Origin: Methanobacteriota archaeon | GTDB lineage: Archaea; Undinarchaeota; Undinarchaeia; Undinarchaeales; Undinarchaeaceae | Assembly (NCBI GenBank): GCA_002687935.1 | Contig: NZBN01000002.1 | Span: 7,394 to 71,393 of the forward strand | Length of the DNA: 64,000 nucleotides | Reading direction: 5' to 3' | Shown here: piece by piece, positions 1-64,000 of the stretch | Layout of the letters: each line of letters begins with the position of its first letter | How positions within the stretch are numbered: the first letter of the stretch is position 1 | Translations under genes and position numbers: made by a program | The notes under the pieces: model-generated | What the model saw: the letters and a program-made list of their open reading frames with translations, nothing else | Database searches by the model: none | Told to the model about the DNA's origin: nothing

Positions 1-1046
1 CTTGAGATAGGGGTACATTTCTGCGTAAGTATATTCGAAGTAGGCTTTTGCAGGAGGATTTGTAAATGCCTCAGCCATTTTTATCTCATTCTTGATCATT
101 TCCTTAATCTTCGCCTGCAATTCTTCTTCATATTTCTCCGTCCAAATTTTCTTAGATTTCAAATATTTTCTAAATCTGAGTATAGGGTCTTTTTTCTTCC
201 ATTCATCGACTTCTTTCTGATCTCTGTATTTTGTTGGGTCATCTGATGTCGTATGATATCCTATTCTGTATGTAAATGCCTCTATCAAGCTTGGACCCTT
301 TCCTGAACGGGCTCTATCAAGGGCGTGTTTTGTTATATTGTACATTGCCAGAATATCATTTCCGTCAACTTTTATTCCGGGCATTCCGTAAGCAATTGAT
401 TTCTGTGCAATAGTTTCTGATGCAGTCTGCTTCTCAATAGGAACTGATATTGCATATTGGTTGTTGTTACACATGAAAACTGTGTTTGTCTTGAATACGG
501 CGGCAAAATTCATTGCCTCGTGGAATTCCCCTTCTGATGTCGCCCCGTCTCCGAAAAATGTCAGTGTCGCCGCCTTCTCCTCATTTAGAGCCTGAGCCCA
601 TCCAATTCCTGCTCCATGAAGTGTCTGCGAACCGACAGGTATAGAGACTGGAAGCATATTTATTCCATCTGGAAGGACGGCTCCTTCTTCACTTCCCTTC
701 CAGTAAAGGTAAATGTTGTGAAGTTCCATTCCTCTGACCAGATAAATTCCGGTTTCCCGGAATGCGGGGACTACCCAGTCTTCCTTGTCAAGAGCAAAGG
801 CGCTTCCTATATGGAGGGCTTCGTGTCCTGCAACTGGGGCGAATGTAAGCATTCTTCCCTGTCTCTGCAGACTCACTGCTTTTTCATCAGAGACTCTAGT
901 GTAAAGCATGTAGAAGTACATCTCCTTTAACTGCTCGTCAGAGAGCTTCGGCTCATCTCCAACTATTTTTCCGTTCTTGTCAAGAACTTGATAGACCTGC
1001 CCATCAAGCGGTTTGAATGCTTCAAATAAGTCCTTCTTCTTTGCCA
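1..1046 (-). CDS. pdhA: Pyruvate/2-oxoacid dehydrogenase E1 component alpha subunit (TPP-dependent); C-terminus runs off the window
   Basis: Reverse-strand translation from the ATG at 1046 reads MAKKKDLFEAFKPLDGQ... and includes a GDGATSEGEFHEAMNFA TPP-binding-like motif. Overall similarity is to E1 alpha. The frame stays open to position 1. Confidence 0.75.
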
Positions 1047-1927
1047 TTTCTCCCATTCACTATGTTTTTGATGTAATATTCTCCAGCTTTATAAGAGCTT
1101 CGAACTAATGGTCCTGAGGCAACATACTCAAAGCCCATCCTAAGTCCTTTCTCTTCATATTTTTTGAAAATATCAGGATGTACAAATTCTTTTACAGGGT
1201 AATGTCTTTCTGTCGGTCTCAGATATTGACCTATTGTCAGAAAATTTACATTCGCTTTTCGCAGGTCTTTCATAGCCGTCAAAACCTCTTCCTGACTTTC
1301 TCCAACTCCTACCATTATCGATGACTTTGTTGGCATTTTACTGTCTATTTTTTTTACAGCCCTTAGTGTTTCAAGGGATTTTTCATAACTGGCTCTTGGG
1401 TCTCTTATTTTGCTCTGAAGCTCTTTAACGACTTCTATATTGTGAGCATAGACATCTGGTTTGGCCTTAACAACATTCTTTATTTGTTTCTCATTAGAAA
1501 AGAAATCTGGAGTCAGAACTTCGATAAGAGTGTCGGGGCACTGTTTCTGTATAGCTCTGATACATTTTGCAAAATGTTCTGAGCCTCCGTCCGGAAGTTC
1601 ATCTCTGTTTACTGATGTTATTACTACGTACTCAACTCCAAAATTTTCTATGGCTTCTGCCAATTTTTCAGGCTCTTCAGAATCCGGAGGCTTTTTTGGT
1701 ATTCCTGTTTTTATATCGCAAAATCGGCAGGCTCTCGTACAGGTGTCTCCCATTATCATAAAAGTTGCAGTTCCCTGTGTCCAACATTCGCTGATATTCG
1801 GACAGCTCGCTTCTTCACATACTGTTGACACGCCGGAATTTTTGACAATAGCCTGTGTTTTAGAAAATCGTCTGCTAGTCGGAAGTTTAATCTTAAACCA
1901 GTCTGGCTTTTTTGCTTGTTCAGCCAT
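1022..1927 (-). CDS. lipA: Lipoyl synthase (radical SAM)
   Basis: Two cysteine clusters are present: CEEASCPNISECW and the radical-SAM CTRACRFC. Length is 301 aa. Confidence 0.85.
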   Translation of the reverse strand: MAEQAKKPDWFKIKLPTSRRFSKTQAIVKNSGVSTVCEEASCPNISECWTQGTATFMIMGDTCTRACRFCDIKTGIPKKPPDSEEPEKLAEAIENFGVEYVVITSVNRDELPDGGSEHFAKCIRAIQKQCPDTLIEVLTPDFFSNEKQIKNVVKAKPDVYAHNIEVVKELQSKIRDPRASYEKSLETLRAVKKIDSKMPTKSSIMVGVGESQEEVLTAMKDLRKANVNFLTIGQYLRPTERHYPVKEFVHPDIFKKYEEKGLRMGFEYVASGPLVRSSYKAGEYYIKNIVNGRNGKEEGLI

Positions 1928-1941
1928 GCTAATAAATGGGA

Positions 1942-2262
1942 TTAGTCAGAAGGCTCCTCAAGTGCCCATTCCTTGAGTTTTTCGTATTTGACTGCACCAC
2001 AGAGGCCTTTCTTTGTCCTCAGGTTGTAGAAGTATGGAACTCCTCCACACTTTCCTTGGTCAAGCTCCTGTAAGTAAGCGGCATTCTGGGCATTGTGCCA
2101 GACCTCGATTTTCTTTATTTTTACTCCTTCTTCTTTCTGAAGGCGTTCTGTCAAAGGGTCCATTTCGTGGCAGTGTGTACACTCGGTCCCATAGAAATCT
2201 AGAAGGTAGTCTTCGTCTCCTACCTGTGCATTTTCTTCTATATTCTCCTCTTTTTCAGCCAT
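1942..2262 (-). CDS. Thioredoxin/glutaredoxin-like small redox protein
   Basis: A CTHC (CxxC) motif sits in a roughly 100-aa thioredoxin-fold-like protein. Confidence 0.5.
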   Translation of the reverse strand: MAEKEENIEENAQVGDEDYLLDFYGTECTHCHEMDPLTERLQKEEGVKIKKIEVWHNAQNAAYLQELDQGKCGGVPYFYNLRTKKGLCGAVKYEKLKEWALEEPSD

Positions 2263-2301
2263 AATATCACCTAAAGTCTATATTTTTCTAATCTATAAAT
2301 A

Positions 2302-3285
2302 CTATAGTATTTTTGCAGATTCTCCGACAGAGCAGACTAAAATCTCCTTGACTCCATGCGTTTCCTTGAACTCTGATATGACTCGTTTTTCGTGTTCTTT
2401 GTAGGTATTAAGGTAGGGTGTCGCTCCTGTGTCTATTGAATAGTAAATTGGAAATTCCTCTCTCAACTCTGTTGTTCTGTGCATTATTTCCGCTGTCGCG
2501 GCATTCCAGGCAAGAAGTCCTTCCCTCCCTGTCATCGTTACTGCGTGTAGGTTTCTTGTATCCTGTTCGGCGAGCTCCCATATTTTTTCGACTTCCTTAT
2601 TTTTGACGGCATTCCTCATCTGACTAAGTGTTTTTTCAATGTAGTCCAGCCTTGCTTTGAATAAAGGGGATGTCTCAACTTCTTCGTGAGCCTTTTCAGT
2701 TAAAGTTATACTCTCCACTAAAGGAACTACAATACTCCAGTCTTTGAAATCTTCAGGACTTCCTATCTGTACAGAATAAGAGCCTGATTTATCTGTTATC
2801 CATTCTGAAATTCCGCCTGTAACTGCTCTGCAGGCTGAGCCTGAGCCAAGTCTTGCCGTTTCTGAGACAAGTTTCATATCATAGTTTGCTCCGGAGGCTT
2901 CGAAGGCAGCCAGAGCAAGTGTAGCAAATCCTGAGGAGCTCGAGCCAAGTCCGACTCCCTGTGGAAAGGAATTTTTGGAATGCACTATTGCCGTTTTATC
3001 GCTTCCGGCTATCTTTCTTACTTCGTCAAGAACAGTCTTTACCCTTTCAAAAGCTCTTCCTGAAATTAAATTTCCGTCTATCTCAATCTGGTCGTGCTCT
3101 CCGTCATGAAATTCAACTGAAGTAGTGCTTTCAAGCGGTGCAGTGCAGACAGATATGCTTCCGTGATATGGTATTCTTTTTACAGAGTCTTTCAAACCGT
3201 GGTACTTTACCAATCCCTGCATTGGGTGCGCAGAAGCTCTTGCCATTATAATATTCCAAGCCTGTGTAGAGATACTCCGACCCAT
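2302..3285 (-). CDS. GHMP-kinase-family mevalonate (di)phosphate decarboxylase-like enzyme; likely true start at the internal Met (MARASAHP...)
   Basis: The N-terminal LVKYHGLKD resembles the MVD KYWGKRD motif. The GHMP motif PQGVGLGSSSSGFATLALAA is present. Confidence 0.6.
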   Translation of the reverse strand: MGRSISTQAWNIIMARASAHPMQGLVKYHGLKDSVKRIPYHGSISVCTAPLESTTSVEFHDGEHDQIEIDGNLISGRAFERVKTVLDEVRKIAGSDKTAIVHSKNSFPQGVGLGSSSSGFATLALAAFEASGANYDMKLVSETARLGSGSACRAVTGGISEWITDKSGSYSVQIGSPEDFKDWSIVVPLVESITLTEKAHEEVETSPLFKARLDYIEKTLSQMRNAVKNKEVEKIWELAEQDTRNLHAVTMTGREGLLAWNAATAEIMHRTTELREEFPIYYSIDTGATPYLNTYKEHEKRVISEFKETHGVKEILVCSVGESAKIL

Positions 3286-3504
3286 ATAACGTGGCCGATG
3301 TATATCAGTGCAAATAATTTGTTCAGAGGCACCTTGTCCAGGAGGTGATGCTTTGATTTCTTGTGAAATTTTCCTGCTGTGTGCGACATGACAAAATATA
3401 CACTGCTGTCTAAAACAAAAATATAGTAGAGTATCGCTTCAAGTGTTAATGCCATGACCGACTTTATGCATAAGTCTTAATAAGTTTGTCCCCCTAGGCT
3501 GGCT

Positions 3505-4260
3505 ATGAAGCTTTTGTCCTGGAATGTAAATGGCATCCGTGCATCCCTCAAAAAAGGCTTTCTCGACTTTGTGGAGAAAGAAAATCCGGATATTCTCTGT
3601 CTTCAGGAAACAAAGGCACATCCGGAGCAGGTGGATGAAATTCTTGATGACTATCATAAGTTCTGGAATTCAGCGGAGAAAAAAGGTTATTCTGGGACTG
3701 CAGTATTCTCAAAAGAAGAGCCCCTCTCTGTGACTAATGGAATTGGAATTGAGAAGCACGATAAAGAAGGGAGAGTAGTGAGCTGTGAATTTGATGATTA
3801 TTTTCTGGTAAATGTCTATACTCCAAATGCCCAGAATGAACTTGCAAGAATTGATTACAGGGTGGACTGGGATAAAGCCTTTCTGAATTATATAAAAACA
3901 CTTGAGAAAAGCAAGCCTGTAATTACTTGTGGTGATTTCAATGTGGCACATAAAGCAATTGACCTTGCAAGACCAAAGCAAAATGAGGGGAATGCCGGCT
4001 ATTCTGAGCAGGAGAGGGCGGGCTTTGACGCCTACATAAATGCCGGCTTTGTAGATAGTTTCAGAATCTTTAATCAGGAGCCTGAGAACTACTCTTGGTG
4101 GAGTTATAGAGCTATTGGAGCCAGAGACAGAAATGTCGGCTGGCGTATAGATTATTTTCTGGTTTCAGAAGGTCTTAAGGACAAAGTCAAAAGTGCATTT
4201 ATTCTTAACAAAGTAATGGGTTCAGATCACTGCCCTGTTGGTATAGAGCTCAAGTCTTAA
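3505..4260 (+). CDS. xth: Exodeoxyribonuclease III (AP endonuclease)
   Basis: [13 protein letters not shown]...LCLQETK is the N-terminal signature of the Xth/APE1 family. Length is 251 aa. Confidence 0.85.
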
Positions 4261-4261
4261 C

Positions 4262-5167
4262 TTATTTCTTACTTTTCAAATATTTGTAAACGCTCTGGGC
4301 TGCTGTAGAACCTTCTGCGGCCGATGTTATGAATTGTTTCAAATTACTGTGCGTAGTCACGTCTCCTGCGGCGTAGAATCCTTCAAGATTTGTGGCCATC
4401 TGTTTGTCGACTTCAATAAATTTACGTTCATTTAGATTAATATTCAGGTCTTTTACAAGTTCAACAACAGGTTCTGCACCAATTTCTATGAAGAGTCCTC
4501 CAAGTTCCATACTTTCTCCATTATCTAACTTGACTCCTGTTAAAGTTTTGTCACCGATAATTTCGGTGACATTAACATTGTGAATTACTTTTACATTTTT
4601 TTCTTCAAGGGCGTAGACCTGTTCAGTGGTTATTGGCTCTGCCTTCAGCCTTTCACCGCGATAAAGAACGAAAACTTTCTCTGCAATTTCTGAAAGCAGT
4701 AATGTACCAAGTCCTGCTGAATCTCCCCCACCTACAATTCCTACAACTTTGTCCTTAAAGAAATGGGCGTCGCAGGTGTAACAATAACTTACTCCCTTTC
4801 CTTGGAATTCCTCTTCACCTGGTATTCCAAGTTTTCTGTGTTTCATCCCTGTGGCATAAATTACTGCTTTTCCTTCATACTCTGCTTTGTTCGTGGTGAG
4901 TTTAAAACCGCCCTCAATCTTTTCTATTTTCTTTACACTTTCATTAATCAATGGAACCTCGTATTCCTTAACGTGCTTGATAAATTTCTGCATAAGTTCT
5001 ATTCCGGAAATTCCAGGGTCGCCTATCCAGTTGTCAACCCGGTGGGCAATATTTCCTGTTCCGCCCATATCAGGGGCTATAAGTATTGTGTCAAGTTTGA
5101 ATCGTGCAGCATAAAGCGAAGCTCCAAGTCCTGCCGCACCTCCTCCAATAACTATACAATCATGCAT
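4262..5167 (-). CDS. trxB: Thioredoxin reductase-like FAD/NAD(P) pyridine nucleotide-disulfide oxidoreductase
   Basis: A GGGAAG FAD-binding N-terminus and a redox CxxC (CYTC) are present. Length is 301 aa. Confidence 0.75.
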   Translation of the reverse strand: MHDCIVIGGGAAGLGASLYAARFKLDTILIAPDMGGTGNIAHRVDNWIGDPGISGIELMQKFIKHVKEYEVPLINESVKKIEKIEGGFKLTTNKAEYEGKAVIYATGMKHRKLGIPGEEEFQGKGVSYCYTCDAHFFKDKVVGIVGGGDSAGLGTLLLSEIAEKVFVLYRGERLKAEPITTEQVYALEEKNVKVIHNVNVTEIIGDKTLTGVKLDNGESMELGGLFIEIGAEPVVELVKDLNINLNERKFIEVDKQMATNLEGFYAAGDVTTHSNLKQFITSAAEGSTAAQSVYKYLKSKK

Positions 5168-5290
5168 AAATGTGGTATATATTACTTCTATTTAAATTTA
5201 AAGACGGTTTGGCTATCGCTTTCTGTGCTTCGGTCTCTTCTTCTTGCCGACATTGCTTCCGTGTTTTGCTGGTCTTGCACCCATTGTAAT

Positions 5291-7174
5291 CTATTTATTC
5301 TGTCCCTTTCCTGTATTAAGCCTTTCTATCTCTTCCTTGAGAATTTTCATAATAATCTTTCCATCAGCCTTTCCGCGGACTTCCTTCATTACCAGTCCCA
5401 TCAGTGGTTGAAGAGCACGTTCTTTTTGTTCTCTTATGAATTTCTCTTTCTTTTCCACTATCTTCCGTATCAGTTTTTCCAAATCCTTCTGGCTTATTGC
5501 CTTTACTCCTGTCTTTTTAATAAGAGAGTCAAGACTTTTGTCTGGTGTCCTGCTCCATGCTTCAAGAATTTTAGGGACTGCTTCTTTGCTGAATTTTCCT
5601 GCTGAAAGTGCATTGAAGAGTTCAGTATAGTGTCCTTCCTGGAGTATGAATTCTTCATCCAGTGATTTCACAGCATTTGTAAATGTGCTTGCTATAACGA
5701 CAGGGTCTGCCTCGGTTTCCTTTGTCATTTGTTCGAACATTCTGAGGAAGTCACTTCTCTGTATTTTTTCTGCAAGATTTTGGGAAAGACAGTATTTTTT
5801 CTTGAGCTCTTTAACTCGTTCCTCTGGCATTGTTGGAAGATTTTTCTGCATTTCCTTAAGTAGACTTTTCTGTATTGCGCGTGGGGATAAATCTGTTTCA
5901 GGATACATTCTTGCTGAGCCAGCTATCGGTCGCATATATGCGCTGTTTCCGTCAGGGAGGGCCTTCCTTGTTTCTCCTGGCAATTCATTGGCGGCAAGAA
6001 GTGCTCTGTCTGATGCGACACTTATACATTTTTTACAGTTTTCCTCCTCATCGGCTATAAGTATGAATGCGTCCGTTTCTCCTACTTCCAGTTTCTGTTT
6101 TATTTTACTTACTTCTTCCTCGTTTATTCCGTAAGCTGGTAGCTCATCAGAGTGGAAGAGACCCCTTGCTCCATAGGCTTTTGCGTATTCTGAAAGCTCA
6201 GTTCCAAAACGCCGTCCTTCCTGGATTTCTCTGCCCAATATTCCGGCAAAGCCTGAAAGTCTTGCTCCAAATACTGCTCCTCCTGAATCGAGGGCTGTTC
6301 TAAGTATTTTTGATTTAGTTTTCGCAAGTGTTTTTGAAAGATTTGTCGGCTTTCCGGCAGAAATCCTTATCTTTGAAAGTTCATCTTCTATTTTAAGAAG
6401 ACTGGTCTGTCTCTGTATTTCACTTTCAGCGTATTTTGGAATTAAGTTCAGTTCCTGAACTCCTTTTATTTCTATCCGGGTACCGTTTTTTATTGATATA
6501 TTGAGATCCTGTCTGATTGTTCCTATTCCTCGCTTAACTTTCTTTGTTGCTCTTAACATTCCTCCAATCGTTTTTGCCACTTCTCTGGCCTCTTCCGGAC
6601 TTCGTATGTCAGGTTCTGTTGCTATTTCTATTAAAGGGACTCCGAGTCTGTCAAGATTATAGCTCACCTTTCCGTCTTCTTTTCCAACTATTCTGGCTGA
6701 ATCTTCCTCAAGACATATTGTCTGTATCCTGATTCCACCTTCTGCGGTTTCCAGAAGTCCTCCTGTGGATACAAGTGAGGTTCTTTGAAATCCTGTTGTG
6801 TTTGAGCCGTCAATTACAGTCTTTCTCATTACATGGAGCTCATCCACTATTCTACTATCCAGAAGAAGGGACATCTGTAGCGCCGTTGATAGAGACTCTC
6901 TATCAATTCTTTTTGGAGGCTCTTCGTCAAGCTCTACAAGGCAGTTTGAATCTTTGTAGAAATTATAACTGTATCTATTTCCGCGAACTTCAGCTTGCAT
7001 TGCCGCTGCGTCAACCATTCCAAATTCTCCTGCCACTGCTCTAAGCGTTCTTTCTATGATATAGTCAGGGTCTTCATCCTGAGTTTCGCTTGGACATCTG
7101 CAAAAGAGCTTACCAGTATCTAATTGCTGGTGTATTTCAAGTCCTATTTTCAGCCCTAGCTTCTTGTAGTCCAT
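5291..7174 (-). CDS. gatE: Glutamyl-tRNA(Gln) amidotransferase subunit E (archaeal GatE)
   Basis: 627 aa. The N-terminus MDYKKLGLKIGLEIHQQL matches the GatB/E family. There is a C-terminal YqeY-like domain. Confidence 0.85.
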   Translation of the reverse strand: MDYKKLGLKIGLEIHQQLDTGKLFCRCPSETQDEDPDYIIERTLRAVAGEFGMVDAAAMQAEVRGNRYSYNFYKDSNCLVELDEEPPKRIDRESLSTALQMSLLLDSRIVDELHVMRKTVIDGSNTTGFQRTSLVSTGGLLETAEGGIRIQTICLEEDSARIVGKEDGKVSYNLDRLGVPLIEIATEPDIRSPEEAREVAKTIGGMLRATKKVKRGIGTIRQDLNISIKNGTRIEIKGVQELNLIPKYAESEIQRQTSLLKIEDELSKIRISAGKPTNLSKTLAKTKSKILRTALDSGGAVFGARLSGFAGILGREIQEGRRFGTELSEYAKAYGARGLFHSDELPAYGINEEEVSKIKQKLEVGETDAFILIADEEENCKKCISVASDRALLAANELPGETRKALPDGNSAYMRPIAGSARMYPETDLSPRAIQKSLLKEMQKNLPTMPEERVKELKKKYCLSQNLAEKIQRSDFLRMFEQMTKETEADPVVIASTFTNAVKSLDEEFILQEGHYTELFNALSAGKFSKEAVPKILEAWSRTPDKSLDSLIKKTGVKAISQKDLEKLIRKIVEKKEKFIREQKERALQPLMGLVMKEVRGKADGKIIMKILKEEIERLNTGKGQNK

Positions 7175-7204
7175 ATTTCGGTTTTCTTTTCTGCGTTTAT
7201 TTAA

Positions 7205-7918
7205 TTATCCTATTATTGCAAGCACCAATGCTATTGAAATAGGCTGGTGTATCAGATATATAAAAAGGGAGTTTCTTCCAAGAAATGAAAGGAATCTTAT
7301 TGTTTTCCCTGTTGATAAATCCTGAATTTTGTACTGCCTTTCTCCTCTTTTATAGAGTGAATTTCCTATAAAGATTCCAAAAAGGACATAGCCAAACCAG
7401 GGGAAGAGGGGAAAGTAGTCAAAGGTATAAAAGTTTGCGGGAGCAATTCCAAGCCATAAGAGAGAGTAGGTCTGAACTCTTTGTTCCATTATTACAATCC
7501 CTGCAAACAAGGCAAGTAATCCTACAACAAAGGCTGATTTTCTTCTTGCCAGGAATGGATAAGCAAGTATTATTGAAAGGCCGATGAAGTGCAGTATTCC
7601 GAAATAAATAGTTCCTGCTGGAAGAAATATCCAGGTCACAGCAGTGATTAGAAGTCCCCAGCTGAATATTTTGAGGCCTCTTTTTGTGTAGTGCGTGAGG
7701 CTCCTCCTATTCCGGTTGTAGCTTAGTGTAAGGGAAATTCCTACAAGTACTATGAATGTTAGCGCTATTGATCGTGCGAAAATCCACCATCCACCCTGCC
7801 CTATTTTCCACCCCAGGCTTCCAAAGTAGTTAAGGTCGAACAAAAAATGAAAGATTATCATTGCACTTATTGCAATTCCCCTCAGAGCGTCAATCTCCCA
7901 TAGGCGCGATGGTTTCAT
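7205..7918 (-). CDS. Polytopic membrane protein, DUF1624/acyltransferase-like
   Basis: Multiple hydrophobic helices. The N-terminal EIDALRGIAI motif is typical of the heparan-alpha-glucosaminide N-acetyltransferase-like family. Confidence 0.5.
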   Translation of the reverse strand: MKPSRLWEIDALRGIAISAMIIFHFLFDLNYFGSLGWKIGQGGWWIFARSIALTFIVLVGISLTLSYNRNRRSLTHYTKRGLKIFSWGLLITAVTWIFLPAGTIYFGILHFIGLSIILAYPFLARRKSAFVVGLLALFAGIVIMEQRVQTYSLLWLGIAPANFYTFDYFPLFPWFGYVLFGIFIGNSLYKRGERQYKIQDLSTGKTIRFLSFLGRNSLFIYLIHQPISIALVLAIIG

Positions 7919-8191
7919 AATCTGTCTTGCATTAAAGGTATTTTAACAGTTTCTCTCTAAGTTCTTTGACATCTGCTTTGAACTTAGTCTTTTTAAGCGC
8001 ACCACCTATTGTGCTATCCGGGCATAGTATGAGCTGACAAAGAAAAAATTGAATAACTATACCCTCGGCTACCCAAGAGATTTAGATGAAAACGAGACGA
8101 GCAGTATAACTAGACAAATGAATTCTTACTGGCTATTATTATCTTGTCTGCTCATTAAGGAATCTGTATAATTAGTGGTTTTTATATGTTT

Positions 8192-9496
8192 CTAATACAA
8201 AAAGCTGTCAGGCTGAATCCTGCCATTAAACTCACCTGTAATGTTCTCAAGCATCTTCTCCTCAACTTCGGAACGCTTGAAATTTCCTAAAGTCCAGGCA
8301 AGTTTTACATAAGCTGTTTCTGGCAGCATATCCTTGAGGTAACTAACTCCTGCATTTTTTAAAAGCCTTCCAGCACTGTAAATCATTGAGTCTGTTGTTC
8401 CATAAAGTGTTTGAGTTGTCATTCCAACAAACATTCCGCTGTCAATTGCCTTTTCTACAGACTTTAACCAACTGTCCTTCTTGTCCAGTGGTTGAGTTGC
8501 AACGTGACCGAATCCGGTTCCGGCTATTATAATTCCTTTGTATTTTTTGTCTATGTAGTGTTCAAGAATATCTGACCTTGCTCCAGGATAGGAATAAATC
8601 AGGGCAACTTTTTCTTCCACCTTATCTAAGAGTTTCGGTTTTCCACTACTTCGTTCACTGTGCTGCGTTCCTGACATTACTATATTTCCATCAGGCCATA
8701 TTTTTGCAATCGCTTCCTCATTTATAGGTCTGAAGGCGTCCCTCCGAGAGGAGTGCATTTTTCTGACCTTCGTTCCTCTGCTTGCTATACAATATTCGTC
8801 AGAACTTTCTCCGTGCATAACTATCGCTACTTCAGAAATGTCTGAAAGGCAGTAATGTGCTGCGCATAACATGTTCATCTGTCCGTCGAAACTTCCTCTG
8901 TCGGCTGACCGTTGAGCACCTACAACTGCTACTGGTTTGTTTAAATCCTGTATCATAAACGAGAGTGCTGCAGAGGTATAATGAAGTGTGTCTGTTCCGT
9001 GCGTTACTATTACACCCTCTTTATCTTTACCAAGTTCTTTGTAAACTTCCTTTGCCATTTTGGACCAGTCTTTATGGCCAATATCCTCACTAAGAAGGCT
9101 GAAAGGCTGTATTATATCATCTATCTGTACAATTTTTGCAAGTTTTGGCATTTCTGCCAGAAGTTCTTCTCCTGTTTTGAAGGGAGAAACACCTCCAGTT
9201 TTATAATCAACTTTGGAGGTTATTGTTCCTCCAGTTGATACAAGAGAAAGTTTGGGAAGGCCCTTTCCTACTTTTACTCTTGTTTTCGGAGATTTAGTCT
9301 CCATGTTTTCTGGCAGTTTTTCAATCTTTGAAATATCTTTTTTTGAAATTCCTATGTTATAGCCTGAATTCAACTTAAGCACTATGTGTTCTTTGTCTGA
9401 CAACTCGCTCCGCGGCATTAAAATGCCTTCGTAGCTGGCTTTCTTTGCTTTTATTTTAACCTTGTCGCCTATACTTGGCTGAGCCATATCCAACAT
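8192..9496 (-). CDS. gatD: Glutamyl-tRNA(Gln) amidotransferase subunit D (GatD, asparaginase-like)
   Basis: Asparaginase-type motif VSTGGTITS. Length is about 430 aa. It is paired with gatE nearby. Confidence 0.8.
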   Translation of the reverse strand: MLDMAQPSIGDKVKIKAKKASYEGILMPRSELSDKEHIVLKLNSGYNIGISKKDISKIEKLPENMETKSPKTRVKVGKGLPKLSLVSTGGTITSKVDYKTGGVSPFKTGEELLAEMPKLAKIVQIDDIIQPFSLLSEDIGHKDWSKMAKEVYKELGKDKEGVIVTHGTDTLHYTSAALSFMIQDLNKPVAVVGAQRSADRGSFDGQMNMLCAAHYCLSDISEVAIVMHGESSDEYCIASRGTKVRKMHSSRRDAFRPINEEAIAKIWPDGNIVMSGTQHSERSSGKPKLLDKVEEKVALIYSYPGARSDILEHYIDKKYKGIIIAGTGFGHVATQPLDKKDSWLKSVEKAIDSGMFVGMTTQTLYGTTDSMIYSAGRLLKNAGVSYLKDMLPETAYVKLAWTLGNFKRSEVEEKMLENITGEFNGRIQPDSFLY

Positions 9497-9520
9497 ATAT
9501 TTAATCTCATTATATACTTA

Positions 9521-10507
9521 TTGAGTATGAATCTTGAACAGGAGATACGTTCTCGTGCTAAAAGAGTTGATACAGCCATTGAAGCGGTTCTTGAAGGAAT
9601 CGGTGTGCAGCTTTCCGAGCCGATGAAGTATCACACACTTTCAGGAGGAAAGCGTGTCAGACCATTCCTTTGTCTCCTGTCTTGTGAGATTTCTGGAGGT
9701 AATTCAGATAAAGCAGTTAACGCGGCAAGCGCTCTTGAACTTGCACATTCCTTTACTTTGGTTCACGATGATATAATGGATGAGGACGACTTGCGCCGTG
9801 GCAGGGAAAGTCTCTGGAAAAAATACGGAACTTCAATTGCAATAAATACCGGGGACGGTCTTTTTTCTCTTTCATATGGTGAAATTCTGAAAACTGATGC
9901 AGATTCTGAAATCTTGCTACGTATAACGAAAGAATTTTCGAAAAGTATTATCAAAATGTGTGAAGGACAGTCTCTTGACTTGGATTTCGAAATCCGTGAA
10001 ACTGTTTCCTTTGAGGAGTATATTGAAATGTCGGCTCTAAAAACTGGAGCCTTTCTTGAGGCTTCAGTCACAATCGGAGCTGTTCTTGGAGGAGCTTCAG
10101 ATGCCCAGTTGGAGGCTCTTTCAAAATATTCAAAAAACTGGGGGCTTGCCTTCCAGCTCTGGGATGATTTTATAGATTTTTCTTCGGATTCTACAGGCAA
10201 AACTAAAAATTCTGATATCAAAAGAGGCAAGAAAACAAGTATCGTATGCCATGCTCTTTCAAATTTAGAGCTTGAAGACAAAAAAAGACTTCTTGAAATA
10301 TTAAATACTTCTTCAAATGAAACTTCAGATGATTCTGTTTCGGAAGCTGTTTCTCTCCTTGAAAAAAGCTCTTCAATAAAGTTCGTGAAGGAAAAGGCGG
10401 AAGCATTTCTAAGTGAGGCTAAATCTGCATTAGACATTTTTCCAGATTCGGAAGCTAAAAATATCCTTCTTGAATTTGCTGACTACTGCATAAAGAGAAA
10501 GCTCTGA
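9521..10507 (+). CDS. Polyprenyl (geranylgeranyl/farnesyl) diphosphate synthase
   Basis: Two aspartate-rich motifs are present: LVHDDIMDEDD and FQLWDDFID. Confidence 0.85.
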   Translation: MSMNLEQEIRSRAKRVDTAIEAVLEGIGVQLSEPMKYHTLSGGKRVRPFLCLLSCEISGGNSDKAVNAASALELAHSFTLVHDDIMDEDDLRRGRESLWKKYGTSIAINTGDGLFSLSYGEILKTDADSEILLRITKEFSKSIIKMCEGQSLDLDFEIRETVSFEEYIEMSALKTGAFLEASVTIGAVLGGASDAQLEALSKYSKNWGLAFQLWDDFIDFSSDSTGKTKNSDIKRGKKTSIVCHALSNLELEDKKRLLEILNTSSNETSDDSVSEAVSLLEKSSSIKFVKEKAEAFLSEAKSALDIFPDSEAKNILLEFADYCIKRKL

Positions 10508-11028
10508 TTTCTTGCTTTCAGAGCAAGTGCTGCTGAAAACATCAGAAATCCACTTCCAATCATCATTTTTCCAAGCTTCTTATTTAATATCCCTCCAATT
10601 TCTGACGGACTCCCTGTTGTCTGATTTATTACAATCTCTTCACTTTCATTTTCAAAGCTCTCCCCCACTTCAGTTTCGAAATCAAAATTCTCAGTTTCTG
10701 AGAGAGAAACAAGTATCAAATTTTCTCCATCAACTAATTCAATCAAATTTACTTCTATGGAAAAAACAAGTGTGGAGTGGCTTCCTTCATCGCTGGCGAG
10801 AATTGCTATGGAATGCAGTCCTCTTCCTGAGGCATTTACAGTAAGCCTCGTTCCATTTAAAGAATATTTCAGAGGGCTTGCAACTACAAATGAAACGTCC
10901 CTGGAAAATCGTCCTGTTGAGTTCAAATCTATTTCAATTGCATCCCCTTGGGCTATCGAAAAATCTGCGGCTAGTGCTGGACTGCTTATTAGTGCAAGAG
11001 CTGCTAAAGTGAAAATCGGCCATCTCAT
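10483..11028 (-). CDS. Secreted/membrane-anchored hypothetical protein (signal peptide plus C-terminal TM)
   Basis: The N-terminus LAALALISSPALA looks like a signal peptide. The C-terminus has a hydrophobic anchor. Confidence 0.45.
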   Translation of the reverse strand: MRWPIFTLAALALISSPALAADFSIAQGDAIEIDLNSTGRFSRDVSFVVASPLKYSLNGTRLTVNASGRGLHSIAILASDEGSHSTLVFSIEVNLIELVDGENLILVSLSETENFDFETEVGESFENESEEIVINQTTGSPSEIGGILNKKLGKMMIGSGFLMFSAALALKARNQSFLFMQ

Positions 11029-11083
11029 AAACCTGCTCTTGGCTGAGCACTTAAAAATATTGTTTAACTTTCAGAGTTTATAA

Positions 11084-12181
11084 TTATTCGAAAACCTTTT
11101 CTACAAACCAGTCCGGGTTGAATTCTTCAATATCCTCGTAGCCCTGCCCGGTTCCGAGATAAATTATCGGTTTTCCTGTCATATGACTTATAGATATACA
11201 GGCTCCTCCCTTGACGTCGCAGTCTGCCTTTGTCAGGACAGATGCGTCTATTCCCACTGCATCGTTGAAGCTCTTCGCCTGTTCTGACGCGTCGTTTCCT
11301 GTAAGCGAATCTCCAACAAAAATTGTTATATCTGGGTTGTTTACTCTTACAATTTTCTTTAATTCGTCCATCAAATTCGAGTCCGCATGAGAGCGTCCTG
11401 CTGTGTCTCCGAGTACAACATCAATCCCCTTTGCCTTTGCATGTTCAACTGCGTCATAAATTACTGCTGCAGCATCGGAACCTCTCTGTTGTTTTATAAT
11501 CGGTACTTTCAGAACCTTTGCATGGATGTCCAGTTGCTCTATTGCCGCCGCTCGGAAGGTGTCTCCTGCCGCCATAACTACGGTGATTCCCTGGCTCTGA
11601 AGCATTTGTGCAAATTTTCCAATTGTCATAGTTTTCCCTGAGCCATTAAAACCAACAAACAATATTAATGTCGGACGTTCTTCATTTTCCTTTATTTTTT
11701 CTATAATATTCAAGTCTCCTACATCTAGAGTATTTTCGATAGCAGCTTTTAGGGAGCTTGTTATTGCATTTTCTGCAGTATCTCCTCGTTTCAAATCCGT
11801 TTCAAGTAATATCTCTCGTGTGTCTGCAGTTATACTTTCAGTTACTTCCTTTGCAACATCGTTTTCAAGAAGAGCAAGCTCAAGTTCCCATAATATGCTG
11901 TCAAGGCTCTTTTCTGAAATGTGCCTCCTTGTTATTTTTTTGAGAATGCTTCGTTTCCGTTTCGGCTTTTCAGCTTTGGTATCTTCTATTTTCTTCTCTT
12001 CTTCAAGTTTCTCTTTCTTTGTTTCTTTCTTGGCTTTTGTTTTTTTCTTAGCAGACAGCTTTGGAGCTTCAAGGTCTTCTTCTGTTTCAACAAGAACTTC
12101 CTCTTCTACTTCCTCTGTTTCTGCCTCTTTTCCAGCTTTGTCGAAAAAGCCCTTTAGCTTCTTTTTAAGATTTCCAAACAT
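11084..12181 (-). CDS. ftsY: Signal recognition particle receptor FtsY with K/E-rich N-terminal extension
   Basis: SRP-GTPase motifs GFNGSGKTMT and DTAGR are present. It sits in the conserved pfdA-ftsY context. Confidence 0.9.
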   Translation of the reverse strand: MFGNLKKKLKGFFDKAGKEAETEEVEEEVLVETEEDLEAPKLSAKKKTKAKKETKKEKLEEEKKIEDTKAEKPKRKRSILKKITRRHISEKSLDSILWELELALLENDVAKEVTESITADTREILLETDLKRGDTAENAITSSLKAAIENTLDVGDLNIIEKIKENEERPTLILFVGFNGSGKTMTIGKFAQMLQSQGITVVMAAGDTFRAAAIEQLDIHAKVLKVPIIKQQRGSDAAAVIYDAVEHAKAKGIDVVLGDTAGRSHADSNLMDELKKIVRVNNPDITIFVGDSLTGNDASEQAKSFNDAVGIDASVLTKADCDVKGGACISISHMTGKPIIYLGTGQGYEDIEEFNPDWFVEKVFE

Positions 12182-12205
12182 AATTAATCATACGACTCCT
12201 GCTTA

Positions 12206-12631
12206 TTAGTCTTTAGCTCTTTTATCAGCCATCATTTTTTCAAGTTCGGGTTCAAGTGTTTCCATTTCTGCGGCTGTTTTCTTGAAATCTGCTTCTATTT
12301 TTGTTTTAATATTCTCAAAATTTTCTATTGCCTCTTCTGTATCTTTCATGGCTTCCTTGATGTCTGCGTCCTTGAAAAGCCCTGCTCCAATACCTTTTAC
12401 TACCTTGGAAGGATCTTCAATAACTGCTTTCAAAAATATGTTTACGCCAAGTGGGACGAGCATCTCCTTTCCCTTTTTGGCTCCATCTAGTGTTTCGAGG
12501 GCTTCCTTTGAGACATCCAGGCTTGCGCGACTGTTTGCTAGTGTTTCCATTTCGCGTGCAAGGCTTTCTATCTGAGCCTTCTTCACATTATATTTCTCAA
12601 TAGTTTTCTGAAGCTTAGTATTGGCTGTCAT
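12206..12631 (-). CDS. pfdA: Prefoldin alpha subunit
   Basis: 141-aa coiled-coil protein in the canonical position upstream of ftsY. Confidence 0.75.
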   Translation of the reverse strand: MTANTKLQKTIEKYNVKKAQIESLAREMETLANSRASLDVSKEALETLDGAKKGKEMLVPLGVNIFLKAVIEDPSKVVKGIGAGLFKDADIKEAMKDTEEAIENFENIKTKIEADFKKTAAEMETLEPELEKMMADKRAKD

Positions 12632-12638
12632 AATATGA

Positions 12639-13070
12639 TTACTCAGTTTTTCTGAGACTTACGCGTGCAAGACCTTCTTCGTTTTTCTCAACACTTACTC
12701 GTACGCTTGCAGGCGCCTTCTTGTATCCGCGCTTCCAAATTTGTTCGTTAAGTTCTGGATCTATGTGTATTGCAGTAGGTTTTACGTGTTGTTCTATGTA
12801 ACTTCTTACTCTGCGTGAAGCGTCTTTTGCCTTTGAAGTTGTATTATATTTTTTTCTAAGTGGGATTGTGTAAACTCTTGTCAAAACGGCCTTGAATTCT
12901 TCTTCAGGGACTTCTTCCTTTACTTTTTTCAGTTTCTTAGGGACTTCTTCCTTAGAATTTTCTGCAGTCTCAGCTTCCTCTACCTTTTCAATTTTTTCAG
13001 GCTTCTCTGACTTCTCAGCCTTTGCTGATTTCTTGGCAGTTTTTGTATCTTTTTTAGTAGTTTCAGCCAT
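12639..13070 (-). CDS. rpl31e: Ribosomal protein L31e with K/E-rich N-terminal extension
   Basis: The core VLTRVYTIPLRKK...IHIDPELNEQIWKRG aligns with eukaryotic RPL31 (EVVTREYTINIHKR...VRIDTRLNKAVWAKG). Confidence 0.8.
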   Translation of the reverse strand: MAETTKKDTKTAKKSAKAEKSEKPEKIEKVEEAETAENSKEEVPKKLKKVKEEVPEEEFKAVLTRVYTIPLRKKYNTTSKAKDASRRVRSYIEQHVKPTAIHIDPELNEQIWKRGYKKAPASVRVSVEKNEEGLARVSLRKTE

Positions 13071-13225
13071 TATGCCTTAGTCTTTCCGACTCTCCAGTGC
13101 CTTCTCTTTGGGTGGCTGTTGACTCTTCTGTGAGTTTTGACAATAACCCAGAGTGGAACTCTCTTCGCGTGCCTCGCGATTTTTCCAAGCCTTTGCTTGT
13201 AGTTAGTGTGCTTTCTGCTTCCCAT
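13070..13225 (-). CDS. rpl39e: Ribosomal protein L39e (51 aa; below the ORF-track length cutoff)
   Basis: Manual reverse-strand translation gives [51 protein letters not shown]. Its stop overlaps the L31e start (TAATG). Confidence 0.8.
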
Positions 13226-13260
13226 CGTATTATGCAAGTAGTGATGCTTTTTATACGAGT

Positions 13261-13686
13261 TTATTGTTTGTTAAATACTTTGTGGTCAGCTTTTGGCTCG
13301 GCTCGTTTATAGTGCTTTTCGTGGACAAGAACGTTTCCTATCCTTCGCACCATCACAAAACCGTAGCCCCACAGTACTGGAAGCCAGAGTGGCATTCCGA
13401 AAAGAGTCTGGTCTACAAATGTCTGTTTCCAGGTGAACTGGTGATAGAGGGCATCTCCTGCCCATTCCATTGTAAAGCCTACAAGGGTTCCGAGAACAAA
13501 AACCTTCCATTCATTTCTTTCATAGCGGACTGCAAAGTTCGCCAAGAGCAGTACTATGATTGTCAGAAGTATGAGTAGCTCAGCCATAACTATTTTTGTT
13601 ATGAAAAGTGCTAGGAACATTAGCCCAACTTCAATGGCGATTTCTGTCTCTGGCCTGTCTCCGTATTTTCGTAGTCTTTCAAACAT
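13261..13686 (-). CDS. Small integral membrane protein, hypothetical
   Basis: 141 aa with three or four hydrophobic helices and no recognisable motif. Confidence 0.4.
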
Positions 13687-13757
13687 TATTTATGCCTCTG
13701 TCAAAGTTTCTCTAAAGTACTTTACTTAAAAAAGATTTCGAAATGAAAATGGCTGAG

Positions 13758-13840
13758 CGCCGCAGGCCGGATTTGAACCGACATGTCCAGAAGGACCCGG
13801 TTTTCGAGACCGGTGCAATACCAGGTTATGCGACTGCGGC
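13758..13840 (-). tRNA. tRNA-Ser (anticodon CGA)
   Basis: Reverse complement GCCGCAG-T-CGCAUAACCUGGUAUUGCA-CCGGU-CUCGAAA-ACCGG-GUCCUUCUGGACAU-GUCGGUUCAAAUCCGGC-CUGCGGC-G forms a cloverleaf. The CUCGAAA loop gives anticodon CGA. A long variable arm is typical of Ser. Folded by eye. Confidence 0.8.
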
Positions 13841-13886
13841 ATAGCTAGGTCTTGTATATAATCTTTAATAAAACTATTACGGTGTC

Positions 13887-14795
13887 TCAATCCTTCTTCT
13901 TCAAAGCCCACTCTTGCTTTATTACATTGGATTCTGCATTTCCGTTTTTGTTCGCGACGCGACCAACTTTTCCAGTCCTTTCTAGCTTGTAGAGTTCGTT
14001 CACAATAACGCTGGACGGAATCTTGAGTACTGATGCAATATCATCGGCATTCATACTTGCCTGTGCTCCAAGTGCGTCACTTATTTGCTGTCCCAAATTC
14101 ACTTCTGCCTTCGAACCTTCTTCCGGCGCCTTTCTGGGGGCTCTGGAAGTTTCCAAACTACCGAGTTTCTTTATTGCCTTTTCAATGTGCTCCCTTAATT
14201 TTCCCTGAACCTTTCTGTCATGGGCGTTTATTATTTTAGAAACCTTTCCGTTCAGATCGAGGTCATTCGTCATCAGAGCAATTCCATACTGGCTTGCAAA
14301 ACTCTTTGCATAGTCTGCAAGCTGTCTGTTAGTTACTAGTATAGCATTCGAAGGAAGGAGATCAACGGTCTTTGCTACCAAGTCTCCAACAGCTCTTGCA
14401 TCTATTCTGTTGGAGGCCTCATCAGGCATTTGCCTGCATTCTATTATTAGTTCAGGATTTTTTCCTGCTGGTGGAACTTTGTGACTTCCACTGTAAATTA
14501 CGAAATCCGGAATGTGCTTGGCCCCTGATGCTCCACGGACTGGTAGCCTGTGCCACACACTTACTGGGTTGTAATCCGTTCTCATTACAAGTATTGGTGG
14601 GTCTCTCGGACTCGTGGATTGCTTCAGGGATTCTTCGCCGTCAACTTCCACAAACTCATCCTTCATTCCTCTGAAAATTTCTTCTTCAAGTGTGAGTTCT
14701 TCTATATTCTTCTCTGCTTTGAGACCCTCTAGGCCGGGCCCTCCTTCATCAATATAGTGTTCCTGAACTTTTTTCTTGAAAATTCCAAGCGCCAT
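13887..14795 (-). CDS. Hypothetical protein with a PD-(D/E)xK-like core and a C-terminal winged helix
   Basis: HIPDFVIYSG...ELIIECRQ resembles a restriction-endonuclease-fold motif. The C-terminal ADDIASVLKIPSSVIVNELYKLERTGKVGRV resembles a wHTH. The N-terminus is acidic. Confidence 0.35.
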   Translation of the reverse strand: MALGIFKKKVQEHYIDEGGPGLEGLKAEKNIEELTLEEEIFRGMKDEFVEVDGEESLKQSTSPRDPPILVMRTDYNPVSVWHRLPVRGASGAKHIPDFVIYSGSHKVPPAGKNPELIIECRQMPDEASNRIDARAVGDLVAKTVDLLPSNAILVTNRQLADYAKSFASQYGIALMTNDLDLNGKVSKIINAHDRKVQGKLREHIEKAIKKLGSLETSRAPRKAPEEGSKAEVNLGQQISDALGAQASMNADDIASVLKIPSSVIVNELYKLERTGKVGRVANKNGNAESNVIKQEWALKKKD

Positions 14796-14868
14796 ATAAG
14801 AAGCTATGGCTCCTAGATATAAATCCTTTTCCGTATAATATATAAGCTAAGTCTGGCACTTCTATGCT

Positions 14869-15255
14869 ATGTCTAAGAAAACTGTAATACTCACTGCTTC
14901 CATTGTAATTATTATTGCAGGTGTTTTAATATTCAAACCTCAGGTAAGCGGTTTTGTCACAGCCGGTCATGATTACTCTCTTGACAGCTTTACAGAATGC
15001 CTTGCTGAGAGTAATGCAGTTATGTATGGTGCCTACTGGTGCCCTCACTGTACTACCCAGAAAGAAATGTTTGGTGACAGCATTTCTGGGGTTCTCTATG
15101 TTGAGTGTGATTCCAAGGGAAAGAATACAAAACCTGAGCTCTGCAGGCAAAATAACATACAATCCTACCCTTCTTGGATAATTGATGGCAGAACCTATTC
15201 AGGTGTTCAGTCACTTCAGACTCTTTCTGATATAACTGGTTGCAGTCTCGAATAA
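14869..15255 (+). CDS. Membrane-anchored thioredoxin-fold thiol-disulfide oxidoreductase
   Basis: An N-terminal TM helix and a WCPHC active-site motif. Confidence 0.6.
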   Translation: MSKKTVILTASIVIIIAGVLIFKPQVSGFVTAGHDYSLDSFTECLAESNAVMYGAYWCPHCTTQKEMFGDSISGVLYVECDSKGKNTKPELCRQNNIQSYPSWIIDGRTYSGVQSLQTLSDITGCSLE

Positions 15256-15310
15256 TTACTACACTATCACAGGGTTTACAATCGTAGAGTTTTTAGGCTG
15301 GAAGCAAACT

Positions 15311-15317
15311 TTATATA
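15311..15317 (+). promoter_or_regulatory. Putative TATA box of the ribosomal-protein operon promoter
   Basis: TTATATA lies about 135 nt upstream of the L3 start. Confidence 0.3.
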
Positions 15318-15449
15318 GGTAATTCAATATAGATAGGCGGTCGCTAAAACTAGCTTTTTAGATTGACATCATAGGGTCTCATCTGAGCCCTCTGGAGTAC
15401 GCAAGGTGATTGAAAATATCCCGACAAATCTTCCAAAACAGGAGAATTC

Positions 15450-16427
15450 ATGCCCAGAATACACAGTCCAAGACGCGGATCCATGGCATACAGTCCCAGG
15501 AAAAGGGCTGCTCGCATTTATCCTAGAGTGAGGACTTGGCCGATTTCTGATGATGTTAGACTTCTTGGTTTTGCCGGTTACAAAGCTGGTATGACTCACA
15601 TGTTTGTTCGTGATCCTCGTAAAGACTCAGCAAGTGCTGGAAAGGACGTTTTTACACCGGTCACTATTCTTGAGTGCCCTGACATACTCCCATTTGCTGT
15701 CAGATTCTACAAGCGATCTGCCTATGGCTTCAAACCTTCTGGTGAGCTGTGGGCTGAAAATCTGAACTCTCTTTCTCCTCACATCTCCAAAAAAATAAAT
15801 ATTCCTAAAAAAACTCCTTCTCCTCCTCCTTCTGACGCTGACCGTGTCACTCTTCTCGTTTCAACGCTTCCTTCTGAAGCTTCTGTTCCTAAGAAGAAGC
15901 CGGAGGTTTTTGAAATAGCAATAGGTGGTTCAAACTTTGAAGAACAGCTTAAATTTGCAAAGTCACTTCTCGGAAAGAGGCAGAAGCCAAATAATGTTTT
16001 CAAGGCAGGCGAATATATTGACGTTGTCGCTGTTACAAAAGGAAAGGGAATGCAGGGTCCTGTCAAAAGATTCGGAGTTAAAGTTGACTATAGAAAGGGT
16101 CACGGAAAGGCAAGACACGTTGGTTCTCTTGGTAACAGAGCATCTCCAACACGCTGGACCGTTCCGATGGCTGGTCAGATGGGTTACGGTTCAAGGACAG
16201 AGTTCAATAAGATGATTGTTCAGATTGGTGAAAATGGGGAGTCAGTAAGCCCTAAGGGCGGATTCATAAATTATGGTGTTATTGGCGGAGCTTACATAGC
16301 TATAAAGGGTTCAGTTCCTGGTCCTGCAAAGAGATTGGTCAGGCTAAGAGCTCCTGTCAGATCGAAGCAGGCTCGCGGAGAACCTGAAATTAGCTACGTA
16401 AGCGTGGAGTCAAAGCAGGGTCGTTAA
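15450..16427 (+). CDS. rpl3: Ribosomal protein L3
   Basis: Archaeal uL3 signature and first gene of the conserved cluster. Length is 325 aa. Confidence 0.9.
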   Translation: MPRIHSPRRGSMAYSPRKRAARIYPRVRTWPISDDVRLLGFAGYKAGMTHMFVRDPRKDSASAGKDVFTPVTILECPDILPFAVRFYKRSAYGFKPSGELWAENLNSLSPHISKKINIPKKTPSPPPSDADRVTLLVSTLPSEASVPKKKPEVFEIAIGGSNFEEQLKFAKSLLGKRQKPNNVFKAGEYIDVVAVTKGKGMQGPVKRFGVKVDYRKGHGKARHVGSLGNRASPTRWTVPMAGQMGYGSRTEFNKMIVQIGENGESVSPKGGFINYGVIGGAYIAIKGSVPGPAKRLVRLRAPVRSKQARGEPEISYVSVESKQGR

Positions 16428-16428
16428 A

Positions 16429-17265
16429 ATGAAGGCAACTATATTGAAACTTGATGGAAAGAAAGGAAAGAGCATAGATATGCCTAGGGTCTTCTCAGAG
16501 GAGCTCAGACCTGACCTTATCAGGAGGGCTTTCCATTCTATTAGAAGTCGGTCTTTCCAGCCAAAAGGGGCTGATGTACGTGCTGGTTTCAGAACAACTG
16601 CAACTGGATGGGGAACTGGTGGGGGAATGTCCCGTATACCTCGGACAAAGGCAGGTCCACGAAGAGCAGGAAGGTCAGCAAAGGGTCGAAGATACAGGAG
16701 CAAAGGACGATGGTTCCCTGCAGCAGGAAGAGGTGCCATAATCCCCGGAACTGTCGGCGGAAGGCAGGCTCACCCTCCTAAGAGCTGTAAAATTCTTATC
16801 AAAAAAATGAACGACAAGGAACTAGGAAAAGCAATGCGCAGTGCAATCGCATCTACTGTGGTTCCTGAACTAGTAAAAGGCCGCGGACATGCAATTGGAG
16901 ATATAACTCTTCCGCTTGTCGTAGATGATACCTTCATGTCTCTTGAAAAGACGAAAGGAGTTAAGGAGACTCTTTCCGCAATTGGTCTCTCTGAAGAACT
17001 TGAAAGAAGTTCTAAGCGAAGTATCAGAGCAGGAATTGGGAAACTAAGAGGAAGGAAATACAGAACAAAAACAGGACCTCTTCTAGTTGTTCCAAGTACA
17101 GAGGAAAGGCAGCCAATTTTGAGGGCAGCAAGAAATATGCCAGGAGTCACAGCCGTTTCAGTAAATGAGCTGGACATGGAAATGCTTGCACCAGGTTCTC
17201 ATGCTGGACGTCTTATAATCTGGACAGAATCTGCTATAAAAGATTTGCAAAGGAGGTTTGCATAA
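16429..17265 (+). CDS. rpl4: Ribosomal protein L4
   Basis: Position and sequence match uL4. Confidence 0.9.
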   Translation: MKATILKLDGKKGKSIDMPRVFSEELRPDLIRRAFHSIRSRSFQPKGADVRAGFRTTATGWGTGGGMSRIPRTKAGPRRAGRSAKGRRYRSKGRWFPAAGRGAIIPGTVGGRQAHPPKSCKILIKKMNDKELGKAMRSAIASTVVPELVKGRGHAIGDITLPLVVDDTFMSLEKTKGVKETLSAIGLSEELERSSKRSIRAGIGKLRGRKYRTKTGPLLVVPSTEERQPILRAARNMPGVTAVSVNELDMEMLAPGSHAGRLIIWTESAIKDLQRRFA

Positions 17266-17526
17266 ATGGAACCATACGAAGTACTTTTGTACTCTCTCAT
17301 GACAGAAAAGGCCGTTGGAATGGCAAGTAGTGAAAATAAACTAACATTCGCAGTTTCTAAAATTGCCAACAAAGAAGAAATTGCCACTGCAGTAGAGAAG
17401 GCATACAAGGTAAAAGTCAAGGGTGTTGTCACTCAGAGAACATTCAAAGGACTCAAAAAAGCTATTGTAAAGTTGGACCCTCAGTTTTCTGCTGAGGAAA
17501 TCGCCAGCCGAATAGGAGCTTTCTAA
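17266..17526 (+). CDS. rpl23: Ribosomal protein L23
   Basis: 86 aa in the uL23 position. Confidence 0.85.
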   Translation: MEPYEVLLYSLMTEKAVGMASSENKLTFAVSKIANKEEIATAVEKAYKVKVKGVVTQRTFKGLKKAIVKLDPQFSAEEIASRIGAF

Positions 17527-17541
17527 GGAGATTGATATACA

Positions 17542-18261
17542 ATGGGAAAAAGAATTAGAGCACAAAGGATAGGTGTAAGTCCAAGGAGAAAATCCCCAGG
17601 ACATCGCTTTAAGGGCGCTGTTAAGCATGCGTCTCTTCAGTCATTTGCTGAAGGAACTAGCAAGGGTAAAGTAATTTCATTCATACATGATCCTGGAAGA
17701 ACTGCTCCTGTTGCAAAGGTTAAATTCGAAGATGGTTCAATTGACAATCTTATTGCTCCTAATAGCTTGAGTGTTGGAGATGAAGTTTCCAAAGGACCTT
17801 CTGCAAATACAAGTCTCGGAAACTCCGTATTCCTCTCTGAAATTCCTGAAGGGACCCTTGTATATAATGTTGAATCAAATCCTGGTGATGGCGGAAAGTT
17901 CGCCAGAGCTTCAGGTTCATTTATTAAAATAGTTTCTCACGATCCAACAGGAACAGTTGTTCAAATGAAGTCAGGTGCATTCAAGACTCTGAACTCCAAA
18001 TGCCGTGCAAATGTAGGCGTTGTTGCCGGAGGCGGTCGTTTGGAGAAACCTTTCATCAAAGGTGGAGTAAAAAGAAAGGCTATGCGAGCCCGTGGAAAGC
18101 TACACCCTCGTGTAAGCGGTATCCACATGAACCCAACAGACCACCCATTTGGTGGGGGAAATCACCCTCATGTTGGTAAGCCAAAAACTGTATCAAGACA
18201 CGCTCCTCCTGGAAGGAAGGTTGGAACTATCAGTCCTAAGAGGACAGGTAAGAAGAGGTAG
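17542..18261 (+). CDS. rpl2: Ribosomal protein L2
   Basis: uL2 motifs GGGRLEKPF and HPFGGG. Confidence 0.9.
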   Translation: MGKRIRAQRIGVSPRRKSPGHRFKGAVKHASLQSFAEGTSKGKVISFIHDPGRTAPVAKVKFEDGSIDNLIAPNSLSVGDEVSKGPSANTSLGNSVFLSEIPEGTLVYNVESNPGDGGKFARASGSFIKIVSHDPTGTVVQMKSGAFKTLNSKCRANVGVVAGGGRLEKPFIKGGVKRKAMRARGKLHPRVSGIHMNPTDHPFGGGNHPHVGKPKTVSRHAPPGRKVGTISPKRTGKKR

Positions 18262-18268
18262 GGAATAA

Positions 18269-18655
18269 ATGGCAAGAAAAGAATTCAAATATCGCGGATT
18301 GAGTCTAGAAGAGCTTCAGAAGCTCAGTGTAGAGGAATTCATGAATCTCGCTCAATCTAGAACAAGGCGTTCTCTAAATCGTGGATTGAAGGACAGAAGG
18401 GCAGCGCTTCTAAAGAGGTCCAGGAAGGATTCCAAGGCTGTGCTCAGAACTCACTGCCGTGATATGATAGTTCTTCCTGAATTTATAGGACGGACATTCG
18501 CAATTTACAATGGAAAGGAGTTTGTCAGCGTAAAGATTCTTCCCGATATGATTGGGATGTATTTCGGTGAACTTTCTCCTACAAGAAGGCGTGTAATGCA
18601 CACAGCACCAGGAAAGGGGGCAACAAGAGCAAGTAAGTTCGTATCGCTCAAGTAG
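18269..18655 (+). CDS. rps19: Ribosomal protein S19
   Basis: uS19 core. Confidence 0.9.
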   Translation: MARKEFKYRGLSLEELQKLSVEEFMNLAQSRTRRSLNRGLKDRRAALLKRSRKDSKAVLRTHCRDMIVLPEFIGRTFAIYNGKEFVSVKILPDMIGMYFGELSPTRRRVMHTAPGKGATRASKFVSLK

Positions 18656-18657
18656 AA

Positions 18658-19425
18658 ATGGCAAAACTAGGATATACCTATCAGGGAACTCAGGAAGGCA
18701 TTGTAAAAGCCTTGGTTAAATCAGAGAGGATTTCCCCGAAAGAGGCATATGAGGTTGCAAATGCTATTCGTTCTATGAGCCTTCCAAGAGCTGAAACATT
18801 TCTCTCAAATGTTATGGAACAGAAAGAAGCAGTTCCTTACCGAAGATTTAACAGAGGCGTTGCTCACAGAAAGAAGATTGGTCCTGGACGATATCCTTTG
18901 AATACCAGTAAGGGTTTTATGAAGGCTCTAAATCTTTTGAGGGCAAATGCAGTTTACAAAGGCATGGAAGCAGACAATTTGAAACTTTTCCATGTTGCAA
19001 CGCACCGTGGAGAAATAAACCCTGGAAGATACAAAGGCGGGGCACACAATCATCCAACTGTTCATATAGAACTTGTTGCCAAGGAGTCAGTTTCTGTTCC
19101 AAAAACAGAAGAGAAAACTGAAAAGAAGGCCCCTAAGGAAAAACCTGAAGCAAAAAAGATAGAAAAAAAAGCAGTAGAGAATACTGAGAAGAAATCCGAA
19201 TCTAAAGCTCCTGAGAAGAAAGAAGCAAAGGTTCCTAAGGAAAAACCTGAAGCAAAGAAGACGGAGAAAAAGAAAGAGTCTAAAGAAAGTGAAGAACTCT
19301 CAAAGGCTGATGCAAAACCAGAAAGCGAGAAAACAACGGACGAGCTCATAAATGAGGCAGAAGAGGTAATGGATGAAGAGCCAAAAGCTTCCGAAAACAG
19401 TAAAGAAAACGAGGTGTCAAAATAA
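18658..19425 (+). CDS. rpl22: Ribosomal protein L22 with a roughly 100-aa K/E/P-rich C-terminal tail
   Basis: The uL22 core is followed by KKAPKEKPEAKK-type repeats. Confidence 0.85.
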   Translation: MAKLGYTYQGTQEGIVKALVKSERISPKEAYEVANAIRSMSLPRAETFLSNVMEQKEAVPYRRFNRGVAHRKKIGPGRYPLNTSKGFMKALNLLRANAVYKGMEADNLKLFHVATHRGEINPGRYKGGAHNHPTVHIELVAKESVSVPKTEEKTEKKAPKEKPEAKKIEKKAVENTEKKSESKAPEKKEAKVPKEKPEAKKTEKKKESKESEELSKADAKPESEKTTDELINEAEEVMDEEPKASENSKENEVSK

Positions 19426-20285
19426 TGGCGATTGAAAGAAAGCTGATAAAGGAATCCATTGACAAAGTAAGAGTAAAGAAATTTGTTCTGAATAGTCTTG
19501 ACAATGTCGGAGTTGGTAATGTAGATGTCAAAAGAACACCACTTGGAACAAGAATTATTGTCACTGCAGTAAAGCCAGGACTCGTTATCGGAAGGAAGGG
19601 AAAGAACATACAGATGCTTACATCTGAATTGTCTAAGAAATTTAATATTGAGAACCCTCAGATAGAGGTTCAGGAAGTCAATGTTCCTGAATTTAATCCA
19701 TCAATTATGGTTGAGCAGTTGGTTTCTACTATTGAGAGAGGAATTCACTTTAGAAGGGCTTCAAATGGTCTTATCAAGAGAGTTATGGGTAAGGGAGCTC
19801 TTGGAATTTTAATTGAGATAAGTGGAAAACTAAGCGGAGAAAGGTCAAGAAAGGAGAAGTTTATGGCGGGATATATAAAATATTCTGGAGAAACTGCTCT
19901 CCAATCTGTTGAAACATCAGTGAAACAGGCTAAGAGAAAAGCTGGAGTTGTAGGTGTTAAAATTAGAATTGCACCACCTGCTGACCCAGTTAAACTGGCA
20001 GCTCTGGTCTTGGATGACAGTCAAATTATTTCAGAATCTGTGGATTTGGATGGAAAAGGGAGCAATGAAGAGTTGCAGAAACTCCAGGAATCTATTGGCG
20101 TTTCTTCTGATGAATCAGAAAAGACGGAGAAGAAATCCGAATCTAAAGCTCCTGAGAAGAAAGAAGCAAAGGCTCCTAAAGCAAAGCCTGAAGCAACGAA
20201 GACGGAGAAAAAAACTCCTACAAAAAAGACAAAGGCAAAAACAAGTTCAAAGAAATCCGAGGAAAAGAAGGAGGCTAAGAAATAA
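19425..20285 (+). CDS. rps3: Ribosomal protein S3 with K/E-rich C-terminal tail
   Basis: KH-domain uS3 core. The tail carries the same EKKSESKAPEKKEAK module as L22. Confidence 0.9.
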   Translation: MAIERKLIKESIDKVRVKKFVLNSLDNVGVGNVDVKRTPLGTRIIVTAVKPGLVIGRKGKNIQMLTSELSKKFNIENPQIEVQEVNVPEFNPSIMVEQLVSTIERGIHFRRASNGLIKRVMGKGALGILIEISGKLSGERSRKEKFMAGYIKYSGETALQSVETSVKQAKRKAGVVGVKIRIAPPADPVKLAALVLDDSQIISESVDLDGKGSNEELQKLQESIGVSSDESEKTEKKSESKAPEKKEAKAPKAKPEATKTEKKTPTKKTKAKTSSKKSEEKKEAKK

Positions 20286-20497
20286 TGGTTCTTCTGAGAA
20301 ACAGTGAGATAATGGAAATGTCTGAGAAGGTTATGCAGGAGAAGTTAATCGAGATGCGGAAAGAGCTTCTTACAGAGTACACAAAACTCTCTGCAGGTGG
20401 GGTTGCAGAAAATGCAGGAAAACTCTCTGAAATGAAAAAAACAATCGCAAGAATAAAAACAATAGGAGGTATTAAAGGCTACAAAATCAATGGCTGA
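20285..20497 (+). CDS. rpl29: Ribosomal protein L29
   Basis: 70 aa in the uL29 position. Confidence 0.8.
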   Translation: MVLLRNSEIMEMSEKVMQEKLIEMRKELLTEYTKLSAGGVAENAGKLSEMKKTIARIKTIGGIKGYKING

Positions 20498-20786
20498 GGA
20501 TTTAACTTGTTCAGTATGCGGGCTTCCAAAGGAACTATGTCTTTGTGAAGACGTAAAGCGCGAACAAACAACTGTCACACTCCGTACGGAAAAAAGAACA
20601 TACGGAAAACTTGTGACAATTGTGGAAGGTGTAAGTGCTGATATGGTAAAACAAGTTGCTTCTGAGCTCAAAAAAGCATGTGCAACCGGCGGTGCCGTCA
20701 AAAACGGCGCAATCGAACTTCAGGGCGACAATGTCAGGAAGCTTCATAAAATACTGCCAAAAAAGGGGTTCACGGTGTCACAATGA
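20490..20786 (+). CDS. Translation initiation factor SUI1/aIF1 with N-terminal zinc knuckle
   Basis: N-terminal CSVCGLPKELCLCE followed by a SUI1 fold. Position is conserved between L29 and Rpp29. Confidence 0.8.
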   Translation: MAEDLTCSVCGLPKELCLCEDVKREQTTVTLRTEKRTYGKLVTIVEGVSADMVKQVASELKKACATGGAVKNGAIELQGDNVRKLHKILPKKGFTVSQ

Positions 20787-21061
20787 TTTCTGAAAAGAAC
20801 ATTGTTCAACACGAGCTTATAGGGCTGGAAGTGGAGGTGCTTGAGTGCACAGATGCCAGTAAAAAAGGCCTACAAGGTACCGTAATCGACGAAACACAAA
20901 GTACATTAATACTGTCCGATACAAAAGGCGAGTCAAAACGTATTCCCAAGGCTGAATGCACCTTTCGCTTTTCGCTGAAGGGGGACAAAATCTATGTCCT
21001 TGGAACTCTTCTTGTGGGGAGATCTGCGGACAGAACTAAAAAAAGACTAAAAAAATGGTAA
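20783..21061 (+). CDS. rnp1: RNase P protein component 1 (Rpp29/Pop4)
   Basis: HELIGLEVEVL motif and conserved position. Confidence 0.75.
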   Translation: MISEKNIVQHELIGLEVEVLECTDASKKGLQGTVIDETQSTLILSDTKGESKRIPKAECTFRFSLKGDKIYVLGTLLVGRSADRTKKRLKKW

Positions 21062-21402
21062 AAAAAGAAGAAAAAAGCAAAACTGCTCCAAAAGCAGCAG
21101 AGAAGAAAAGCACAGCTCCAGCGGAGCCTGAAATAACTTCTCTTAACTTTTCCACTAAAGGACATCCCTTTAGAGCTATTGTTGTTTCAGATAAAATGAA
21201 AAATAGTGCAGTCGTTGTCAGACACTTTGTCCGAAAAATAACTAAATTCGAGCGATATGAAAAACGTACAACTCGGCTTACCGTTCACAATCCTGAAAGT
21301 ATCTCAGCAAAAACAGGGGATGAGGTCATTGTACAGAGTTGCAGACCTATTAGCAAGACAAAGAGTCACACAATAATCAGTGTATTGTCGAGGAGCGAAT
21401 AA
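21055..21402 (+). CDS. rps17: Ribosomal protein S17 (K-rich N-terminal extension)
   Basis: uS17 OB-fold core in the conserved position. Confidence 0.85.
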   Translation: MVKKEEKSKTAPKAAEKKSTAPAEPEITSLNFSTKGHPFRAIVVSDKMKNSAVVVRHFVRKITKFERYEKRTTRLTVHNPESISAKTGDEVIVQSCRPISKTKSHTIISVLSRSE

Positions 21403-21403
21403 A

Positions 21404-21832
21404 ATGGGAAAAGTAAGAAAAAAACTCAAGGTTCATGTTAAGACAAAAGGGGACTTAACTAAGTCTCTTCCAGTCGGAGCAGTTCTTACTTGCGCAGATA
21501 ATTCTGGTGCAAAGAAGCTTAGAATCATAGCGGTCAAAACAATGAAAACAAGAAAGAGGCAGATAATGTCTGCGGGTGTTTCTGATATTGCAATGTGCTC
21601 AGTAATAGCCGGAAATCCAGACATTAAAAAGACTGTAGTTCCTGCAGTTATAGTTAGACAGAGAAAGGAATATCTTAGAGTTGATGGAACAAGAATAAAA
21701 TTCTCAGACAATGCTGCAGTTGTCATGACTCCTGAGGGTACCATGAAGGCAACTGAGATTAGAGGACCTGTTGCAAGAGAGGCAGTACAGAAGTGGTCTT
21801 CTATTGGTTCTGCAGCGAAGGTGGTAGTATGA
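21404..21832 (+). CDS. rpl14: Ribosomal protein L14
   Basis: uL14 core LTCADNSGAK. Start taken at MGKVRKK. Confidence 0.85.
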   Translation: MGKVRKKLKVHVKTKGDLTKSLPVGAVLTCADNSGAKKLRIIAVKTMKTRKRQIMSAGVSDIAMCSVIAGNPDIKKTVVPAVIVRQRKEYLRVDGTRIKFSDNAAVVMTPEGTMKATEIRGPVAREAVQKWSSIGSAAKVVV

Positions 21833-22335
21833 AGGCAAATTGGTCAACAAGCTGGCTAAGTTCAAAACAACCAAGAAAACAGAGGAAGTATCTGTATAAT
21901 GCTCCTATGCATGCCAGACAGCGTCTTATTTCATCTCACCTCGACAAGAAGCTCAGGGAAAAGCTCGGAACACGTTCAATATCTGTAAGAAAGGGAGATG
22001 AAGTTAAAATAATGAGGGGTTCTTTGAAGGGACTTAAAGGTAAAATTCTCGAGGTTAACTTGGAAACTGGTCGTGTTCAGATAGAGGGTCAGACTCGGGA
22101 CAAGGTAGCCGGTGGAAAGGCAGCTATTACATTCCTTCCTTCAAATCTCTTAGTTACTTCACTGAATACTTCAGATAAGCTTCGTTTTAAGAGGGTTGCA
22201 AAATCAAAGAGACCTGAACTCAAGGCAGTTTCTCCGAAGAAAAGTCCTAAAAAAGAAGGTTCCAATACTGAAAAGAAGGATGAAAAACCTGAGGTCAAAT
22301 CAGATTCAAAAAGTTCAAAGGAGGAAAAGAAATAA
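21829..22335 (+). CDS. rpl24: Ribosomal protein L24 with K/E-rich C-terminal tail
   Basis: SKQPRKQRK...KGD KOW motif. The start overlaps the L14 stop (ATGA). Confidence 0.85.
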   Translation: MKANWSTSWLSSKQPRKQRKYLYNAPMHARQRLISSHLDKKLREKLGTRSISVRKGDEVKIMRGSLKGLKGKILEVNLETGRVQIEGQTRDKVAGGKAAITFLPSNLLVTSLNTSDKLRFKRVAKSKRPELKAVSPKKSPKKEGSNTEKKDEKPEVKSDSKSSKEEKK

Positions 22336-22988
22336 TGCCTCACATTAAGCGTCTAAACGCACCAAGAAGCTGGCCTGTAGAAAGGAAGACTCAGCCTTGG
22401 GTAACTAGTGCAGTTCCGGGAGCTCACACTACAACTGAAGGAATTCCCCTGCGTTCACTTATCAGGGATGTTCTGGGTCATGCTAGAACTGCCAAGGAAG
22501 TTCTCAATATACTGAAAACAAGAAAAATACTTGTCAATGGACGGGTTGTAACAGAGCCACGGTTTTCTGTCGGGGCTATGGATGTTCTAGATCTTGGTGA
22601 GGAAGGGAGATTCCTTGTTACTCTAACTCGCAGAGGAAAAATCCAACTGGAGTCTTACAGTAAAGATTACAGGTTTTGCAGAATCGAGGGAAAAACTCTT
22701 TTAAAGGGTGGTAAGGTTCAGTTGAATCTCTGGGGTGGTTCAAATATTTTAGTTCCAAAGGATGAGTTTAGTACAGGGGATTCTCTAAAACTTGGTCTTA
22801 AAGACGGCAAACTTTCAGGTAAAATCGAGCTAAAAACTGGAGGAAGTGCATATGTTCTTTCCGGAAACAATGTTGGAAGGACAGGTAAGATTAAGAACAT
22901 TGATGAAAAAACCAAAGAGGTGGTTCTGGAAGAAGGCAAAGACGAGTTCAAAACCCGTTTAAGCCGACTATTTCCTGTTGAGAAATGA
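22335..22988 (+). CDS. rps4e: Ribosomal protein S4e
   Basis: MPHIKRLNAPRSWP is the eS4 N-terminus. Confidence 0.9.
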   Translation: MPHIKRLNAPRSWPVERKTQPWVTSAVPGAHTTTEGIPLRSLIRDVLGHARTAKEVLNILKTRKILVNGRVVTEPRFSVGAMDVLDLGEEGRFLVTLTRRGKIQLESYSKDYRFCRIEGKTLLKGGKVQLNLWGGSNILVPKDEFSTGDSLKLGLKDGKLSGKIELKTGGSAYVLSGNNVGRTGKIKNIDEKTKEVVLEEGKDEFKTRLSRLFPVEK

Positions 22989-23494
22989 TAAAAATATCAA
23001 AAGTTAGCGTAAACATTGGTGCTGGTGGAGAGAAAGACAAATTGAATAAGGCTGAGATCCTTCTTAGCAGAATGTTCACTGCAAAACCGGTCCGGACTGT
23101 TGCAAAAGCTGCAATTCCAGAATTTAATGTCAAAAAGAACGGCCAAGTCGGCGTCAAACTTACACTGAGAGGCGAAGATGCAAACACCTTCCTCAATCAG
23201 GCCTTCGAGGCAGTTGAAAACGAGCTAAAACCAACGCAGATTGACAGAGAGGGAAATCTGTCCTTCGGAGTTGTGGAGTATATGGACCTTCCGCATATGA
23301 AGTATGACCCTGATGTAGGTATGTTTGGAATGAATGTGTCTGTACATCTTGTAAAACCTGGAGCAAGGATTGCCCAGAGAAAGATAAAAAAGACTAGACT
23401 TCCAAAAAAGAATCGCGTTTCCTATGATGAATCCAGACAGTTCTTTGAGAAGAACTACACAATAAAGTTCGTTGAACCGGAGGAATATGACTAA
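22985..23494 (+). CDS. rpl5: Ribosomal protein L5
   Basis: uL5 core. Confidence 0.9.
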   Translation: MIKISKVSVNIGAGGEKDKLNKAEILLSRMFTAKPVRTVAKAAIPEFNVKKNGQVGVKLTLRGEDANTFLNQAFEAVENELKPTQIDREGNLSFGVVEYMDLPHMKYDPDVGMFGMNVSVHLVKPGARIAQRKIKKTRLPKKNRVSYDESRQFFEKNYTIKFVEPEEYD

Positions 23495-23640
23495 TGGCTT
23501 CACGAAAAATAGGAAAAACATCTCTTAATTGCACTCTGTGCAAGAGCTACAACAGAAAAGTGAGGAAATACGGAATAAATCTATGTGGACGGTGCTTCAG
23601 GGAAGAGGCTCCGAGGATAGGATTCAAAAAATTCAATTGA
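23494..23640 (+). CDS. rps14: Ribosomal protein S14 (zinc-binding type, 48 aa; below ORF-track cutoff)
   Basis: Manual translation MASRKIGKTSLNCTLCKSYNRKVRKYGINLCGRCFREEAPRIGFKKFN with a CxxC...CxxC zinc ribbon. The start overlaps the L5 stop. Confidence 0.8.
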   Translation: MASRKIGKTSLNCTLCKSYNRKVRKYGINLCGRCFREEAPRIGFKKFN

Positions 23641-23650
23641 GGTAAAAAAA

Positions 23651-24040
23651 ATGATGCATGACCCCCTTTCAGATGCTATGGTGAACATACAGAACTATTC
23701 AAATAACGGCAAGTCTGAATGTACAGTTCTTATTGCTTCCAATATGCTAAAAAACGTTCTTGAGGTTTTCAAAAATAAAGGATATATTGCTGATTTCAAA
23801 GAAGAAGAAAATCGAAAGGGTGGAGCTTTCAATGTAGCGCTTATCAGAAAAATAAGCAAGTGTGGAGTTATCAAACCAAGATTCCCAGTTCAACTATCTG
23901 ACATAGAAAAGTATGAACGACGTTATTTGCCTGCAAAAGGAGTCGGTCACATAATATTGAGCACTTCTCAGGGAATTCTTACTCATGAAGAGGCATATGA
24001 GAAAAAAATAGGGGGCGTCCTTCTGGCGTATATATACTAA
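23651..24040 (+). CDS. rps8: Ribosomal protein S8
   Basis: uS8 core in the conserved position. Confidence 0.9.
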   Translation: MMHDPLSDAMVNIQNYSNNGKSECTVLIASNMLKNVLEVFKNKGYIADFKEEENRKGGAFNVALIRKISKCGVIKPRFPVQLSDIEKYERRYLPAKGVGHIILSTSQGILTHEEAYEKKIGGVLLAYIY

Positions 24041-24570
24041 TGGCTGAAAATCATTCAAAAATTGTTGAAGTACCCTCCGAAGTTATTGTCGAAGTTCAGG
24101 GCTCAGTTCTCAAGGCAAATGGTGAAAAGGGCGCAATAGAAAGAGAGCTGGTTTATCCTGGGGTTTCTTTCAGAAAAAAAGACAGTTCAGTTATATTTGA
24201 ATCAAAAAATGACAGGAAGGAATTCAAGGCAATCATCGGTACATATGCTTCACATCTCAGGAATATGATAAAGGGAGTTTCAGAAGGATATGAATATACT
24301 TTGAATATTGTTTATACACATTTTCCAATCACTCTAAAAGAAGAAAATGGAGTTGTTGAGGTTCACAATTTCTATGGGGAAAAAGTTCCCCGCAAGGCAA
24401 AGATTTTGGATGGAGTCGAAGTTGAGCTCCAAAAAGAGAAGGTCATTGTTTCAGGAATTGATAAAGAGAATGTAGGCCAGACTGCAAGTAATATCCAGAA
24501 TGCAACAAAGTTAAGAGGGAGGGACACTCGAATATTCCAGGATGGAATATATGTCGTATCAAAGAAATGA
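24040..24570 (+). CDS. rpl6: Ribosomal protein L6
   Basis: uL6 position and length. Confidence 0.9.
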   Translation: MAENHSKIVEVPSEVIVEVQGSVLKANGEKGAIERELVYPGVSFRKKDSSVIFESKNDRKEFKAIIGTYASHLRNMIKGVSEGYEYTLNIVYTHFPITLKEENGVVEVHNFYGEKVPRKAKILDGVEVELQKEKVIVSGIDKENVGQTASNIQNATKLRGRDTRIFQDGIYVVSKK

Positions 24571-24938
24571 CTACTATAAATGAAAGAAAATCACTTATTA
24601 AAAGGCTCAGGAAGAAAAAACCAGTCTTCAGGAGACAGGAATCAACAAGATACAAACGTGTTCCAACTAAGTGGAAGGCTCCAAAAGGACGCCAGAGTAA
24701 ACAAAGGCTTGGAAAGGGTGGAAGTCCAAAGACTCCTGGAAAAGGTTATGGCACTCCTAAAATAGTAAGAGGTCTACATCCTTCCGGTTATGAAGATATT
24801 TTGATAAAAAATCTAAAAGAATTGGAAGCGATTGAACCTAAGACTCAGGCAGTCCGCTTTTCAACACGCCTCGGTCAGAACAAAATTAATGGTTTCAGAG
24901 AGGCTGCAAAAAAAATCGGGATAAAGGTGCTTAACTAA
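24567..24938 (+). CDS. rpl32e: Ribosomal protein L32e
   Basis: eL32 core in an archaeal-specific position. Confidence 0.85.
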   Translation: MTTINERKSLIKRLRKKKPVFRRQESTRYKRVPTKWKAPKGRQSKQRLGKGGSPKTPGKGYGTPKIVRGLHPSGYEDILIKNLKELEAIEPKTQAVRFSTRLGQNKINGFREAAKKIGIKVLN

Positions 24939-25390
24939 TGAAAAGAAGGGGAGAGGCAAACACACAAAGAAGACTCGCTGCAAGCGTTCTTAAAGTGGGT
25001 CAGACTCGTGTATGGTTCGATCCAGAGGCTCTTGACGAAGTAAACAGTGCAATGACAAGAGGCGACATTAGAAAGTTCATTGGTCTTGGTTACATCAAAA
25101 AGAAGCCTGCAGTTGGAAATTCACGCGGTCGAATACGACTAAGGCAGAAACAGAAAGCAAAAGGCAGGCAAAAGGGACAAGGAAAAAGAAGAGGTACTGC
25201 TAATGCAAGACTTGGAAAGAAAAGTAAGTGGATGGTCAAAATACGGGGGCAGAGATCACTTCTAAAACATCTGAGGGATTCAGAAAAAATAAGCAAAACA
25301 GTATACAGGAAGGCATACAGGCTGGCAAAGGCTGGTTCTTTTAAACATAAGGCTCACCTTAAAACATATCTAAGGGGTAAATCAGAATGA
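24938..25390 (+). CDS. rpl19e: Ribosomal protein L19e
   Basis: eL19 core. Confidence 0.85.
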   Translation: MKRRGEANTQRRLAASVLKVGQTRVWFDPEALDEVNSAMTRGDIRKFIGLGYIKKKPAVGNSRGRIRLRQKQKAKGRQKGQGKRRGTANARLGKKSKWMVKIRGQRSLLKHLRDSEKISKTVYRKAYRLAKAGSFKHKAHLKTYLRGKSE

Positions 25391-25971
25391 AAAGAAGAAA
25401 AATATCAGATTTCAGAAGGAGAAAGAGTAATCAGACGGATTATAGAAAGCGCTTGTCTCTTCTAAAATCAGGAAAGCCAAGATTGGTAGTTAGAAAGAGT
25501 CTCAAGAATATACAAGTTCAGCTTGTTAATTACACTGATAGTGGTGATACAATTCTTGCTTCAGCATCATCTACTGAATTAAATAAACTTGGGTGGAATT
25601 ATAGCTGTTCTAATATTCCTGCTGCATATCTTACTGGACTTCTTTGCGGAACAAGGTCAAAGGTAGCAAAAGTTAAAGCCGCTGTTCTTGATACTGGTTT
25701 GTATCGTCCAATAGCCGGTTCAAAACTGTATGCTGCTGCAAAAGGAGCCTCTGATACAGGTCTAGAAGTTCCACATGGAGATTCAGAGAAACTTTCAGAA
25801 GAGAGACTTTCCGGAGCTCACATAGCCAGCTATGCAGAGACTTTGGAAAAGGACAACAAGGAAAAATATGAGTCTCAGTTCTCTCACTATATTTCTTCAA
25901 AAACGAATCCAAAGGACATTCAAAAGCAATTTGAAGCAACTAAAAAGAAAATAATGGAGGCTAAGAAATGA
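25387..25971 (+). CDS. rpl18: Ribosomal protein L18
   Basis: uL18 position and length. Confidence 0.85.
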   Translation: MKRRKISDFRRRKSNQTDYRKRLSLLKSGKPRLVVRKSLKNIQVQLVNYTDSGDTILASASSTELNKLGWNYSCSNIPAAYLTGLLCGTRSKVAKVKAAVLDTGLYRPIAGSKLYAAAKGASDTGLEVPHGDSEKLSEERLSGAHIASYAETLEKDNKEKYESQFSHYISSKTNPKDIQKQFEATKKKIMEAKK

Positions 25972-26768
25972 GCAACGAAGAAAAGACAAGCCCAGCTGAA
26001 ACAAAAGTTGCTGCTCAAGCAACAGAAGAAAAAACAAGCCCCACTGTAACTAAAGCGACTGTTCCAGCAACAGAAGAAAAGGCAAAAACAGGAGCGCAGG
26101 GTGGCAAAAGAGAACGTTCAAAATTCGGAAGGCGTTCTTCTATTGATTTAGAAAATTGGAAACCTAAGACAGAACTTGGTCGGGAAGTTCTTGCTGGTGA
26201 CTATGAGTCACTTGATGTAGTCTGGGATAATGGAAAGGTCATCAGAGAGCCAGAGATAGTGGATTCACTACTTCCGGGGCTTGAAGAAAGAATATTAAAA
26301 ATTGGAAAGGGTCAGCGACCATTTAAATGGGTTCAGAGAATGACGGACTCAGGTCGAAGAAGTAAGTATTTCGTAGCAGCAGCTGTTGGAGATAAAAACG
26401 GCTATGTTGGTTTTGGAATTGGCAGAGCAAAGGACTTCAGTGGTGCAATTTCCCAGGCTATGCGAAAGGCAAGACTCAATCTAACTAAAGTTGAATTCGG
26501 AAGCGGTTCTTGGGATGAAGCTTCTTCTGAAGGAAAACATTCAATTCCTCATAAGGTTACTGGTAAGTGCAGTAGCGTAAGTCTGGATTTACTCCCTGCT
26601 CCTAAGGGAACTGGGCTTGTTGCTAACAAGATATCAAGTGATTTAATTTCACTTGCAGGTATTTCTGACTTGTGGACCAAATCTCGCGGTCACACTAAAA
26701 CAAGAGTTAATATGGCAGCTGCAACATTCAATGCACTCAAAAAACTAAGCAGGTATAACAATGGCTGA
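25968..26768 (+). CDS. rps5: Ribosomal protein S5 with T/E/K-rich N-terminal extension
   Basis: uS5 dsRBD core preceded by an ATEEKTSPTVTKATVPATEEK repeat. Confidence 0.9.
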   Translation: MSNEEKTSPAETKVAAQATEEKTSPTVTKATVPATEEKAKTGAQGGKRERSKFGRRSSIDLENWKPKTELGREVLAGDYESLDVVWDNGKVIREPEIVDSLLPGLEERILKIGKGQRPFKWVQRMTDSGRRSKYFVAAAVGDKNGYVGFGIGRAKDFSGAISQAMRKARLNLTKVEFGSGSWDEASSEGKHSIPHKVTGKCSSVSLDLLPAPKGTGLVANKISSDLISLAGISDLWTKSRGHTKTRVNMAAATFNALKKLSRYNNG

Positions 26769-27144
26769 AGAAAATAAAACAGAGAATGAGAAAGGTGGAA
26801 AACTATGTGTAGTTCTTCTTAGAGGGAAAGTTGGTGCAGGACCTAAGATAAAGGAAACTCTCAAAACACTCAATCTAAATGCTGTTAATAATTGTATAAT
26901 TCTGGAAAATAATGCATCTACAATTGGTGCTCTGAGAATTTTACAGGGTTACATAACTTGGGGTGAAATTGACGCTTCACTTGAAAAAGACATCAAAGCT
27001 GCAGGCAAGGAGAAGATTCCATACAGACTTCATCCTCCTCGTGGCGGTTTGGAAAGAAAAGGTAAGAGAAATTTGTTCAATAAAGGTGGAGCTCTTGGTT
27101 ACAGAGGCTCCAATATAAATTCACTTGTAAGGAGAATGTTATGA
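26761..27144 (+). CDS. rpl30: Ribosomal protein L30
   Basis: uL30 position. Confidence 0.85.
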   Translation: MAEENKTENEKGGKLCVVLLRGKVGAGPKIKETLKTLNLNAVNNCIILENNASTIGALRILQGYITWGEIDASLEKDIKAAGKEKIPYRLHPPRGGLERKGKRNLFNKGGALGYRGSNINSLVRRML

Positions 27145-27596
27145 GTACTACCAATAAAAAAATAAGAAAGTACCGCGGAAGAAAAACAGGTGGTGGCGCC
27201 AAGAAGAAAAGAAGAGGTGCAGGAAATCGCGGAGGTCGTGGAAACGCCGGACGCTGGGATCACAAGAAGATGACTGCCCGTGCAAGAGATTTGACTAACA
27301 AGAAACTCAAGCCAGTAAATGAAAAACTACCTGCAATTAACCTAAGTCAGGTCGAGTCTATAGCAATAAGAGATAATTTAAAGGACATAGACCTTAGCGG
27401 ATACAAAGTTCTTGGCGAAGGAAGCTTGACAAGGGCACTTTCTATAAAGGCTGCAAGCTTTTCCAAGTCAGCAGCTGCAAAAATAAAGAAAACCGGAGGA
27501 AAAATTGAGGGAGCTGTGTCCGCTGAAGGGGGGGCATCAGAACCCGAAACTGTAACAGAGGATGTCATTTCAGAGGATACTTCAGAATCTTCCTAG
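27141..27596 (+). CDS. rpl15: Ribosomal protein L15
   Basis: Gly/Arg-rich uL15 N-terminus. Confidence 0.9.
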   Translation: MSTTNKKIRKYRGRKTGGGAKKKRRGAGNRGGRGNAGRWDHKKMTARARDLTNKKLKPVNEKLPAINLSQVESIAIRDNLKDIDLSGYKVLGEGSLTRALSIKAASFSKSAAAKIKKTGGKIEGAVSAEGGASEPETVTEDVISEDTSESS

Positions 27597-28974
27597 TGTA
27601 GCAAAACCGTCAAAGACTCTTAGCTTCAAAGAGAAGTTAAAGTGGACGGCTCTACCTCTTATTGCATTTTTTATTCTTGGTGAAGTAGCTCTCTTTGGTC
27701 TTGAGTCTGGGGCTACAGGCGGCGATATTTTCGGAAGCCTTAGGGCAATTCTCGCCACAAGCTTCGGAACCGTTCTTACTTTAGGTATTGGTCCTCTTGT
27801 TATGGGGAGTATTATTCTTCAGCTTCTTAATGGAGCTGGTGTGTTCAAGTTCGATATGAGCACACCTGAAGGAAAAGCAACTTATCAGGGAGCTCAAAAG
27901 ATACTTGCTCTTGCTTTTACACTCTTTGAGGCAGCTGTCTTAGTTATATCAGGACAGATTGCTGCATCTTCTGTTTTGGCGGCGTCAAAAGGACTGATGT
28001 TCGCTAATTCAATTGTAATTGCACAGATTGTTCTCGGTGGTCTCATAATCATATATCTGGATGAAGTTGTTTCAAAATGGGGTTTCAGTTCAGGTATCAG
28101 CCTCTTTATTGCTGCAGGCGTTTCACTTGAAATAATTACAAGGTCTCTTGACCCTTTCAGATTAGGTCCTGGACAGCCTATTAACGGAGCGATTCCAGCA
28201 TTTATATCTTCACTAGTTGGAGGTTCAATTCAATTTATTCGTGTCCATCCAAACGATATGCTTGCCCTTCTTGCGACTATTATTGTTTTCATAGTTACCA
28301 TGTACGCGCAAACTATGAAGGTAGAAGTTCCAATATCTTATGGAAGAATTCGTGGCTTTGCAAGGAGATATCCTCTCCCTCTAGTATATGCTTCGAATAT
28401 GCCTGTCATCTTCATAGCCGCTCTTATTGCAAACCTGAATTTCTGGGTTGCTATGCTGAATAAGGCTGGAATAAATCTTCTTGGTTACTTTGACCCTGCA
28501 GGTGGAGCACATGGATTTATTTTCTTTGTCAGCCCGTACACATCATTTGCAAAGGATTTGATACAGAGAAATGTAGGTGGAGTAGATATTTTGCATGCTT
28601 TTGTGTATTTCCTTGTAGTAGTTCTTGGGTCTATTATGTTCTCAAAACTGTGGGTTGGAATTTCAGGAACAAACTCAAAAGCACTTGCTGAAAAACTCAT
28701 GAATTCTGGGATGCAAATTCCTGGTTTCAGGTCCGATACAAGAATTATAGAAAAGGTTCTTGACCGTTACATTCCTTCATTAACTGTTCTTGGAGGGGCA
28801 TTTGTAGGTGCTCTTGCGGCTATTGCGGAGTTCAGTGGTGCTCTTGGAGGCGGAACAGGAGTTCTCCTTACAGTAGGTATAATATATCAACTCTATCAAG
28901 AAATAGCATCTGAACAGCTCATGGAAATGCACCCCGCAATAAGGGGTTTCCTTGGTGAAGGGGGTCTAATATGA
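27562..28974 (+). CDS. secY: Preprotein translocase subunit SecY
   Basis: 470-aa polytopic protein in the conserved position after L15. Confidence 0.9.
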   Translation: MSFQRILQNLPSVAKPSKTLSFKEKLKWTALPLIAFFILGEVALFGLESGATGGDIFGSLRAILATSFGTVLTLGIGPLVMGSIILQLLNGAGVFKFDMSTPEGKATYQGAQKILALAFTLFEAAVLVISGQIAASSVLAASKGLMFANSIVIAQIVLGGLIIIYLDEVVSKWGFSSGISLFIAAGVSLEIITRSLDPFRLGPGQPINGAIPAFISSLVGGSIQFIRVHPNDMLALLATIIVFIVTMYAQTMKVEVPISYGRIRGFARRYPLPLVYASNMPVIFIAALIANLNFWVAMLNKAGINLLGYFDPAGGAHGFIFFVSPYTSFAKDLIQRNVGGVDILHAFVYFLVVVLGSIMFSKLWVGISGTNSKALAEKLMNSGMQIPGFRSDTRIIEKVLDRYIPSLTVLGGAFVGALAAIAEFSGALGGGTGVLLTVGIIYQLYQEIASEQLMEMHPAIRGFLGEGGLI

Positions 28975-29540
28975 AGAACAGAATAATTGCACTGACTGGT
29001 GTTCCCGGTTCCGGGAAGACAACAGTTCTCAAGAAAGCTCTTAGTATGGCTTCTAATGTTTCTGTTGTAAATTTTGCAGATGTTATGCTCGGTGTTGGAG
29101 AAGAACTTGGTCTTGGTTCTGACCACGACGCAATACGGAAACAACCTCTTGATGTTCAGAAAGAGCTCCAGAAGAAGGCAGCGAAAAAGATAGCAAAGGA
29201 TGCCAGCGGGATAACAATAGTTGATACGCATGCTACAATCAAGACCAAGGACGGTTATTTGCCAGGACTTCCTCAATGGGTCCTTTCTGTACTTAATCCG
29301 TCAACAATAGTTATTGTAGAAGCTTCAAGCAAGGACATAAATCTCAGAAGGCAAATGGACAAGTCTAGAAGCCGGGATGATGATGGAGAAGTTGGAATAG
29401 AACTTCATCAGGAGTTAAATCGGGCAATTTCTCTTGCATATGCAGCAGCATCAGGGGCAACAGTTAAGATAATTATAAATGAGCAGAATAAGCTTGAAGA
29501 GGCTTCCAAAACACTTCTCGATTTACTGGGAGGAAACTAA
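28971..29540 (+). CDS. adk: Adenylate kinase, archaeal type
   Basis: P-loop GVPGSGKTT. 189 aa. Follows secY. Confidence 0.85.
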   Translation: MKNRIIALTGVPGSGKTTVLKKALSMASNVSVVNFADVMLGVGEELGLGSDHDAIRKQPLDVQKELQKKAAKKIAKDASGITIVDTHATIKTKDGYLPGLPQWVLSVLNPSTIVIVEASSKDINLRRQMDKSRSRDDDGEVGIELHQELNRAISLAYAAASGATVKIIINEQNKLEEASKTLLDLLGGN

Positions 29541-29995
29541 TGAGTATTCTCTCAAGTCCTATGTATTTTATTATGGTAGTTTCCGCCGTCCTAACTCTGA
29601 CTCTTTCTCTTGTAAATAAGGTTTTCACAGATCCTGAAAGAATGAAGGAAATACAGGCTATTATGAAATCATATAACAAGGAATTGATGGCGGCCACTAG
29701 AGCTAAGGATAGTGAAAAACTGGAGAAACTCCAGAAGGAAAAATCAAAGATTTCTCAAATGCAACAGGAAATGATGAAGATGCAGAAGCCAATCTTCCTT
29801 TCAATGATTCCTTTTCTGGTTGTGTTCTATTTTCTTGGGAAGCTTGCTACAGGTCAGGGCTGGGGAGAATTTATTCAACTTCCTTTTACAATAAGTCTTT
29901 TTAGTGTAGGTAATGATTTGACTTGGATTGGATGGTATATGTGGTGCTCACTCCCCTTTACTATGCTTTTCAGAAAAGCACTTGGAATAAGTTAA
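29540..29995 (+). CDS. DUF106 membrane protein (archaeal YidC/Oxa1/EMC3-like insertase homologue)
   Basis: Three TM helices flank a coiled-coil segment. It lies in the conserved adk-neighbouring position. Confidence 0.65.
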   Translation: MSILSSPMYFIMVVSAVLTLTLSLVNKVFTDPERMKEIQAIMKSYNKELMAATRAKDSEKLEKLQKEKSKISQMQQEMMKMQKPIFLSMIPFLVVFYFLGKLATGQGWGEFIQLPFTISLFSVGNDLTWIGWYMWCSLPFTMLFRKALGIS

Positions 29996-29996
29996 A

Positions 29997-30551
29997 ATGC
30001 CAGTAATTACTATCGGCGGTCCACCTGGGGCAGGAACTACCACTATTGCTAAAGCATTGGCTGAACATTTTTCTTTAAGATATATCTCAACTGGGGATAT
30101 TTTTAGAAAAATTGCAAAAGACCGTGGTATAAGTCTTAATGAGCTCAATAAGACTGCAGAAAGAGAAGTTGATGAATTGGTTGACAAACGCAGTAGAGAG
30201 GAAGGGCTTGCAGGTGATGTTGTAATTGACGGTGATATTGCCGCGTGGATAAATCCTGATGCTGAGTTTAAATTCTATTTCACAGCATCTCTGGAAACTC
30301 GTGCAAAGAGGATTTTTGGGGATTCAAAAATAAGACTTGCTGAAGAAAGGCAGACATTTGAAAATGTTGAAAGAAATATTGAGAAAAGGTTAGAGGATGA
30401 CAAGCGTCGTTATATGGAATATTACAGTATAAATCTTGATGATATGTCAATATATGGTCTCGTTATTGACACAGAAACACTTTCTGTCGAAGACGTTATA
30501 AAGACGGCAATAGACTATATTGAAGGGAAGGGAGTTGATAATGATGATTGA
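29997..30551 (+). CDS. cmk: Cytidylate kinase, archaeal type
   Basis: P-loop GPPGAGTTT. 184 aa. Confidence 0.8.
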   Translation: MPVITIGGPPGAGTTTIAKALAEHFSLRYISTGDIFRKIAKDRGISLNELNKTAEREVDELVDKRSREEGLAGDVVIDGDIAAWINPDAEFKFYFTASLETRAKRIFGDSKIRLAEERQTFENVERNIEKRLEDDKRRYMEYYSINLDDMSIYGLVIDTETLSVEDVIKTAIDYIEGKGVDNDD

Positions 30552-30909
30552 TGTTGGAAGAGTATGTACAAAGACTGCAGGAAGGGAAAACGGTAATATT
30601 TGTCTTGTAATCGAAAATATTGATGATATATTTGCAATAGTGGCCGGACCTAGTGTAAAGAAAAAAAGGTGTAATGTAAAACATCTTTCTCAACTTCCTA
30701 GGAAGCTCCTTGTTTCTAAAGGGGCTTCACAGGCTGATGCATCTCGGATTCTTGCAGAGGCAGGTCTTGTAGAGGGACTTGAAGTAAAGTCTCCTAAGAA
30801 AGAAGAAAAAAAAGCCCCTAAAAAACCTGTAAAGAAGGCTGAAAAAACCAAAGCTGTCAAAACAAGTAAAAAACCGGCAACGAAGAAAGCTCTTCCCACA
30901 AAAAAGTAG
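30541..30909 (+). CDS. rpl14e: Ribosomal protein L14e with K-rich C-terminal tail
   Basis: The core MIDVGRVCTKTAGRENG matches eL14/KOW. The ORF-track start is probably 21 nt too far upstream. Confidence 0.75.
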   Translation: MMIDVGRVCTKTAGRENGNICLVIENIDDIFAIVAGPSVKKKRCNVKHLSQLPRKLLVSKGASQADASRILAEAGLVEGLEVKSPKKEEKKAPKKPVKKAEKTKAVKTSKKPATKKALPTKK

Positions 30910-30915
30910 GTAGTT

Positions 30916-31896
30916 ATGAATTCTGGAAAGCTTCCCTTTGAGAGAGAGAGAGAAATACTAATTCGCAAGGAGGAAGAGACTAATCCTGACTTGGGTTCTT
31001 CTCCGGATGAAAGAAGCATTGAAGAACTTCTTAAAGCTTGTATAATTAATATTGACAAGTCGGCAGGTCCCACGTCTGCTAGAATTACTGATTTTGTCAA
31101 GGAAATTATAGGCACAAAAAAATGTGGACACTCAGGAACTTTGGACCCAGGTGTTACTGGCGTTTTTCCTGTTGGTGTCGGAAGTGGAACTAAAGCTCTC
31201 CATTCTCTTCTTATAGCAGGGAAGGAATATCTCACTCTTATGCGTTTGCACGAAGAAATTTCTGAAAGAAAACTAAAAAAAGTTCTCAAAAGATTCACCA
31301 CAAAACTATATCAGACTCCTCCCATAAAATCAAATGTCAAAAGAGTTCTCAGAGTCAGAGAAGTATATTATACTAAACTCATTGAGTCCGAAGGAAAGGA
31401 TGCACTGTTCACTGTTGGCTGTGAAGCCGGGACTTATATTCGGAGACTTTGTTATGACATTGGAGAAGTAACTGGTTCTGGCGCTCACATGCAGCAGTTG
31501 AGAAGAACTCGTGTGGCAAACTTTGACGAAACTACTCTTGTTACATTACAGCAATTAAAGGATGCATTTGTTTTCTGGAAAGAAGGGGATGAAAGTGAAC
31601 TTAGAAAGACATTACTTCCTATTGAATCTGCATTATCCCATCTTCCAAAAGTGGTAATAAGTGATTTCGCAATTCCTTCAGTAACAACTGGTGCACAGCT
31701 TGCCGTTCCTGGCATACTTAGTGTAGAGTCAGGTATATCTCCAGGGGAATTAGTGGCTGTTCTAAGTCAAAAAGGTGAGGGAGTTCTCTATGGTTCGGCT
31801 CTTGTTTCTTCTGAAGATATGATATCAATGAAAAAGGGGCTTGCAGTCAAGACAGAAAGAGTTCTTATGAATCCCTCAACATATTCAACAAAATGA
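30916..31896 (+). CDS. cbf5: tRNA/rRNA pseudouridine synthase Cbf5 (H/ACA RNP catalytic subunit, TruB plus PUA)
   Basis: The TruB catalytic segment HSGTLDP contains the catalytic Asp. A C-terminal PUA domain is present. Confidence 0.85.
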   Translation: MNSGKLPFEREREILIRKEEETNPDLGSSPDERSIEELLKACIINIDKSAGPTSARITDFVKEIIGTKKCGHSGTLDPGVTGVFPVGVGSGTKALHSLLIAGKEYLTLMRLHEEISERKLKKVLKRFTTKLYQTPPIKSNVKRVLRVREVYYTKLIESEGKDALFTVGCEAGTYIRRLCYDIGEVTGSGAHMQQLRRTRVANFDETTLVTLQQLKDAFVFWKEGDESELRKTLLPIESALSHLPKVVISDFAIPSVTTGAQLAVPGILSVESGISPGELVAVLSQKGEGVLYGSALVSSEDMISMKKGLAVKTERVLMNPSTYSTK

Positions 31897-32573
31897 GCAC
31901 TGAAGAACAACAAGAGCATTATTACAAGGAAAAGACAAAGATTCCTCTTCATCTCGGAGAAGTTTCTGCTTTAATCAAAGGTACTGAACTAAAGTTATTT
32001 TCTTCTCCCCCTGTATTTTCTTGGAGGCAAATTGACAAAGGCAGTCTTATTATGGCCGAGAATATGCTTATTCCTGAAGGGCAGGGAAAGCTTCTTGATA
32101 TGGGCTGTGGTTATGGGGTTCTCGGTATTTTTGCAGCTCTTCAGAATCCTCTACTCGAGGTGCAGATGGTTGATTCAAGCGAGCGTGCTGTGTATCTGAC
32201 AAAGAAAAACATTCGGAAATATGGTCTTGGTTCGCGTGTCACAGTTGTTCAGGGAAATTTGTTTGAAAAGCTTGAGGATAAAGATTTTGATACTATTGTC
32301 TCAAATCCGCCTTATTCTGCTGGGAAGGATGTGGTTGAACGCTTGATTGCTGATTCTCCTGCTTATTTGGCTGAAGTGGGTACGCTTCAAATTGTAGGCC
32401 GGCATTCCAAAGGCGGTAAAATGTATAGAGACTACATTAAAGAGGCATTTACTTATGAGTTTGAGTTTGGAAAACAGAGTGGATTTCGTATATATCTTGG
32501 GAGTAAAAAAGATATACCTGAACTACGAGAGGATAAAGAGTCTATACTGGAGTCTTACTCCACGGACGAATAA
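31893..32573 (+). CDS. Class I SAM-dependent methyltransferase, RsmC/MTS-domain-like
   Basis: Motif I LDMGCGYGVLG and motif IV VSNPPY. Confidence 0.7.
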   Translation: MSTEEQQEHYYKEKTKIPLHLGEVSALIKGTELKLFSSPPVFSWRQIDKGSLIMAENMLIPEGQGKLLDMGCGYGVLGIFAALQNPLLEVQMVDSSERAVYLTKKNIRKYGLGSRVTVVQGNLFEKLEDKDFDTIVSNPPYSAGKDVVERLIADSPAYLAEVGTLQIVGRHSKGGKMYRDYIKEAFTYEFEFGKQSGFRIYLGSKKDIPELREDKESILESYSTDE

Positions 32574-32596
32574 AGTTCCGATAATGGACTAATACT

Positions 32597-32680
32597 GCCG
32601 AGGTCGCATAATCTGGTATTGCGCTACCCTGGAAAGGTAGTTTCCTTCGGGATGTGTGAGTTCAAATCTCACCCTCGGCG
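32597..32680 (+). tRNA. tRNA-Ser (anticodon GGA)
   Basis: Cloverleaf folded by eye: acceptor GCCGAGG/CCUCGGC. Anticodon loop CUGGAAA gives GGA. Long variable arm. T-loop GUUCAAAUC. Confidence 0.8.
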
Positions 32681-32685
32681 CTTCG

Positions 32686-32696
32686 TTACTTTTTTT
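32686..32696 (+). terminator. Oligo-T tract immediately after the tRNA (archaeal-type terminator)
   Basis: ACTTTTTTTAT follows directly after the tRNA 3' end. Confidence 0.4.
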
Positions 32697-32720
32697 ATAT
32701 GGGGACGTACTAGTTATTTT

Positions 32721-32861
32721 ATGGCAAAAACAGATCCTGTAAAATTAACTTCTTCAATTTTAGAAGCAGTTGATATTGCTTCAGAAAATAATAAAGCTCT
32801 TAATCCTGCTTATAGTGCAATTCCTTTCAATAAACTGTATTTATATACTGTAAGTCTATAG
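32721..32861 (+). CDS. Small hypothetical ORF (46 aa) in an AT-rich islet
   Basis: Starts MAKTDPVKLTSSILEAVDIASENNKAL. The ORF-track entry 32619..32861 runs upstream through the tRNA, which is implausible. Confidence 0.25.
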   Translation: MAKTDPVKLTSSILEAVDIASENNKALNPAYSAIPFNKLYLYTVSL

Positions 32862-32911
32862 CAAATAGGTGGCATTGGCTAAATAGGTCTAAAATATTCC
32901 ACAATTTCGTA

Positions 32912-33436
32912 ATGAGGCACCAGTGGGTACCCATTTACTTTATTCCACATTCGCGCAGTTTCTCGTCCAAGCGTGGCTTTGCCGAATCACGACTTAGAAG
33001 GCGTCTTGAAAAACAGGGCTGGTCTGTCTGGAAAGGTCTCCTGGTTGGTGCTGTACGAATGCAAGATGATTATTCAACTGCAACGGAAAAGTATGAATTA
33101 CTTTCTAAATTTTTAGAAAAACATAGTGCGGAGCTTCTGGAAAAACTCCAATATTATTGTTCTGTTCATTTTGGCTTTCCTGATTTTATCTGTAACAAAG
33201 GTAGGGAATGGAAATTTGTTGAATGTAAGTTGGGCTATGAGCCTCTCAGTGAAAAACAGAAAAAATGTATAATGGAGCTTCAGCTTCTAGGTCTTAATGT
33301 TGAGGTTCATAAACTAGTCAGTAGCCATACAGGAACTCAGTCTGCAATGGTAAATTTAAAAGGAACTGGTAAAATAATAACTCGAAAACAACTAACTCTT
33401 AATGACAGGCTCTTTAGCAGGTGCCAAAACATATAA
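32912..33436 (+). CDS. VRR-NUC domain nuclease (PD-(D/E)xK superfamily); probable real start at the ATG at 33059
   Basis: GFPDFICNKGREWKFVECKLGYEPLSEKQKKCIMELQLLGLNVEV matches the VRR-NUC consensus (G.PD... fVEvK ... LS..Q..w...l...G..vev). Confidence 0.65.
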   Translation: MRHQWVPIYFIPHSRSFSSKRGFAESRLRRRLEKQGWSVWKGLLVGAVRMQDDYSTATEKYELLSKFLEKHSAELLEKLQYYCSVHFGFPDFICNKGREWKFVECKLGYEPLSEKQKKCIMELQLLGLNVEVHKLVSSHTGTQSAMVNLKGTGKIITRKQLTLNDRLFSRCQNI

Positions 33437-33463
33437 AACATCCATCTCTAAATTTAGCTACTC

Positions 33464-33625
33464 ATGTTAAAAGAACTAAGGAAAAAATTACAAAATCTTA
33501 GCAAGATAAAGAATTGTCCAGCATGCAGTTCTAAGGATATTACTTATGATTCTAAGGGTAAAGCACATCTCTGCAATGATTGTGGTGTAGATATTCAGGC
33601 TACTATTTCTTCTAAAACTGAGTGA
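33464..33625 (+). CDS. Small zinc-ribbon protein (53 aa; below ORF-track cutoff)
   Basis: Manual translation MLKELRKKLQNLSKIKNCPACSSKDITYDSKGKAHLCNDCGVDIQATISSKTE, with the pattern CPAC-x15-CNDC. Confidence 0.4.
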   Translation: MLKELRKKLQNLSKIKNCPACSSKDITYDSKGKAHLCNDCGVDIQATISSKTE

Positions 33626-33680
33626 TTTTAGGTCCTTTCTATATAGATAAAGTATATAAAGTCCTATGTACTAGGAGATG

Positions 33681-33902
33681 TGCTAGGAGGTGAAGGCAGC
33701 GCAAACCTTCGGGGGTGCGCTTTGAAGTGTTTCGAAAGAAACATGGATGTTGCTGTAAAAAGCAGGTCTTCGCTTTATAGCTCCCATAAAATGCTGGGAG
33801 GTGAAGGCAGTACAATTCTTCGGACTTGTACTCTGAAATATCTTGAAAGGGATATGGATGCTGCTGTAAAAAGCAAGTCTTCACAAAACAGCACTAAATT
33901 TT
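33681..33902 (+). ncRNA. Candidate structured ncRNA made of two tandem 111-nt units, each starting with a GGAGGTGA motif and carrying two hairpins
   Basis: Unit 1 spans 33681-33791 and unit 2 spans 33792-33902. Hairpin A is AGCGCA-AACCUUCGGGGG-UGCGCU versus AGUACAA-UUCUUCGGAC-UUGUACU (UUCG loop). Hairpin B is GUGUUUC-GAAA-GAAACAU versus AUAUCUU-GAAA-GGGAUAU. Compensatory changes preserve the pairing in both hairpins. TATA-like boxes lie at 33640-33656 and a T-tract at 33899-33907. Confidence 0.5.
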
Positions 33903-34637
33903 TGTTTGCTTAGCAACCTTTTCTGATTCTATTCTAGCCTTTTCACTATCTCCTAGATAGTAATGCTTTACAGGATTCAAATTATCATCTAGCTCATAAA
34001 CAAGAGGAATTCCGGTTGGTATATTCAATTTCGTTATTTCCTCGTCTGATATCTTATCTAAATATTTTACAAGTGCCCTAAGGCTGTTTCCATGGGCGCA
34101 TATTATCAATTTCTTACCTTCCTTTAATGATGGAGCAATTTTATCATTCCAATAAGGCAGTACTCTGTTAACAACATCTTCCAAACTTTCTGTGGCTGGC
34201 AGTTCACCCTTTTCAAGTTTTGCGTAAAGTTCGTCATTTTTTGGATGCCTCTCGTCATCACCACTTAAAGTCGGTGGTCTAATGTCGTAACTTCTTCTCC
34301 ACAGGAAGACTTTTTTCTCCCCCTCTTTCTCTGCAGTTTCTTTTTTGTTAAGTCCTTGGAGGGCCCCATAATGTCTTTCATTGAGTCGCCAGTTTTTGTA
34401 TATAGGAATTTCTGAGAGTCTCATTTCTTTTAAAACTATATCAAGAGTTTCTGTTGAACGTTTTAGAACTGAAGTATATGCTTCGTCAAAAGTATAGTTT
34501 CCTTCTGTCAAAAGTTTGGCAGACTCCTCTGCTTCCATTTTTCCTTTCTCCGTCAGTCCAACATCTGTCCAGCCGGTAAACTTGTTTTCAAGGTTCCATA
34601 CACTTTCTCCGTGCCTGAGAAGTACCAGCTTTATCAT
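33894..34637 (-). CDS. gpmA: 2,3-bisphosphoglycerate-dependent phosphoglycerate mutase
   Basis: [23 protein letters not shown] and the RHYG motif mark the histidine-phosphatase dPGM family. Confidence 0.85.
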
Positions 34638-34638
34638 A

Positions 34639-35325
34639 TTATATTTGGAAAAGGAGCCCTAGGTTGTAAGTCAAAGCAGTCGCGAATATGCCAATTGCTA
34701 CCATTTCAAAACCTCCAACATACCATTTCTTCACTGTGAATTTGCTCTTCGTTGCCCCTCCTATGAAGAGTGCAATTGCTGTGAAAGTGATTGCGTATGG
34801 AAGTGCCTGGGCTGAAAGTGCAAATATCATGAAAGGTATTACAGGTATAATTGCTCCCAAAACAAAGGCAAGGCCTGTGTATCCTGCTGCCTTCCCGGGA
34901 TTTTTATCACTAACCTTTCCAAAACCGAGCTCTTCTTCCATCATTACTCTGAGCCATATTTCTTCATCAGATGTTATTACCTCAACAACTCTTTCTAAAT
35001 CCTTCCCTTTGAATCCCTTCTTCGCATAAATGTCACGTATTTCCTGTCTCTCAACTTCAGGCATATCTAGTATTTCTTGTTTTTCTCGCTCAAGCTCCTT
35101 GTCATAAAGTTCAGAATTGGATTTAGTTGACAAGTAGTTGCTGGACATCATAGATATGGCTCCTGCTAGAACTTCAGCTATCCCTGCTATCAGAACAATT
35201 TTACTCTGAGCGACTGCCCCTGCTACACCTGCAATAAGAGCTAGGTTTGAGACAAGTCCGTCGTTGAGCCCCAGTATAGCGTCTCCTATGTATTTCTTTT
35301 CGTCAATTAGATGGGCCTTTTCCAT
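34639..35325 (-). CDS. VIT1/CCC1-family membrane protein (putative iron/manganese transporter)
   Basis: An N-terminal cytosolic segment is followed by the [10 protein letters not shown] motif and TM helices. Confidence 0.6.
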
Positions 35326-35378
35326 GCGAGAGCTTATTTAGGAATGGCATAAATATGTTTTGAACTATATAATCTAAA

Positions 35379-36077
35379 ATGATGCCAAAAATATATAGTG
35401 CAAGTCTTAAGGAAGTGGAGAAGCTTTCTGATGACGTCAGTTATTTCACTTTTAATTTGGACTCATCTATGTCGTTTGAGCCCGGGCAGTTTGTAATGCT
35501 TGCGATGGAGATAGATGGTGAGAAGGTAAAACGTGCATATTCTATAGTAAGCAGTCCGGAATCTACAAAGGAGCTTGGCTTCTGTATCAAAGTTTTGAAA
35601 GACGGAAAACTTTCTCCTGCCCTAAACTCCATTAAAAAAGGTGATTTGGTGGAGATCCAGGGACCTTATGGTAAATTTTCTCTATCTGAACCTAAACTTG
35701 ATCAGCTTTTTATAGCTGCAGGAACTGGTGTGGCCCCCTTACTTCCTATGCTGAAATCTTATCTTGAAAATGAGTCTGGAAATGTAAGTCTGCTTTTTGG
35801 TTTCAGGCACGAAAACGACTTCCTTTTCAGAGAGGAGCTTGAGGCTCTTCTTTCAAAATATTCTAATTTTACACTGATCCCTGTGATGAGCCGTCCATCT
35901 GAGTCCTGGACTGGTCTGAAAGGACACGTTACAGTTTATGTTGCAGATAATGTGCATGATTCCAGCCGTACAATTGCGTACATCTGCGGTCGAAATGAAA
36001 TGGTGCTCGATGTCAGAAAAGCCCTGATTGAGGCGGGTCTAAGTCCTGAGAGAATAAAAATTGATAATTGGGGATAA
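35379..36077 (+). CDS. FAD/NAD(P)-binding oxidoreductase of the ferredoxin-NADP reductase-like family (PyrK/electron-transfer subunit-like)
   Basis: RAYSIV (RxYS FAD motif) and GTGVAPL NAD(P)-binding motif. Confidence 0.65.
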   Translation: MMPKIYSASLKEVEKLSDDVSYFTFNLDSSMSFEPGQFVMLAMEIDGEKVKRAYSIVSSPESTKELGFCIKVLKDGKLSPALNSIKKGDLVEIQGPYGKFSLSEPKLDQLFIAAGTGVAPLLPMLKSYLENESGNVSLLFGFRHENDFLFREELEALLSKYSNFTLIPVMSRPSESWTGLKGHVTVYVADNVHDSSRTIAYICGRNEMVLDVRKALIEAGLSPERIKIDNWG

Positions 36078-37523
36078 TTATCCCTTTAAAACACCAAGTG
36101 GAACTAAACGCGCAACAATTTTTCCTATTCCAACTTCGTGCGATACTTTGACGACTTCGTCAATATCTTTATAGGCTCCAGGAGCTTCCTCTGAAACGCC
36201 TCTCCAGCTTGCAGACCTGACTAATATCCCTTTACTTTTCAAATCTTTCTGAACCTTTTCTCCTTTATACAATTTATTTGCCTGATGTCTGCTCATCAGA
36301 CGTCCTGCTCCGTGTGCTGTGCTTCCGAATGTTTCCTTCATTCCGTCATCGGTTCCTACAAGAACATAGGAGGCAGTTCCCATGCTACCTGGTATCAGAA
36401 TTGGTTGTCCGACATCTCTGTATATTTCAGGTATCTCTACATGTCCTGGACCAAAGGCTCTTGTTGCTCCCTTTCTGTGTACATAGACTTTTTTCATTTT
36501 GCCATCTATTTCATGCTCTTCAAGTTTTGCCATATTATGACATACATCGTACATAAGTTTCAAATCAGAATTCGGAAATACTTTTTTGAATGAATTTCTT
36601 GCTTCATATGTCATAACTTGTCGGTTGCACCATCCAAAATTTGCAGCTGCACTCATGGCTTTGTAATAATCATTAGCTATATCAGTTCCAAGAGGTGCAT
36701 ATATCAATTCTTTATCCTCAAGATTTTTGAATATCTTTGCTTGTTCTGTTTCCATTCTTCTCAAATAATCTGTACAGACTTGGTGACCAAGACCTCTTGA
36801 GCCTGAGTGTATCATTACAACAACTTGTCCTGCCTCTCTTATTCCAAACTTTTCTGCCGTTTTTTTATCAAAAATTTCTTCAACAGCCTGAATTTCTATG
36901 AAATGGTTTCCTGCACCTAATGAGCCAACTTGCTTACATCCTCGTTTTTTCGCACGGTCTGAAACTTTAGAAGAATCAGCCTGTGGCATCTTTCCGTTTT
37001 CTTCACAACGTTCCTTGTCTTCTTCTGTTGCATAGCCCTTCTTAATTGCCCAGTCTATTCCAGTGTTCAAGACTTCCTCAAGTTCACTAGTTTCCAATTT
37101 TATTTTGGATTCAGAACCTACTCCGGTGTGTATGTTTTCATAAAGAACATTAAGTATCTCTCCCAATCTTTCGTTTACTTCATCTACAGTGAGATTGCTA
37201 GTTAATACCCGTACTCCACAGTTTATGTCATACCCAATTCCACCTGGGCTGATAATTCCATTTTCTGCGTCAAATGCGGCCACACCTCCTATTGGAAAAC
37301 CATAACCTTGGTGGGCATCGGGCATCATTATTGCGTGTTTGCAAATTCCAGGGAGTTTTGCCATATTAATTCCCTGTTCAAGTGCTCTGTCCTTTTCTAT
37401 ATCTGCCATCAACTTTTCTGAAGCAAATACTTTAAGGGGAACTTTCATGTCCCCTTTTTTTTCAAATACATAGATATTTTCTGATTCTTTTTTCATATGT
37501 CTACAACTACCTGCACCATACAC
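36078..37523 (-). CDS. rtcB: RNA-splicing ligase RtcB
   Basis: 481 aa with conserved His/Cys metal ligands and similarity to archaeal RtcB. Confidence 0.85.
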   Translation of the reverse strand: MYGAGSCRHMKKESENIYVFEKKGDMKVPLKVFASEKLMADIEKDRALEQGINMAKLPGICKHAIMMPDAHQGYGFPIGGVAAFDAENGIISPGGIGYDINCGVRVLTSNLTVDEVNERLGEILNVLYENIHTGVGSESKIKLETSELEEVLNTGIDWAIKKGYATEEDKERCEENGKMPQADSSKVSDRAKKRGCKQVGSLGAGNHFIEIQAVEEIFDKKTAEKFGIREAGQVVVMIHSGSRGLGHQVCTDYLRRMETEQAKIFKNLEDKELIYAPLGTDIANDYYKAMSAAANFGWCNRQVMTYEARNSFKKVFPNSDLKLMYDVCHNMAKLEEHEIDGKMKKVYVHRKGATRAFGPGHVEIPEIYRDVGQPILIPGSMGTASYVLVGTDDGMKETFGSTAHGAGRLMSRHQANKLYKGEKVQKDLKSKGILVRSASWRGVSEEAPGAYKDIDEVVKVSHEVGIGKIVARLVPLGVLKG

Positions 37524-37930
37524 TTTTCTGGCATGTCTTCCACTAACATATCGCTATATGTCATCGATTTTATATTTCCCGAGACTTGGTACTTTTTATT
37601 CCCTCTTTTGTAAATGTCTCCGCGTGCAAGAGCCTCCAGTGTATATCCTGCGTCTGCCTTTTCTATTTTAAGCTCCTTTATTTCATTAAGAAGGAAATTA
37701 GTGGTGTCTAATTGAAAAAGTAGTTCATCTAAATACTCATAAAGAACTTGGGACAGATCTTCTCCTTCTACTTCCACTCTTTTTTCAACATTTGGCTCAA
37801 TTTTTTCTGTGTCAGTTATAATTCCAAACATAGCAAGAGCTGCGTTTGAAAAAGCTTCTTCCATAGTCTTTCCAAATGCTCTGAATTTCGCGTCTGCTGT
37901 ATGTTCAAGATATTCGTATTTTTTCATCAT
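37493..37930 (-). CDS. Archease (RtcB activator)
   Basis: 145 aa with N-terminus MMKKYEYLEHTADAKF, immediately upstream of rtcB. Confidence 0.8.
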   Translation of the reverse strand: MMKKYEYLEHTADAKFRAFGKTMEEAFSNAALAMFGIITDTEKIEPNVEKRVEVEGEDLSQVLYEYLDELLFQLDTTNFLLNEIKELKIEKADAGYTLEALARGDIYKRGNKKYQVSGNIKSMTYSDMLVEDMPEKCMVQVVVDI

Positions 37931-37948
37931 AAGACTTAGATTAAATAT

Positions 37949-38689
37949 CTAAATAAGTCCTCCGTAGCCTTTTTTCTCAATCTCATCTGCAAGTTCAGGA
38001 CCGCCGGTTTTTACAAGTTTTCCATCCTTCATTATAATTATTCTGTCTGGTTTTACATATTCAAGAATTCTCTTGTAATGTGTTATCAAAAGTATAGCTC
38101 TTTCTGAATTTCTTATCTTGTTTATCCCTTCGGCTACTGCCTTTAGTGCGTCAATGTCAAGTCCTGAATCAGTTTCATCAAGTATTGCCAGATCTGGTTC
38201 AAGTACGGCCATCTGGAGAATTTCTGTGCGTTTTTTCTCCCCTCCTGAGAATCCCTCATTAATATATCGGGAAAGAAATTCTTCATCTATTCCTAGTTCT
38301 TCAGCACTTTTCTTGAAACTCTCATAAGTTTTCAACAAATCAATTTTCTCATCTTTTCCCTGTCTTGCCTGAACTGCCGCTCTTAGAAAGTTTGCAACTG
38401 TGACTCCTGCAACTGCTGATGGATATTGGAAGGACATGAATATTCCTCTCCTTGCTCGTTTATCAGGTTCAAGCTCTTTCATACTCTCTCCTTTGAAAAG
38501 TATATCTCCTGATTCGATACGGTATTTTGGATTTCCCATTATAGTATTAGCCAGTGTACTCTTCCCCGAGCCATTTGGTCCCATGAGCGCAAGCACTTCC
38601 CCTTTCTTAATCTCTAAATTAAAGGAGTTAATTATTTCCTTTCCTTCTACACTTACACTTAGATTTTTAACATCAAGCAGATTTGTCAT
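37949..38689 (-). CDS. sufC: Fe-S cluster assembly ATPase SufC
   Basis: ABC ATPase with Walker A GPNGSGKST and the LSGGEKKR signature. Confidence 0.9.
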   Translation of the reverse strand: MTNLLDVKNLSVSVEGKEIINSFNLEIKKGEVLALMGPNGSGKSTLANTIMGNPKYRIESGDILFKGESMKELEPDKRARRGIFMSFQYPSAVAGVTVANFLRAAVQARQGKDEKIDLLKTYESFKKSAEELGIDEEFLSRYINEGFSGGEKKRTEILQMAVLEPDLAILDETDSGLDIDALKAVAEGINKIRNSERAILLITHYKRILEYVKPDRIIIMKDGKLVKTGGPELADEIEKKGYGGLI

Positions 38690-39056
38690 TTTTTCCTCTT
38701 ATTGCCGTTTGTATTGATTCTAGTGGCAGAAGAGCGCATTTCATTCTGACTGGACCTATTTCTATATTCAACATTTTTAAAATATCGTCCTTTCTAATTT
38801 TCATAATATCTTCAATGAATATTCCAAGTATTTTCTCTGAAAGCATTGATGCAGCAGCCTTACTTATTGCACAAGCTTCTCCAGTGAATCTGATTTCATC
38901 TAGTTTCTCTTTCTTCATCTTAAGTGTGAATCTTAAGGAGTCCCCGCAGGATAAATTTTCACCAAGATACTCTAGGTCGGGATTTTCAAGCTTACCATAG
39001 TTTCTGGGATTTCTATAATGCTCCATTATATTTTCCCTGTAAAGTGTATTTGTCAT
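38673..39056 (-). CDS. SufU/IscU-like Fe-S scaffold protein
   Basis: N-terminus MEHYRNPRNYG with conserved Cys residues. Confidence 0.75.
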   Translation of the reverse strand: MTNTLYRENIMEHYRNPRNYGKLENPDLEYLGENLSCGDSLRFTLKMKKEKLDEIRFTGEACAISKAAASMLSEKILGIFIEDIMKIRKDDILKMLNIEIGPVRMKCALLPLESIQTAIRGKNDKSA

Positions 39057-40276
39057 GAAAAACTATTCTTCGCTCGTTTGAGGGCTTCTATAAATGAGTC
39101 AACTTCCTCCATTGTATTGTAAATATAGAAGCTTGCCCGTGCGGTCGCTTCAATTCCCAGCATTTTCATCAGAGGCTGTGTGCAGTGGTGTCCTGCTCTT
39201 AATGCGATTCCCTCTTCATTCATCAAGGATGCTATATCATGGGCGTGGATTCCATCAAGAGTAAAAGAAACTATTCCAGTTCTTGATTCCTTAGGTGGAC
39301 AATATATTTTTAATCCATCTAGTTTTTCCAGTTCATCTACAGCGTAATTCGCCAAGCGCATTTCATATGAATGTATTTCCGTCATCCCTATCTTCTCAAG
39401 ATAATCTATTGCTGCGGAAAATCCAATTGCCTGCGCAATTATAGGAGTTCCTGCCTCAAATTTCCATGGAAGTTCGTCCCAGACCGCCTTTTCATATGAA
39501 ACTTCCTGTATCATACCCCCTCCTGTAATAAAGGGCTCCATTTCCTTCAAGTGCTCATGTTTCCCATATAACGCTCCTATTCCTGTCGGTCCGAGCATTT
39601 TGTGCCCAGAAAATGCAAAGAAGTCGCAGTCCAGCTCTTTAACATCAACTGGCATGTGAGGTGCGCTCTGTGCCCCATCTACATTTATCAAGGCAGAGTT
39701 TTCATGTGCAAGTTTTCCGAGTTTTTTTATATCGTTAAGTGTTCCGAGTGAGTTTGAAACATGTACAATTGAAACAATTTTTGTTTTATTTCCAATGAGC
39801 TCTTCAGCCTGCTCCATATCCAGAGTTAAGTCTTCATTCATCTCAATAAATTTCAAAGAAGCTCCTGTTTTTCTACATACTTCCTGCCAAGGAATTAAAT
39901 TGCTATGGTGTTCCATCCGGCTCATCACAACTTCATCACCTTTCTCCAAATTATGCATTCCCCAGGACTTCGCGACTATATTTAGAGATTCGGTGGTATT
40001 TTTTGTGAATATGAGTTCCTCGATTGAGTTTCCTCCAATGAATTTGATAGCTTTGAGGTGGGCATTCTCATAGAGTTCTGAAGCTTCCTCACTCAGAGTA
40101 TGGACTCCTCTGTGAACGTTTGAATTACTTGTTTTGTAAAAATCGCTTATTGCATTTATAACACTGTTTGGTTTTTGTGTACTTGCTGCATTGTCAAGGT
40201 ACACTAGAGGCTTCCCATTAATTTTCCTTTGCAGTATCGGAAAATCTTCACGTATCTTACCGATATCAGGAGTCAT
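39053..40276 (-). CDS. sufS: Cysteine desulfurase SufS (PLP-dependent)
   Basis: 407-aa class V aminotransferase with a SGHK PLP-lysine motif. Confidence 0.85.
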   Translation of the reverse strand: MTPDIGKIREDFPILQRKINGKPLVYLDNAASTQKPNSVINAISDFYKTSNSNVHRGVHTLSEEASELYENAHLKAIKFIGGNSIEELIFTKNTTESLNIVAKSWGMHNLEKGDEVVMSRMEHHSNLIPWQEVCRKTGASLKFIEMNEDLTLDMEQAEELIGNKTKIVSIVHVSNSLGTLNDIKKLGKLAHENSALINVDGAQSAPHMPVDVKELDCDFFAFSGHKMLGPTGIGALYGKHEHLKEMEPFITGGGMIQEVSYEKAVWDELPWKFEAGTPIIAQAIGFSAAIDYLEKIGMTEIHSYEMRLANYAVDELEKLDGLKIYCPPKESRTGIVSFTLDGIHAHDIASLMNEEGIALRAGHHCTQPLMKMLGIEATARASFYIYNTMEEVDSFIEALKRAKNSFS

Positions 40277-41438
40277 TTATTTCTTCCACCTTCCCACCAA
40301 TAAGCTTCCTAATATCTTTTGCGAACTCAGGCTCCATTTTTTGAACAAATGCGTCGAAAAAGCCTCCGACTTGCAGCTTTTTTGCTTCATTTTTACTCAG
40401 ACCTCTGGTCATAGAATAAAAAATGGCGTCTTCATCAAGTTGTCCTATTGATGTAGCGTGGCTACATCGGACATCATTGTTATCTATCTCCAAATAGGGT
40501 ACTGCTGAAGCTTCAGCTTTTTCGCTCAAGAGTAGTGTTTCTTCTTCTTGAAATCCCTCTGAATTGCTGGCCCCTTCTCTTATTTTAATAAATCCTCTAC
40601 TTACTGCCTTTGACTTCCCGTCTAGTGCTCCTATTACATGAAGCTTTGAATTTGTGTTTTTTCCAATGTGTTCAGAGTGCATATGGATGTCATATTTCTG
40701 GTCATTTCGTCCAAAGAACAACCCATATTGTGTTGTGCTCGCTCCACTTTCCTTTAGTTTTGAATTCAGAGTAGTTTTAGCAAATAAAGCTCCTAAATCA
40801 CAAGTCATCCAATTGATATTTGAGTCTCTTTCTACATTTCCTTCAAAAGCAGATATAGACTTGCTCAGCTTTCCCAGATTTTGCATATTACCATAATTTA
40901 CTTCAGCGCCTTTCTTGGAGTATATTTGTACTTTCTCTGTTTTCAGTCCTGGGCCTCCAGTATTTCTTTTTATTATTGAGATTTTACTCAGTTCTTCGGC
41001 GAGGATAATTATGTGTTCTGCTCTAAATTCACTATTATTTGTACTTTCTATTCTCAGTACTTCATCATAATTCACTGAGCCCTCAGTTTTTATAAAAATT
41101 CCTTCACCCCAAAAAGCCTGGTGCAGAGCATCAGCTTTTGTTTCTGGTTTTTCTGTAAAAAGTTTGTCTTTGAGCCATTTCTCTTTTCTCGCAGCTTCAG
41201 CCAGTGTCATTGCAATCGAAGGACCTATTAGCACTGAGTTTATTTTTTTAGGATTTTTTTCACTTTCTGGAATTTTGAATCTGATATTGGAGTTCATTAC
41301 TATATCTGGGCCATATTTGAATGATGGTTCAGGAACAGTTTCAAACATTTCAAGAGCCTCAAGTCTCCTTTTGAGAAGCCATTTTGGCTCTCCTGCGTTC
41401 TGGGAGTTTACTGAAATCTGCTCTATAATTGAATCCAT
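40266..41438 (-). CDS. sufD: Fe-S cluster assembly protein SufD
   Basis: SufB/D-family beta-helix protein in the position between sufB and sufS. Confidence 0.75.
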   Translation of the reverse strand: MDSIIEQISVNSQNAGEPKWLLKRRLEALEMFETVPEPSFKYGPDIVMNSNIRFKIPESEKNPKKINSVLIGPSIAMTLAEAARKEKWLKDKLFTEKPETKADALHQAFWGEGIFIKTEGSVNYDEVLRIESTNNSEFRAEHIIILAEELSKISIIKRNTGGPGLKTEKVQIYSKKGAEVNYGNMQNLGKLSKSISAFEGNVERDSNINWMTCDLGALFAKTTLNSKLKESGASTTQYGLFFGRNDQKYDIHMHSEHIGKNTNSKLHVIGALDGKSKAVSRGFIKIREGASNSEGFQEEETLLLSEKAEASAVPYLEIDNNDVRCSHATSIGQLDEDAIFYSMTRGLSKNEAKKLQVGGFFDAFVQKMEPEFAKDIRKLIGGKVEEINDS

Positions 41439-41439
41439 A

Positions 41440-42834
41440 CTATCCTATAGAATCCTCCATCTCCATCTCTATTAATCGGTTGAGTTCTACAGCGTATTCA
41501 AGTGGAAGTTCCCTGACTATGGGTTCTATAAATCCTGAAACAATCATTTTCTTGGCTTCCTCTTCTGTCAGACCTCTTGACATAAGATAGAATATTTGCT
41601 CTGCGCTTATTTTTCCGACAGTCGCTTCGTGAGCTACATCTACCTTTTCTGTATCAACTTTCATGTAAGGATATGTGTTAGAAACTGAGCTGCCATCCAT
41701 AAGGAGTGCATCACACTGGACGCTTGTTTTGCTTCCTTCAGCATTCTTCCCAATTTTTATGTGACCTCTGTAGGAAGATACTCCTCCGTCCTTACTGATA
41801 CTTTTTGCTGTAATTGTTGATTTCGTGTTTGGTGCAAGATGATACATCTTACTTCCGGTATCTTGATTCTGATCTTCTCCTGAAAAGGCAATTCCCAGGT
41901 AATCTGACTTGGCATTTTCTCCAATAAGCAGACTTGATGGATAAAGCATTGTAACACAACTACCCATATTCCCATTTACCCATTCTAAAAGTCCGTTCTT
42001 TTCTACAATTCCGCGTTTTGTGTTAAGATTGAAGGTGCTCTTGCTCCAATTTTCAACACTGCTGTATCTGCCTCTCGCCCCTTCTAATATATGTATCTCT
42101 ACTCCGCCTGCGTGAAGTGAGAAATCATCATATCTTGGAGCTGAACATCCTTCAATATAATGAAAGCTTGAGTTCTTCTCAGCTATTATTAAAGTATGTT
42201 CAAATTGTCCCAGTTTTGCAGCATTCATTCTGAAATAAGCCTGTAATGGCATAGTTACTTTGACATTCTCAGGAACATAAAGAAAAGTCCCCCCACTCCA
42301 TACCGCTCCATGGAGTGCCGCAAATTTATGAAGATTTGGCGGAATGCACTTTGTCATAAAATATTTTTTAACCAAGTCAGGGTGTGTTTGAACAGCCTCA
42401 TCCATATCAAGAAAAATAACTCCTTGTTTCTCCCATTCCTCCTTGAGACTGTGATACACTACATCACTTTCATATTGGGCACCGACTCCAGCAAGAACTT
42501 TCTGTTCAGCTTCAGGAATTCCTAGCCTTTCAAATGTTTTTTTGATATCTTCAGGGACATCTTTCCAGTCCTTTGCGTTTTTTTCTGCATCTGGGGAAGC
42601 GTAAAAACTGATTTTATCTAAGTCCAGTTTTTCAAGACTGGGTCCCCATTTAGGGTATTCTAGTTTATTGAATAATCCAAGAGATTTCAGGCGGTGTTCA
42701 AGCATCCATTCTGGTTCATTTTTCTCAGAAGAAATTTTTTTAACTACAGTTTCACTGATTCCAGGCTCAGCTTTAAAACGATGCCTCTCCGCATTCTTGT
42801 GTCCAAAAGTATCCCGATTTATATTTTTAGTCAT
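41440..42834 (-). CDS. sufB: Fe-S cluster assembly protein SufB
   Basis: 464 aa with the conserved SufB C-terminal region. Confidence 0.85.
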   Translation of the reverse strand: MTKNINRDTFGHKNAERHRFKAEPGISETVVKKISSEKNEPEWMLEHRLKSLGLFNKLEYPKWGPSLEKLDLDKISFYASPDAEKNAKDWKDVPEDIKKTFERLGIPEAEQKVLAGVGAQYESDVVYHSLKEEWEKQGVIFLDMDEAVQTHPDLVKKYFMTKCIPPNLHKFAALHGAVWSGGTFLYVPENVKVTMPLQAYFRMNAAKLGQFEHTLIIAEKNSSFHYIEGCSAPRYDDFSLHAGGVEIHILEGARGRYSSVENWSKSTFNLNTKRGIVEKNGLLEWVNGNMGSCVTMLYPSSLLIGENAKSDYLGIAFSGEDQNQDTGSKMYHLAPNTKSTITAKSISKDGGVSSYRGHIKIGKNAEGSKTSVQCDALLMDGSSVSNTYPYMKVDTEKVDVAHEATVGKISAEQIFYLMSRGLTEEEAKKMIVSGFIEPIVRELPLEYAVELNRLIEMEMEDSIG

Positions 42835-43223
42835 TTCACAATCTCTCTCTTTTCAGGGTCTAGGTGGCAGTCAGAACATATATTTTCAGCTTCAGGATCC
42901 CGTATTTTATGCAACTTGCATACAATATCCATCGTTTGCGGTAAATTTATGAGTCTCAGAAGTTCCTGCATAACACTGCTATCTACGTTTGAAATATTTC
43001 TTCCTGCCTTTTCTATTTCCTTCTGTGTTGCCTCAGCAAAACTTACTCGGTTTCCCCGCTTTAAATTTCTGTACTGAGAAATTGCACTAGGAGTAAGTCC
43101 CATTAAATTCGCTACATCCTTTTGTTTCATTTCCTGCGTTTCGATAAGCTGTATAGCGATTTCTCTCCTCAAAGCAGGCAATATATAATTTGCCTGTATG
43201 TCTTGTGGCAGTAATACTTTCAT
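42831..43223 (-). CDS. HTH transcriptional regulator with a C-terminal Cys motif (putative suf operon regulator)
   Basis: HTH segment DVANLMGLTPSAISQYRN plus a C-terminal CKLH...CSDCH. It lies immediately upstream of sufB. Confidence 0.5.
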   Translation of the reverse strand: MKVLLPQDIQANYILPALRREIAIQLIETQEMKQKDVANLMGLTPSAISQYRNLKRGNRVSFAEATQKEIEKAGRNISNVDSSVMQELLRLINLPQTMDIVCKLHKIRDPEAENICSDCHLDPEKREIVK

Positions 43224-43265
43224 ATAATAATTAAGTTAACAGCCGTTAATAAAACTTATTATTCC

Positions 43266-43538
43266 CTAATCTTCCTGAGAAATAGCGTCAACAGGGCAAT
43301 ACTCTATTGCATCCTCTATCTGGCCTTTTTTGTATTTTTTCTTTTTAATTACTTCTGCCTTTTCACCCTGTTCAGTCTGAACCATTTTAAAATCAGGATA
43401 TTCAAAATTCACAGTCGGGCAAAGGCAACAACCTATACATTTTTCTTTATCTACGACTGGTTTTTTCTCAGTATATTCTTCACTCATACAGAATAAGTTC
43501 TGTAATTCCTTATAAGTTCTTGCACTAAATCGGTGCAA
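43266..43538 (-). CDS. Small 4Fe-4S ferredoxin-like protein
   Basis: CIGCCLCP...CPVD motif. Confidence 0.55.
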   Translation of the reverse strand: MHRFSARTYKELQNLFCMSEEYTEKKPVVDKEKCIGCCLCPTVNFEYPDFKMVQTEQGEKAEVIKKKKYKKGQIEDAIEYCPVDAISQED

Positions 43539-44217
43539 TCGACAATAGATAATTCAAGAAGTCAGAGAGTATGTAATTGTACAATATCCAATTGAACATA
43601 TATATCATGGCAATTTTTATCATAACTTCAGGTACCGGTCTTGCGGTTAAAACAAGTGTTAAAATTACGAAGAATACCATGTAAACTGTAAGGCTCAGGA
43701 AGTAGTAGAATCCAAGGTTTGAAAGAATTCCACGTGTTCCGACTAATTCAAAAATTACCATTACAACGAGTGACCAAATACTCAGATATATCAACTGGGC
43801 TATAGCTACCTGACTGTCTTTAATCAAAGCGAAATCAATAAGCCTTGGCTTTGAATTTATCCTTATGATTATCGCAGTTGTTACAACAATTATCGCGAGA
43901 ACCAGCCAAAGATTGAAGTAAAGCATTAGTCCGAAGAGTATAATGTGCATAAAGGCTATGCCTATCCGGTTTAAAATGGACATTCGTGATAAAAGGAAAA
44001 TTACTGAAAGTAACAAAATAGCGTTTATTGCCTCGTTTTCCCCACCAACATTTGCAGTCCAGGCCAGCGTTATTAGTAAAGCAAGAAGAAAAACCATTAT
44101 AATTGTTGCAATAAATTTTCCGGGGTTAGGACTTTTTGAAGAGTAGTTTCTCCCCCTTGTTACGGCATCCTTCATACCAAGTCCTCCTTCTAGTGTTGAG
44201 GCAAAATCTTTCCGCAT
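43525..44217 (-). CDS. Polytopic membrane protein, hypothetical
   Basis: 230 aa, highly hydrophobic. Confidence 0.4.
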   Translation of the reverse strand: MRKDFASTLEGGLGMKDAVTRGRNYSSKSPNPGKFIATIIMVFLLALLITLAWTANVGGENEAINAILLLSVIFLLSRMSILNRIGIAFMHIILFGLMLYFNLWLVLAIIVVTTAIIIRINSKPRLIDFALIKDSQVAIAQLIYLSIWSLVVMVIFELVGTRGILSNLGFYYFLSLTVYMVFFVILTLVLTARPVPEVMIKIAMIYMFNWILYNYILSDFLNYLLSIAPI

Positions 44218-44237
44218 AGTCCACCACTGTTCTAGTA

Positions 44238-44756
44238 TTATTGCTTTGTCGTTTTATCTATCTTTGTATAGCCAAAATATAGTAAAGAAGCAAGGGCAAG
44301 TCCTATGAGAATCAGCCTGAGGTACTTATTCAGGAATCCCCAATATCTTAGTGTGGTGTAAATAAAGAGGAAAATTCCCCCGCTAAGAATCCCTGAACCA
44401 ACTGCGTCAAGACTCGTCAGTAGTATTCCTGCACTAATTGCAAGTATAGCAAATATTCCAAGAACTATGAAGGCCACTCTCGCATGTTTTTCATTTTCTA
44501 TATTATAATCCTCTTCACAAGTTCTATAATCAGGATTGCTGTCAGGGTCAAAATTAAAGTCTCGAGTCTCATTCCTGTCCAAGAGGTCCCAGCAGGTATG
44601 TTCTGGACTTTCATAGAAAACTTCCATCCCATAGGCAAAGAATATAGTGAATACAAGACCGATACCGATAACGACGAAGAATTTTTTGAATCCCATGTTA
44701 TACTCTAGTGGGAAATTTGTATATAAAGCTTTATTTACTTCAAGGTCAATTATCAA
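44238..44756 (-). CDS. Membrane protein, hypothetical
   Basis: 172 aa with three TM segments. Confidence 0.4.
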   Translation of the reverse strand: MIIDLEVNKALYTNFPLEYNMGFKKFFVVIGIGLVFTIFFAYGMEVFYESPEHTCWDLLDRNETRDFNFDPDSNPDYRTCEEDYNIENEKHARVAFIVLGIFAILAISAGILLTSLDAVGSGILSGGIFLFIYTTLRYWGFLNKYLRLILIGLALASLLYFGYTKIDKTTKQ

Positions 44757-44759
44757 ACT

Positions 44760-45659
44760 ATGTTCAGCATAACTTTTCTCGGAACAAGCTCAGGCACGCC
44801 TACCGTAGCGAGGGCGCATTCAGCAATCGCTCTCCAGCTGAATGGTGAGATAATCCTGTTTGACTGTGGAGAAGGGACACAAAGGCAGATGATGAAGGCG
44901 AAAACATCTATGATGAAAGTCCGCAGAATTTTTATTACACACTGGCATGCTGACCATTCTCTTGGTCTTGGAGGTCTTATTCAGACAATGTCCTTGCTCG
45001 GAAGGACGGAAGCTCTTGAGATATATGGTCCCTGTGGAACGAAAAAATATATGAAAAGCCTTCTGGACGTTGGTCATTTTAATCCAAAATATCAGCTTCG
45101 CGTAAACGAGCTTAAGGATGGAGGAAAAGTTGAAGGAAAAGGATACAATGTCTTGGCAATAGACGCTAAACATTCTGTTCCTGCGCTAAGTTATCGCATG
45201 GATGAGCCCCAGAAGCCTGGAAAATTTGACAGGAAAAAGGCAGAGTCTTTTGGACTAAAACCACCTCAATTCGGTGAGCTTCAGCGCGGAAATACTCAAA
45301 AGGTTGGAAGAAAAACTATTAAGCCCTCATATGTCATGGGTCCGCTCAGAGAGGGCGCTTCTTTTGTTTATTCAGGGGACACAGCGTATAATGAATCTCT
45401 TGTAAAATTGTCGAATAAGGCCACAGTCTTGGTCCACGAATCGAGTTTTGCCAATGATAAAAAAGACTTTGCCAAAGAAGTTATGCATTCAACAGCAGAG
45501 GATGCTGCGACTGTTGCAAAGAAGGCAGGAGTTAAAAATCTGGTTCTGACTCACATAAGTCCGCGTTATTTGGAAACAAAGACCCTTCTTAAGGAAGCCA
45601 GTAAAATTTTCAAAAATACTAGACTTGCAAAGGATTTCGACAAATTAGAATTTAAGTAG
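44760..45659 (+). CDS. rnz: Ribonuclease Z (tRNA 3' endonuclease, metallo-beta-lactamase fold)
   Basis: ITHWHADH motif. Length about 300 aa. Confidence 0.8.
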   Translation: MFSITFLGTSSGTPTVARAHSAIALQLNGEIILFDCGEGTQRQMMKAKTSMMKVRRIFITHWHADHSLGLGGLIQTMSLLGRTEALEIYGPCGTKKYMKSLLDVGHFNPKYQLRVNELKDGGKVEGKGYNVLAIDAKHSVPALSYRMDEPQKPGKFDRKKAESFGLKPPQFGELQRGNTQKVGRKTIKPSYVMGPLREGASFVYSGDTAYNESLVKLSNKATVLVHESSFANDKKDFAKEVMHSTAEDAATVAKKAGVKNLVLTHISPRYLETKTLLKEASKIFKNTRLAKDFDKLEFK

Positions 45660-46493
45660 TTAACAGGCCGCCACTATTGTTGCAAATATTGACACGATGT
45701 AGGGTGCAGAATAAGCAAAAATAACTATGACTGGTATTGTCCAGGCTAAAATTGCTTTTACTGTGTCAAAACCCTGTGAAATTTTGCTTGCAAATGTCAG
45801 AGGGTAGAACCACAATATTCCTGCTAGTAAATATGCTATAAATATTACACATGCATTTGGTATTGCAGATACCATTGACATTAGAAATACAATCGGTGCC
45901 ATTGAAACTGCAATTAAATGAGATTGTTTTCGAAAGCTCTTCTTTCCTCCAATTGCCAGAGAGAAGAAATGCAGAATTGCGCTGAATGAAATCCAGATAA
46001 GTATAGCTACAAGTGGGTTGACAAGAATATGTGTAAGTGAGTTCACAGCCCCTGCCTTTCCGAAAATCATGGAAATCCCAATTCCTGAGTTCAGTGGCTC
46101 ACTTGACGCTCCTGTAAAAATTGTGATAATTACACTTATCAAACCTCCAATAATTCCTCCAAAAACACCGGCTATAGCGAGATGTGCGATTGAATTTGGA
46201 AATTTTGCCAGCTTTTTCTGCTTTTCAAATATTGCAGAAGGAGATACGAAAACCCTTACCCATACTGTTAGATAATCAGAAATTCCAAAATCCTTTTCTT
46301 TCAGGGGTTTTTTTATTGTCGCAACTGTCCCCCCTGGTGCCTGTACTGGCTTAGGTTTTTTAATTTCATCTATGGCTGTATCAATTTCTCTTACTTTGTG
46401 ACCGAAGCTTACTAGGTGCTGCCTAATATTCTCCTCATCGTGACCTGAACTAATTTGCTTCTTTATATAATCTATCAATTCCTTTTTAGCCAT
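45660..46493 (-). CDS. Membrane protein with N-terminal cytosolic domain (Yip1/DUF-like)
   Basis: Soluble N-terminus followed by five TM helices. Confidence 0.4.
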   Translation of the reverse strand: MAKKELIDYIKKQISSGHDEENIRQHLVSFGHKVREIDTAIDEIKKPKPVQAPGGTVATIKKPLKEKDFGISDYLTVWVRVFVSPSAIFEKQKKLAKFPNSIAHLAIAGVFGGIIGGLISVIITIFTGASSEPLNSGIGISMIFGKAGAVNSLTHILVNPLVAILIWISFSAILHFFSLAIGGKKSFRKQSHLIAVSMAPIVFLMSMVSAIPNACVIFIAYLLAGILWFYPLTFASKISQGFDTVKAILAWTIPVIVIFAYSAPYIVSIFATIVAAC

Positions 46494-46602
46494 ACTCTGC
46501 CTAAACTTTTCCCTTATATATCTCTTACTTCTGCTGTGTTCTGTAATGTTTTTATTTTATAATTGGTCAAATATTTAAACTCACTGCCACAGAGCTTAGT
46601 TT

Positions 46603-47766
46603 ATGCAGGAAAATCCTTTTAGTGATTCCGTTCCGTCTCATCTTGCCATAGCGGCGACAGTTTATACAAGAGCTCTTTCAGACCTTGAAAAACTATCTGA
46701 TACCAATAGGTCAAAGCTCTTCCTTGTGATTGGAGACTATGGAAATGGAAAGTCTCATGCGCTTGAAAAACTGAAGAATGATATAAATATCCAAAAAAAG
46801 GACAAGCTTGCAGTTTATACTTCTGCGTTTGCTACGAAAAGCTTGAGACGAATTTATGAGCAGGTTTGTGCTGAACTAATTACAGGTAAAATTGAAAAAT
46901 TTGAAAAGGGGGTTGAAGCTCGTCTGGCAATGGTTTCCAAAGGAATTCCATCCAAGATAATTGAAATTTTCTATGAAGGAAACCACTTAAAAAATCTCGA
47001 TGAAATTTCAGAAAGTCTCCCCTTTGGAAAAGTTGTAAATTCTTCTGCGGATGCAGTTGATTTCATCTGCGCAATAAGCCTTTTAGTTGGTCAGATGATT
47101 CTTCTTATAGATGATATTGAAGAAGCAAGTGTTCTTGAGAGAGCTGAACGCAAGGCATTTTTCGGACATATAAGGGCTCTTTATGACCAGTCAGTAAGAA
47201 AAGATTTGAATCTTAGTGTTATTTTGGCAATGACTTACAAAAAAGTTGAACTCCTCGAGGCAGATCGTCCTGATTTACTGGAGAGAACTGACCATTTTAT
47301 TGACTTCGTAAAGCCAAGTAAAAAAGAGTTTTTTGAGATGGTCAAACGGCGTCTTGAAGTAAGTGGTCTCGGTAATTATTCTTTTACAGATGATGCACTT
47401 GAAACTACTTGGGAAAGTCTTCCTTCAATAAGGTCTATGTTTAATCTTCTTCGTGATAGTCTAGACAAGGCAGAAAAGGACGGTGTTGAAGAGATTAAAT
47501 CTATAGTTATTCCTCAAAAGAAAAAATCTGAAATGGCAAGCGCCTTACAAAGGTCAGCCTACAAACCGGCAGACGATGAGATTGTTACAGTCCTACAAAA
47601 AAAGGATGGACTATACGTTGAGGAAATAGTGAGCAGAACTGAAATGAGTGCTTCTTGGATAAGACACAGACTTGCAGATTTGGTACGGGGAAATGTGCTT
47701 AGAAAGGAGCAGGAGGCGAGGAATAAGCCTGCCAAATACTATTTGGTTAAAGGTAAGAGCCGTTAA
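46603..47766 (+). CDS. P-loop NTPase with C-terminal winged-helix domain (Orc1/Cdc6-like or archaeal-ATPase-like architecture)
   Basis: Walker A VIGDYGNGKSH, Walker B MILLIDDIEE and a C-terminal wHTH (VEEIVSRTEMSASWIRHRLADLV). Confidence 0.55.
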   Translation: MQENPFSDSVPSHLAIAATVYTRALSDLEKLSDTNRSKLFLVIGDYGNGKSHALEKLKNDINIQKKDKLAVYTSAFATKSLRRIYEQVCAELITGKIEKFEKGVEARLAMVSKGIPSKIIEIFYEGNHLKNLDEISESLPFGKVVNSSADAVDFICAISLLVGQMILLIDDIEEASVLERAERKAFFGHIRALYDQSVRKDLNLSVILAMTYKKVELLEADRPDLLERTDHFIDFVKPSKKEFFEMVKRRLEVSGLGNYSFTDDALETTWESLPSIRSMFNLLRDSLDKAEKDGVEEIKSIVIPQKKKSEMASALQRSAYKPADDEIVTVLQKKDGLYVEEIVSRTEMSASWIRHRLADLVRGNVLRKEQEARNKPAKYYLVKGKSR

Positions 47767-47771
47767 ATTAA

Positions 47772-48491
47772 ATGAGAATTGGAGTCAGAGTTTTTTCACT
47801 TTCAGTAGATGAAGAAGCCTATCTTTCTATAATCTATGGTCTGGAAAAAAACTATTCACTGATTGTAGACCCCAGGAAATTTGATACGCCACTTAAGATA
47901 AATGCCCGTTTTAAAAACAAGGATGCTAAAATCAGATATATTGAACTCAACTCAAGTGGAATGGCTTATTTGGAATATAATGGTCTGAAAAAAAAGGCCG
48001 AAAAACATCTTGAAGACTTCAAAGTTCTTGTTTCTTCTATGCTTGGTGAAATCCAGGCAAAAGAAGAAGACTTTGAAATTGTTACTATGGAGCTTCTCTC
48101 TAGAAAAAAACCTCTTCTTCTTCCTCGAGACAAGGAAGAACTTCAAACATTCCGGCGTCTTGAAACAAAAAACGTTCTTTCACGGGCACAGCCAGTGAAA
48201 TGTCCACGCTGTAGTCAGTCATTTCTGCTGTTGTATGAAAATCTAATCAAACCAGAAAAGCGAGTTCTCTGCTCCGACTGTATGTTTTGGTTTTCACCCA
48301 AAAAAGAGAAGGAAGTGTATGTCGTAAATGAGGAATATATGAAGGTTATGAGTGGCGTGTGGAATAAAGTTCAAAAAATAATAAATGCCAGTTGGAGGGA
48401 AGTTACAAGACACGGGCTTCCAATGATTGGTCGCGGGAGTGATGCCAATGAAAAAAAGTCTGAGAAAAAAACATCTATTAAAAAGAAGTGA
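47772..48491 (+). CDS. Hypothetical protein with central zinc ribbon and K-rich C-terminus, co-operonic with the preceding ATPase
   Basis: CPRC...CSDC motif. A 5-nt gap separates it from the upstream gene. Confidence 0.45.
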   Translation: MRIGVRVFSLSVDEEAYLSIIYGLEKNYSLIVDPRKFDTPLKINARFKNKDAKIRYIELNSSGMAYLEYNGLKKKAEKHLEDFKVLVSSMLGEIQAKEEDFEIVTMELLSRKKPLLLPRDKEELQTFRRLETKNVLSRAQPVKCPRCSQSFLLLYENLIKPEKRVLCSDCMFWFSPKKEKEVYVVNEEYMKVMSGVWNKVQKIINASWREVTRHGLPMIGRGSDANEKKSEKKTSIKKK

Positions 48492-49020
48492 AGTTCCACT
48501 TCCGTCAGTTCTTAAAAAAAGTGAAGTCATTGGAAAACGCTTGCTAGAACTTCCGGAATTTTCTAAAGCTTCAAAAATAATGCTTTATTCTTCAAAAGAC
48601 TCCGAAGTTGATACTGCGTCTATCATTCGTTCTTGTATCCAATCTGAGAAGGAAGTATATCTCCCGAGGACTGATATAAAATCACGAAAAATGGAGGCAG
48701 TTTTGATAAGTGAGTTCCCAGAGGATGTTGAAATTGCCTCATTCGGTCTTCTTGAACCAAAAAAAGACTTGAATGCTACTGAAAATCTCCGTGAAATAGA
48801 TTTAGTCATAGTTCCGGGTGTAGCCTTCGACGAACGAGGAAACAGACTCGGGTATGGCTTCGGTTTTTATGATCGCTTTCTTACAGAGGTCAGAGCTCCA
48901 AAAATAGGTCTATCCTTTGAATCGCATGTTCTTGACTTAGTTCCTCAGGAATCACATGATGTCAGAGTAGATAAAATTGTTACTGAGCTTCGGATTATCG
49001 AATGTTCTAATTTTTCTTGA
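48448..49020 (+). CDS. 5-formyltetrahydrofolate cyclo-ligase
   Basis: VIVPGVAFDERGNRLGYGFGFYDRFL motif. Start taken at MKKSLRKK. Confidence 0.8.
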   Translation: MKKSLRKKHLLKRSEVPLPSVLKKSEVIGKRLLELPEFSKASKIMLYSSKDSEVDTASIIRSCIQSEKEVYLPRTDIKSRKMEAVLISEFPEDVEIASFGLLEPKKDLNATENLREIDLVIVPGVAFDERGNRLGYGFGFYDRFLTEVRAPKIGLSFESHVLDLVPQESHDVRVDKIVTELRIIECSNFS

Positions 49021-49053
49021 AATTATATAAATGACGAGATACTACTCCGTTTT

Positions 49054-50298
49054 ATGGTCAATTTAGAGCCCTTAAAGAATAATGATCCTGATTTGTATGA
49101 GCTTATTGTAAAGGAAACTGGAAGGCAGAATTGTGGTCTCGAGTTAATACCTTCTGAGAATTTCGTCAGCAAGGCGGTTCTTGAGGCGATGGGCTCAGTT
49201 TTAACTAACAAATATGCAGAAGGATATCCTGGAAAGCGTTATTACGGTGGAAATCAGTACATTGACCAAATAGAACAGATTGCTATAGATCGCGCGAAGA
49301 GTCTTTTTGGAGCAGAACACGCTAATGTTCAGCCTAATTCAGGCTCTCCTGCCAATATGGCTGTCTATTTCGCTCTTATGGAGGCAGGAGACAAGCTTAT
49401 GGGTCTTGAACTGTCTCAGGGAGGGCATTTGACGCACGGGAGTCCAGTTAATTTCTCTGGAAAATTGTATAATGCTACTTCATATAGCGTTGACAAGGAA
49501 ACAGAGATAATTGATATGGATCTTGTAAGAAAGCAGGCAGAGAAGGAAAAGCCAAAAATTCTTTTGTCGAGCACAACTGCATATCCAAGGGAGCTGGATT
49601 TTACCGAATTTGCTGAAATTGCAAAAGACGTGGGGGCCCTATCGATGGCCGATATAGCACATATTGCTGGCTTGATAATTGGAAAGGTGCATCAGGACCC
49701 ATTTCCTTTCACGGATGTTGTAACGACTACAACTCACAAGACACTCCGTGGTCCAAGAAGTGGTCTTATACTTTGCAAGGAAGAATATGGGAAAGCCATC
49801 GATAAGGCTGTTTTTCCTGGTATGCAGGGAGGTCCGCACGAACATATAATTGCGGCAAAGGCTGTATGTTTCAAGGAAGCAGCAAGCCCAGAATTTTCTG
49901 AATATGCCGGACAGATAGTTAAAAACGCAAAAAGGCTGTCTGAGTCACTTATTGAATATGGCTTCAGACTTGTTACAGGTGGTACTGATAACCACCTCCT
50001 GTTAATCGATATGACAAATAAAGGACTAAGTGGTAAAGAAGCTCAGAATTCCCTTGATGAAGCAGGAATAACAACTAACAGGAATACAATTCCTTTTGAG
50101 CCACGCTCTCCCTTTGACCCATCAGGTTTGAGGCTTGGAACTCCTGCAATAACCAGTCGAGGTATGAAGGAATCTGAAATGGAGCAAGTTGCAAGATGGA
50201 TAAACAAAGTTATAGAAAATCACAGTGATTCTTCTGTTAAAGAGAAAGTTAAAGAAGAAATAAAAGAATTCTGCCAAGACTTTCCATTGTACCCTTAA
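49054..50298 (+). CDS. glyA: Serine hydroxymethyltransferase
   Basis: PLP motif [12 protein letters not shown]. Length 414 aa. Confidence 0.9.
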
Positions 50299-50300
50299 CA

Positions 50301-51131
50301 ATGCCTGCACAAATTATAGACGGTCAAAAAATAGCCAAGGACAAGTATATAGCCTTACAACTTGCTGTAGCTAAACTTGACTTTCAACCAGGAATAGCAA
50401 GTCTAGTCACAGACGATAATTCTGCGTCAAAACTTTATGCTTCTAAAAGAGGAGAGATAGCCCAGAGTATTGGGATGTATTCTGAGCTTCATAGCCTTGG
50501 GAAAAATGCCAAGGATGAGGAGATTGTAGAGATTATTTCAAGTCTTAACAAAAATACAAAAATACACGGAATAATAGTTCAGATGCCCCTTCCAAAAGGT
50601 GCAGATATTAGTCTTATTTTATCTTCTATAAATCCAAAAAAAGATGCGGATGCTATACATCCTTTAAATCTTGGGAACTTGTTTTTAGGAAGTCCATACG
50701 TGATTCCAGCCACGGCGAAGGCAATATTCGAATTGATAAATTCAACTGGCGCACAGATAGAATCTACAAATGTCACTGTAATAGGTAATGGTATTTCAGC
50801 AGGAAGGCCTTCTGCTGCCCTTCTTCAAAATGCAGGAGCTACAGTTACAGTATGTAATTCTAAAACAAAAAATCTAAAGAGCCATACTATTGATGCAGAC
50901 ATAATTATTGCTTCAACAGGAAAGGAAAAAATACTCACTGCAGATATGGTAAAAGAAGGGGCGATTGTCATTGATGCAGGAGTAAGCATAATTAAGGGAA
51001 AAATTATAGGGGATGTTGACTTCGGAACGGTGTCTAAAAAAGCAGCTTACATCACACAAGTTCCAGGAGGAGTCGGTCCTGTAACTTCTGCAAGCCTTCT
51101 GGAAAATGTATTCTCTCTTGCTACAATATAA
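50301..51131 (+). CDS. folD: Bifunctional methylene-THF dehydrogenase/methenyl-THF cyclohydrolase
   Basis: 276 aa with an NAD(P) Rossmann segment VIGNGISAGRP. Confidence 0.8.
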   Translation: MPAQIIDGQKIAKDKYIALQLAVAKLDFQPGIASLVTDDNSASKLYASKRGEIAQSIGMYSELHSLGKNAKDEEIVEIISSLNKNTKIHGIIVQMPLPKGADISLILSSINPKKDADAIHPLNLGNLFLGSPYVIPATAKAIFELINSTGAQIESTNVTVIGNGISAGRPSAALLQNAGATVTVCNSKTKNLKSHTIDADIIIASTGKEKILTADMVKEGAIVIDAGVSIIKGKIIGDVDFGTVSKKAAYITQVPGGVGPVTSASLLENVFSLATI

Positions 51132-51980
51132 TTAGCGTGGAACAATGTGAACAAAGGCTTCTTCTATTCCTTCTAGAGCTTCAATATCGTCCCTTACTTC
51201 TTCCTGTATTTTATGAACAAGGGTTACTGTGTCCTTCTCATCTACATAAATTTCAATTTCAACATGAACTTGGTTTCCAACATAGTGAGGTCTTACTGCC
51301 CCAATTCCAATAACTCCTCTTACTTCTTTTGCAGTTTTTCTTATAGCATTCACCATCTCAGGATCAGGCGTTCCCCCCATTAAATAATTCATATTTTCAC
51401 TGGCTATTCTGTAGCCTGCCCACAAAATAAAGAGTGCAACCATGCCTGCCGCAATGCTGTCAGCCAGAGGGAAATATTTTACTCCAATTACTCCTATTAG
51501 TGCAACGGCAGAAGAAATTGAATCATACCTTCCATCAATTGCAATCGCCTTAATAGATGGACTTCTTAGTTGTTTGGAAACTTTTGTGTGGTATATTGAC
51601 ATAAGGGCTTTAACAATAACGCTCATTGCCAGAACTCCTATTGCCAACCAGCTAAAGAGTACTTCAGTTGGATTTATGACTCTTGAAATAGCTGCCGTTA
51701 TAATTTCATATGCTGCAACTCCTGCAAAAAGTGCTACTATCAGTCCAGCAACAGGCTCTGCCCTAGTATAACCATACATATGTTTTGGGTCTGCTTTCTT
51801 TCTGGATATTCTGAAAGAGATTGCTACCGCAAAAGAAGTTAATATGTCTGTTAGTGAGTTAATTGCATCAGATATTACAGCAAGACTACCCGTATAAATC
51901 CCAACTGTAAGTTTTATGATAAATAACGCAGTGTTTACTACAACTCCAATTGTGGTTGCAATACTTCCAGACCTTTCCAT
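51132..51980 (-). CDS. Cation diffusion facilitator (CDF) family metal efflux transporter
   Basis: Six TM helices plus a C-terminal cytoplasmic domain. Confidence 0.75.
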   Translation of the reverse strand: MERSGSIATTIGVVVNTALFIIKLTVGIYTGSLAVISDAINSLTDILTSFAVAISFRISRKKADPKHMYGYTRAEPVAGLIVALFAGVAAYEIITAAISRVINPTEVLFSWLAIGVLAMSVIVKALMSIYHTKVSKQLRSPSIKAIAIDGRYDSISSAVALIGVIGVKYFPLADSIAAGMVALFILWAGYRIASENMNYLMGGTPDPEMVNAIRKTAKEVRGVIGIGAVRPHYVGNQVHVEIEIYVDEKDTVTLVHKIQEEVRDDIEALEGIEEAFVHIVPR

Positions 51981-52064
51981 GAACTGACTTAGATATTGTG
52001 AAGGGCTTAATTAACTTTCCCTTCCTCCCCAAACCTTATAAAAACAAAATCTTTAGAGGGGACT

Positions 52065-53228
52065 ATGATTGATCTCTTAGTGAGTGTTATAATTTTGCTC
52101 TTTCTGGCGAGACTTGGTGGTGCTCTTGCAGAAATCCTGGGCCTGAGTGCAATAGTCGGTGAGATTTTTGCAGGTATTGCGGTAGGTCCAACACTCTTTC
52201 CACAATTTACTACATATTTTACAGAGTCAGTTCTTCTTGAAGGTCTGGCAGATATTGGTATTATTTTGCTCATTTTTCTTGTGGGCTTGAAAATAAATCT
52301 CAAGGCATTTGAAAAATTCCTTAGAGCTGGTGCAGTCATAGCTATGTTTGGGGCATTCATACCCTTCTTTGCAGGAACCTATCTTGGCTTTGCATATTTT
52401 GCATGGAATCCTGTGCAATCATTATTCTTAGGGGGTATAATGATGGCATCAAGTATGGCAATTGCAGGACGAATGTTATATGATTCCAAGCTTCTACATA
52501 AAAGAGTCGGAAATCTGGCTATCGATGCTGTCCTTGTTGGAGAACTTCTGTCCCTTTTGATGCTTATCTTCCTTGTCCAACTTGCAGGAAACTCAGCTTT
52601 CAGCATTCAGAGTCTTCTAAAGTCAACAATTTACGTCGCAATATTTTTCACTACAGTAATTCTTCTTGCAAGTTATATTAGTAAATATATAGAAATTCTT
52701 GGACGCTTCCTTAATCTGCGTGTCAAGGAAGGACTTCTCTCAATGGTAATTATACTTGTGTTTACTTTATCATTAATTGCAGAAGCGATTGGCATTTCTA
52801 TGGTGATAGGGGCATTTCTGGCAGGACTTATTCTGCATGAAAGGCACTTGAAAAAAATAGAACATGAAGTATACAGTATGGCATATGGTCTCTTTATACC
52901 TCTCTTCTTCGCTCTACTGGGCATATATGTGAATATATTTGAAATGATTTCCCTGTGGCCATTTTTGCTTAGTATTTTTGCCGTAGCACTTACTTCCCGT
53001 TTGTTTGGGGCATATTTTGGGGCAAGGATTTCAGGAATGAGTAGCAGAAACTCCTTTATTGTCTCTCTTGTAATGACGCCTCGTGCAGAGGTCGCATTTA
53101 TAATAGCAAGTGTTGCACTTCTTAATGGAGTTTACAGTGTTTCTGATTATTCTGCTGTGATTGGGGCTCTGATTCTTGGAATAGTTGTTGTACCTCCCGT
53201 GTTTAGGAGAGTTGTCAACGCAAAATGA
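52065..53228 (+). CDS. Cation:proton antiporter (Na+/H+ exchanger family)
   Basis: 387-aa polytopic protein with the CPA fold. Confidence 0.7.
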   Translation: MIDLLVSVIILLFLARLGGALAEILGLSAIVGEIFAGIAVGPTLFPQFTTYFTESVLLEGLADIGIILLIFLVGLKINLKAFEKFLRAGAVIAMFGAFIPFFAGTYLGFAYFAWNPVQSLFLGGIMMASSMAIAGRMLYDSKLLHKRVGNLAIDAVLVGELLSLLMLIFLVQLAGNSAFSIQSLLKSTIYVAIFFTTVILLASYISKYIEILGRFLNLRVKEGLLSMVIILVFTLSLIAEAIGISMVIGAFLAGLILHERHLKKIEHEVYSMAYGLFIPLFFALLGIYVNIFEMISLWPFLLSIFAVALTSRLFGAYFGARISGMSSRNSFIVSLVMTPRAEVAFIIASVALLNGVYSVSDYSAVIGALILGIVVVPPVFRRVVNAK

Positions 53229-54160
53229 CCCTGCCTTTTCCATATCAGAGTGCAGGAATTTTTATTATATCTCTCGCAATTTTGCTGAAGGGCGCTGACA
53301 TATTTACAAATAGGTCAGTACATGTTGCAAGACAGGTCGGAATTTCTGAGTTCGCAATAGGTCTTACACTTGTTGCCTTTTCAACTTCTTTACCTGAGCT
53401 TGCCATCTCTATGACTGCTGCTCTGACAGGTTCAGATGGTATAGCTATAGGCAATATAATCGGTTCTAATATAGCAAATATTGGCCTCATAGTGGGCCTT
53501 GCATCCCTTTTCATGCCCTTTGTTCTTAAGAAAGAGGATTTTAAACAGGCATTATTTATGATAGCTGTACTTTTCATCGGTTCAATTTTCATGTATAATG
53601 GATTAACAAGAATAGAGGGTTTTGCATTGGTTTCAATCCTCGTAGCTTACATAATAAATACACTCAGACAGGGGAAAGTAGGCACAGCAAAATCTTCTAA
53701 AGCTCAGTCTCTAGCTTCAAATTTACTCTTTGCTTTCGCAGGAGCTGGCGCAGTCCTTGTTGGAGGAAAGTTTGTTGTTGATTCTGCAGTAGTACTTGCC
53801 AAATGGGCAGGAATATCTGAAGTTCTTATCGGAATCACTGTAATTGCAATAGGAACTTCTCTTCCTGAACTTGTCACATCCATTATTGCAGCAAAGAATA
53901 ACATGCCAAGTATGGCTCTTGGTAACATAATAGGGAGCAATATCTTCAATATTGCCGCAGTTCTTGGACTAACTTCTTTAATATCTCCTATAGCAGTATC
54001 TTTTGATGTTTTCCTCTTCGATATCCCTGCAATGATACTTTTTTCAATACTTTTGGCTTCCTTTATGTATTTCGGAGAAAATCGCATAAGTAAGCGGAGC
54101 GGAGTATATCTCTTACTACTTTATGTGGCATACCTTTGTGCGCACGTATTTTTCTTTTGA
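53225..54160 (+). CDS. Ca2+/Na+ antiporter (CaCA family)
   Basis: Two internal alpha-repeats: GNIIGSNIANIG and GNIIGSNIFNIA. Confidence 0.75.
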   Translation: MTLPFPYQSAGIFIISLAILLKGADIFTNRSVHVARQVGISEFAIGLTLVAFSTSLPELAISMTAALTGSDGIAIGNIIGSNIANIGLIVGLASLFMPFVLKKEDFKQALFMIAVLFIGSIFMYNGLTRIEGFALVSILVAYIINTLRQGKVGTAKSSKAQSLASNLLFAFAGAGAVLVGGKFVVDSAVVLAKWAGISEVLIGITVIAIGTSLPELVTSIIAAKNNMPSMALGNIIGSNIFNIAAVLGLTSLISPIAVSFDVFLFDIPAMILFSILLASFMYFGENRISKRSGVYLLLLYVAYLCAHVFFF

Positions 54161-54208
54161 CAGAAAAGCCTTAAATATAAGAACCATTAACTCAGTGTAT
54201 TCTTTCAT

Positions 54209-54649
54209 ATGACAACAAGTGCAGTAATCGCAACACGGCTAAAACCAGGAGATTTATTTCTCCTTGACGGACAGGGAGATGATATTTTTAAAGTAAAAAA
54301 ATTAAGCACCTCATCACCAGGAAAGCACGGTCACGCCAAAGTACGTATAATGTATGTAAATTTCTTCACAGGTTCTGGTGGAGAAGTAACTTACAGCGGT
54401 CACAAAGAGATGGACAAGCCAGTTATTGAAAAGGAAAGGTCTCAGGTAATATCAATTACTCCTGGAAAGACTTCTAATGACCCGAATGTTCCTGACGTCC
54501 CTGCTGAACTTCAGCTTATGAATCTTGAGAGCTTTGAGACATATGAACTCCCTTGCCCAGATGGAATTTCAGAAGCCGACCTTGCAGTTGGCAGTGAAGT
54601 AGAAGTCCGCAAATTTGAGAGCAAGAAGTGGATTGAAAAGCTCATCTAA
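54209..54649 (+). CDS. Translation initiation factor 5A (hypusine-containing)
   Basis: Hypusination loop STSSPGKHGHAK. Confidence 0.85.
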   Translation: MTTSAVIATRLKPGDLFLLDGQGDDIFKVKKLSTSSPGKHGHAKVRIMYVNFFTGSGGEVTYSGHKEMDKPVIEKERSQVISITPGKTSNDPNVPDVPAELQLMNLESFETYELPCPDGISEADLAVGSEVEVRKFESKKWIEKLI

Positions 54650-54654
54650 TTGCG

Positions 54655-55536
54655 ATGGATTTTTATCTAAATAATTTTTGCAGGTTATCAGAGGCAAGAA
54701 ACTCTGTTAAAGAAAGTAGGGCAATTTTTCTTGGAGTACCTTATGATTGGTCTACTATAGACAGACCTGGTTCAAGATATGGGCCTTTACATATAAGAAA
54801 ATCATTTGAACAATTTCTGGGCTATGATTCTACAAGTGGAAAAGATTTGTATGAAAGCCTTCTACCGTGTGATCTTGGTGATATTGCAGTAGTTCCGGGT
54901 GATTATACAGAAACTCAGAAGAGGACGGAGGAAACACTTGAAAAAATTCTTTCAGAAAATAGTACTGCATTTATTATTGGCCTGGGGGGTGAACATTCAG
55001 TTACACACTCTTTTTTAAAAACTCTAAAAAAAGTCCACAAAGATATGCTAGTTGTGAGTTTTGATGCACATCCTGACCTTAAAGAGGATTATATGGGTAA
55101 CAAGGAAACGAATGTAACCTATCTTCGACGAGCTTGTGATTTCATAGACCCCTCCGCAATTTCTCTTGTCGGAATTCGTGATGCAGACCGTGATGAGATA
55201 GATTATGCGAAAAAGAACAAGATCTCTATCCTTCATACAAAGAATATAAAAGAAGACCTAGAAGCCTCCCTTTCCTCCTTCAAAAAGGCAATAAATGGGA
55301 AGAAAGTTTATGTTACAATAGATATCGATGTTTTAGATACAGCCATTGCACCAGGAACTTCAAGCCCCTCTCCAGGTGGTTTGAACATGGCTGAAATGAA
55401 GGCATTTCTGGATATATGTATTCCACAAGCTGTCGGTATGGACGTAGTGGAAGTTTCTCCTCCCTTTGATACAGGGGAAATCACCAGTTTTACAGCTGCG
55501 AAACTTATTTATTACGCTCTGAGTTTAAAGGCTTAG
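54655..55536 (+). CDS. speB: Agmatinase (arginase family)
   Basis: Mn-binding motifs SFDAHPD and DIDVLD. The aIF5A-agmatinase pairing is typical of archaea. Confidence 0.8.
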   Translation: MDFYLNNFCRLSEARNSVKESRAIFLGVPYDWSTIDRPGSRYGPLHIRKSFEQFLGYDSTSGKDLYESLLPCDLGDIAVVPGDYTETQKRTEETLEKILSENSTAFIIGLGGEHSVTHSFLKTLKKVHKDMLVVSFDAHPDLKEDYMGNKETNVTYLRRACDFIDPSAISLVGIRDADRDEIDYAKKNKISILHTKNIKEDLEASLSSFKKAINGKKVYVTIDIDVLDTAIAPGTSSPSPGGLNMAEMKAFLDICIPQAVGMDVVEVSPPFDTGEITSFTAAKLIYYALSLKA

Positions 55537-55537
55537 C

Positions 55538-55684
55538 ATGGCAGTAGAAACATCCCTTCTCTTGCTGGTAGTTCTTGTAGTCATCGGCTTTATAATATAT
55601 AGGATGGTCAGGGGAATTTGGACTATTCTTTTATGGGTTTTCATAGGCGGGGGTATACTGTTCGTCGTATATTACTTGCTGTAA
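55538..55684 (+). CDS. Tiny hydrophobic ORF (48 aa, two predicted TM helices)
   Basis: Manual translation MAVETSLLLLVVLVVIGFIIYRMVRGIWTILLWVFIGGGILFVVYYLL. Its stop overlaps the downstream start (TAATG). Confidence 0.3.
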   Translation: MAVETSLLLLVVLVVIGFIIYRMVRGIWTILLWVFIGGGILFVVYYLL

Positions 55685-56439
55685 TGGTACTTGAATCATT
55701 ATTTACTGTGGAAGAGGCTGAAAAAGAACCTTCAAACCTTTTTCTTCTTGGAATAGTCATCTCTACAGTGGCACTTTGGCTCTCTTTTTACATATTCCCC
55801 CAAGGAGCAAGTACATGGATGCTTTTCATAATAACATTGGCAGTTGTACCCCTTATGCACAAGGCCTTCATGATAGAGGAAGCAAAGGGCATAATACCTA
55901 GCAGGAAACTCCTAAGAGGACATTTCCCAATTATAAAAATGTATATTTACTTGTTTTTAGGAATTTTTGTATCACTTGTGTTTTGGTATCTCTTCCTGCC
56001 AACTCATTTGTTGGAAATAATTTTTTCTGTTCAAATGAATGTAGCCAGTACCATTCTAAGCGACGGCTCAATTCTGATGATGAGCTTGAAGGTTCTTGGA
56101 CTCTTTATGTTGTTAACTTTCCTCTATGGAGCTGGAGGAATTCTTATACTTGCATGGGATGCAGCTCTCAGCTCTGTAATTGTAGGTAATCTCTTAAAAC
56201 ACATATTTCTGGGAACTTATTCTTCTGGAATGCTTGCAATTTTGCTCCCCTCTTTGTTTGAAATTATTGGCTACTCTTTAGCTGCAATAGCGGCAGGAAT
56301 ACTCTCCGTTGCATTTTACAAAGGTCATTTAAGAGGAAAATTCGCAAAATATATACTGATTGATTTTGCAGTTCTGACTTTACTCGCATTAATTATGGTG
56401 TCTATTGGTGCTCTCGTCGCACAAGGAGTTGTTGTTTAA
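55684..56439 (+). CDS. SpoIIM/DUF95-like membrane protein, paralogue 1 (start revised to MVLESLF...)
   Basis: Clearly paralogous to the next gene. Both start MVLE and share a ...EEAK/EEGK segment. Confidence 0.6.
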   Translation: MVLESLFTVEEAEKEPSNLFLLGIVISTVALWLSFYIFPQGASTWMLFIITLAVVPLMHKAFMIEEAKGIIPSRKLLRGHFPIIKMYIYLFLGIFVSLVFWYLFLPTHLLEIIFSVQMNVASTILSDGSILMMSLKVLGLFMLLTFLYGAGGILILAWDAALSSVIVGNLLKHIFLGTYSSGMLAILLPSLFEIIGYSLAAIAAGILSVAFYKGHLRGKFAKYILIDFAVLTLLALIMVSIGALVAQGVVV

Positions 56440-57372
56440 ATGGTTCTTGAAATGATAATGAAGGCTGAATATGCAGAAAGAAGTCCTGTGAGGACCCTCT
56501 TACTGGGTTTTGGCGTATCCTCAATTGCTTTGTGGATTGCCTATTTTGCCACCCTCTGGCTCCCATCATACATCTTCCCTGAACATGCGAATTCCTGGTT
56601 CTTATTCCTTACAGCTGTTGCACTAATACCCTTCCTTAATAAAGTATACCTAATTGAAGAAGGCAAGGCTGAAAGAATTTCTGAAAAAAGCATATTCAAA
56701 CGCCACGAGGATTTACTTTTCATCTATATCTTCCTCTTCCTTGGGATGATACTGTCATTTTCATTCTGGTTTACTATACTCCCTTTGAAAATTTCACAGA
56801 TAGTATTCTCAGGGCAAGTTGCAGAAATTTATAGAATACAGGGTTTGAAAACGAACCTCTCAGGAGCTCTTTTGGCAACAAGTGCAGGTGCAATCACAGG
56901 CAATATGTTGGCAAAGATAACAGGCTACGCAAGTTCACGGACCGCTTTTTTGAAACTTGTAGTATTCAATAATATGAGGCTTCTGCTCCTTTTCATGGTA
57001 TTTTCCTTCGTATTTGGAGCCGGGGCAATTCTTCTACTTACCTGGAACGCTGCAGTTGTCGGAGTTGCGATGGGATTCATAATCAGAGACAGTATAATTG
57101 TATCAAGTAGCGTTCTTCTAAAAAGTGCCTTTTACCTGAAAGAGCTTCCCTTTAGTTTTATGTCCTTCTTCCTTCACGGAATTTTTGAAATAGTGGGATA
57201 TTTCGCAGGTGCAGTATCTGGAGGAATTTTTTCAGTTGCAATACTCAGAGGTATGCACAAAACTAAACATTTCAAAACAATATTGAAGGATGTCTTATTT
57301 TTCCTCCTTTTGGCAATTGCATTTATTGTTATTGGTGCCGTCTTGGAGGTTTATGTGACGCCACTGCTCTGA
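56440..57372 (+). CDS. SpoIIM/DUF95-like membrane protein, paralogue 2
   Basis: Tandem paralogue with six TM helices. Confidence 0.6.
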   Translation: MVLEMIMKAEYAERSPVRTLLLGFGVSSIALWIAYFATLWLPSYIFPEHANSWFLFLTAVALIPFLNKVYLIEEGKAERISEKSIFKRHEDLLFIYIFLFLGMILSFSFWFTILPLKISQIVFSGQVAEIYRIQGLKTNLSGALLATSAGAITGNMLAKITGYASSRTAFLKLVVFNNMRLLLLFMVFSFVFGAGAILLLTWNAAVVGVAMGFIIRDSIIVSSSVLLKSAFYLKELPFSFMSFFLHGIFEIVGYFAGAVSGGIFSVAILRGMHKTKHFKTILKDVLFFLLLAIAFIVIGAVLEVYVTPLL

Positions 57373-57857
57373 TGACAAGCTATATTTTAGATGCCTCTGC
57401 AATACAAAGTGGCTTTGAAGCTCTTGGCTTTTCTGAAGAATTGTTTTCAACACCAGATGTTATTGAAGAAGTCCGCAACAAACTTATTGCATATAATTTG
57501 AACCTGGCAATTTCTCTAGATAAAATAAAATTAGAAAACCCCTCAGAAGAGTATGTAAATCACGTCTCTGAAAGGGCAAGAGCCAGTGGAGACCGCCTGT
57601 CAGATAATGATGTGGGGTTAATTGCACTTGCTCTCAAGAAGAAAGCAAAGGGACGCGTCCGTATAGTTACAGATGATTACGGAATTCAAAATCTTTCCTC
57701 TCTCTTAGGTATAGAATTCACTCCAATTGGTGCAGAGGGTATAAAAGAAGTGATAGAATGGGTCTACTATTGCCCTGCCTGCTTCAAAAAACACAGTCCT
57801 CAGGTAGATATTTGTGAGGTTTGTGGGACAAAAATAAAGAGAAAAAAGCGTATCTAA
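57372..57857 (+). CDS. nob1: Nob1-like endonuclease (PIN domain plus C-terminal zinc ribbon)
   Basis: N-terminal PIN (ILDASAI) and a C-terminal CPACF...CEVCG zinc ribbon. Confidence 0.7.
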   Translation: MTSYILDASAIQSGFEALGFSEELFSTPDVIEEVRNKLIAYNLNLAISLDKIKLENPSEEYVNHVSERARASGDRLSDNDVGLIALALKKKAKGRVRIVTDDYGIQNLSSLLGIEFTPIGAEGIKEVIEWVYYCPACFKKHSPQVDICEVCGTKIKRKKRI

Positions 57858-58930
57858 ACTCTCTTAAACAAGTCCTCAAGAATGTGTCTTTTCTCTACAT
57901 AGAGCATTACTATTGCCTGCGCGAGTCCCAAAACGAGAGGGCCGAGAATTATTCCCTTGAAGCCCATTACAAAGGGTCCGCCAAAGAAACCAAGCAATAT
58001 CAGCAGAGGGTGGATATCTGCATCTCTCCTCACAAGTTTTGGCCTTATGTAGAAATCAGGAACTATGGTTAGTATTAAAGAGCCGTATATTAAAATTAGA
58101 ATTCCTGCCATAGTTCCTCCGGGTAGAAGCGCCATATACCATAGCCCCATTGGAACATACATCAGCCACGGACCTATCAGAGGCAGGAAGGACACAACAA
58201 ACATCATTCCTACAAGGAAACCAAGAGTTATCAGAGGTGGTCTTAAAATAACCCAGAAACCAACAGCGGCCAGACCTGCAATAATTACAGATGTAAGAAG
58301 ATGCCCTATGAACAGTCCATAGAAGATTTTGTCAACAGTTGACATAAGTTCATGGAGAAATTTCTCTCTTGTTGGGACGTGCTTCTTTATGAGTTCCATC
58401 AGTCTTGGACCCTCATATAGGAAGTAGAAAGTTGCCACAAAGAATAGTGCAAGGCTTATAGAAGTCTCAAGGAACCAAGTAGGTTGTGTTACCTGTGTCC
58501 ACAGAGCATCAGTTGCTGAGGTGATAAGCCTCCCCAACTCTGAACCTAGGCGTTCACTTACAACGCCGAAGCCTGCCGAATCCAGACCGCTTTTCAGACC
58601 TTCAGTAAAACTTCCAGATTGAATCATACCGAAGTTTTCAATCAGCCACTGAAGAATAACATTCAGACTATATACCATAATATAAATTACAGGAAGTGCT
58701 ACCAGGAGAACTGAAGTGAGACAGGCGCTAAGATATTTTTTACCTGCTTTCCGATTGCCTCCACTAAGATAACCCGCCAGTGGATAGATTATATAGGCCA
58801 TTGCAAAGCTAACGAGAAGAAGGCCTATAAAATTCCACATAACTAAAGCTGCGCCACCAATTATTGATAGGAGTATAAAAATACCAACAAATCTCCATTT
58901 ATGAGCTGCCATAAACATCAATAAGTACAT
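57854..58930 (-). CDS. AI-2E/UPF0118-family membrane transporter-like protein
   Basis: 358 aa with about eight TM helices. Confidence 0.5.
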   Translation of the reverse strand: MYLLMFMAAHKWRFVGIFILLSIIGGAALVMWNFIGLLLVSFAMAYIIYPLAGYLSGGNRKAGKKYLSACLTSVLLVALPVIYIMVYSLNVILQWLIENFGMIQSGSFTEGLKSGLDSAGFGVVSERLGSELGRLITSATDALWTQVTQPTWFLETSISLALFFVATFYFLYEGPRLMELIKKHVPTREKFLHELMSTVDKIFYGLFIGHLLTSVIIAGLAAVGFWVILRPPLITLGFLVGMMFVVSFLPLIGPWLMYVPMGLWYMALLPGGTMAGILILIYGSLILTIVPDFYIRPKLVRRDADIHPLLILLGFFGGPFVMGFKGIILGPLVLGLAQAIVMLYVEKRHILEDLFKRV

Positions 58931-58943
58931 ATATTTAAAAGCC

Positions 58944-59966
58944 TTGTTATTTCCTATGCGAAAAGAAAAAACACTTTTTAGTGCTAAAGTTATAATTCCC
59001 TTAGTATTAATTATAGTACTTGCAGTCTTTATTTTCTGGAATTTCTACACACCGGAAATGCAAAGGAACGAGCTTGTACTTAAAATGACAGCAAATATTT
59101 CATATTCAAATACAATCCCAATATTAAGTGAAGGAGATTCTGCACTTCCTTCAAATCTTTCAGTTGTGACTTATAACATTCCCTCTGATTTTCCGACACA
59201 AGAAGTCCTTGCAATAGGAATAAGTGAAACCTATTCTTTGCAGACAGATAAATTTGGAAACGTTTATAAAAAACTGATATTTCAGGAGCCGATGATTGGT
59301 GACAATTCCTATAGTTTGTGGGCAGTGGTGGAAGTTTTACCAATAGAGTTTGAAATAAATCCTTCCTCTATTGGGGATATTGAAGGAGTTCTTCCGGAAT
59401 ATCGAGAAGCGAGTGCAATGATACAAAGTGATTCTCCCTCTATACTCCTGCTTGCAGAAGAAATAACAAAAGGCTCCGAAACAGAGTTTGATGAAGCAAT
59501 TGATATCACTCACTGGGTTTACAATAATATAAGCTATGATAGTGCATACATAAACATAACAAAGGATGCTTTGTGGACATATGAAAATCGAGTAGGTGTC
59601 TGTACTGAATATTCTCACTTAACTATAGCTCTTATGAGAGCAAGAGGAATTCCTGCCAGAATAGCTTACGGAGCGGCTCCATATGATTATCCAGCTGGAT
59701 GGCTTGCGCATACCTGGGTAGAAGCCTACTTCAATGGAACATGGTATCCGTTCGACCCAACTTGGGACTTAGCAGGACAACTAGATGCAACGCATATAAA
59801 AATGGCCTCCTTACCAGATCAGTCCTATGTTTTCATAAATGTAAGTTTAAGTGGAATAGATATTGACCTTGGAAGTCTTGAGCAGTCAAAACTTCAGGTT
59901 GAAATTATTAATTCAGAAGAAGAAAGCCCAAAACTTGACTGGGAAATATTAAGAAAATTAGCCTGA
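58944..59966 (+). CDS. Transglutaminase-like cysteine protease-domain protein with N-terminal TM anchor
   Basis: Transglutaminase core GVCTEYSHLTIALMRARGIPAR, with a His/Asp downstream. Confidence 0.7.
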   Translation: MLFPMRKEKTLFSAKVIIPLVLIIVLAVFIFWNFYTPEMQRNELVLKMTANISYSNTIPILSEGDSALPSNLSVVTYNIPSDFPTQEVLAIGISETYSLQTDKFGNVYKKLIFQEPMIGDNSYSLWAVVEVLPIEFEINPSSIGDIEGVLPEYREASAMIQSDSPSILLLAEEITKGSETEFDEAIDITHWVYNNISYDSAYINITKDALWTYENRVGVCTEYSHLTIALMRARGIPARIAYGAAPYDYPAGWLAHTWVEAYFNGTWYPFDPTWDLAGQLDATHIKMASLPDQSYVFINVSLSGIDIDLGSLEQSKLQVEIINSEEESPKLDWEILRKLA

Positions 59967-61172
59967 TTATTTAGGTCTATATCTCAAAAAGGCTCCAATA
60001 CCTGTACCCATACTGTAGAATTGAATGCCGAGCTGAGTTGAAGTTCCGATTATTTCCACTGAACTACCCATTGTATTTGCAAGCTCTGTCAGCTCATCAG
60101 CAATATCTATATTCTCCGCTTCAGGTTCCAGAGCCATTTCACATCGACTGCAACTTTTTATATCAACATATTCCTTTCCACATTGCTCGCATACATATAT
60201 TGATACTGGTTTGTCCAGTTTTTCAGAGATTAAGAGAGTTTCAACAGCACCTTGCTGCAGAAGGTCTTTTACATGGAGGTAGCCAATTGTTGCCAGACCT
60301 TTCTTTTTGGAAAGTTCTTCAAAATACTTTTCAAGTAATTTGTTCTCCTGAATTATTTCAGATTCTGCAATTATATCATCTGACTTGTGTAGCATTTCAT
60401 CAATTCCGGACTTTCCTGTATAACCTGTGTCTACAATCCCGAGAATTTTTTTGACAAGTTCCGGACGAAGATGCCCTGCATCAAGGAAATCATTCTTTGT
60501 AGGACCGGGACCGCCGAGTACAATTCCCTTAAGATTTTCTATATTTCCGAATTCTTTATTTGCCGCTTCAGATACTTTTTTGTAGAAATCCTGTGCCATC
60601 CCTTCAATTACGCGCTCAAACCTCTGTGCAGACTGACCCCCTGCTCTGAATTTTCCGGGAACAAGAGAATCGAGAGAAGCTAGTATTTCAATCCTCTTAC
60701 CTTTGAGGGTCCCTATATCTGCATCCCGTCTGTCTACGAGAATTATTCCATAAGTATCATGGTGCTCCAGTAGGTCAAGCAGAGGCTCTAAAACAAATGT
60801 TTTTGAGCACCTGTAGAGGTTGATACTAAGTTTTTCAGGCGGGATTATTGTTTCAATAAGATAGTCTGTCTGACCTTCACCTTCTGCCACATTCCCACAG
60901 AAAATTGCAAGACCATTTTCTGGGGTTTTTTTGAACAACCTTAATTCACCAATTATTTTCTCAAGAGAATTTGTGACGTGTTTTTTTGTTGCCTTGGATT
61001 TAATATTAGAGGCAGTTCCTATTTCGTCTGAAAGAAGACCGACAGTCTTGTTTAGGTCATAACCTGCAGAAATATAAACTGTAATGAACTCAGTATGCCG
61101 TCCCCTGAGTGCACCGAGATGCTTCAGCTTCTTTTTCATTTCAAATTCTTCATGTGCCATTATTCTATCCAC
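59967..61172 (-). CDS. prf1: Peptide chain release factor aRF1
   Basis: NIKS motif (ASNIKSK) and GGQ motif (RAGGQSAQRF). Confidence 0.9.
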   Translation of the reverse strand: MDRIMAHEEFEMKKKLKHLGALRGRHTEFITVYISAGYDLNKTVGLLSDEIGTASNIKSKATKKHVTNSLEKIIGELRLFKKTPENGLAIFCGNVAEGEGQTDYLIETIIPPEKLSINLYRCSKTFVLEPLLDLLEHHDTYGIILVDRRDADIGTLKGKRIEILASLDSLVPGKFRAGGQSAQRFERVIEGMAQDFYKKVSEAANKEFGNIENLKGIVLGGPGPTKNDFLDAGHLRPELVKKILGIVDTGYTGKSGIDEMLHKSDDIIAESEIIQENKLLEKYFEELSKKKGLATIGYLHVKDLLQQGAVETLLISEKLDKPVSIYVCEQCGKEYVDIKSCSRCEMALEPEAENIDIADELTELANTMGSSVEIIGTSTQLGIQFYSMGTGIGAFLRYRPK

Positions 61173-63568
61173 ACCTCTATTTCTTCGCCGACAATTATAG
61201 GTTCTCCCTTGCCTTTACCTGCTTCAACAGAATCTGCACGGGCTGCTCCCTTCAAATCCAAAAGAATGGGCTCCAAAAGCTTCTTGTCGCAATCAACTAT
61301 AACCTTACCTATCTCTTTCCCTAAAGATAATCCTTTCCCTTGTTTATACTGTCTGACCGCAGAAACTATGGAAACTAATAAATCCCCGGATGCTTCAGCT
61401 TCTTCATCTATCAAAGACTTGTCAAATTCAGGCCAGCTTTCAAGATGAATACTGTTCACATCACTTGTTTTGAAAAAAAGCTGATACAATTCTTCTGTTA
61501 TATAGGGCATGAAGGGCGCCATTATCTTTATGCACTGTATAGAAGCTTCATATAGAGCATGTTGAGCCCCACTACGTTCGTCCTTACCATATTTATCAGG
61601 ATTATACAGTCGGTCCTTAGCAATTTCAAGGTAGTTATCACAAAATGTACCAAGATAGAATGCCTCAGCAGCGCTCTTTACCTTTGAATACGAATATTTA
61701 TCAAAGGATTCTGTAGATTCTTTTACAAGCCTTGCGAGCTTGGAAAGTAGCCATTTATCAAGAACTCTGGATGCTTTTCTCCTTCCCTTATAATCTTCGA
61801 GATGCATATTGGCAAACTTCGTGGCATTCCACAGCTTATTTACAAATTTTACTCCGGTAACTAAATCCTTTTCTTGGAAAGGCATATCATCCCCGAGTTT
61901 TGAACCAGCAGCCCAGAAACGAAGAGCATCTGAACTATATTTTTCTATCATATCCTGTGGTCGAACAACATTGCCGCGTGATTTACTCATTTTTCTTCCA
62001 CGTGGATCGAGAGCCCAACCAGATATTGTAACATCCTTCCAAGGGATACTGTTTTCATGGAAATGGCTTTTTACGACTGTATTGAAGAGCCAAAATGCAA
62101 TGATGTCATGAGCCTGTGGCCTCAAATCCATAGGAAATAGCTTGTCTTTCAAATCCGGATGGAGCTCTATTGCAAGCTGAGGAGTCAGGGAAGAAGTTGC
62201 CCAGGTATCCAAAGTATCCTTTTCTGCTATGAAATCCTTACTTCCACATTTGCAGGATTTCTTTGGACTATCATTTAGTGGGTCTACAGGGAGGTCTTTT
62301 TCATCAGGGAGTAAAACTTCTTCACATTCAGAGCAGTACCAGACAGGAATGGGAACACCAAAATAGCGCTGTCGTGATATGCACCAGTCCCACTGAAGAC
62401 CACCAACCCAATTATCATAGCGATTTTTCATAAATTCAGGGTTCCAATTAAGCTGAGTTCCTATCTCAAGAAACTTATCCTTCAAGTGCAGATATTTTAT
62501 GAACCACTGTACAGAATTTATTATTTCAATAGAAGTGCCGCAGCGTTCGTGTGTATTTACAGCATGTTCTATCTCTTTTTGATTCTTGAGTAGATATTCT
62601 TTCTTCAAATCTGAAAGTATTTCTTTTCTTGCCTCATCTATACCCATTCCGGCATATTTCCCGGCGACTTCGGTCATTTTTCCATCCTTTCCAATCGATT
62701 CCACGAGCTCAAGATTGTGAGCAAGATACCACTCTATGTCAGTAAGGTCTCCGAAAGTGCAACACATTACAATTCCTGTTCCCTTTTCAGGGTCAACACG
62801 GCTATCTTCACGGATTTCAACTTCCTGACCAAAGAGAGGGACTTTTACCTTCCTTCCAATAAGCTTCTTTGATTTCTTGTCATCAGGATGAATAAAAATA
62901 GAAACGCAGGAAGGAAGAAGTTCAGGTCTTGTTGTAGATATTATTAAATCTGAACCATCATCTAATTTGAAAACAATATCATTGAAGGTGCTTTTAAGAT
63001 TTTTATCCTCCATTTCAACCTGGGAAACCGCCATTGTACATTTTGGACACCAAGTTACTGGAGCTTCCTTTCTATATTCATGACCTGCTTTATACAAATC
63101 AATAAAAGATTTTTGAGAGATTCTTCTGGAATGTTCATCAATTGTTGAGTAAAATAGAGACCAGTCACAACTGACTCCGATATTTTTCCAGTCCCGGATA
63201 TATTTTGGTCTTAAATCTTCCAGAACCTCCAAACATAGTTTGATAAATTTCTCCCTCCCGAGTTTTTCTGCTTTAACTCCTTTTATTTTCTCAACAAGCA
63301 GATTCGTTGCAATTCCATTATCATCAGTTCCAAAGGGATAAAATAAATTGTAGCCCCTCATCCTCTTATATCTGGCAATGAAATCCATCTGAGAGTAGGA
63401 AAATGCGTGACCGATATGCATTTCTCCTGAAACGGTAGGAGGGGGAGTATCTATCGAAAAAATTGGCTTTTTACTTTTAGGATCAAATTTGTAAATTCCC
63501 TCTGAGTCCCAGAACTCCTGCAGCCTTACCTCGGCTTCTTTTGGGTCGTATATTTTTTTCTCTGTCAT
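61160..63568 (-). CDS. valS: Valyl-tRNA synthetase
   Basis: HIGH-type MHIGHA, KMSKS and DTPPPTVSGEMHIGH...IARYKRMRGYN resembling archaeal ValRS. Length 802 aa. Confidence 0.8.
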   Translation of the reverse strand: MTEKKIYDPKEAEVRLQEFWDSEGIYKFDPKSKKPIFSIDTPPPTVSGEMHIGHAFSYSQMDFIARYKRMRGYNLFYPFGTDDNGIATNLLVEKIKGVKAEKLGREKFIKLCLEVLEDLRPKYIRDWKNIGVSCDWSLFYSTIDEHSRRISQKSFIDLYKAGHEYRKEAPVTWCPKCTMAVSQVEMEDKNLKSTFNDIVFKLDDGSDLIISTTRPELLPSCVSIFIHPDDKKSKKLIGRKVKVPLFGQEVEIREDSRVDPEKGTGIVMCCTFGDLTDIEWYLAHNLELVESIGKDGKMTEVAGKYAGMGIDEARKEILSDLKKEYLLKNQKEIEHAVNTHERCGTSIEIINSVQWFIKYLHLKDKFLEIGTQLNWNPEFMKNRYDNWVGGLQWDWCISRQRYFGVPIPVWYCSECEEVLLPDEKDLPVDPLNDSPKKSCKCGSKDFIAEKDTLDTWATSSLTPQLAIELHPDLKDKLFPMDLRPQAHDIIAFWLFNTVVKSHFHENSIPWKDVTISGWALDPRGRKMSKSRGNVVRPQDMIEKYSSDALRFWAAGSKLGDDMPFQEKDLVTGVKFVNKLWNATKFANMHLEDYKGRRKASRVLDKWLLSKLARLVKESTESFDKYSYSKVKSAAEAFYLGTFCDNYLEIAKDRLYNPDKYGKDERSGAQHALYEASIQCIKIMAPFMPYITEELYQLFFKTSDVNSIHLESWPEFDKSLIDEEAEASGDLLVSIVSAVRQYKQGKGLSLGKEIGKVIVDCDKKLLEPILLDLKGAARADSVEAGKGKGEPIIVGEEIEVWIE

Positions 63569-63608
63569 CCTGAAACAAATAGAGAATATGATATAAAAAC
63601 TTAGCCGG

Positions 63609-64000
63609 TCAGAGTCCAGTTATTTTTATTGGTTTTGGACTGTCGAAAGTTTTTAGAGTGGACTGGTCATGGTCTTTCATCGATATAACCATCCCATCTT
63701 CAGCCGCTATTGTCCTCACACCAGTAGTGTCATTTACTCTTTTAGCTTCACCAATAGGACCTACTTTTAGAATTCTGAGTCCGAAATAGCTCATTATAGC
63801 CAGTTTTGGCTTCACAGCCTCAACTAGTTTGATTATATCATCAGAACAAAGGTGATAAGGTATCCTCTCATGTCCGGGACGAGTTGCATTCATGATTAAA
63901 ACATCTGTACCCTTGAACTGCTCAGAAAGTCCGTCGAAAAATGAAGTATCAGAAGTGTAAGAGATTGTTCCACATTTTGCCTTCATTTTAAATCCTATTG
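63609..64000 (-). CDS. Metallo-beta-lactamase-fold hydrolase-like protein; N-terminus lies beyond the window end
   Basis: Only the C-terminal part is visible. Weak resemblance to the MBL C-terminal region. Confidence 0.3.
   Translation of the reverse strand, partial: IGFKMKAKCGTISYTSDTSFFDGLSEQFKGTDVLIMNATRPGHERIPYHLCSDDIIKLVEAVKPKLAIMSYFGLRILKVGPIGEAKRVNDTTGVRTIAAEDGMVISMKDHDQSTLKTFDSPKPIKITGL

Follow-up and report, generated by a model that had tools for sequence, protein, structure and literature searches.

Two adjacent genes on the forward strand of the analysed window, a stretch of 64,000 nucleotides from an Undinarchaeota genome, encode an AAA+ ATPase with a lid and a C-terminal winged helix-turn-helix (wHTH), designated gene 1, and an orphan partner protein, designated gene 2. 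Both products are annotated as 'hypothetical', without a specific family. A Yip1-type membrane protein gene lies upstream on the opposite strand and the genes for 5-formyl-THF cyclo-ligase, SHMT and FolD lie downstream; an earlier note, made from the sequence alone, had likewise placed the pair between membrane proteins and a folate cluster. The 5-nt spacing of the two genes read there is borne out exactly by the coordinates (TAA-attaa-ATG), and given this short gap gene 2 is probably translationally coupled to gene 1. Its further observation that neither gene has an obvious housekeeping identity also stands. The outcome that it named as refuting did not occur: gene 1 has no clear housekeeping-ATPase match, and gene 2 is conserved and constantly co-located. 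The positions of the genes, their domains and the promoter elements are listed in Table 1.

Table 1. Features of the gene pair and its promoter, with positions counted from the first letter of the window
Feature	Positions	Strand	Basis
Degenerate box B remnant, TGTGTTCTGTAATG	46535..46548	+	upstream-region alignments
BRE/TATA-like promoter element, CAAATATTTAAA	46568..46579	+	sequence, promoter alignments
Gene 1, AAA+ ATPase with lid and C-terminal wHTH, 387 aa	46603..47766	+	ORF
Gene 1 N-terminal peptide, MQENPFSDSVPSHLAIAATVYTRA	46603..46674	+	family alignment
Gene 1 Walker A, G44DYGNGKSH52	46732..46758	+	alignment
Gene 1 helical insertion, ~80-90 aa, between strands β2 and β3	46843..47082	+	model secondary structure
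Gene 1 Walker B, LLIDDIEE	47098..47124	+	alignment
Gene 1 box VII-like segment, D221-R-P-D-L-L-E-R228-T-D230	47263..47292	+	alignment, hhalign
Gene 1 sensor-2-like motif in lid, S-I-R277-x-M-F-N-L-L-R	47425..47454	+	alignment, hhalign
Gene 1 C-terminal wHTH, aa 321-382	47563..47748	+	model, PDB match
Gene 2, orphan partner protein, 239 aa	47772..48491	+	ORF
Gene 2 single TBP-fold domain, S1-H1-S2-S3-S4-S5-H2, aa 1-95	47772..48056	+	model, Foldseek
Gene 2 C4 zinc ribbon, C144, C147, C167, C170, then W173	48177..48326	+	alignment, profiles
Gene 2 C-terminal segment, N-E-E-Y-M-x-V-M-x-G-V-W-x-K-V-Q-K-x-I-x-A-S-W-R-E-V...G-x-P	48327..48428	+	alignment
Gene 2 Lys-rich tail	48429..48491	+	sequence, alignment

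Distribution, pairing and promoter boxes

Both genes are limited to Undinarchaeota (DPANN). A profile search of 1.84 billion representatives returned one 50%-identity cluster and weak remote matches only; the pair is present in 6 of 185,579 GTDB species genomes, all belonging to Undinarchaeota/UAP2, and in 2 of the 80 archaeal TYW1 loci. The two genes had earlier been taken for a module, and their distribution and co-occurrence agree with this. The dN/dS values of 0.031 (gene 1) and 0.061 (gene 2), calculated against a relative at 92%/84% identity, indicate that both are real genes and not chance ORFs; the corresponding value for SHMT is 0.029. The pair behaves like core genes under strong purifying selection rather than like defence genes, and its inheritance is strictly vertical, in a conserved housekeeping neighbourhood.

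Synteny of the pair with RNase Z, TYW1 and the folate genes is conserved across loci, and the immediate flanks vary by lineage, with TYW1 or Yip1 upstream, MTHFS/SHMT or formyltransferase/FPGS downstream, and TYW1 sometimes absent. Conservation of gene order may, in genomes as small as these, reflect inertia, and it is uninformative on the process served. An Rfam scan revealed two tRNA-Ser genes only, both distant from the pair. If the two genes were functionally unrelated, gene 1 being a wHTH ATPase regulator that works alone and gene 2 a zinc-ribbon protein that stays beside it through gene-order inertia, this would accord with the surrounding synteny (RNase Z, SHMT), which is also kept without an obvious functional link, and with the remote wHTH-bearing relatives of gene 1, which are solo and have no gene 2-like neighbour. 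Such independence is very improbable, since a gene 2 orthologue lies directly 3' of gene 1 in 11/11 loci (9/9, then L016 and L019) despite rearrangements on both sides, and both families share identical, extremely narrow phyletic distributions. The spacing of the two genes (0-134 nt across loci, 0-38 nt in most lineages) also argues against it, as does a bacterial-type promoter and terminator scan, which gave nothing above chance and no terminator separating them.

The BRE/TATA-like element ends 23 nt 5' of the gene 1 ATG; the gene 1 mRNA is therefore probably leaderless in the lineage of the window, with a start estimated from the usual archaeal TATA-to-start spacing. TATTTAAA is kept in 9/9 lineages as invariant columns of the promoter alignment. 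In seven sister lineages an inverted repeat, TGTATTGT / ACAATACA, brackets the TATA box of the operon: TGTATTGT precedes it by ~30 nt, and ACAATACA covers the site at which transcription is predicted to start. At the position of box B the sister lineages read TGTATTGT(Y)GTAATG, just 5' of BRE/TATA. Phylogenetic footprinting of these 7 lineages, which range from 33 to 50% GC, recovered box B, BRE/TATA and box C as conserved blocks and no others, and the inverted boxes of 8-12 nt flank an AT-rich stretch of ~65 bp immediately 5' of gene 1. The 12-mer occurs one to four times upstream of gene 1, mostly at least twice, against 0.1-0.2 expected, and is found nowhere else within the 13-kb loci.

The lineage of the window has a degenerate box B and lacks box C through a deletion, yet it has kept its winged helix without change, which suggests that the boxes are either dispensable or bound by another factor. 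The 64-kb window has no copy of the 12-mer with one mismatch or fewer, and near the promoter there is a 2-mismatch copy only (46542-46553, minus strand). At locus L019 the boxes remain with gene 1 despite a different upstream gene, and an assignment of boxes B and C to TYW1 was rejected on this basis. Box A lies within the TYW1 codons E-N-N-T, and its conservation may partly be a coding constraint.

Fold and sequence relationships of the ATPase

Gene 1 is, by its motifs, a catalytically intact AAA+ ATPase. The Walker A, Walker B and C-terminal wHTH named in the earlier note are all present, and both Walker motifs are invariant in 16 family members (G44, Y46, G47, G49, K50, S51 and H52; D170, D171, E173 and E174). 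Residues D221, R222, D224, R228 and D230 of the box VII-like segment and I276, R277 and N281 of the sensor-2-like motif are invariant as well; both segments presumably serve the functions of their namesakes, with R222 and R228 as candidate arginine fingers. In the AlphaFold model (pLDDT 83), the insertion consists of helices at 81-161 flanked by strands at 68-73 and 164-170, with a pLDDT of 89-97. The N-terminal peptide has 15/24 invariant residues and the wHTH 19/62, and near-invariant positions of its recognition helix and wing are W352, H355, R356, K368, Q370, R373, N374, P376, A377 and Y379. The wHTH has the model topology H-H-H-E-E; it matches PDB 1sfx (E 7e-4), being the only part of gene 1 to be matched in the PDB sequence search, and is also matched by ArsR/Sta1-type wHTH profiles.

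Pfam and hhalign place the product, which is ORC/Cdc6-shaped by AlphaFold and Foldseek, in the AAA_22/BrxC_BrxD-like superfamily. The Pfam AAA_22 (PF13401) score of 28.9 bits exceeds the cut-off of 27 over residues 38-213; the same match is precomputed for most orthologues and extends to 22 of the 27 remote relatives. Alignment of the gene 1 family with the AAA_22/BrxC_BrxD-like group by hhalign gave a probability of 99.9% (E 3e-37, 356 columns, ~18% identity), so that these small archaeal ATPases (PF10923, ex-DUF2791) are the nearest sequence relatives of gene 1. The 'NPF' motif of the N-terminal peptide, at which the alignment begins, is common to the remote relatives, as are Walker A, the large insertion, Walker B and the lid, and several relatives also carry a C-terminal wHTH. 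Their genes either stand alone or, in TGT/Que clusters, are coupled to that of an unrelated protein of ~280 aa; no gene 2-like neighbour accompanies any of these relatives, the wHTH-bearing ones included.

The best Foldseek matches of the gene 1 model are archaeal Orc1/Cdc6-DNA complexes over ~420 aligned columns (2v1u, 2qby and 1fnn; E 2.5e-9 to 2e-8), with E-values 3-4 orders of magnitude better than those of TnsC, MuB, RFC, DnaA and PAB2304. As compared to Orc1/Cdc6 (TIGR02928; 2v1u, 2qby, 1fnn, 1w5s), gene 1 has the same three-domain shape (AAA+ base, lid, C-terminal winged helix), a similar length (~390 aa), and the Walker A/B, arginine-finger (box VII) and sensor 2 motifs at equivalent places, including 'DRxDLxxRxD...FxKP' and 'SIRxMFNxLR', which hhalign pairs with the Orc1/Cdc6 'PRVxSS...FxPY' region and 'GDARxAIDLLR', respectively. 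It differs in the β2-β3 helical insertion, which occupies the place of the initiator-specific motif but has roughly double its length (~80-90 aa against ~45), in the invariant N-terminal 'ENPFSD...' peptide, absent from Orc1/Cdc6, and in its apparently obligate TBP-fold/Zn-ribbon partner. There is also no significant sequence-profile relationship: no TIGR02928, Cdc6_C (PF09079) or Cdc6_lid match was obtained at E<=1, hhalign against five canonical Orc1/Cdc6 gave a probability of 6.3% from Walker B to lid only, and a canonical Orc1 HMM returned the orthologues at E 0.03-0.15 and the window protein at E >1, even in a small database. Gene 1 was therefore rejected as a member of the Orc1/Cdc6 family by sequence, and the Orc1/Cdc6-like architecture proposed in the earlier note is right as a matter of fold.

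A highly divergent Orc1/Cdc6 paralogue that serves as an additional initiator or loads MCM, aided by gene 2 as a lineage-specific co-factor and with the boxes as mini-ORB-like sites, would agree with the structural matches to origin-DNA-bound proteins and with the aligned catalytic motifs; moreover, the inverted boxes around AT-rich DNA recall, by analogy, the ORB pairs typical of orc1-adjacent archaeal origins. This reading is rather unlikely, considering the hhalign probabilities for the two families and the intergenic space upstream of gene 1 in the window, which is 109 bp long. No ORB-type repeats or other repeat families were found near the pair in the window, and the GC-skew switches at ~16 and 34 kb track gene orientation. 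Furthermore, the supplement of PMC7414124 reports that Undinarchaeota encode canonical Orc1 (arCOG00467), and a literature search for Undinarchaeota replication genes gave nothing beyond this statement. An origin adjacent to gene 1, with ORB repeats and an AT-rich unwinding element, was not found in the window, and neither the divergent Orc1 copy nor the replication-origin marker envisaged earlier is upheld. Neither a paralogue of gene 1 nor canonical Orc1 was found in the window or the related loci examined; the other P-loop proteins there resemble FtsY, adenylate kinase and SufC, by Walker A context alone. An operator explains the inverted 8-12-nt pair around the TATA box of the sister lineages equally well.

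Non-replicative Orc1/Cdc6 paralogues serve as transcription regulators, for example Sulfolobus Orc1-2 in the DNA-damage response. By analogy, an ORC-shaped AAA+-wHTH protein acting as a sequence-specific regulator would fit the operator-like promoter boxes; those paralogues are, however, true Orc1/Cdc6 by sequence and are not known to have a dedicated TBP-fold partner.

The PF01637 and BREX profiles suggested in the earlier note both stayed below their cut-offs. PF10923 (BrxC_BrxD) scored 15.2 bits (cut-off 22.2) in the P-loop region only and NCBIfam BrxF gave E 0.023, and the BREX companions (PglX methyltransferase, PglZ phosphatase, BrxA/B/L) are absent from the window and related loci. Scores for ATPase_2 (PF01637; 15.0 against 33.2), nSTAND1 (15.7 against 27.1) and NACHT (15.7 against 26.7) are likewise low, and gene 1 ends in a wHTH, without repeats or an effector domain; it was not accepted as a STAND NTPase or PF01637 ATPase. 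TniB (PF05621) exceeds its cut-off (26.5 against 22.4 bits) but covers only residues 20-92 and half of the profile, and a TniB/Tn7-like transposition ATPase was discarded on this partial match and the absence of a transposase from every locus.

A role in anti-virus or anti-plasmid defence, in which gene 2 would be the effector or sensor of a system of STAND, BREX or another ATPase-sensor type, would draw on sub-threshold likenesses to BrxC_BrxD, nSTAND, NACHT, PADLOC PDC-S20, DndF and DpdH (E 1e-3 to 2e-2) and on the ATPases from defence-type islands among the remote relatives. Every defence-profile match is below its family threshold and confined to the P-loop region. The best PADLOC-DB matches of the pair are short (E 1e-3 to 4e-2), PHROGs and phage tblastn gave no significant match, and the sole match in the plasmid collections (E 0.1) is a P-loop match to a protein of a haloarchaeal Dpd island that is labelled 'BREX ATP-binding domain'. 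Effector domains (nuclease, protease, TIR, pore or other) are absent from gene 2. In every lineage the pair is found at one and the same place in the chromosome, free of integrases, transposases and anomalous composition, and its evolutionary rate and dN/dS equal those of SHMT, contrary to typical defence genes. The defence module offered in the earlier note is thus scarcely probable.

The TBP-fold and zinc-ribbon partner

In gene 2 a single TBP-fold domain is followed by a helical linker, a zinc ribbon and, towards the C-terminus, a conserved helix; no Pfam, NCBIfam or PADLOC family matches the protein. The N-terminal domain (model pLDDT 86-95) carries a conserved S2-S3 segment, I-x-D-P-R-x-F-D-x-P...A-R-F-K. 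At the fold level it has the topology of the TBP-domain superfamily and is superposable on TBP: Foldseek probabilities are 0.97-0.99 against TBPs in the PDB (rmsd 2.8-3.6 Å over 88-90 columns) and up to 1.00 against viral TBPs in BFVD. The model was built from 12 sequences, and the Foldseek E-values are weak (0.01-0.5) beside probabilities of 0.97-1.0. Gene 2 lacks sequence similarity to TBP, with an identity of 9-16% in the structural alignments and no Pfam TBP (PF00352) match at E<=1; as one repeat is modelled against the two tandem repeats of TBP and no profile matches, gene 2 was rejected as a TBP proper.

Like single TBP-domain proteins and fusions such as the RNase HIII and AlkA N-domains, the domain has the topology of one TBP repeat, and it superposes on TBPs at ~3 Å rmsd. 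Archaea are known to have monopartite TBP domains as well as fusions of such domains; in RNase HIII a TBP-like domain binds RNA/DNA duplexes, and TBP-like folds also occur outside DNA-binding proteins (PMC3597702). No mention of 'zinc' or 'ATPase' was found in that survey, and the combination of the domain with the linker, C4 ribbon and C-terminal helix of gene 2, like its linkage to an AAA+ ATPase, lies outside the architectures described there.

The CPRC...CSDC ribbon read earlier corresponds to C144-P-R-C147...C167-S-D-C170, and its four Cys are invariant in 12 orthologues. Matches to Zn-ribbon profiles are weak, and the PDB sequence search with gene 2 returned generic Zn ribbons and nothing else; Trm112, the JGI name of one orthologue, was rejected as its identity because there is no Pfam Trm112 match. 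The C-terminal segment is the best-conserved part of gene 2, with 9/34 residues invariant and the top mean column identity, and its low pLDDT (55-77) makes it a candidate interface that may fold upon binding. The poly-Lys tail noted earlier is real but lineage-specific: 0/20 residues are invariant, and it is missing from the 35-40%-identity orthologues. Its coding sequence runs ~50 nt into the downstream gene for 5-formyl-THF cyclo-ligase (ATG at 48442).

The pair might instead assist a nucleic-acid modification or processing enzyme, either in DpdA-like DNA modification or on tRNA together with TYW1, RNase Z and folate-dependent enzymes. Clusters of the order TGT/DpdA, hypothetical, ATPase, QueD, QueC (and HNH) contain the closest remote relative of gene 1, P0033 (E 3.5e-10), as well as a homologue on a haloarchaeal plasmid; in Undinarchaeota the pair always lies between tRNA-processing genes and folate genes, and duplex binding by the TBP-like domain of RNase HIII would also suit such a role. 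Nevertheless, TGT/DpdA or Que genes are near the pair in no Undinarchaeota locus, and the DpdA-cluster ATPases have no wHTH. Homology of gene 2 to their coupled partner was rejected (hhalign probability 0.2%), and the other wHTH-bearing remote relatives are solo, in unrelated contexts. The flanking genes differ between lineages, indicating that no single enzyme partner is conserved. A helper role of this kind is quite improbable.

A possible two-protein DNA-binding complex

The evidence is best fitted by the DNA-transaction option of the earlier note, in the form of an Undinarchaeota core operon for a two-protein, ATP-dependent DNA-binding complex that is probably autoregulated; the probability of this explanation as a whole is put at roughly 0.45, slightly below even. 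We infer that the two proteins interact, gene 2 being an obligate adaptor of gene 1 whose conserved C-terminal helix probably docks onto the ATPase. The near-invariant winged helix of gene 1 would recognise a specific DNA site, and the TBP-fold domain of gene 2 would contribute a fold that binds duplex nucleic acid in TBP and RNase HIII. The simplest interpretation is that the complex occupies the promoter boxes TGTATTGT/ACAATACA, through one protein or the other, and represses transcription of its own genes; binding and hydrolysis of ATP would switch it between DNA-bound states. It may also act at other chromosomal sites, as a lineage-specific transcription factor or a chromatin or replication-accessory factor. 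Counting against this explanation are the decay or loss of the boxes in the lineage of the window and the location of the closest remote relatives in DpdA/7-deazaguanine clusters, suggestive of another kind of DNA transaction.

A more specific extension of the DNA-binding complex, unlikely to hold in all its steps, is a previously unrecognised promoter- or origin-proximal machine. Two ORC-shaped ATPase protomers would sit on the inverted TGTATTGT boxes via their winged helices and would use ATP to place the TBP-fold/zinc-ribbon partner on the TATA/AT-rich DNA between the boxes, where a dimer of it would imitate the saddle of TBP. The partner might then replace TBP/TFB, as a TBP-mimic repressor or an alternative initiation factor, or might open the DNA, as a minimal lineage-specific initiator. 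If true, this would be the first archaeal AAA+ loader dedicated to a TBP-fold protein.

The module unites two ancient DNA-handling folds that are usually studied apart, an ORC/Cdc6-shaped AAA+-wHTH and a single TBP repeat, and ties the gene 1 family to sparse, undescribed archaeal 'NPF'-motif ATPases, some of them in DpdA/7-deazaguanine clusters. The distinction between looking like Orc1/Cdc6 by fold and being Orc1/Cdc6 by sequence matters for counts of replication genes in DPANN. With the promoter boxes as a candidate DNA target, the module is testable in vitro without cultivation. Undinarchaeota genomes are of ~0.7 Mb, and nearly all retained genes are under pressure to be useful. Together with the SHMT-like slow evolution of the pair, this suggests that the operon likely performs an important information-processing task, one that standard annotation misses and that a phylum-specific pair likely serves.

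The gene pair, its neighbourhood and its inheritance

The earlier note's description of the two open reading frames is confirmed, with coordinates exactly as it gave them (Table), and a sequence scan of the window reveals no terminator-like site between gene 1 and gene 2. Downstream of gene 2, 5-formyl-THF cyclo-ligase, SHMT and FolD follow on the same strand, with one overlap and otherwise gaps of 2-33 nt; upstream of gene 1, the nearest gene encodes a Yip1-type membrane protein in divergent orientation, followed by RNase Z and, farther away, SufS/SufD/SufB. The base composition of the window is unremarkable. An identical protein in nr bears the name 'Candidatus Undinarchaeales archaeon', which places the window in a DPANN archaeon of the phylum Undinarchaeota. 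The order RNase Z, TYW1 (optional), gene pair and folate genes constitutes a conserved neighbourhood across the loci, and a gene 2 orthologue occurs directly downstream of gene 1 in all nine loci collected first and in both of the later ones. No gene 2-like ORF was found near any remote gene 1 relative whose locus was examined, so that the pairing with gene 2 is an Undinarchaeota invention; that the two are unrelated neighbours appears very improbable beside their constant adjacency in the loci bearing both.

The gap between the two genes is 0-38 nt in all lineages other than that of GCA_043814055.1, in which a 134-nt spacer with a called 46-aa ORF splits them. In one sister lineage, an RHH/ParE toxin-antitoxin pair is inserted between the SHMT and DHFR/thymidylate synthase genes, the sole mobile-type element in the syntenic loci examined. 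Directly upstream of SufB/SufD/SufS and co-oriented with them, the window encodes a 130-aa protein without a Pfam match, which displays an HTH-like middle (DVANLMGLTPSAISQY), a C-terminal C-x2-C and, 15 residues upstream, its other Cys; it is a candidate Fe-S-sensing regulator of the SUF operon.

Among 5.8 billion clusters, just 19 proteins fall into the gene 1 family; that of gene 2 has 13 members. When 1.84 billion representatives were searched exhaustively with a HMMER profile, one 50%-identity cluster and 29 weak matches (best E 3.5e-10) came up, and a pattern scan across 185,579 species genomes yielded six loci, all from Undinarchaeota/UAP2 MAGs. Metagenomes supplied 80 archaeal TYW1 loci, only two of which contain the pair. 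Between the window and distant lineages, the identities of gene 1 (54-55%) and gene 2 (36-40%) bracket those of RNase Z (48-51%), SHMT (60-62%), FolD (40-44%) and MTHFS (34-40%), and dN/dS against the closest relative is 0.031 for gene 1, 0.061 for gene 2 and 0.029 for SHMT. Such identities and ratios are characteristic of core genes passed on vertically, and not of mobile or defence genes; both genes behave as such core genes. NCBIfam and PADLOC also added nothing significant for gene 1. The defence system proposed in the earlier note is left unsupported and is the least probable of the alternatives weighed here. As a separate observation, the dS of RNase Z to a close relative (L004) is 0.37, far below the 1.5-1.8 of its neighbours gene 1, gene 2 and SHMT; recent recombination, gene conversion or nucleotide-level constraint are possible explanations.

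Coordinates and sequences of the features in the window and in the loci of relatives (L numbers)
Feature	Location	Strand	Remark
Gene 1	window:46603-47766	+	ORF, 387 aa
Gene 2	window:47772-48491	+	ORF, 239 aa; start 5 nt past gene 1 stop codon
Lys-rich extension of gene 2	window:48442-48491		
130-aa protein	window:42831-43223	-	
RNase Z	window:44760-45659; L004:4158-5054		
Spacer with 46-aa ORF	L002:7167-7307		
RHH/ParE pair	L001:9846-10364		
Box A	L001:5822-5833 and equivalents		within 3' part of TYW1 upstream of gene 1
Box B	~30 nt upstream of TATA box		(C/T)TGTATTGT; sister-lineage alignment
Degenerate box B	window:46535-46548		TGTGTTCTGTAATG
BRE/TATA element	between boxes B and C		TAACAAAnTATTTAAA; sister-lineage alignment
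Box C	starts ~24 nt past TATA, over predicted transcription start		AAAACAATACA; sister-lineage alignment
Inverted repeat	L001:5822-5986; L002/L008:5827-5981; L003:5835-5988; L006:5820-5980; L007:5824-5984; L009:5823-5982		gene 1 start 6001
Inverted repeat	L016:~3338-3500		gene 1 start ~3515
Inverted repeat	L019:4368-4452		gene 1 start 4468
Extra 12-mer copy	L002:5589-5600; L003:5597-5608		GAAAGCAATACA
Remote-relative clusters	L010:18018-22201; L011:467-6487; L012:491-6511		L010, Salinigranum marinum plasmid NZ_CP100464.1

Shape and sequence of the gene 1 ATPase

Pfam analysis of gene 1 gives generic P-loop matches only, with AAA_22 barely over threshold, a TniB match confined to the N-terminal part of the protein and a weakly matching C-terminal HTH of ArsR type; BrxC_BrxD, nSTAND, NACHT, ATPase_2 and DnaA are all sub-threshold. 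In the alignment of 16 sequences, Walker A (G44xYGxGKSH), Walker B (D170-D171-I-E-E), D221-R-x-D-x-x-x-R228-x-D230 and I276-R277 within 'SIRxMFNxLR' are invariant, the first 24 residues (ENPFSDSVPTH.AIAATVYT) nearly so, and the recognition helix and wing of the wHTH mostly so. The AlphaFold model (pLDDT 83, pTM 0.70), built like that of gene 2 on a shallow alignment (16 and 12 sequences, respectively), has an AAA+ core whose strands beta2 and beta3 are separated by a long helical insertion (~80-90 aa); the lid, a disordered linker and the winged helix follow.

Gene 1 is ORC-shaped, yet by sequence it is no Orc1/Cdc6. The top Foldseek matches of its model in the PDB are archaeal Orc1/Cdc6 structures (2v1u, 2qby, 1fnn, 1w5s; E 2.5e-9 to 1e-7, ~420 aligned columns), followed by eukaryotic ORC/Cdc6 and then by TnsC, MuB, RFC, DnaA and PAB2304 (~1e-5). 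When the gene 1 family was compared profile to profile with a canonical set (haloarchaeal plasmid orc1 and the PDB-search sequences of Sso Cdc6-1, Ape ORC1, Sso Cdc6-3 and Dm Orc1), a probability of 6.3% was recorded, from Walker B to the lid only, the local alignment pairing 'F.KP..KE' with 'F.PY.a.qL' and 'SIR' with 'DAR'. Against 27 remote matches the probability is 99.9% (E 3e-37), and the 356 aligned columns reach from the NPF motif through the wHTH. This comparison is partly circular, as the set was chosen by likeness to the query, but the full-length extent of the alignment is still informative. Pfam assigns AAA_22 to 22 of these 27 proteins, BrxC_BrxD to 13, ATPase_2 and TniB to 12 each, and also AAA_16, but Cdc6 to none; several end in MarR/Penicillinase_R/DUF7343 winged helices. 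The canonical Orc1 HMM does not match gene 1 significantly even within a database of a few thousand ORFs. Gene 1 represents a new, sharply bounded family inside a known superfamily and is without specific annotation.

Undinarchaeota MAGs are reported to encode Orc1 (arCOG00467) in the supplement of Dombrowski et al. 2020 (PMC7414124), and since gene 1 is not Orc1 by sequence, the reported gene must be a different one; a canonical Orc1 gene was not found in the 64-kb window. The suggestion of a divergent Orc1 copy marking an origin is not supported. A divergent replication initiator or loader acting on ORB-like boxes would agree with the fold and, in view of the profile comparison, is unlikely. 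GC and AT skew switch sign at ~16000 and ~34000 of the window, matching a same-strand gene block at 15.4-33.4 kb; as the skew follows the orientation of this block, no origin or terminus signal is readable from the window alone.

Gene 2 and the promoter of the pair

Gene 2 has no family match, only weak zinc-ribbon matches. Its invariant residues form three clusters: 'I.DPR.FD.P...ARFK' (aa 31-48); C144, C147, C167 and C170 with W173; and the C-terminal 'NEEYM.VM..W.K.QK.I..SWREV...G.P'. In the model (pLDDT 75 overall, 86-95 over residues 1-90), the N-terminal unit S1-H1-S2-S3-S4-S5-H2 is superposed by Foldseek onto one repeat of archaeal and eukaryotic TBPs with a probability of 0.97-0.99 (rmsd 2.8-3.6 A, 88-90 columns, E 0.1-0.5), and likewise onto the RNase HIII N-domain; an independent viral-model search again retrieved TBPs, with a probability of up to 1.00. 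According to the model, the DPR.FD.P segment would sit in the S2-S3 loop, the position of the TBP 'stirrup'. Monopartite TBP domains and TBP-domain fusions are described in archaea (PMC3597702). We found no description in the literature of a TBP domain combined with a zinc ribbon or linked to an ATPase, and could not find this domain combination elsewhere; the gene 2 family is without specific annotation. The Lys-rich tail noticed earlier exists, but is specific to the window's lineage, where it overlaps the start of 5-formyl-THF cyclo-ligase by ~50 nt in another reading frame. Orthologues of other lineages end ~17 codons sooner, and the tail thus looks like a recent read-through extension.

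In an alignment of gene 1 upstream regions from seven further lineages (GC 33 to 50%), only three blocks are conserved: box B, a BRE/TATA element and box C. Box C repeats box B in reverse complement, and in these seven lineages the promoter of gene 1 lies between the arms of the inverted repeat TGTATTGT ... TATTTAAA ... ACAATACA. The extended 12-mer GAAAACAATACA (at most one mismatch) occurs in 1-4 copies, mostly at least two, within 400 bp upstream of gene 1 and is absent from the rest of the 13-kb loci, against an expectation of 0.1-0.2 copies. Box A, a third copy, sits in the final codons of TYW1 (E-N-N-T), where coding constraint may partly explain it; its synonymous positions are identical between lineages though TYW1 itself is just 56-60% identical. 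Two loci carry one extra copy ~240 bp farther upstream inside TYW1, and coding constraint or additional binding sites are both possible for the copies within this gene.

The decisive locus is L019, in which a Yip1-like gene stands between gene 1 and a TYW1 without box A, and the gene 1 TATA is still flanked by boxes B and C; the boxes hence belong to the operon promoter of the gene pair. As the winged helix of gene 1 is invariant in all lineages, the simplest reading is a putative autoregulation in which gene 1 would control its own promoter. The window's lineage weakens this view by its loss of boxes: the window and its close relatives have a degenerate box B and lack box C together with the 5' leader through deletion, so that TATA and ATG are 23 nt apart and the transcript is predicted to be leaderless.

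Remote relatives and the proposed role of the pair

The nearest remote relatives of gene 1 (loci L010-L012) are BrxC_BrxD-type ATPases of ~390-400 aa, each translationally coupled with a conserved protein of ~280 aa that follows a TGT/DpdA-like transglycosylase. Their clusters also hold QueC/QueD/QueE/FolE and DUF6884 or HNH; those of the closest relative (P0033) and of a haloarchaeal plasmid homologue consist of TGT/DpdA, the ~280-aa protein, the ATPase, QueD and QueC (with HNH). Such clusters look like archaeal 7-deazaguanine DNA-modification islands, in which the ATPase may substitute for bacterial DpdB. By analogy with these homologues, the gene pair could assist an enzyme that modifies or processes nucleic acids; however, the DpdA-cluster ATPases are devoid of the wHTH and are coupled to a protein that bears no relation to gene 2, and we regard this role as improbable, slightly more so than that of a replication initiator. 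The wHTH-bearing relatives (P0044, P0067 and P0045) occur as solo genes, in ordinary surroundings on archaeal chromosomes.

Of the options in the earlier note, the DNA-transaction module is the one surviving. The remaining probability falls to functions outside the reading favoured here and its four alternatives. With a probability of about 0.45, gene 1 and gene 2 would form a lineage-specific core complex, probably autoregulated, that binds DNA in an ATP-dependent manner and in which an ORC-shaped AAA+-wHTH ATPase is joined by a TBP-fold/zinc-ribbon adaptor.
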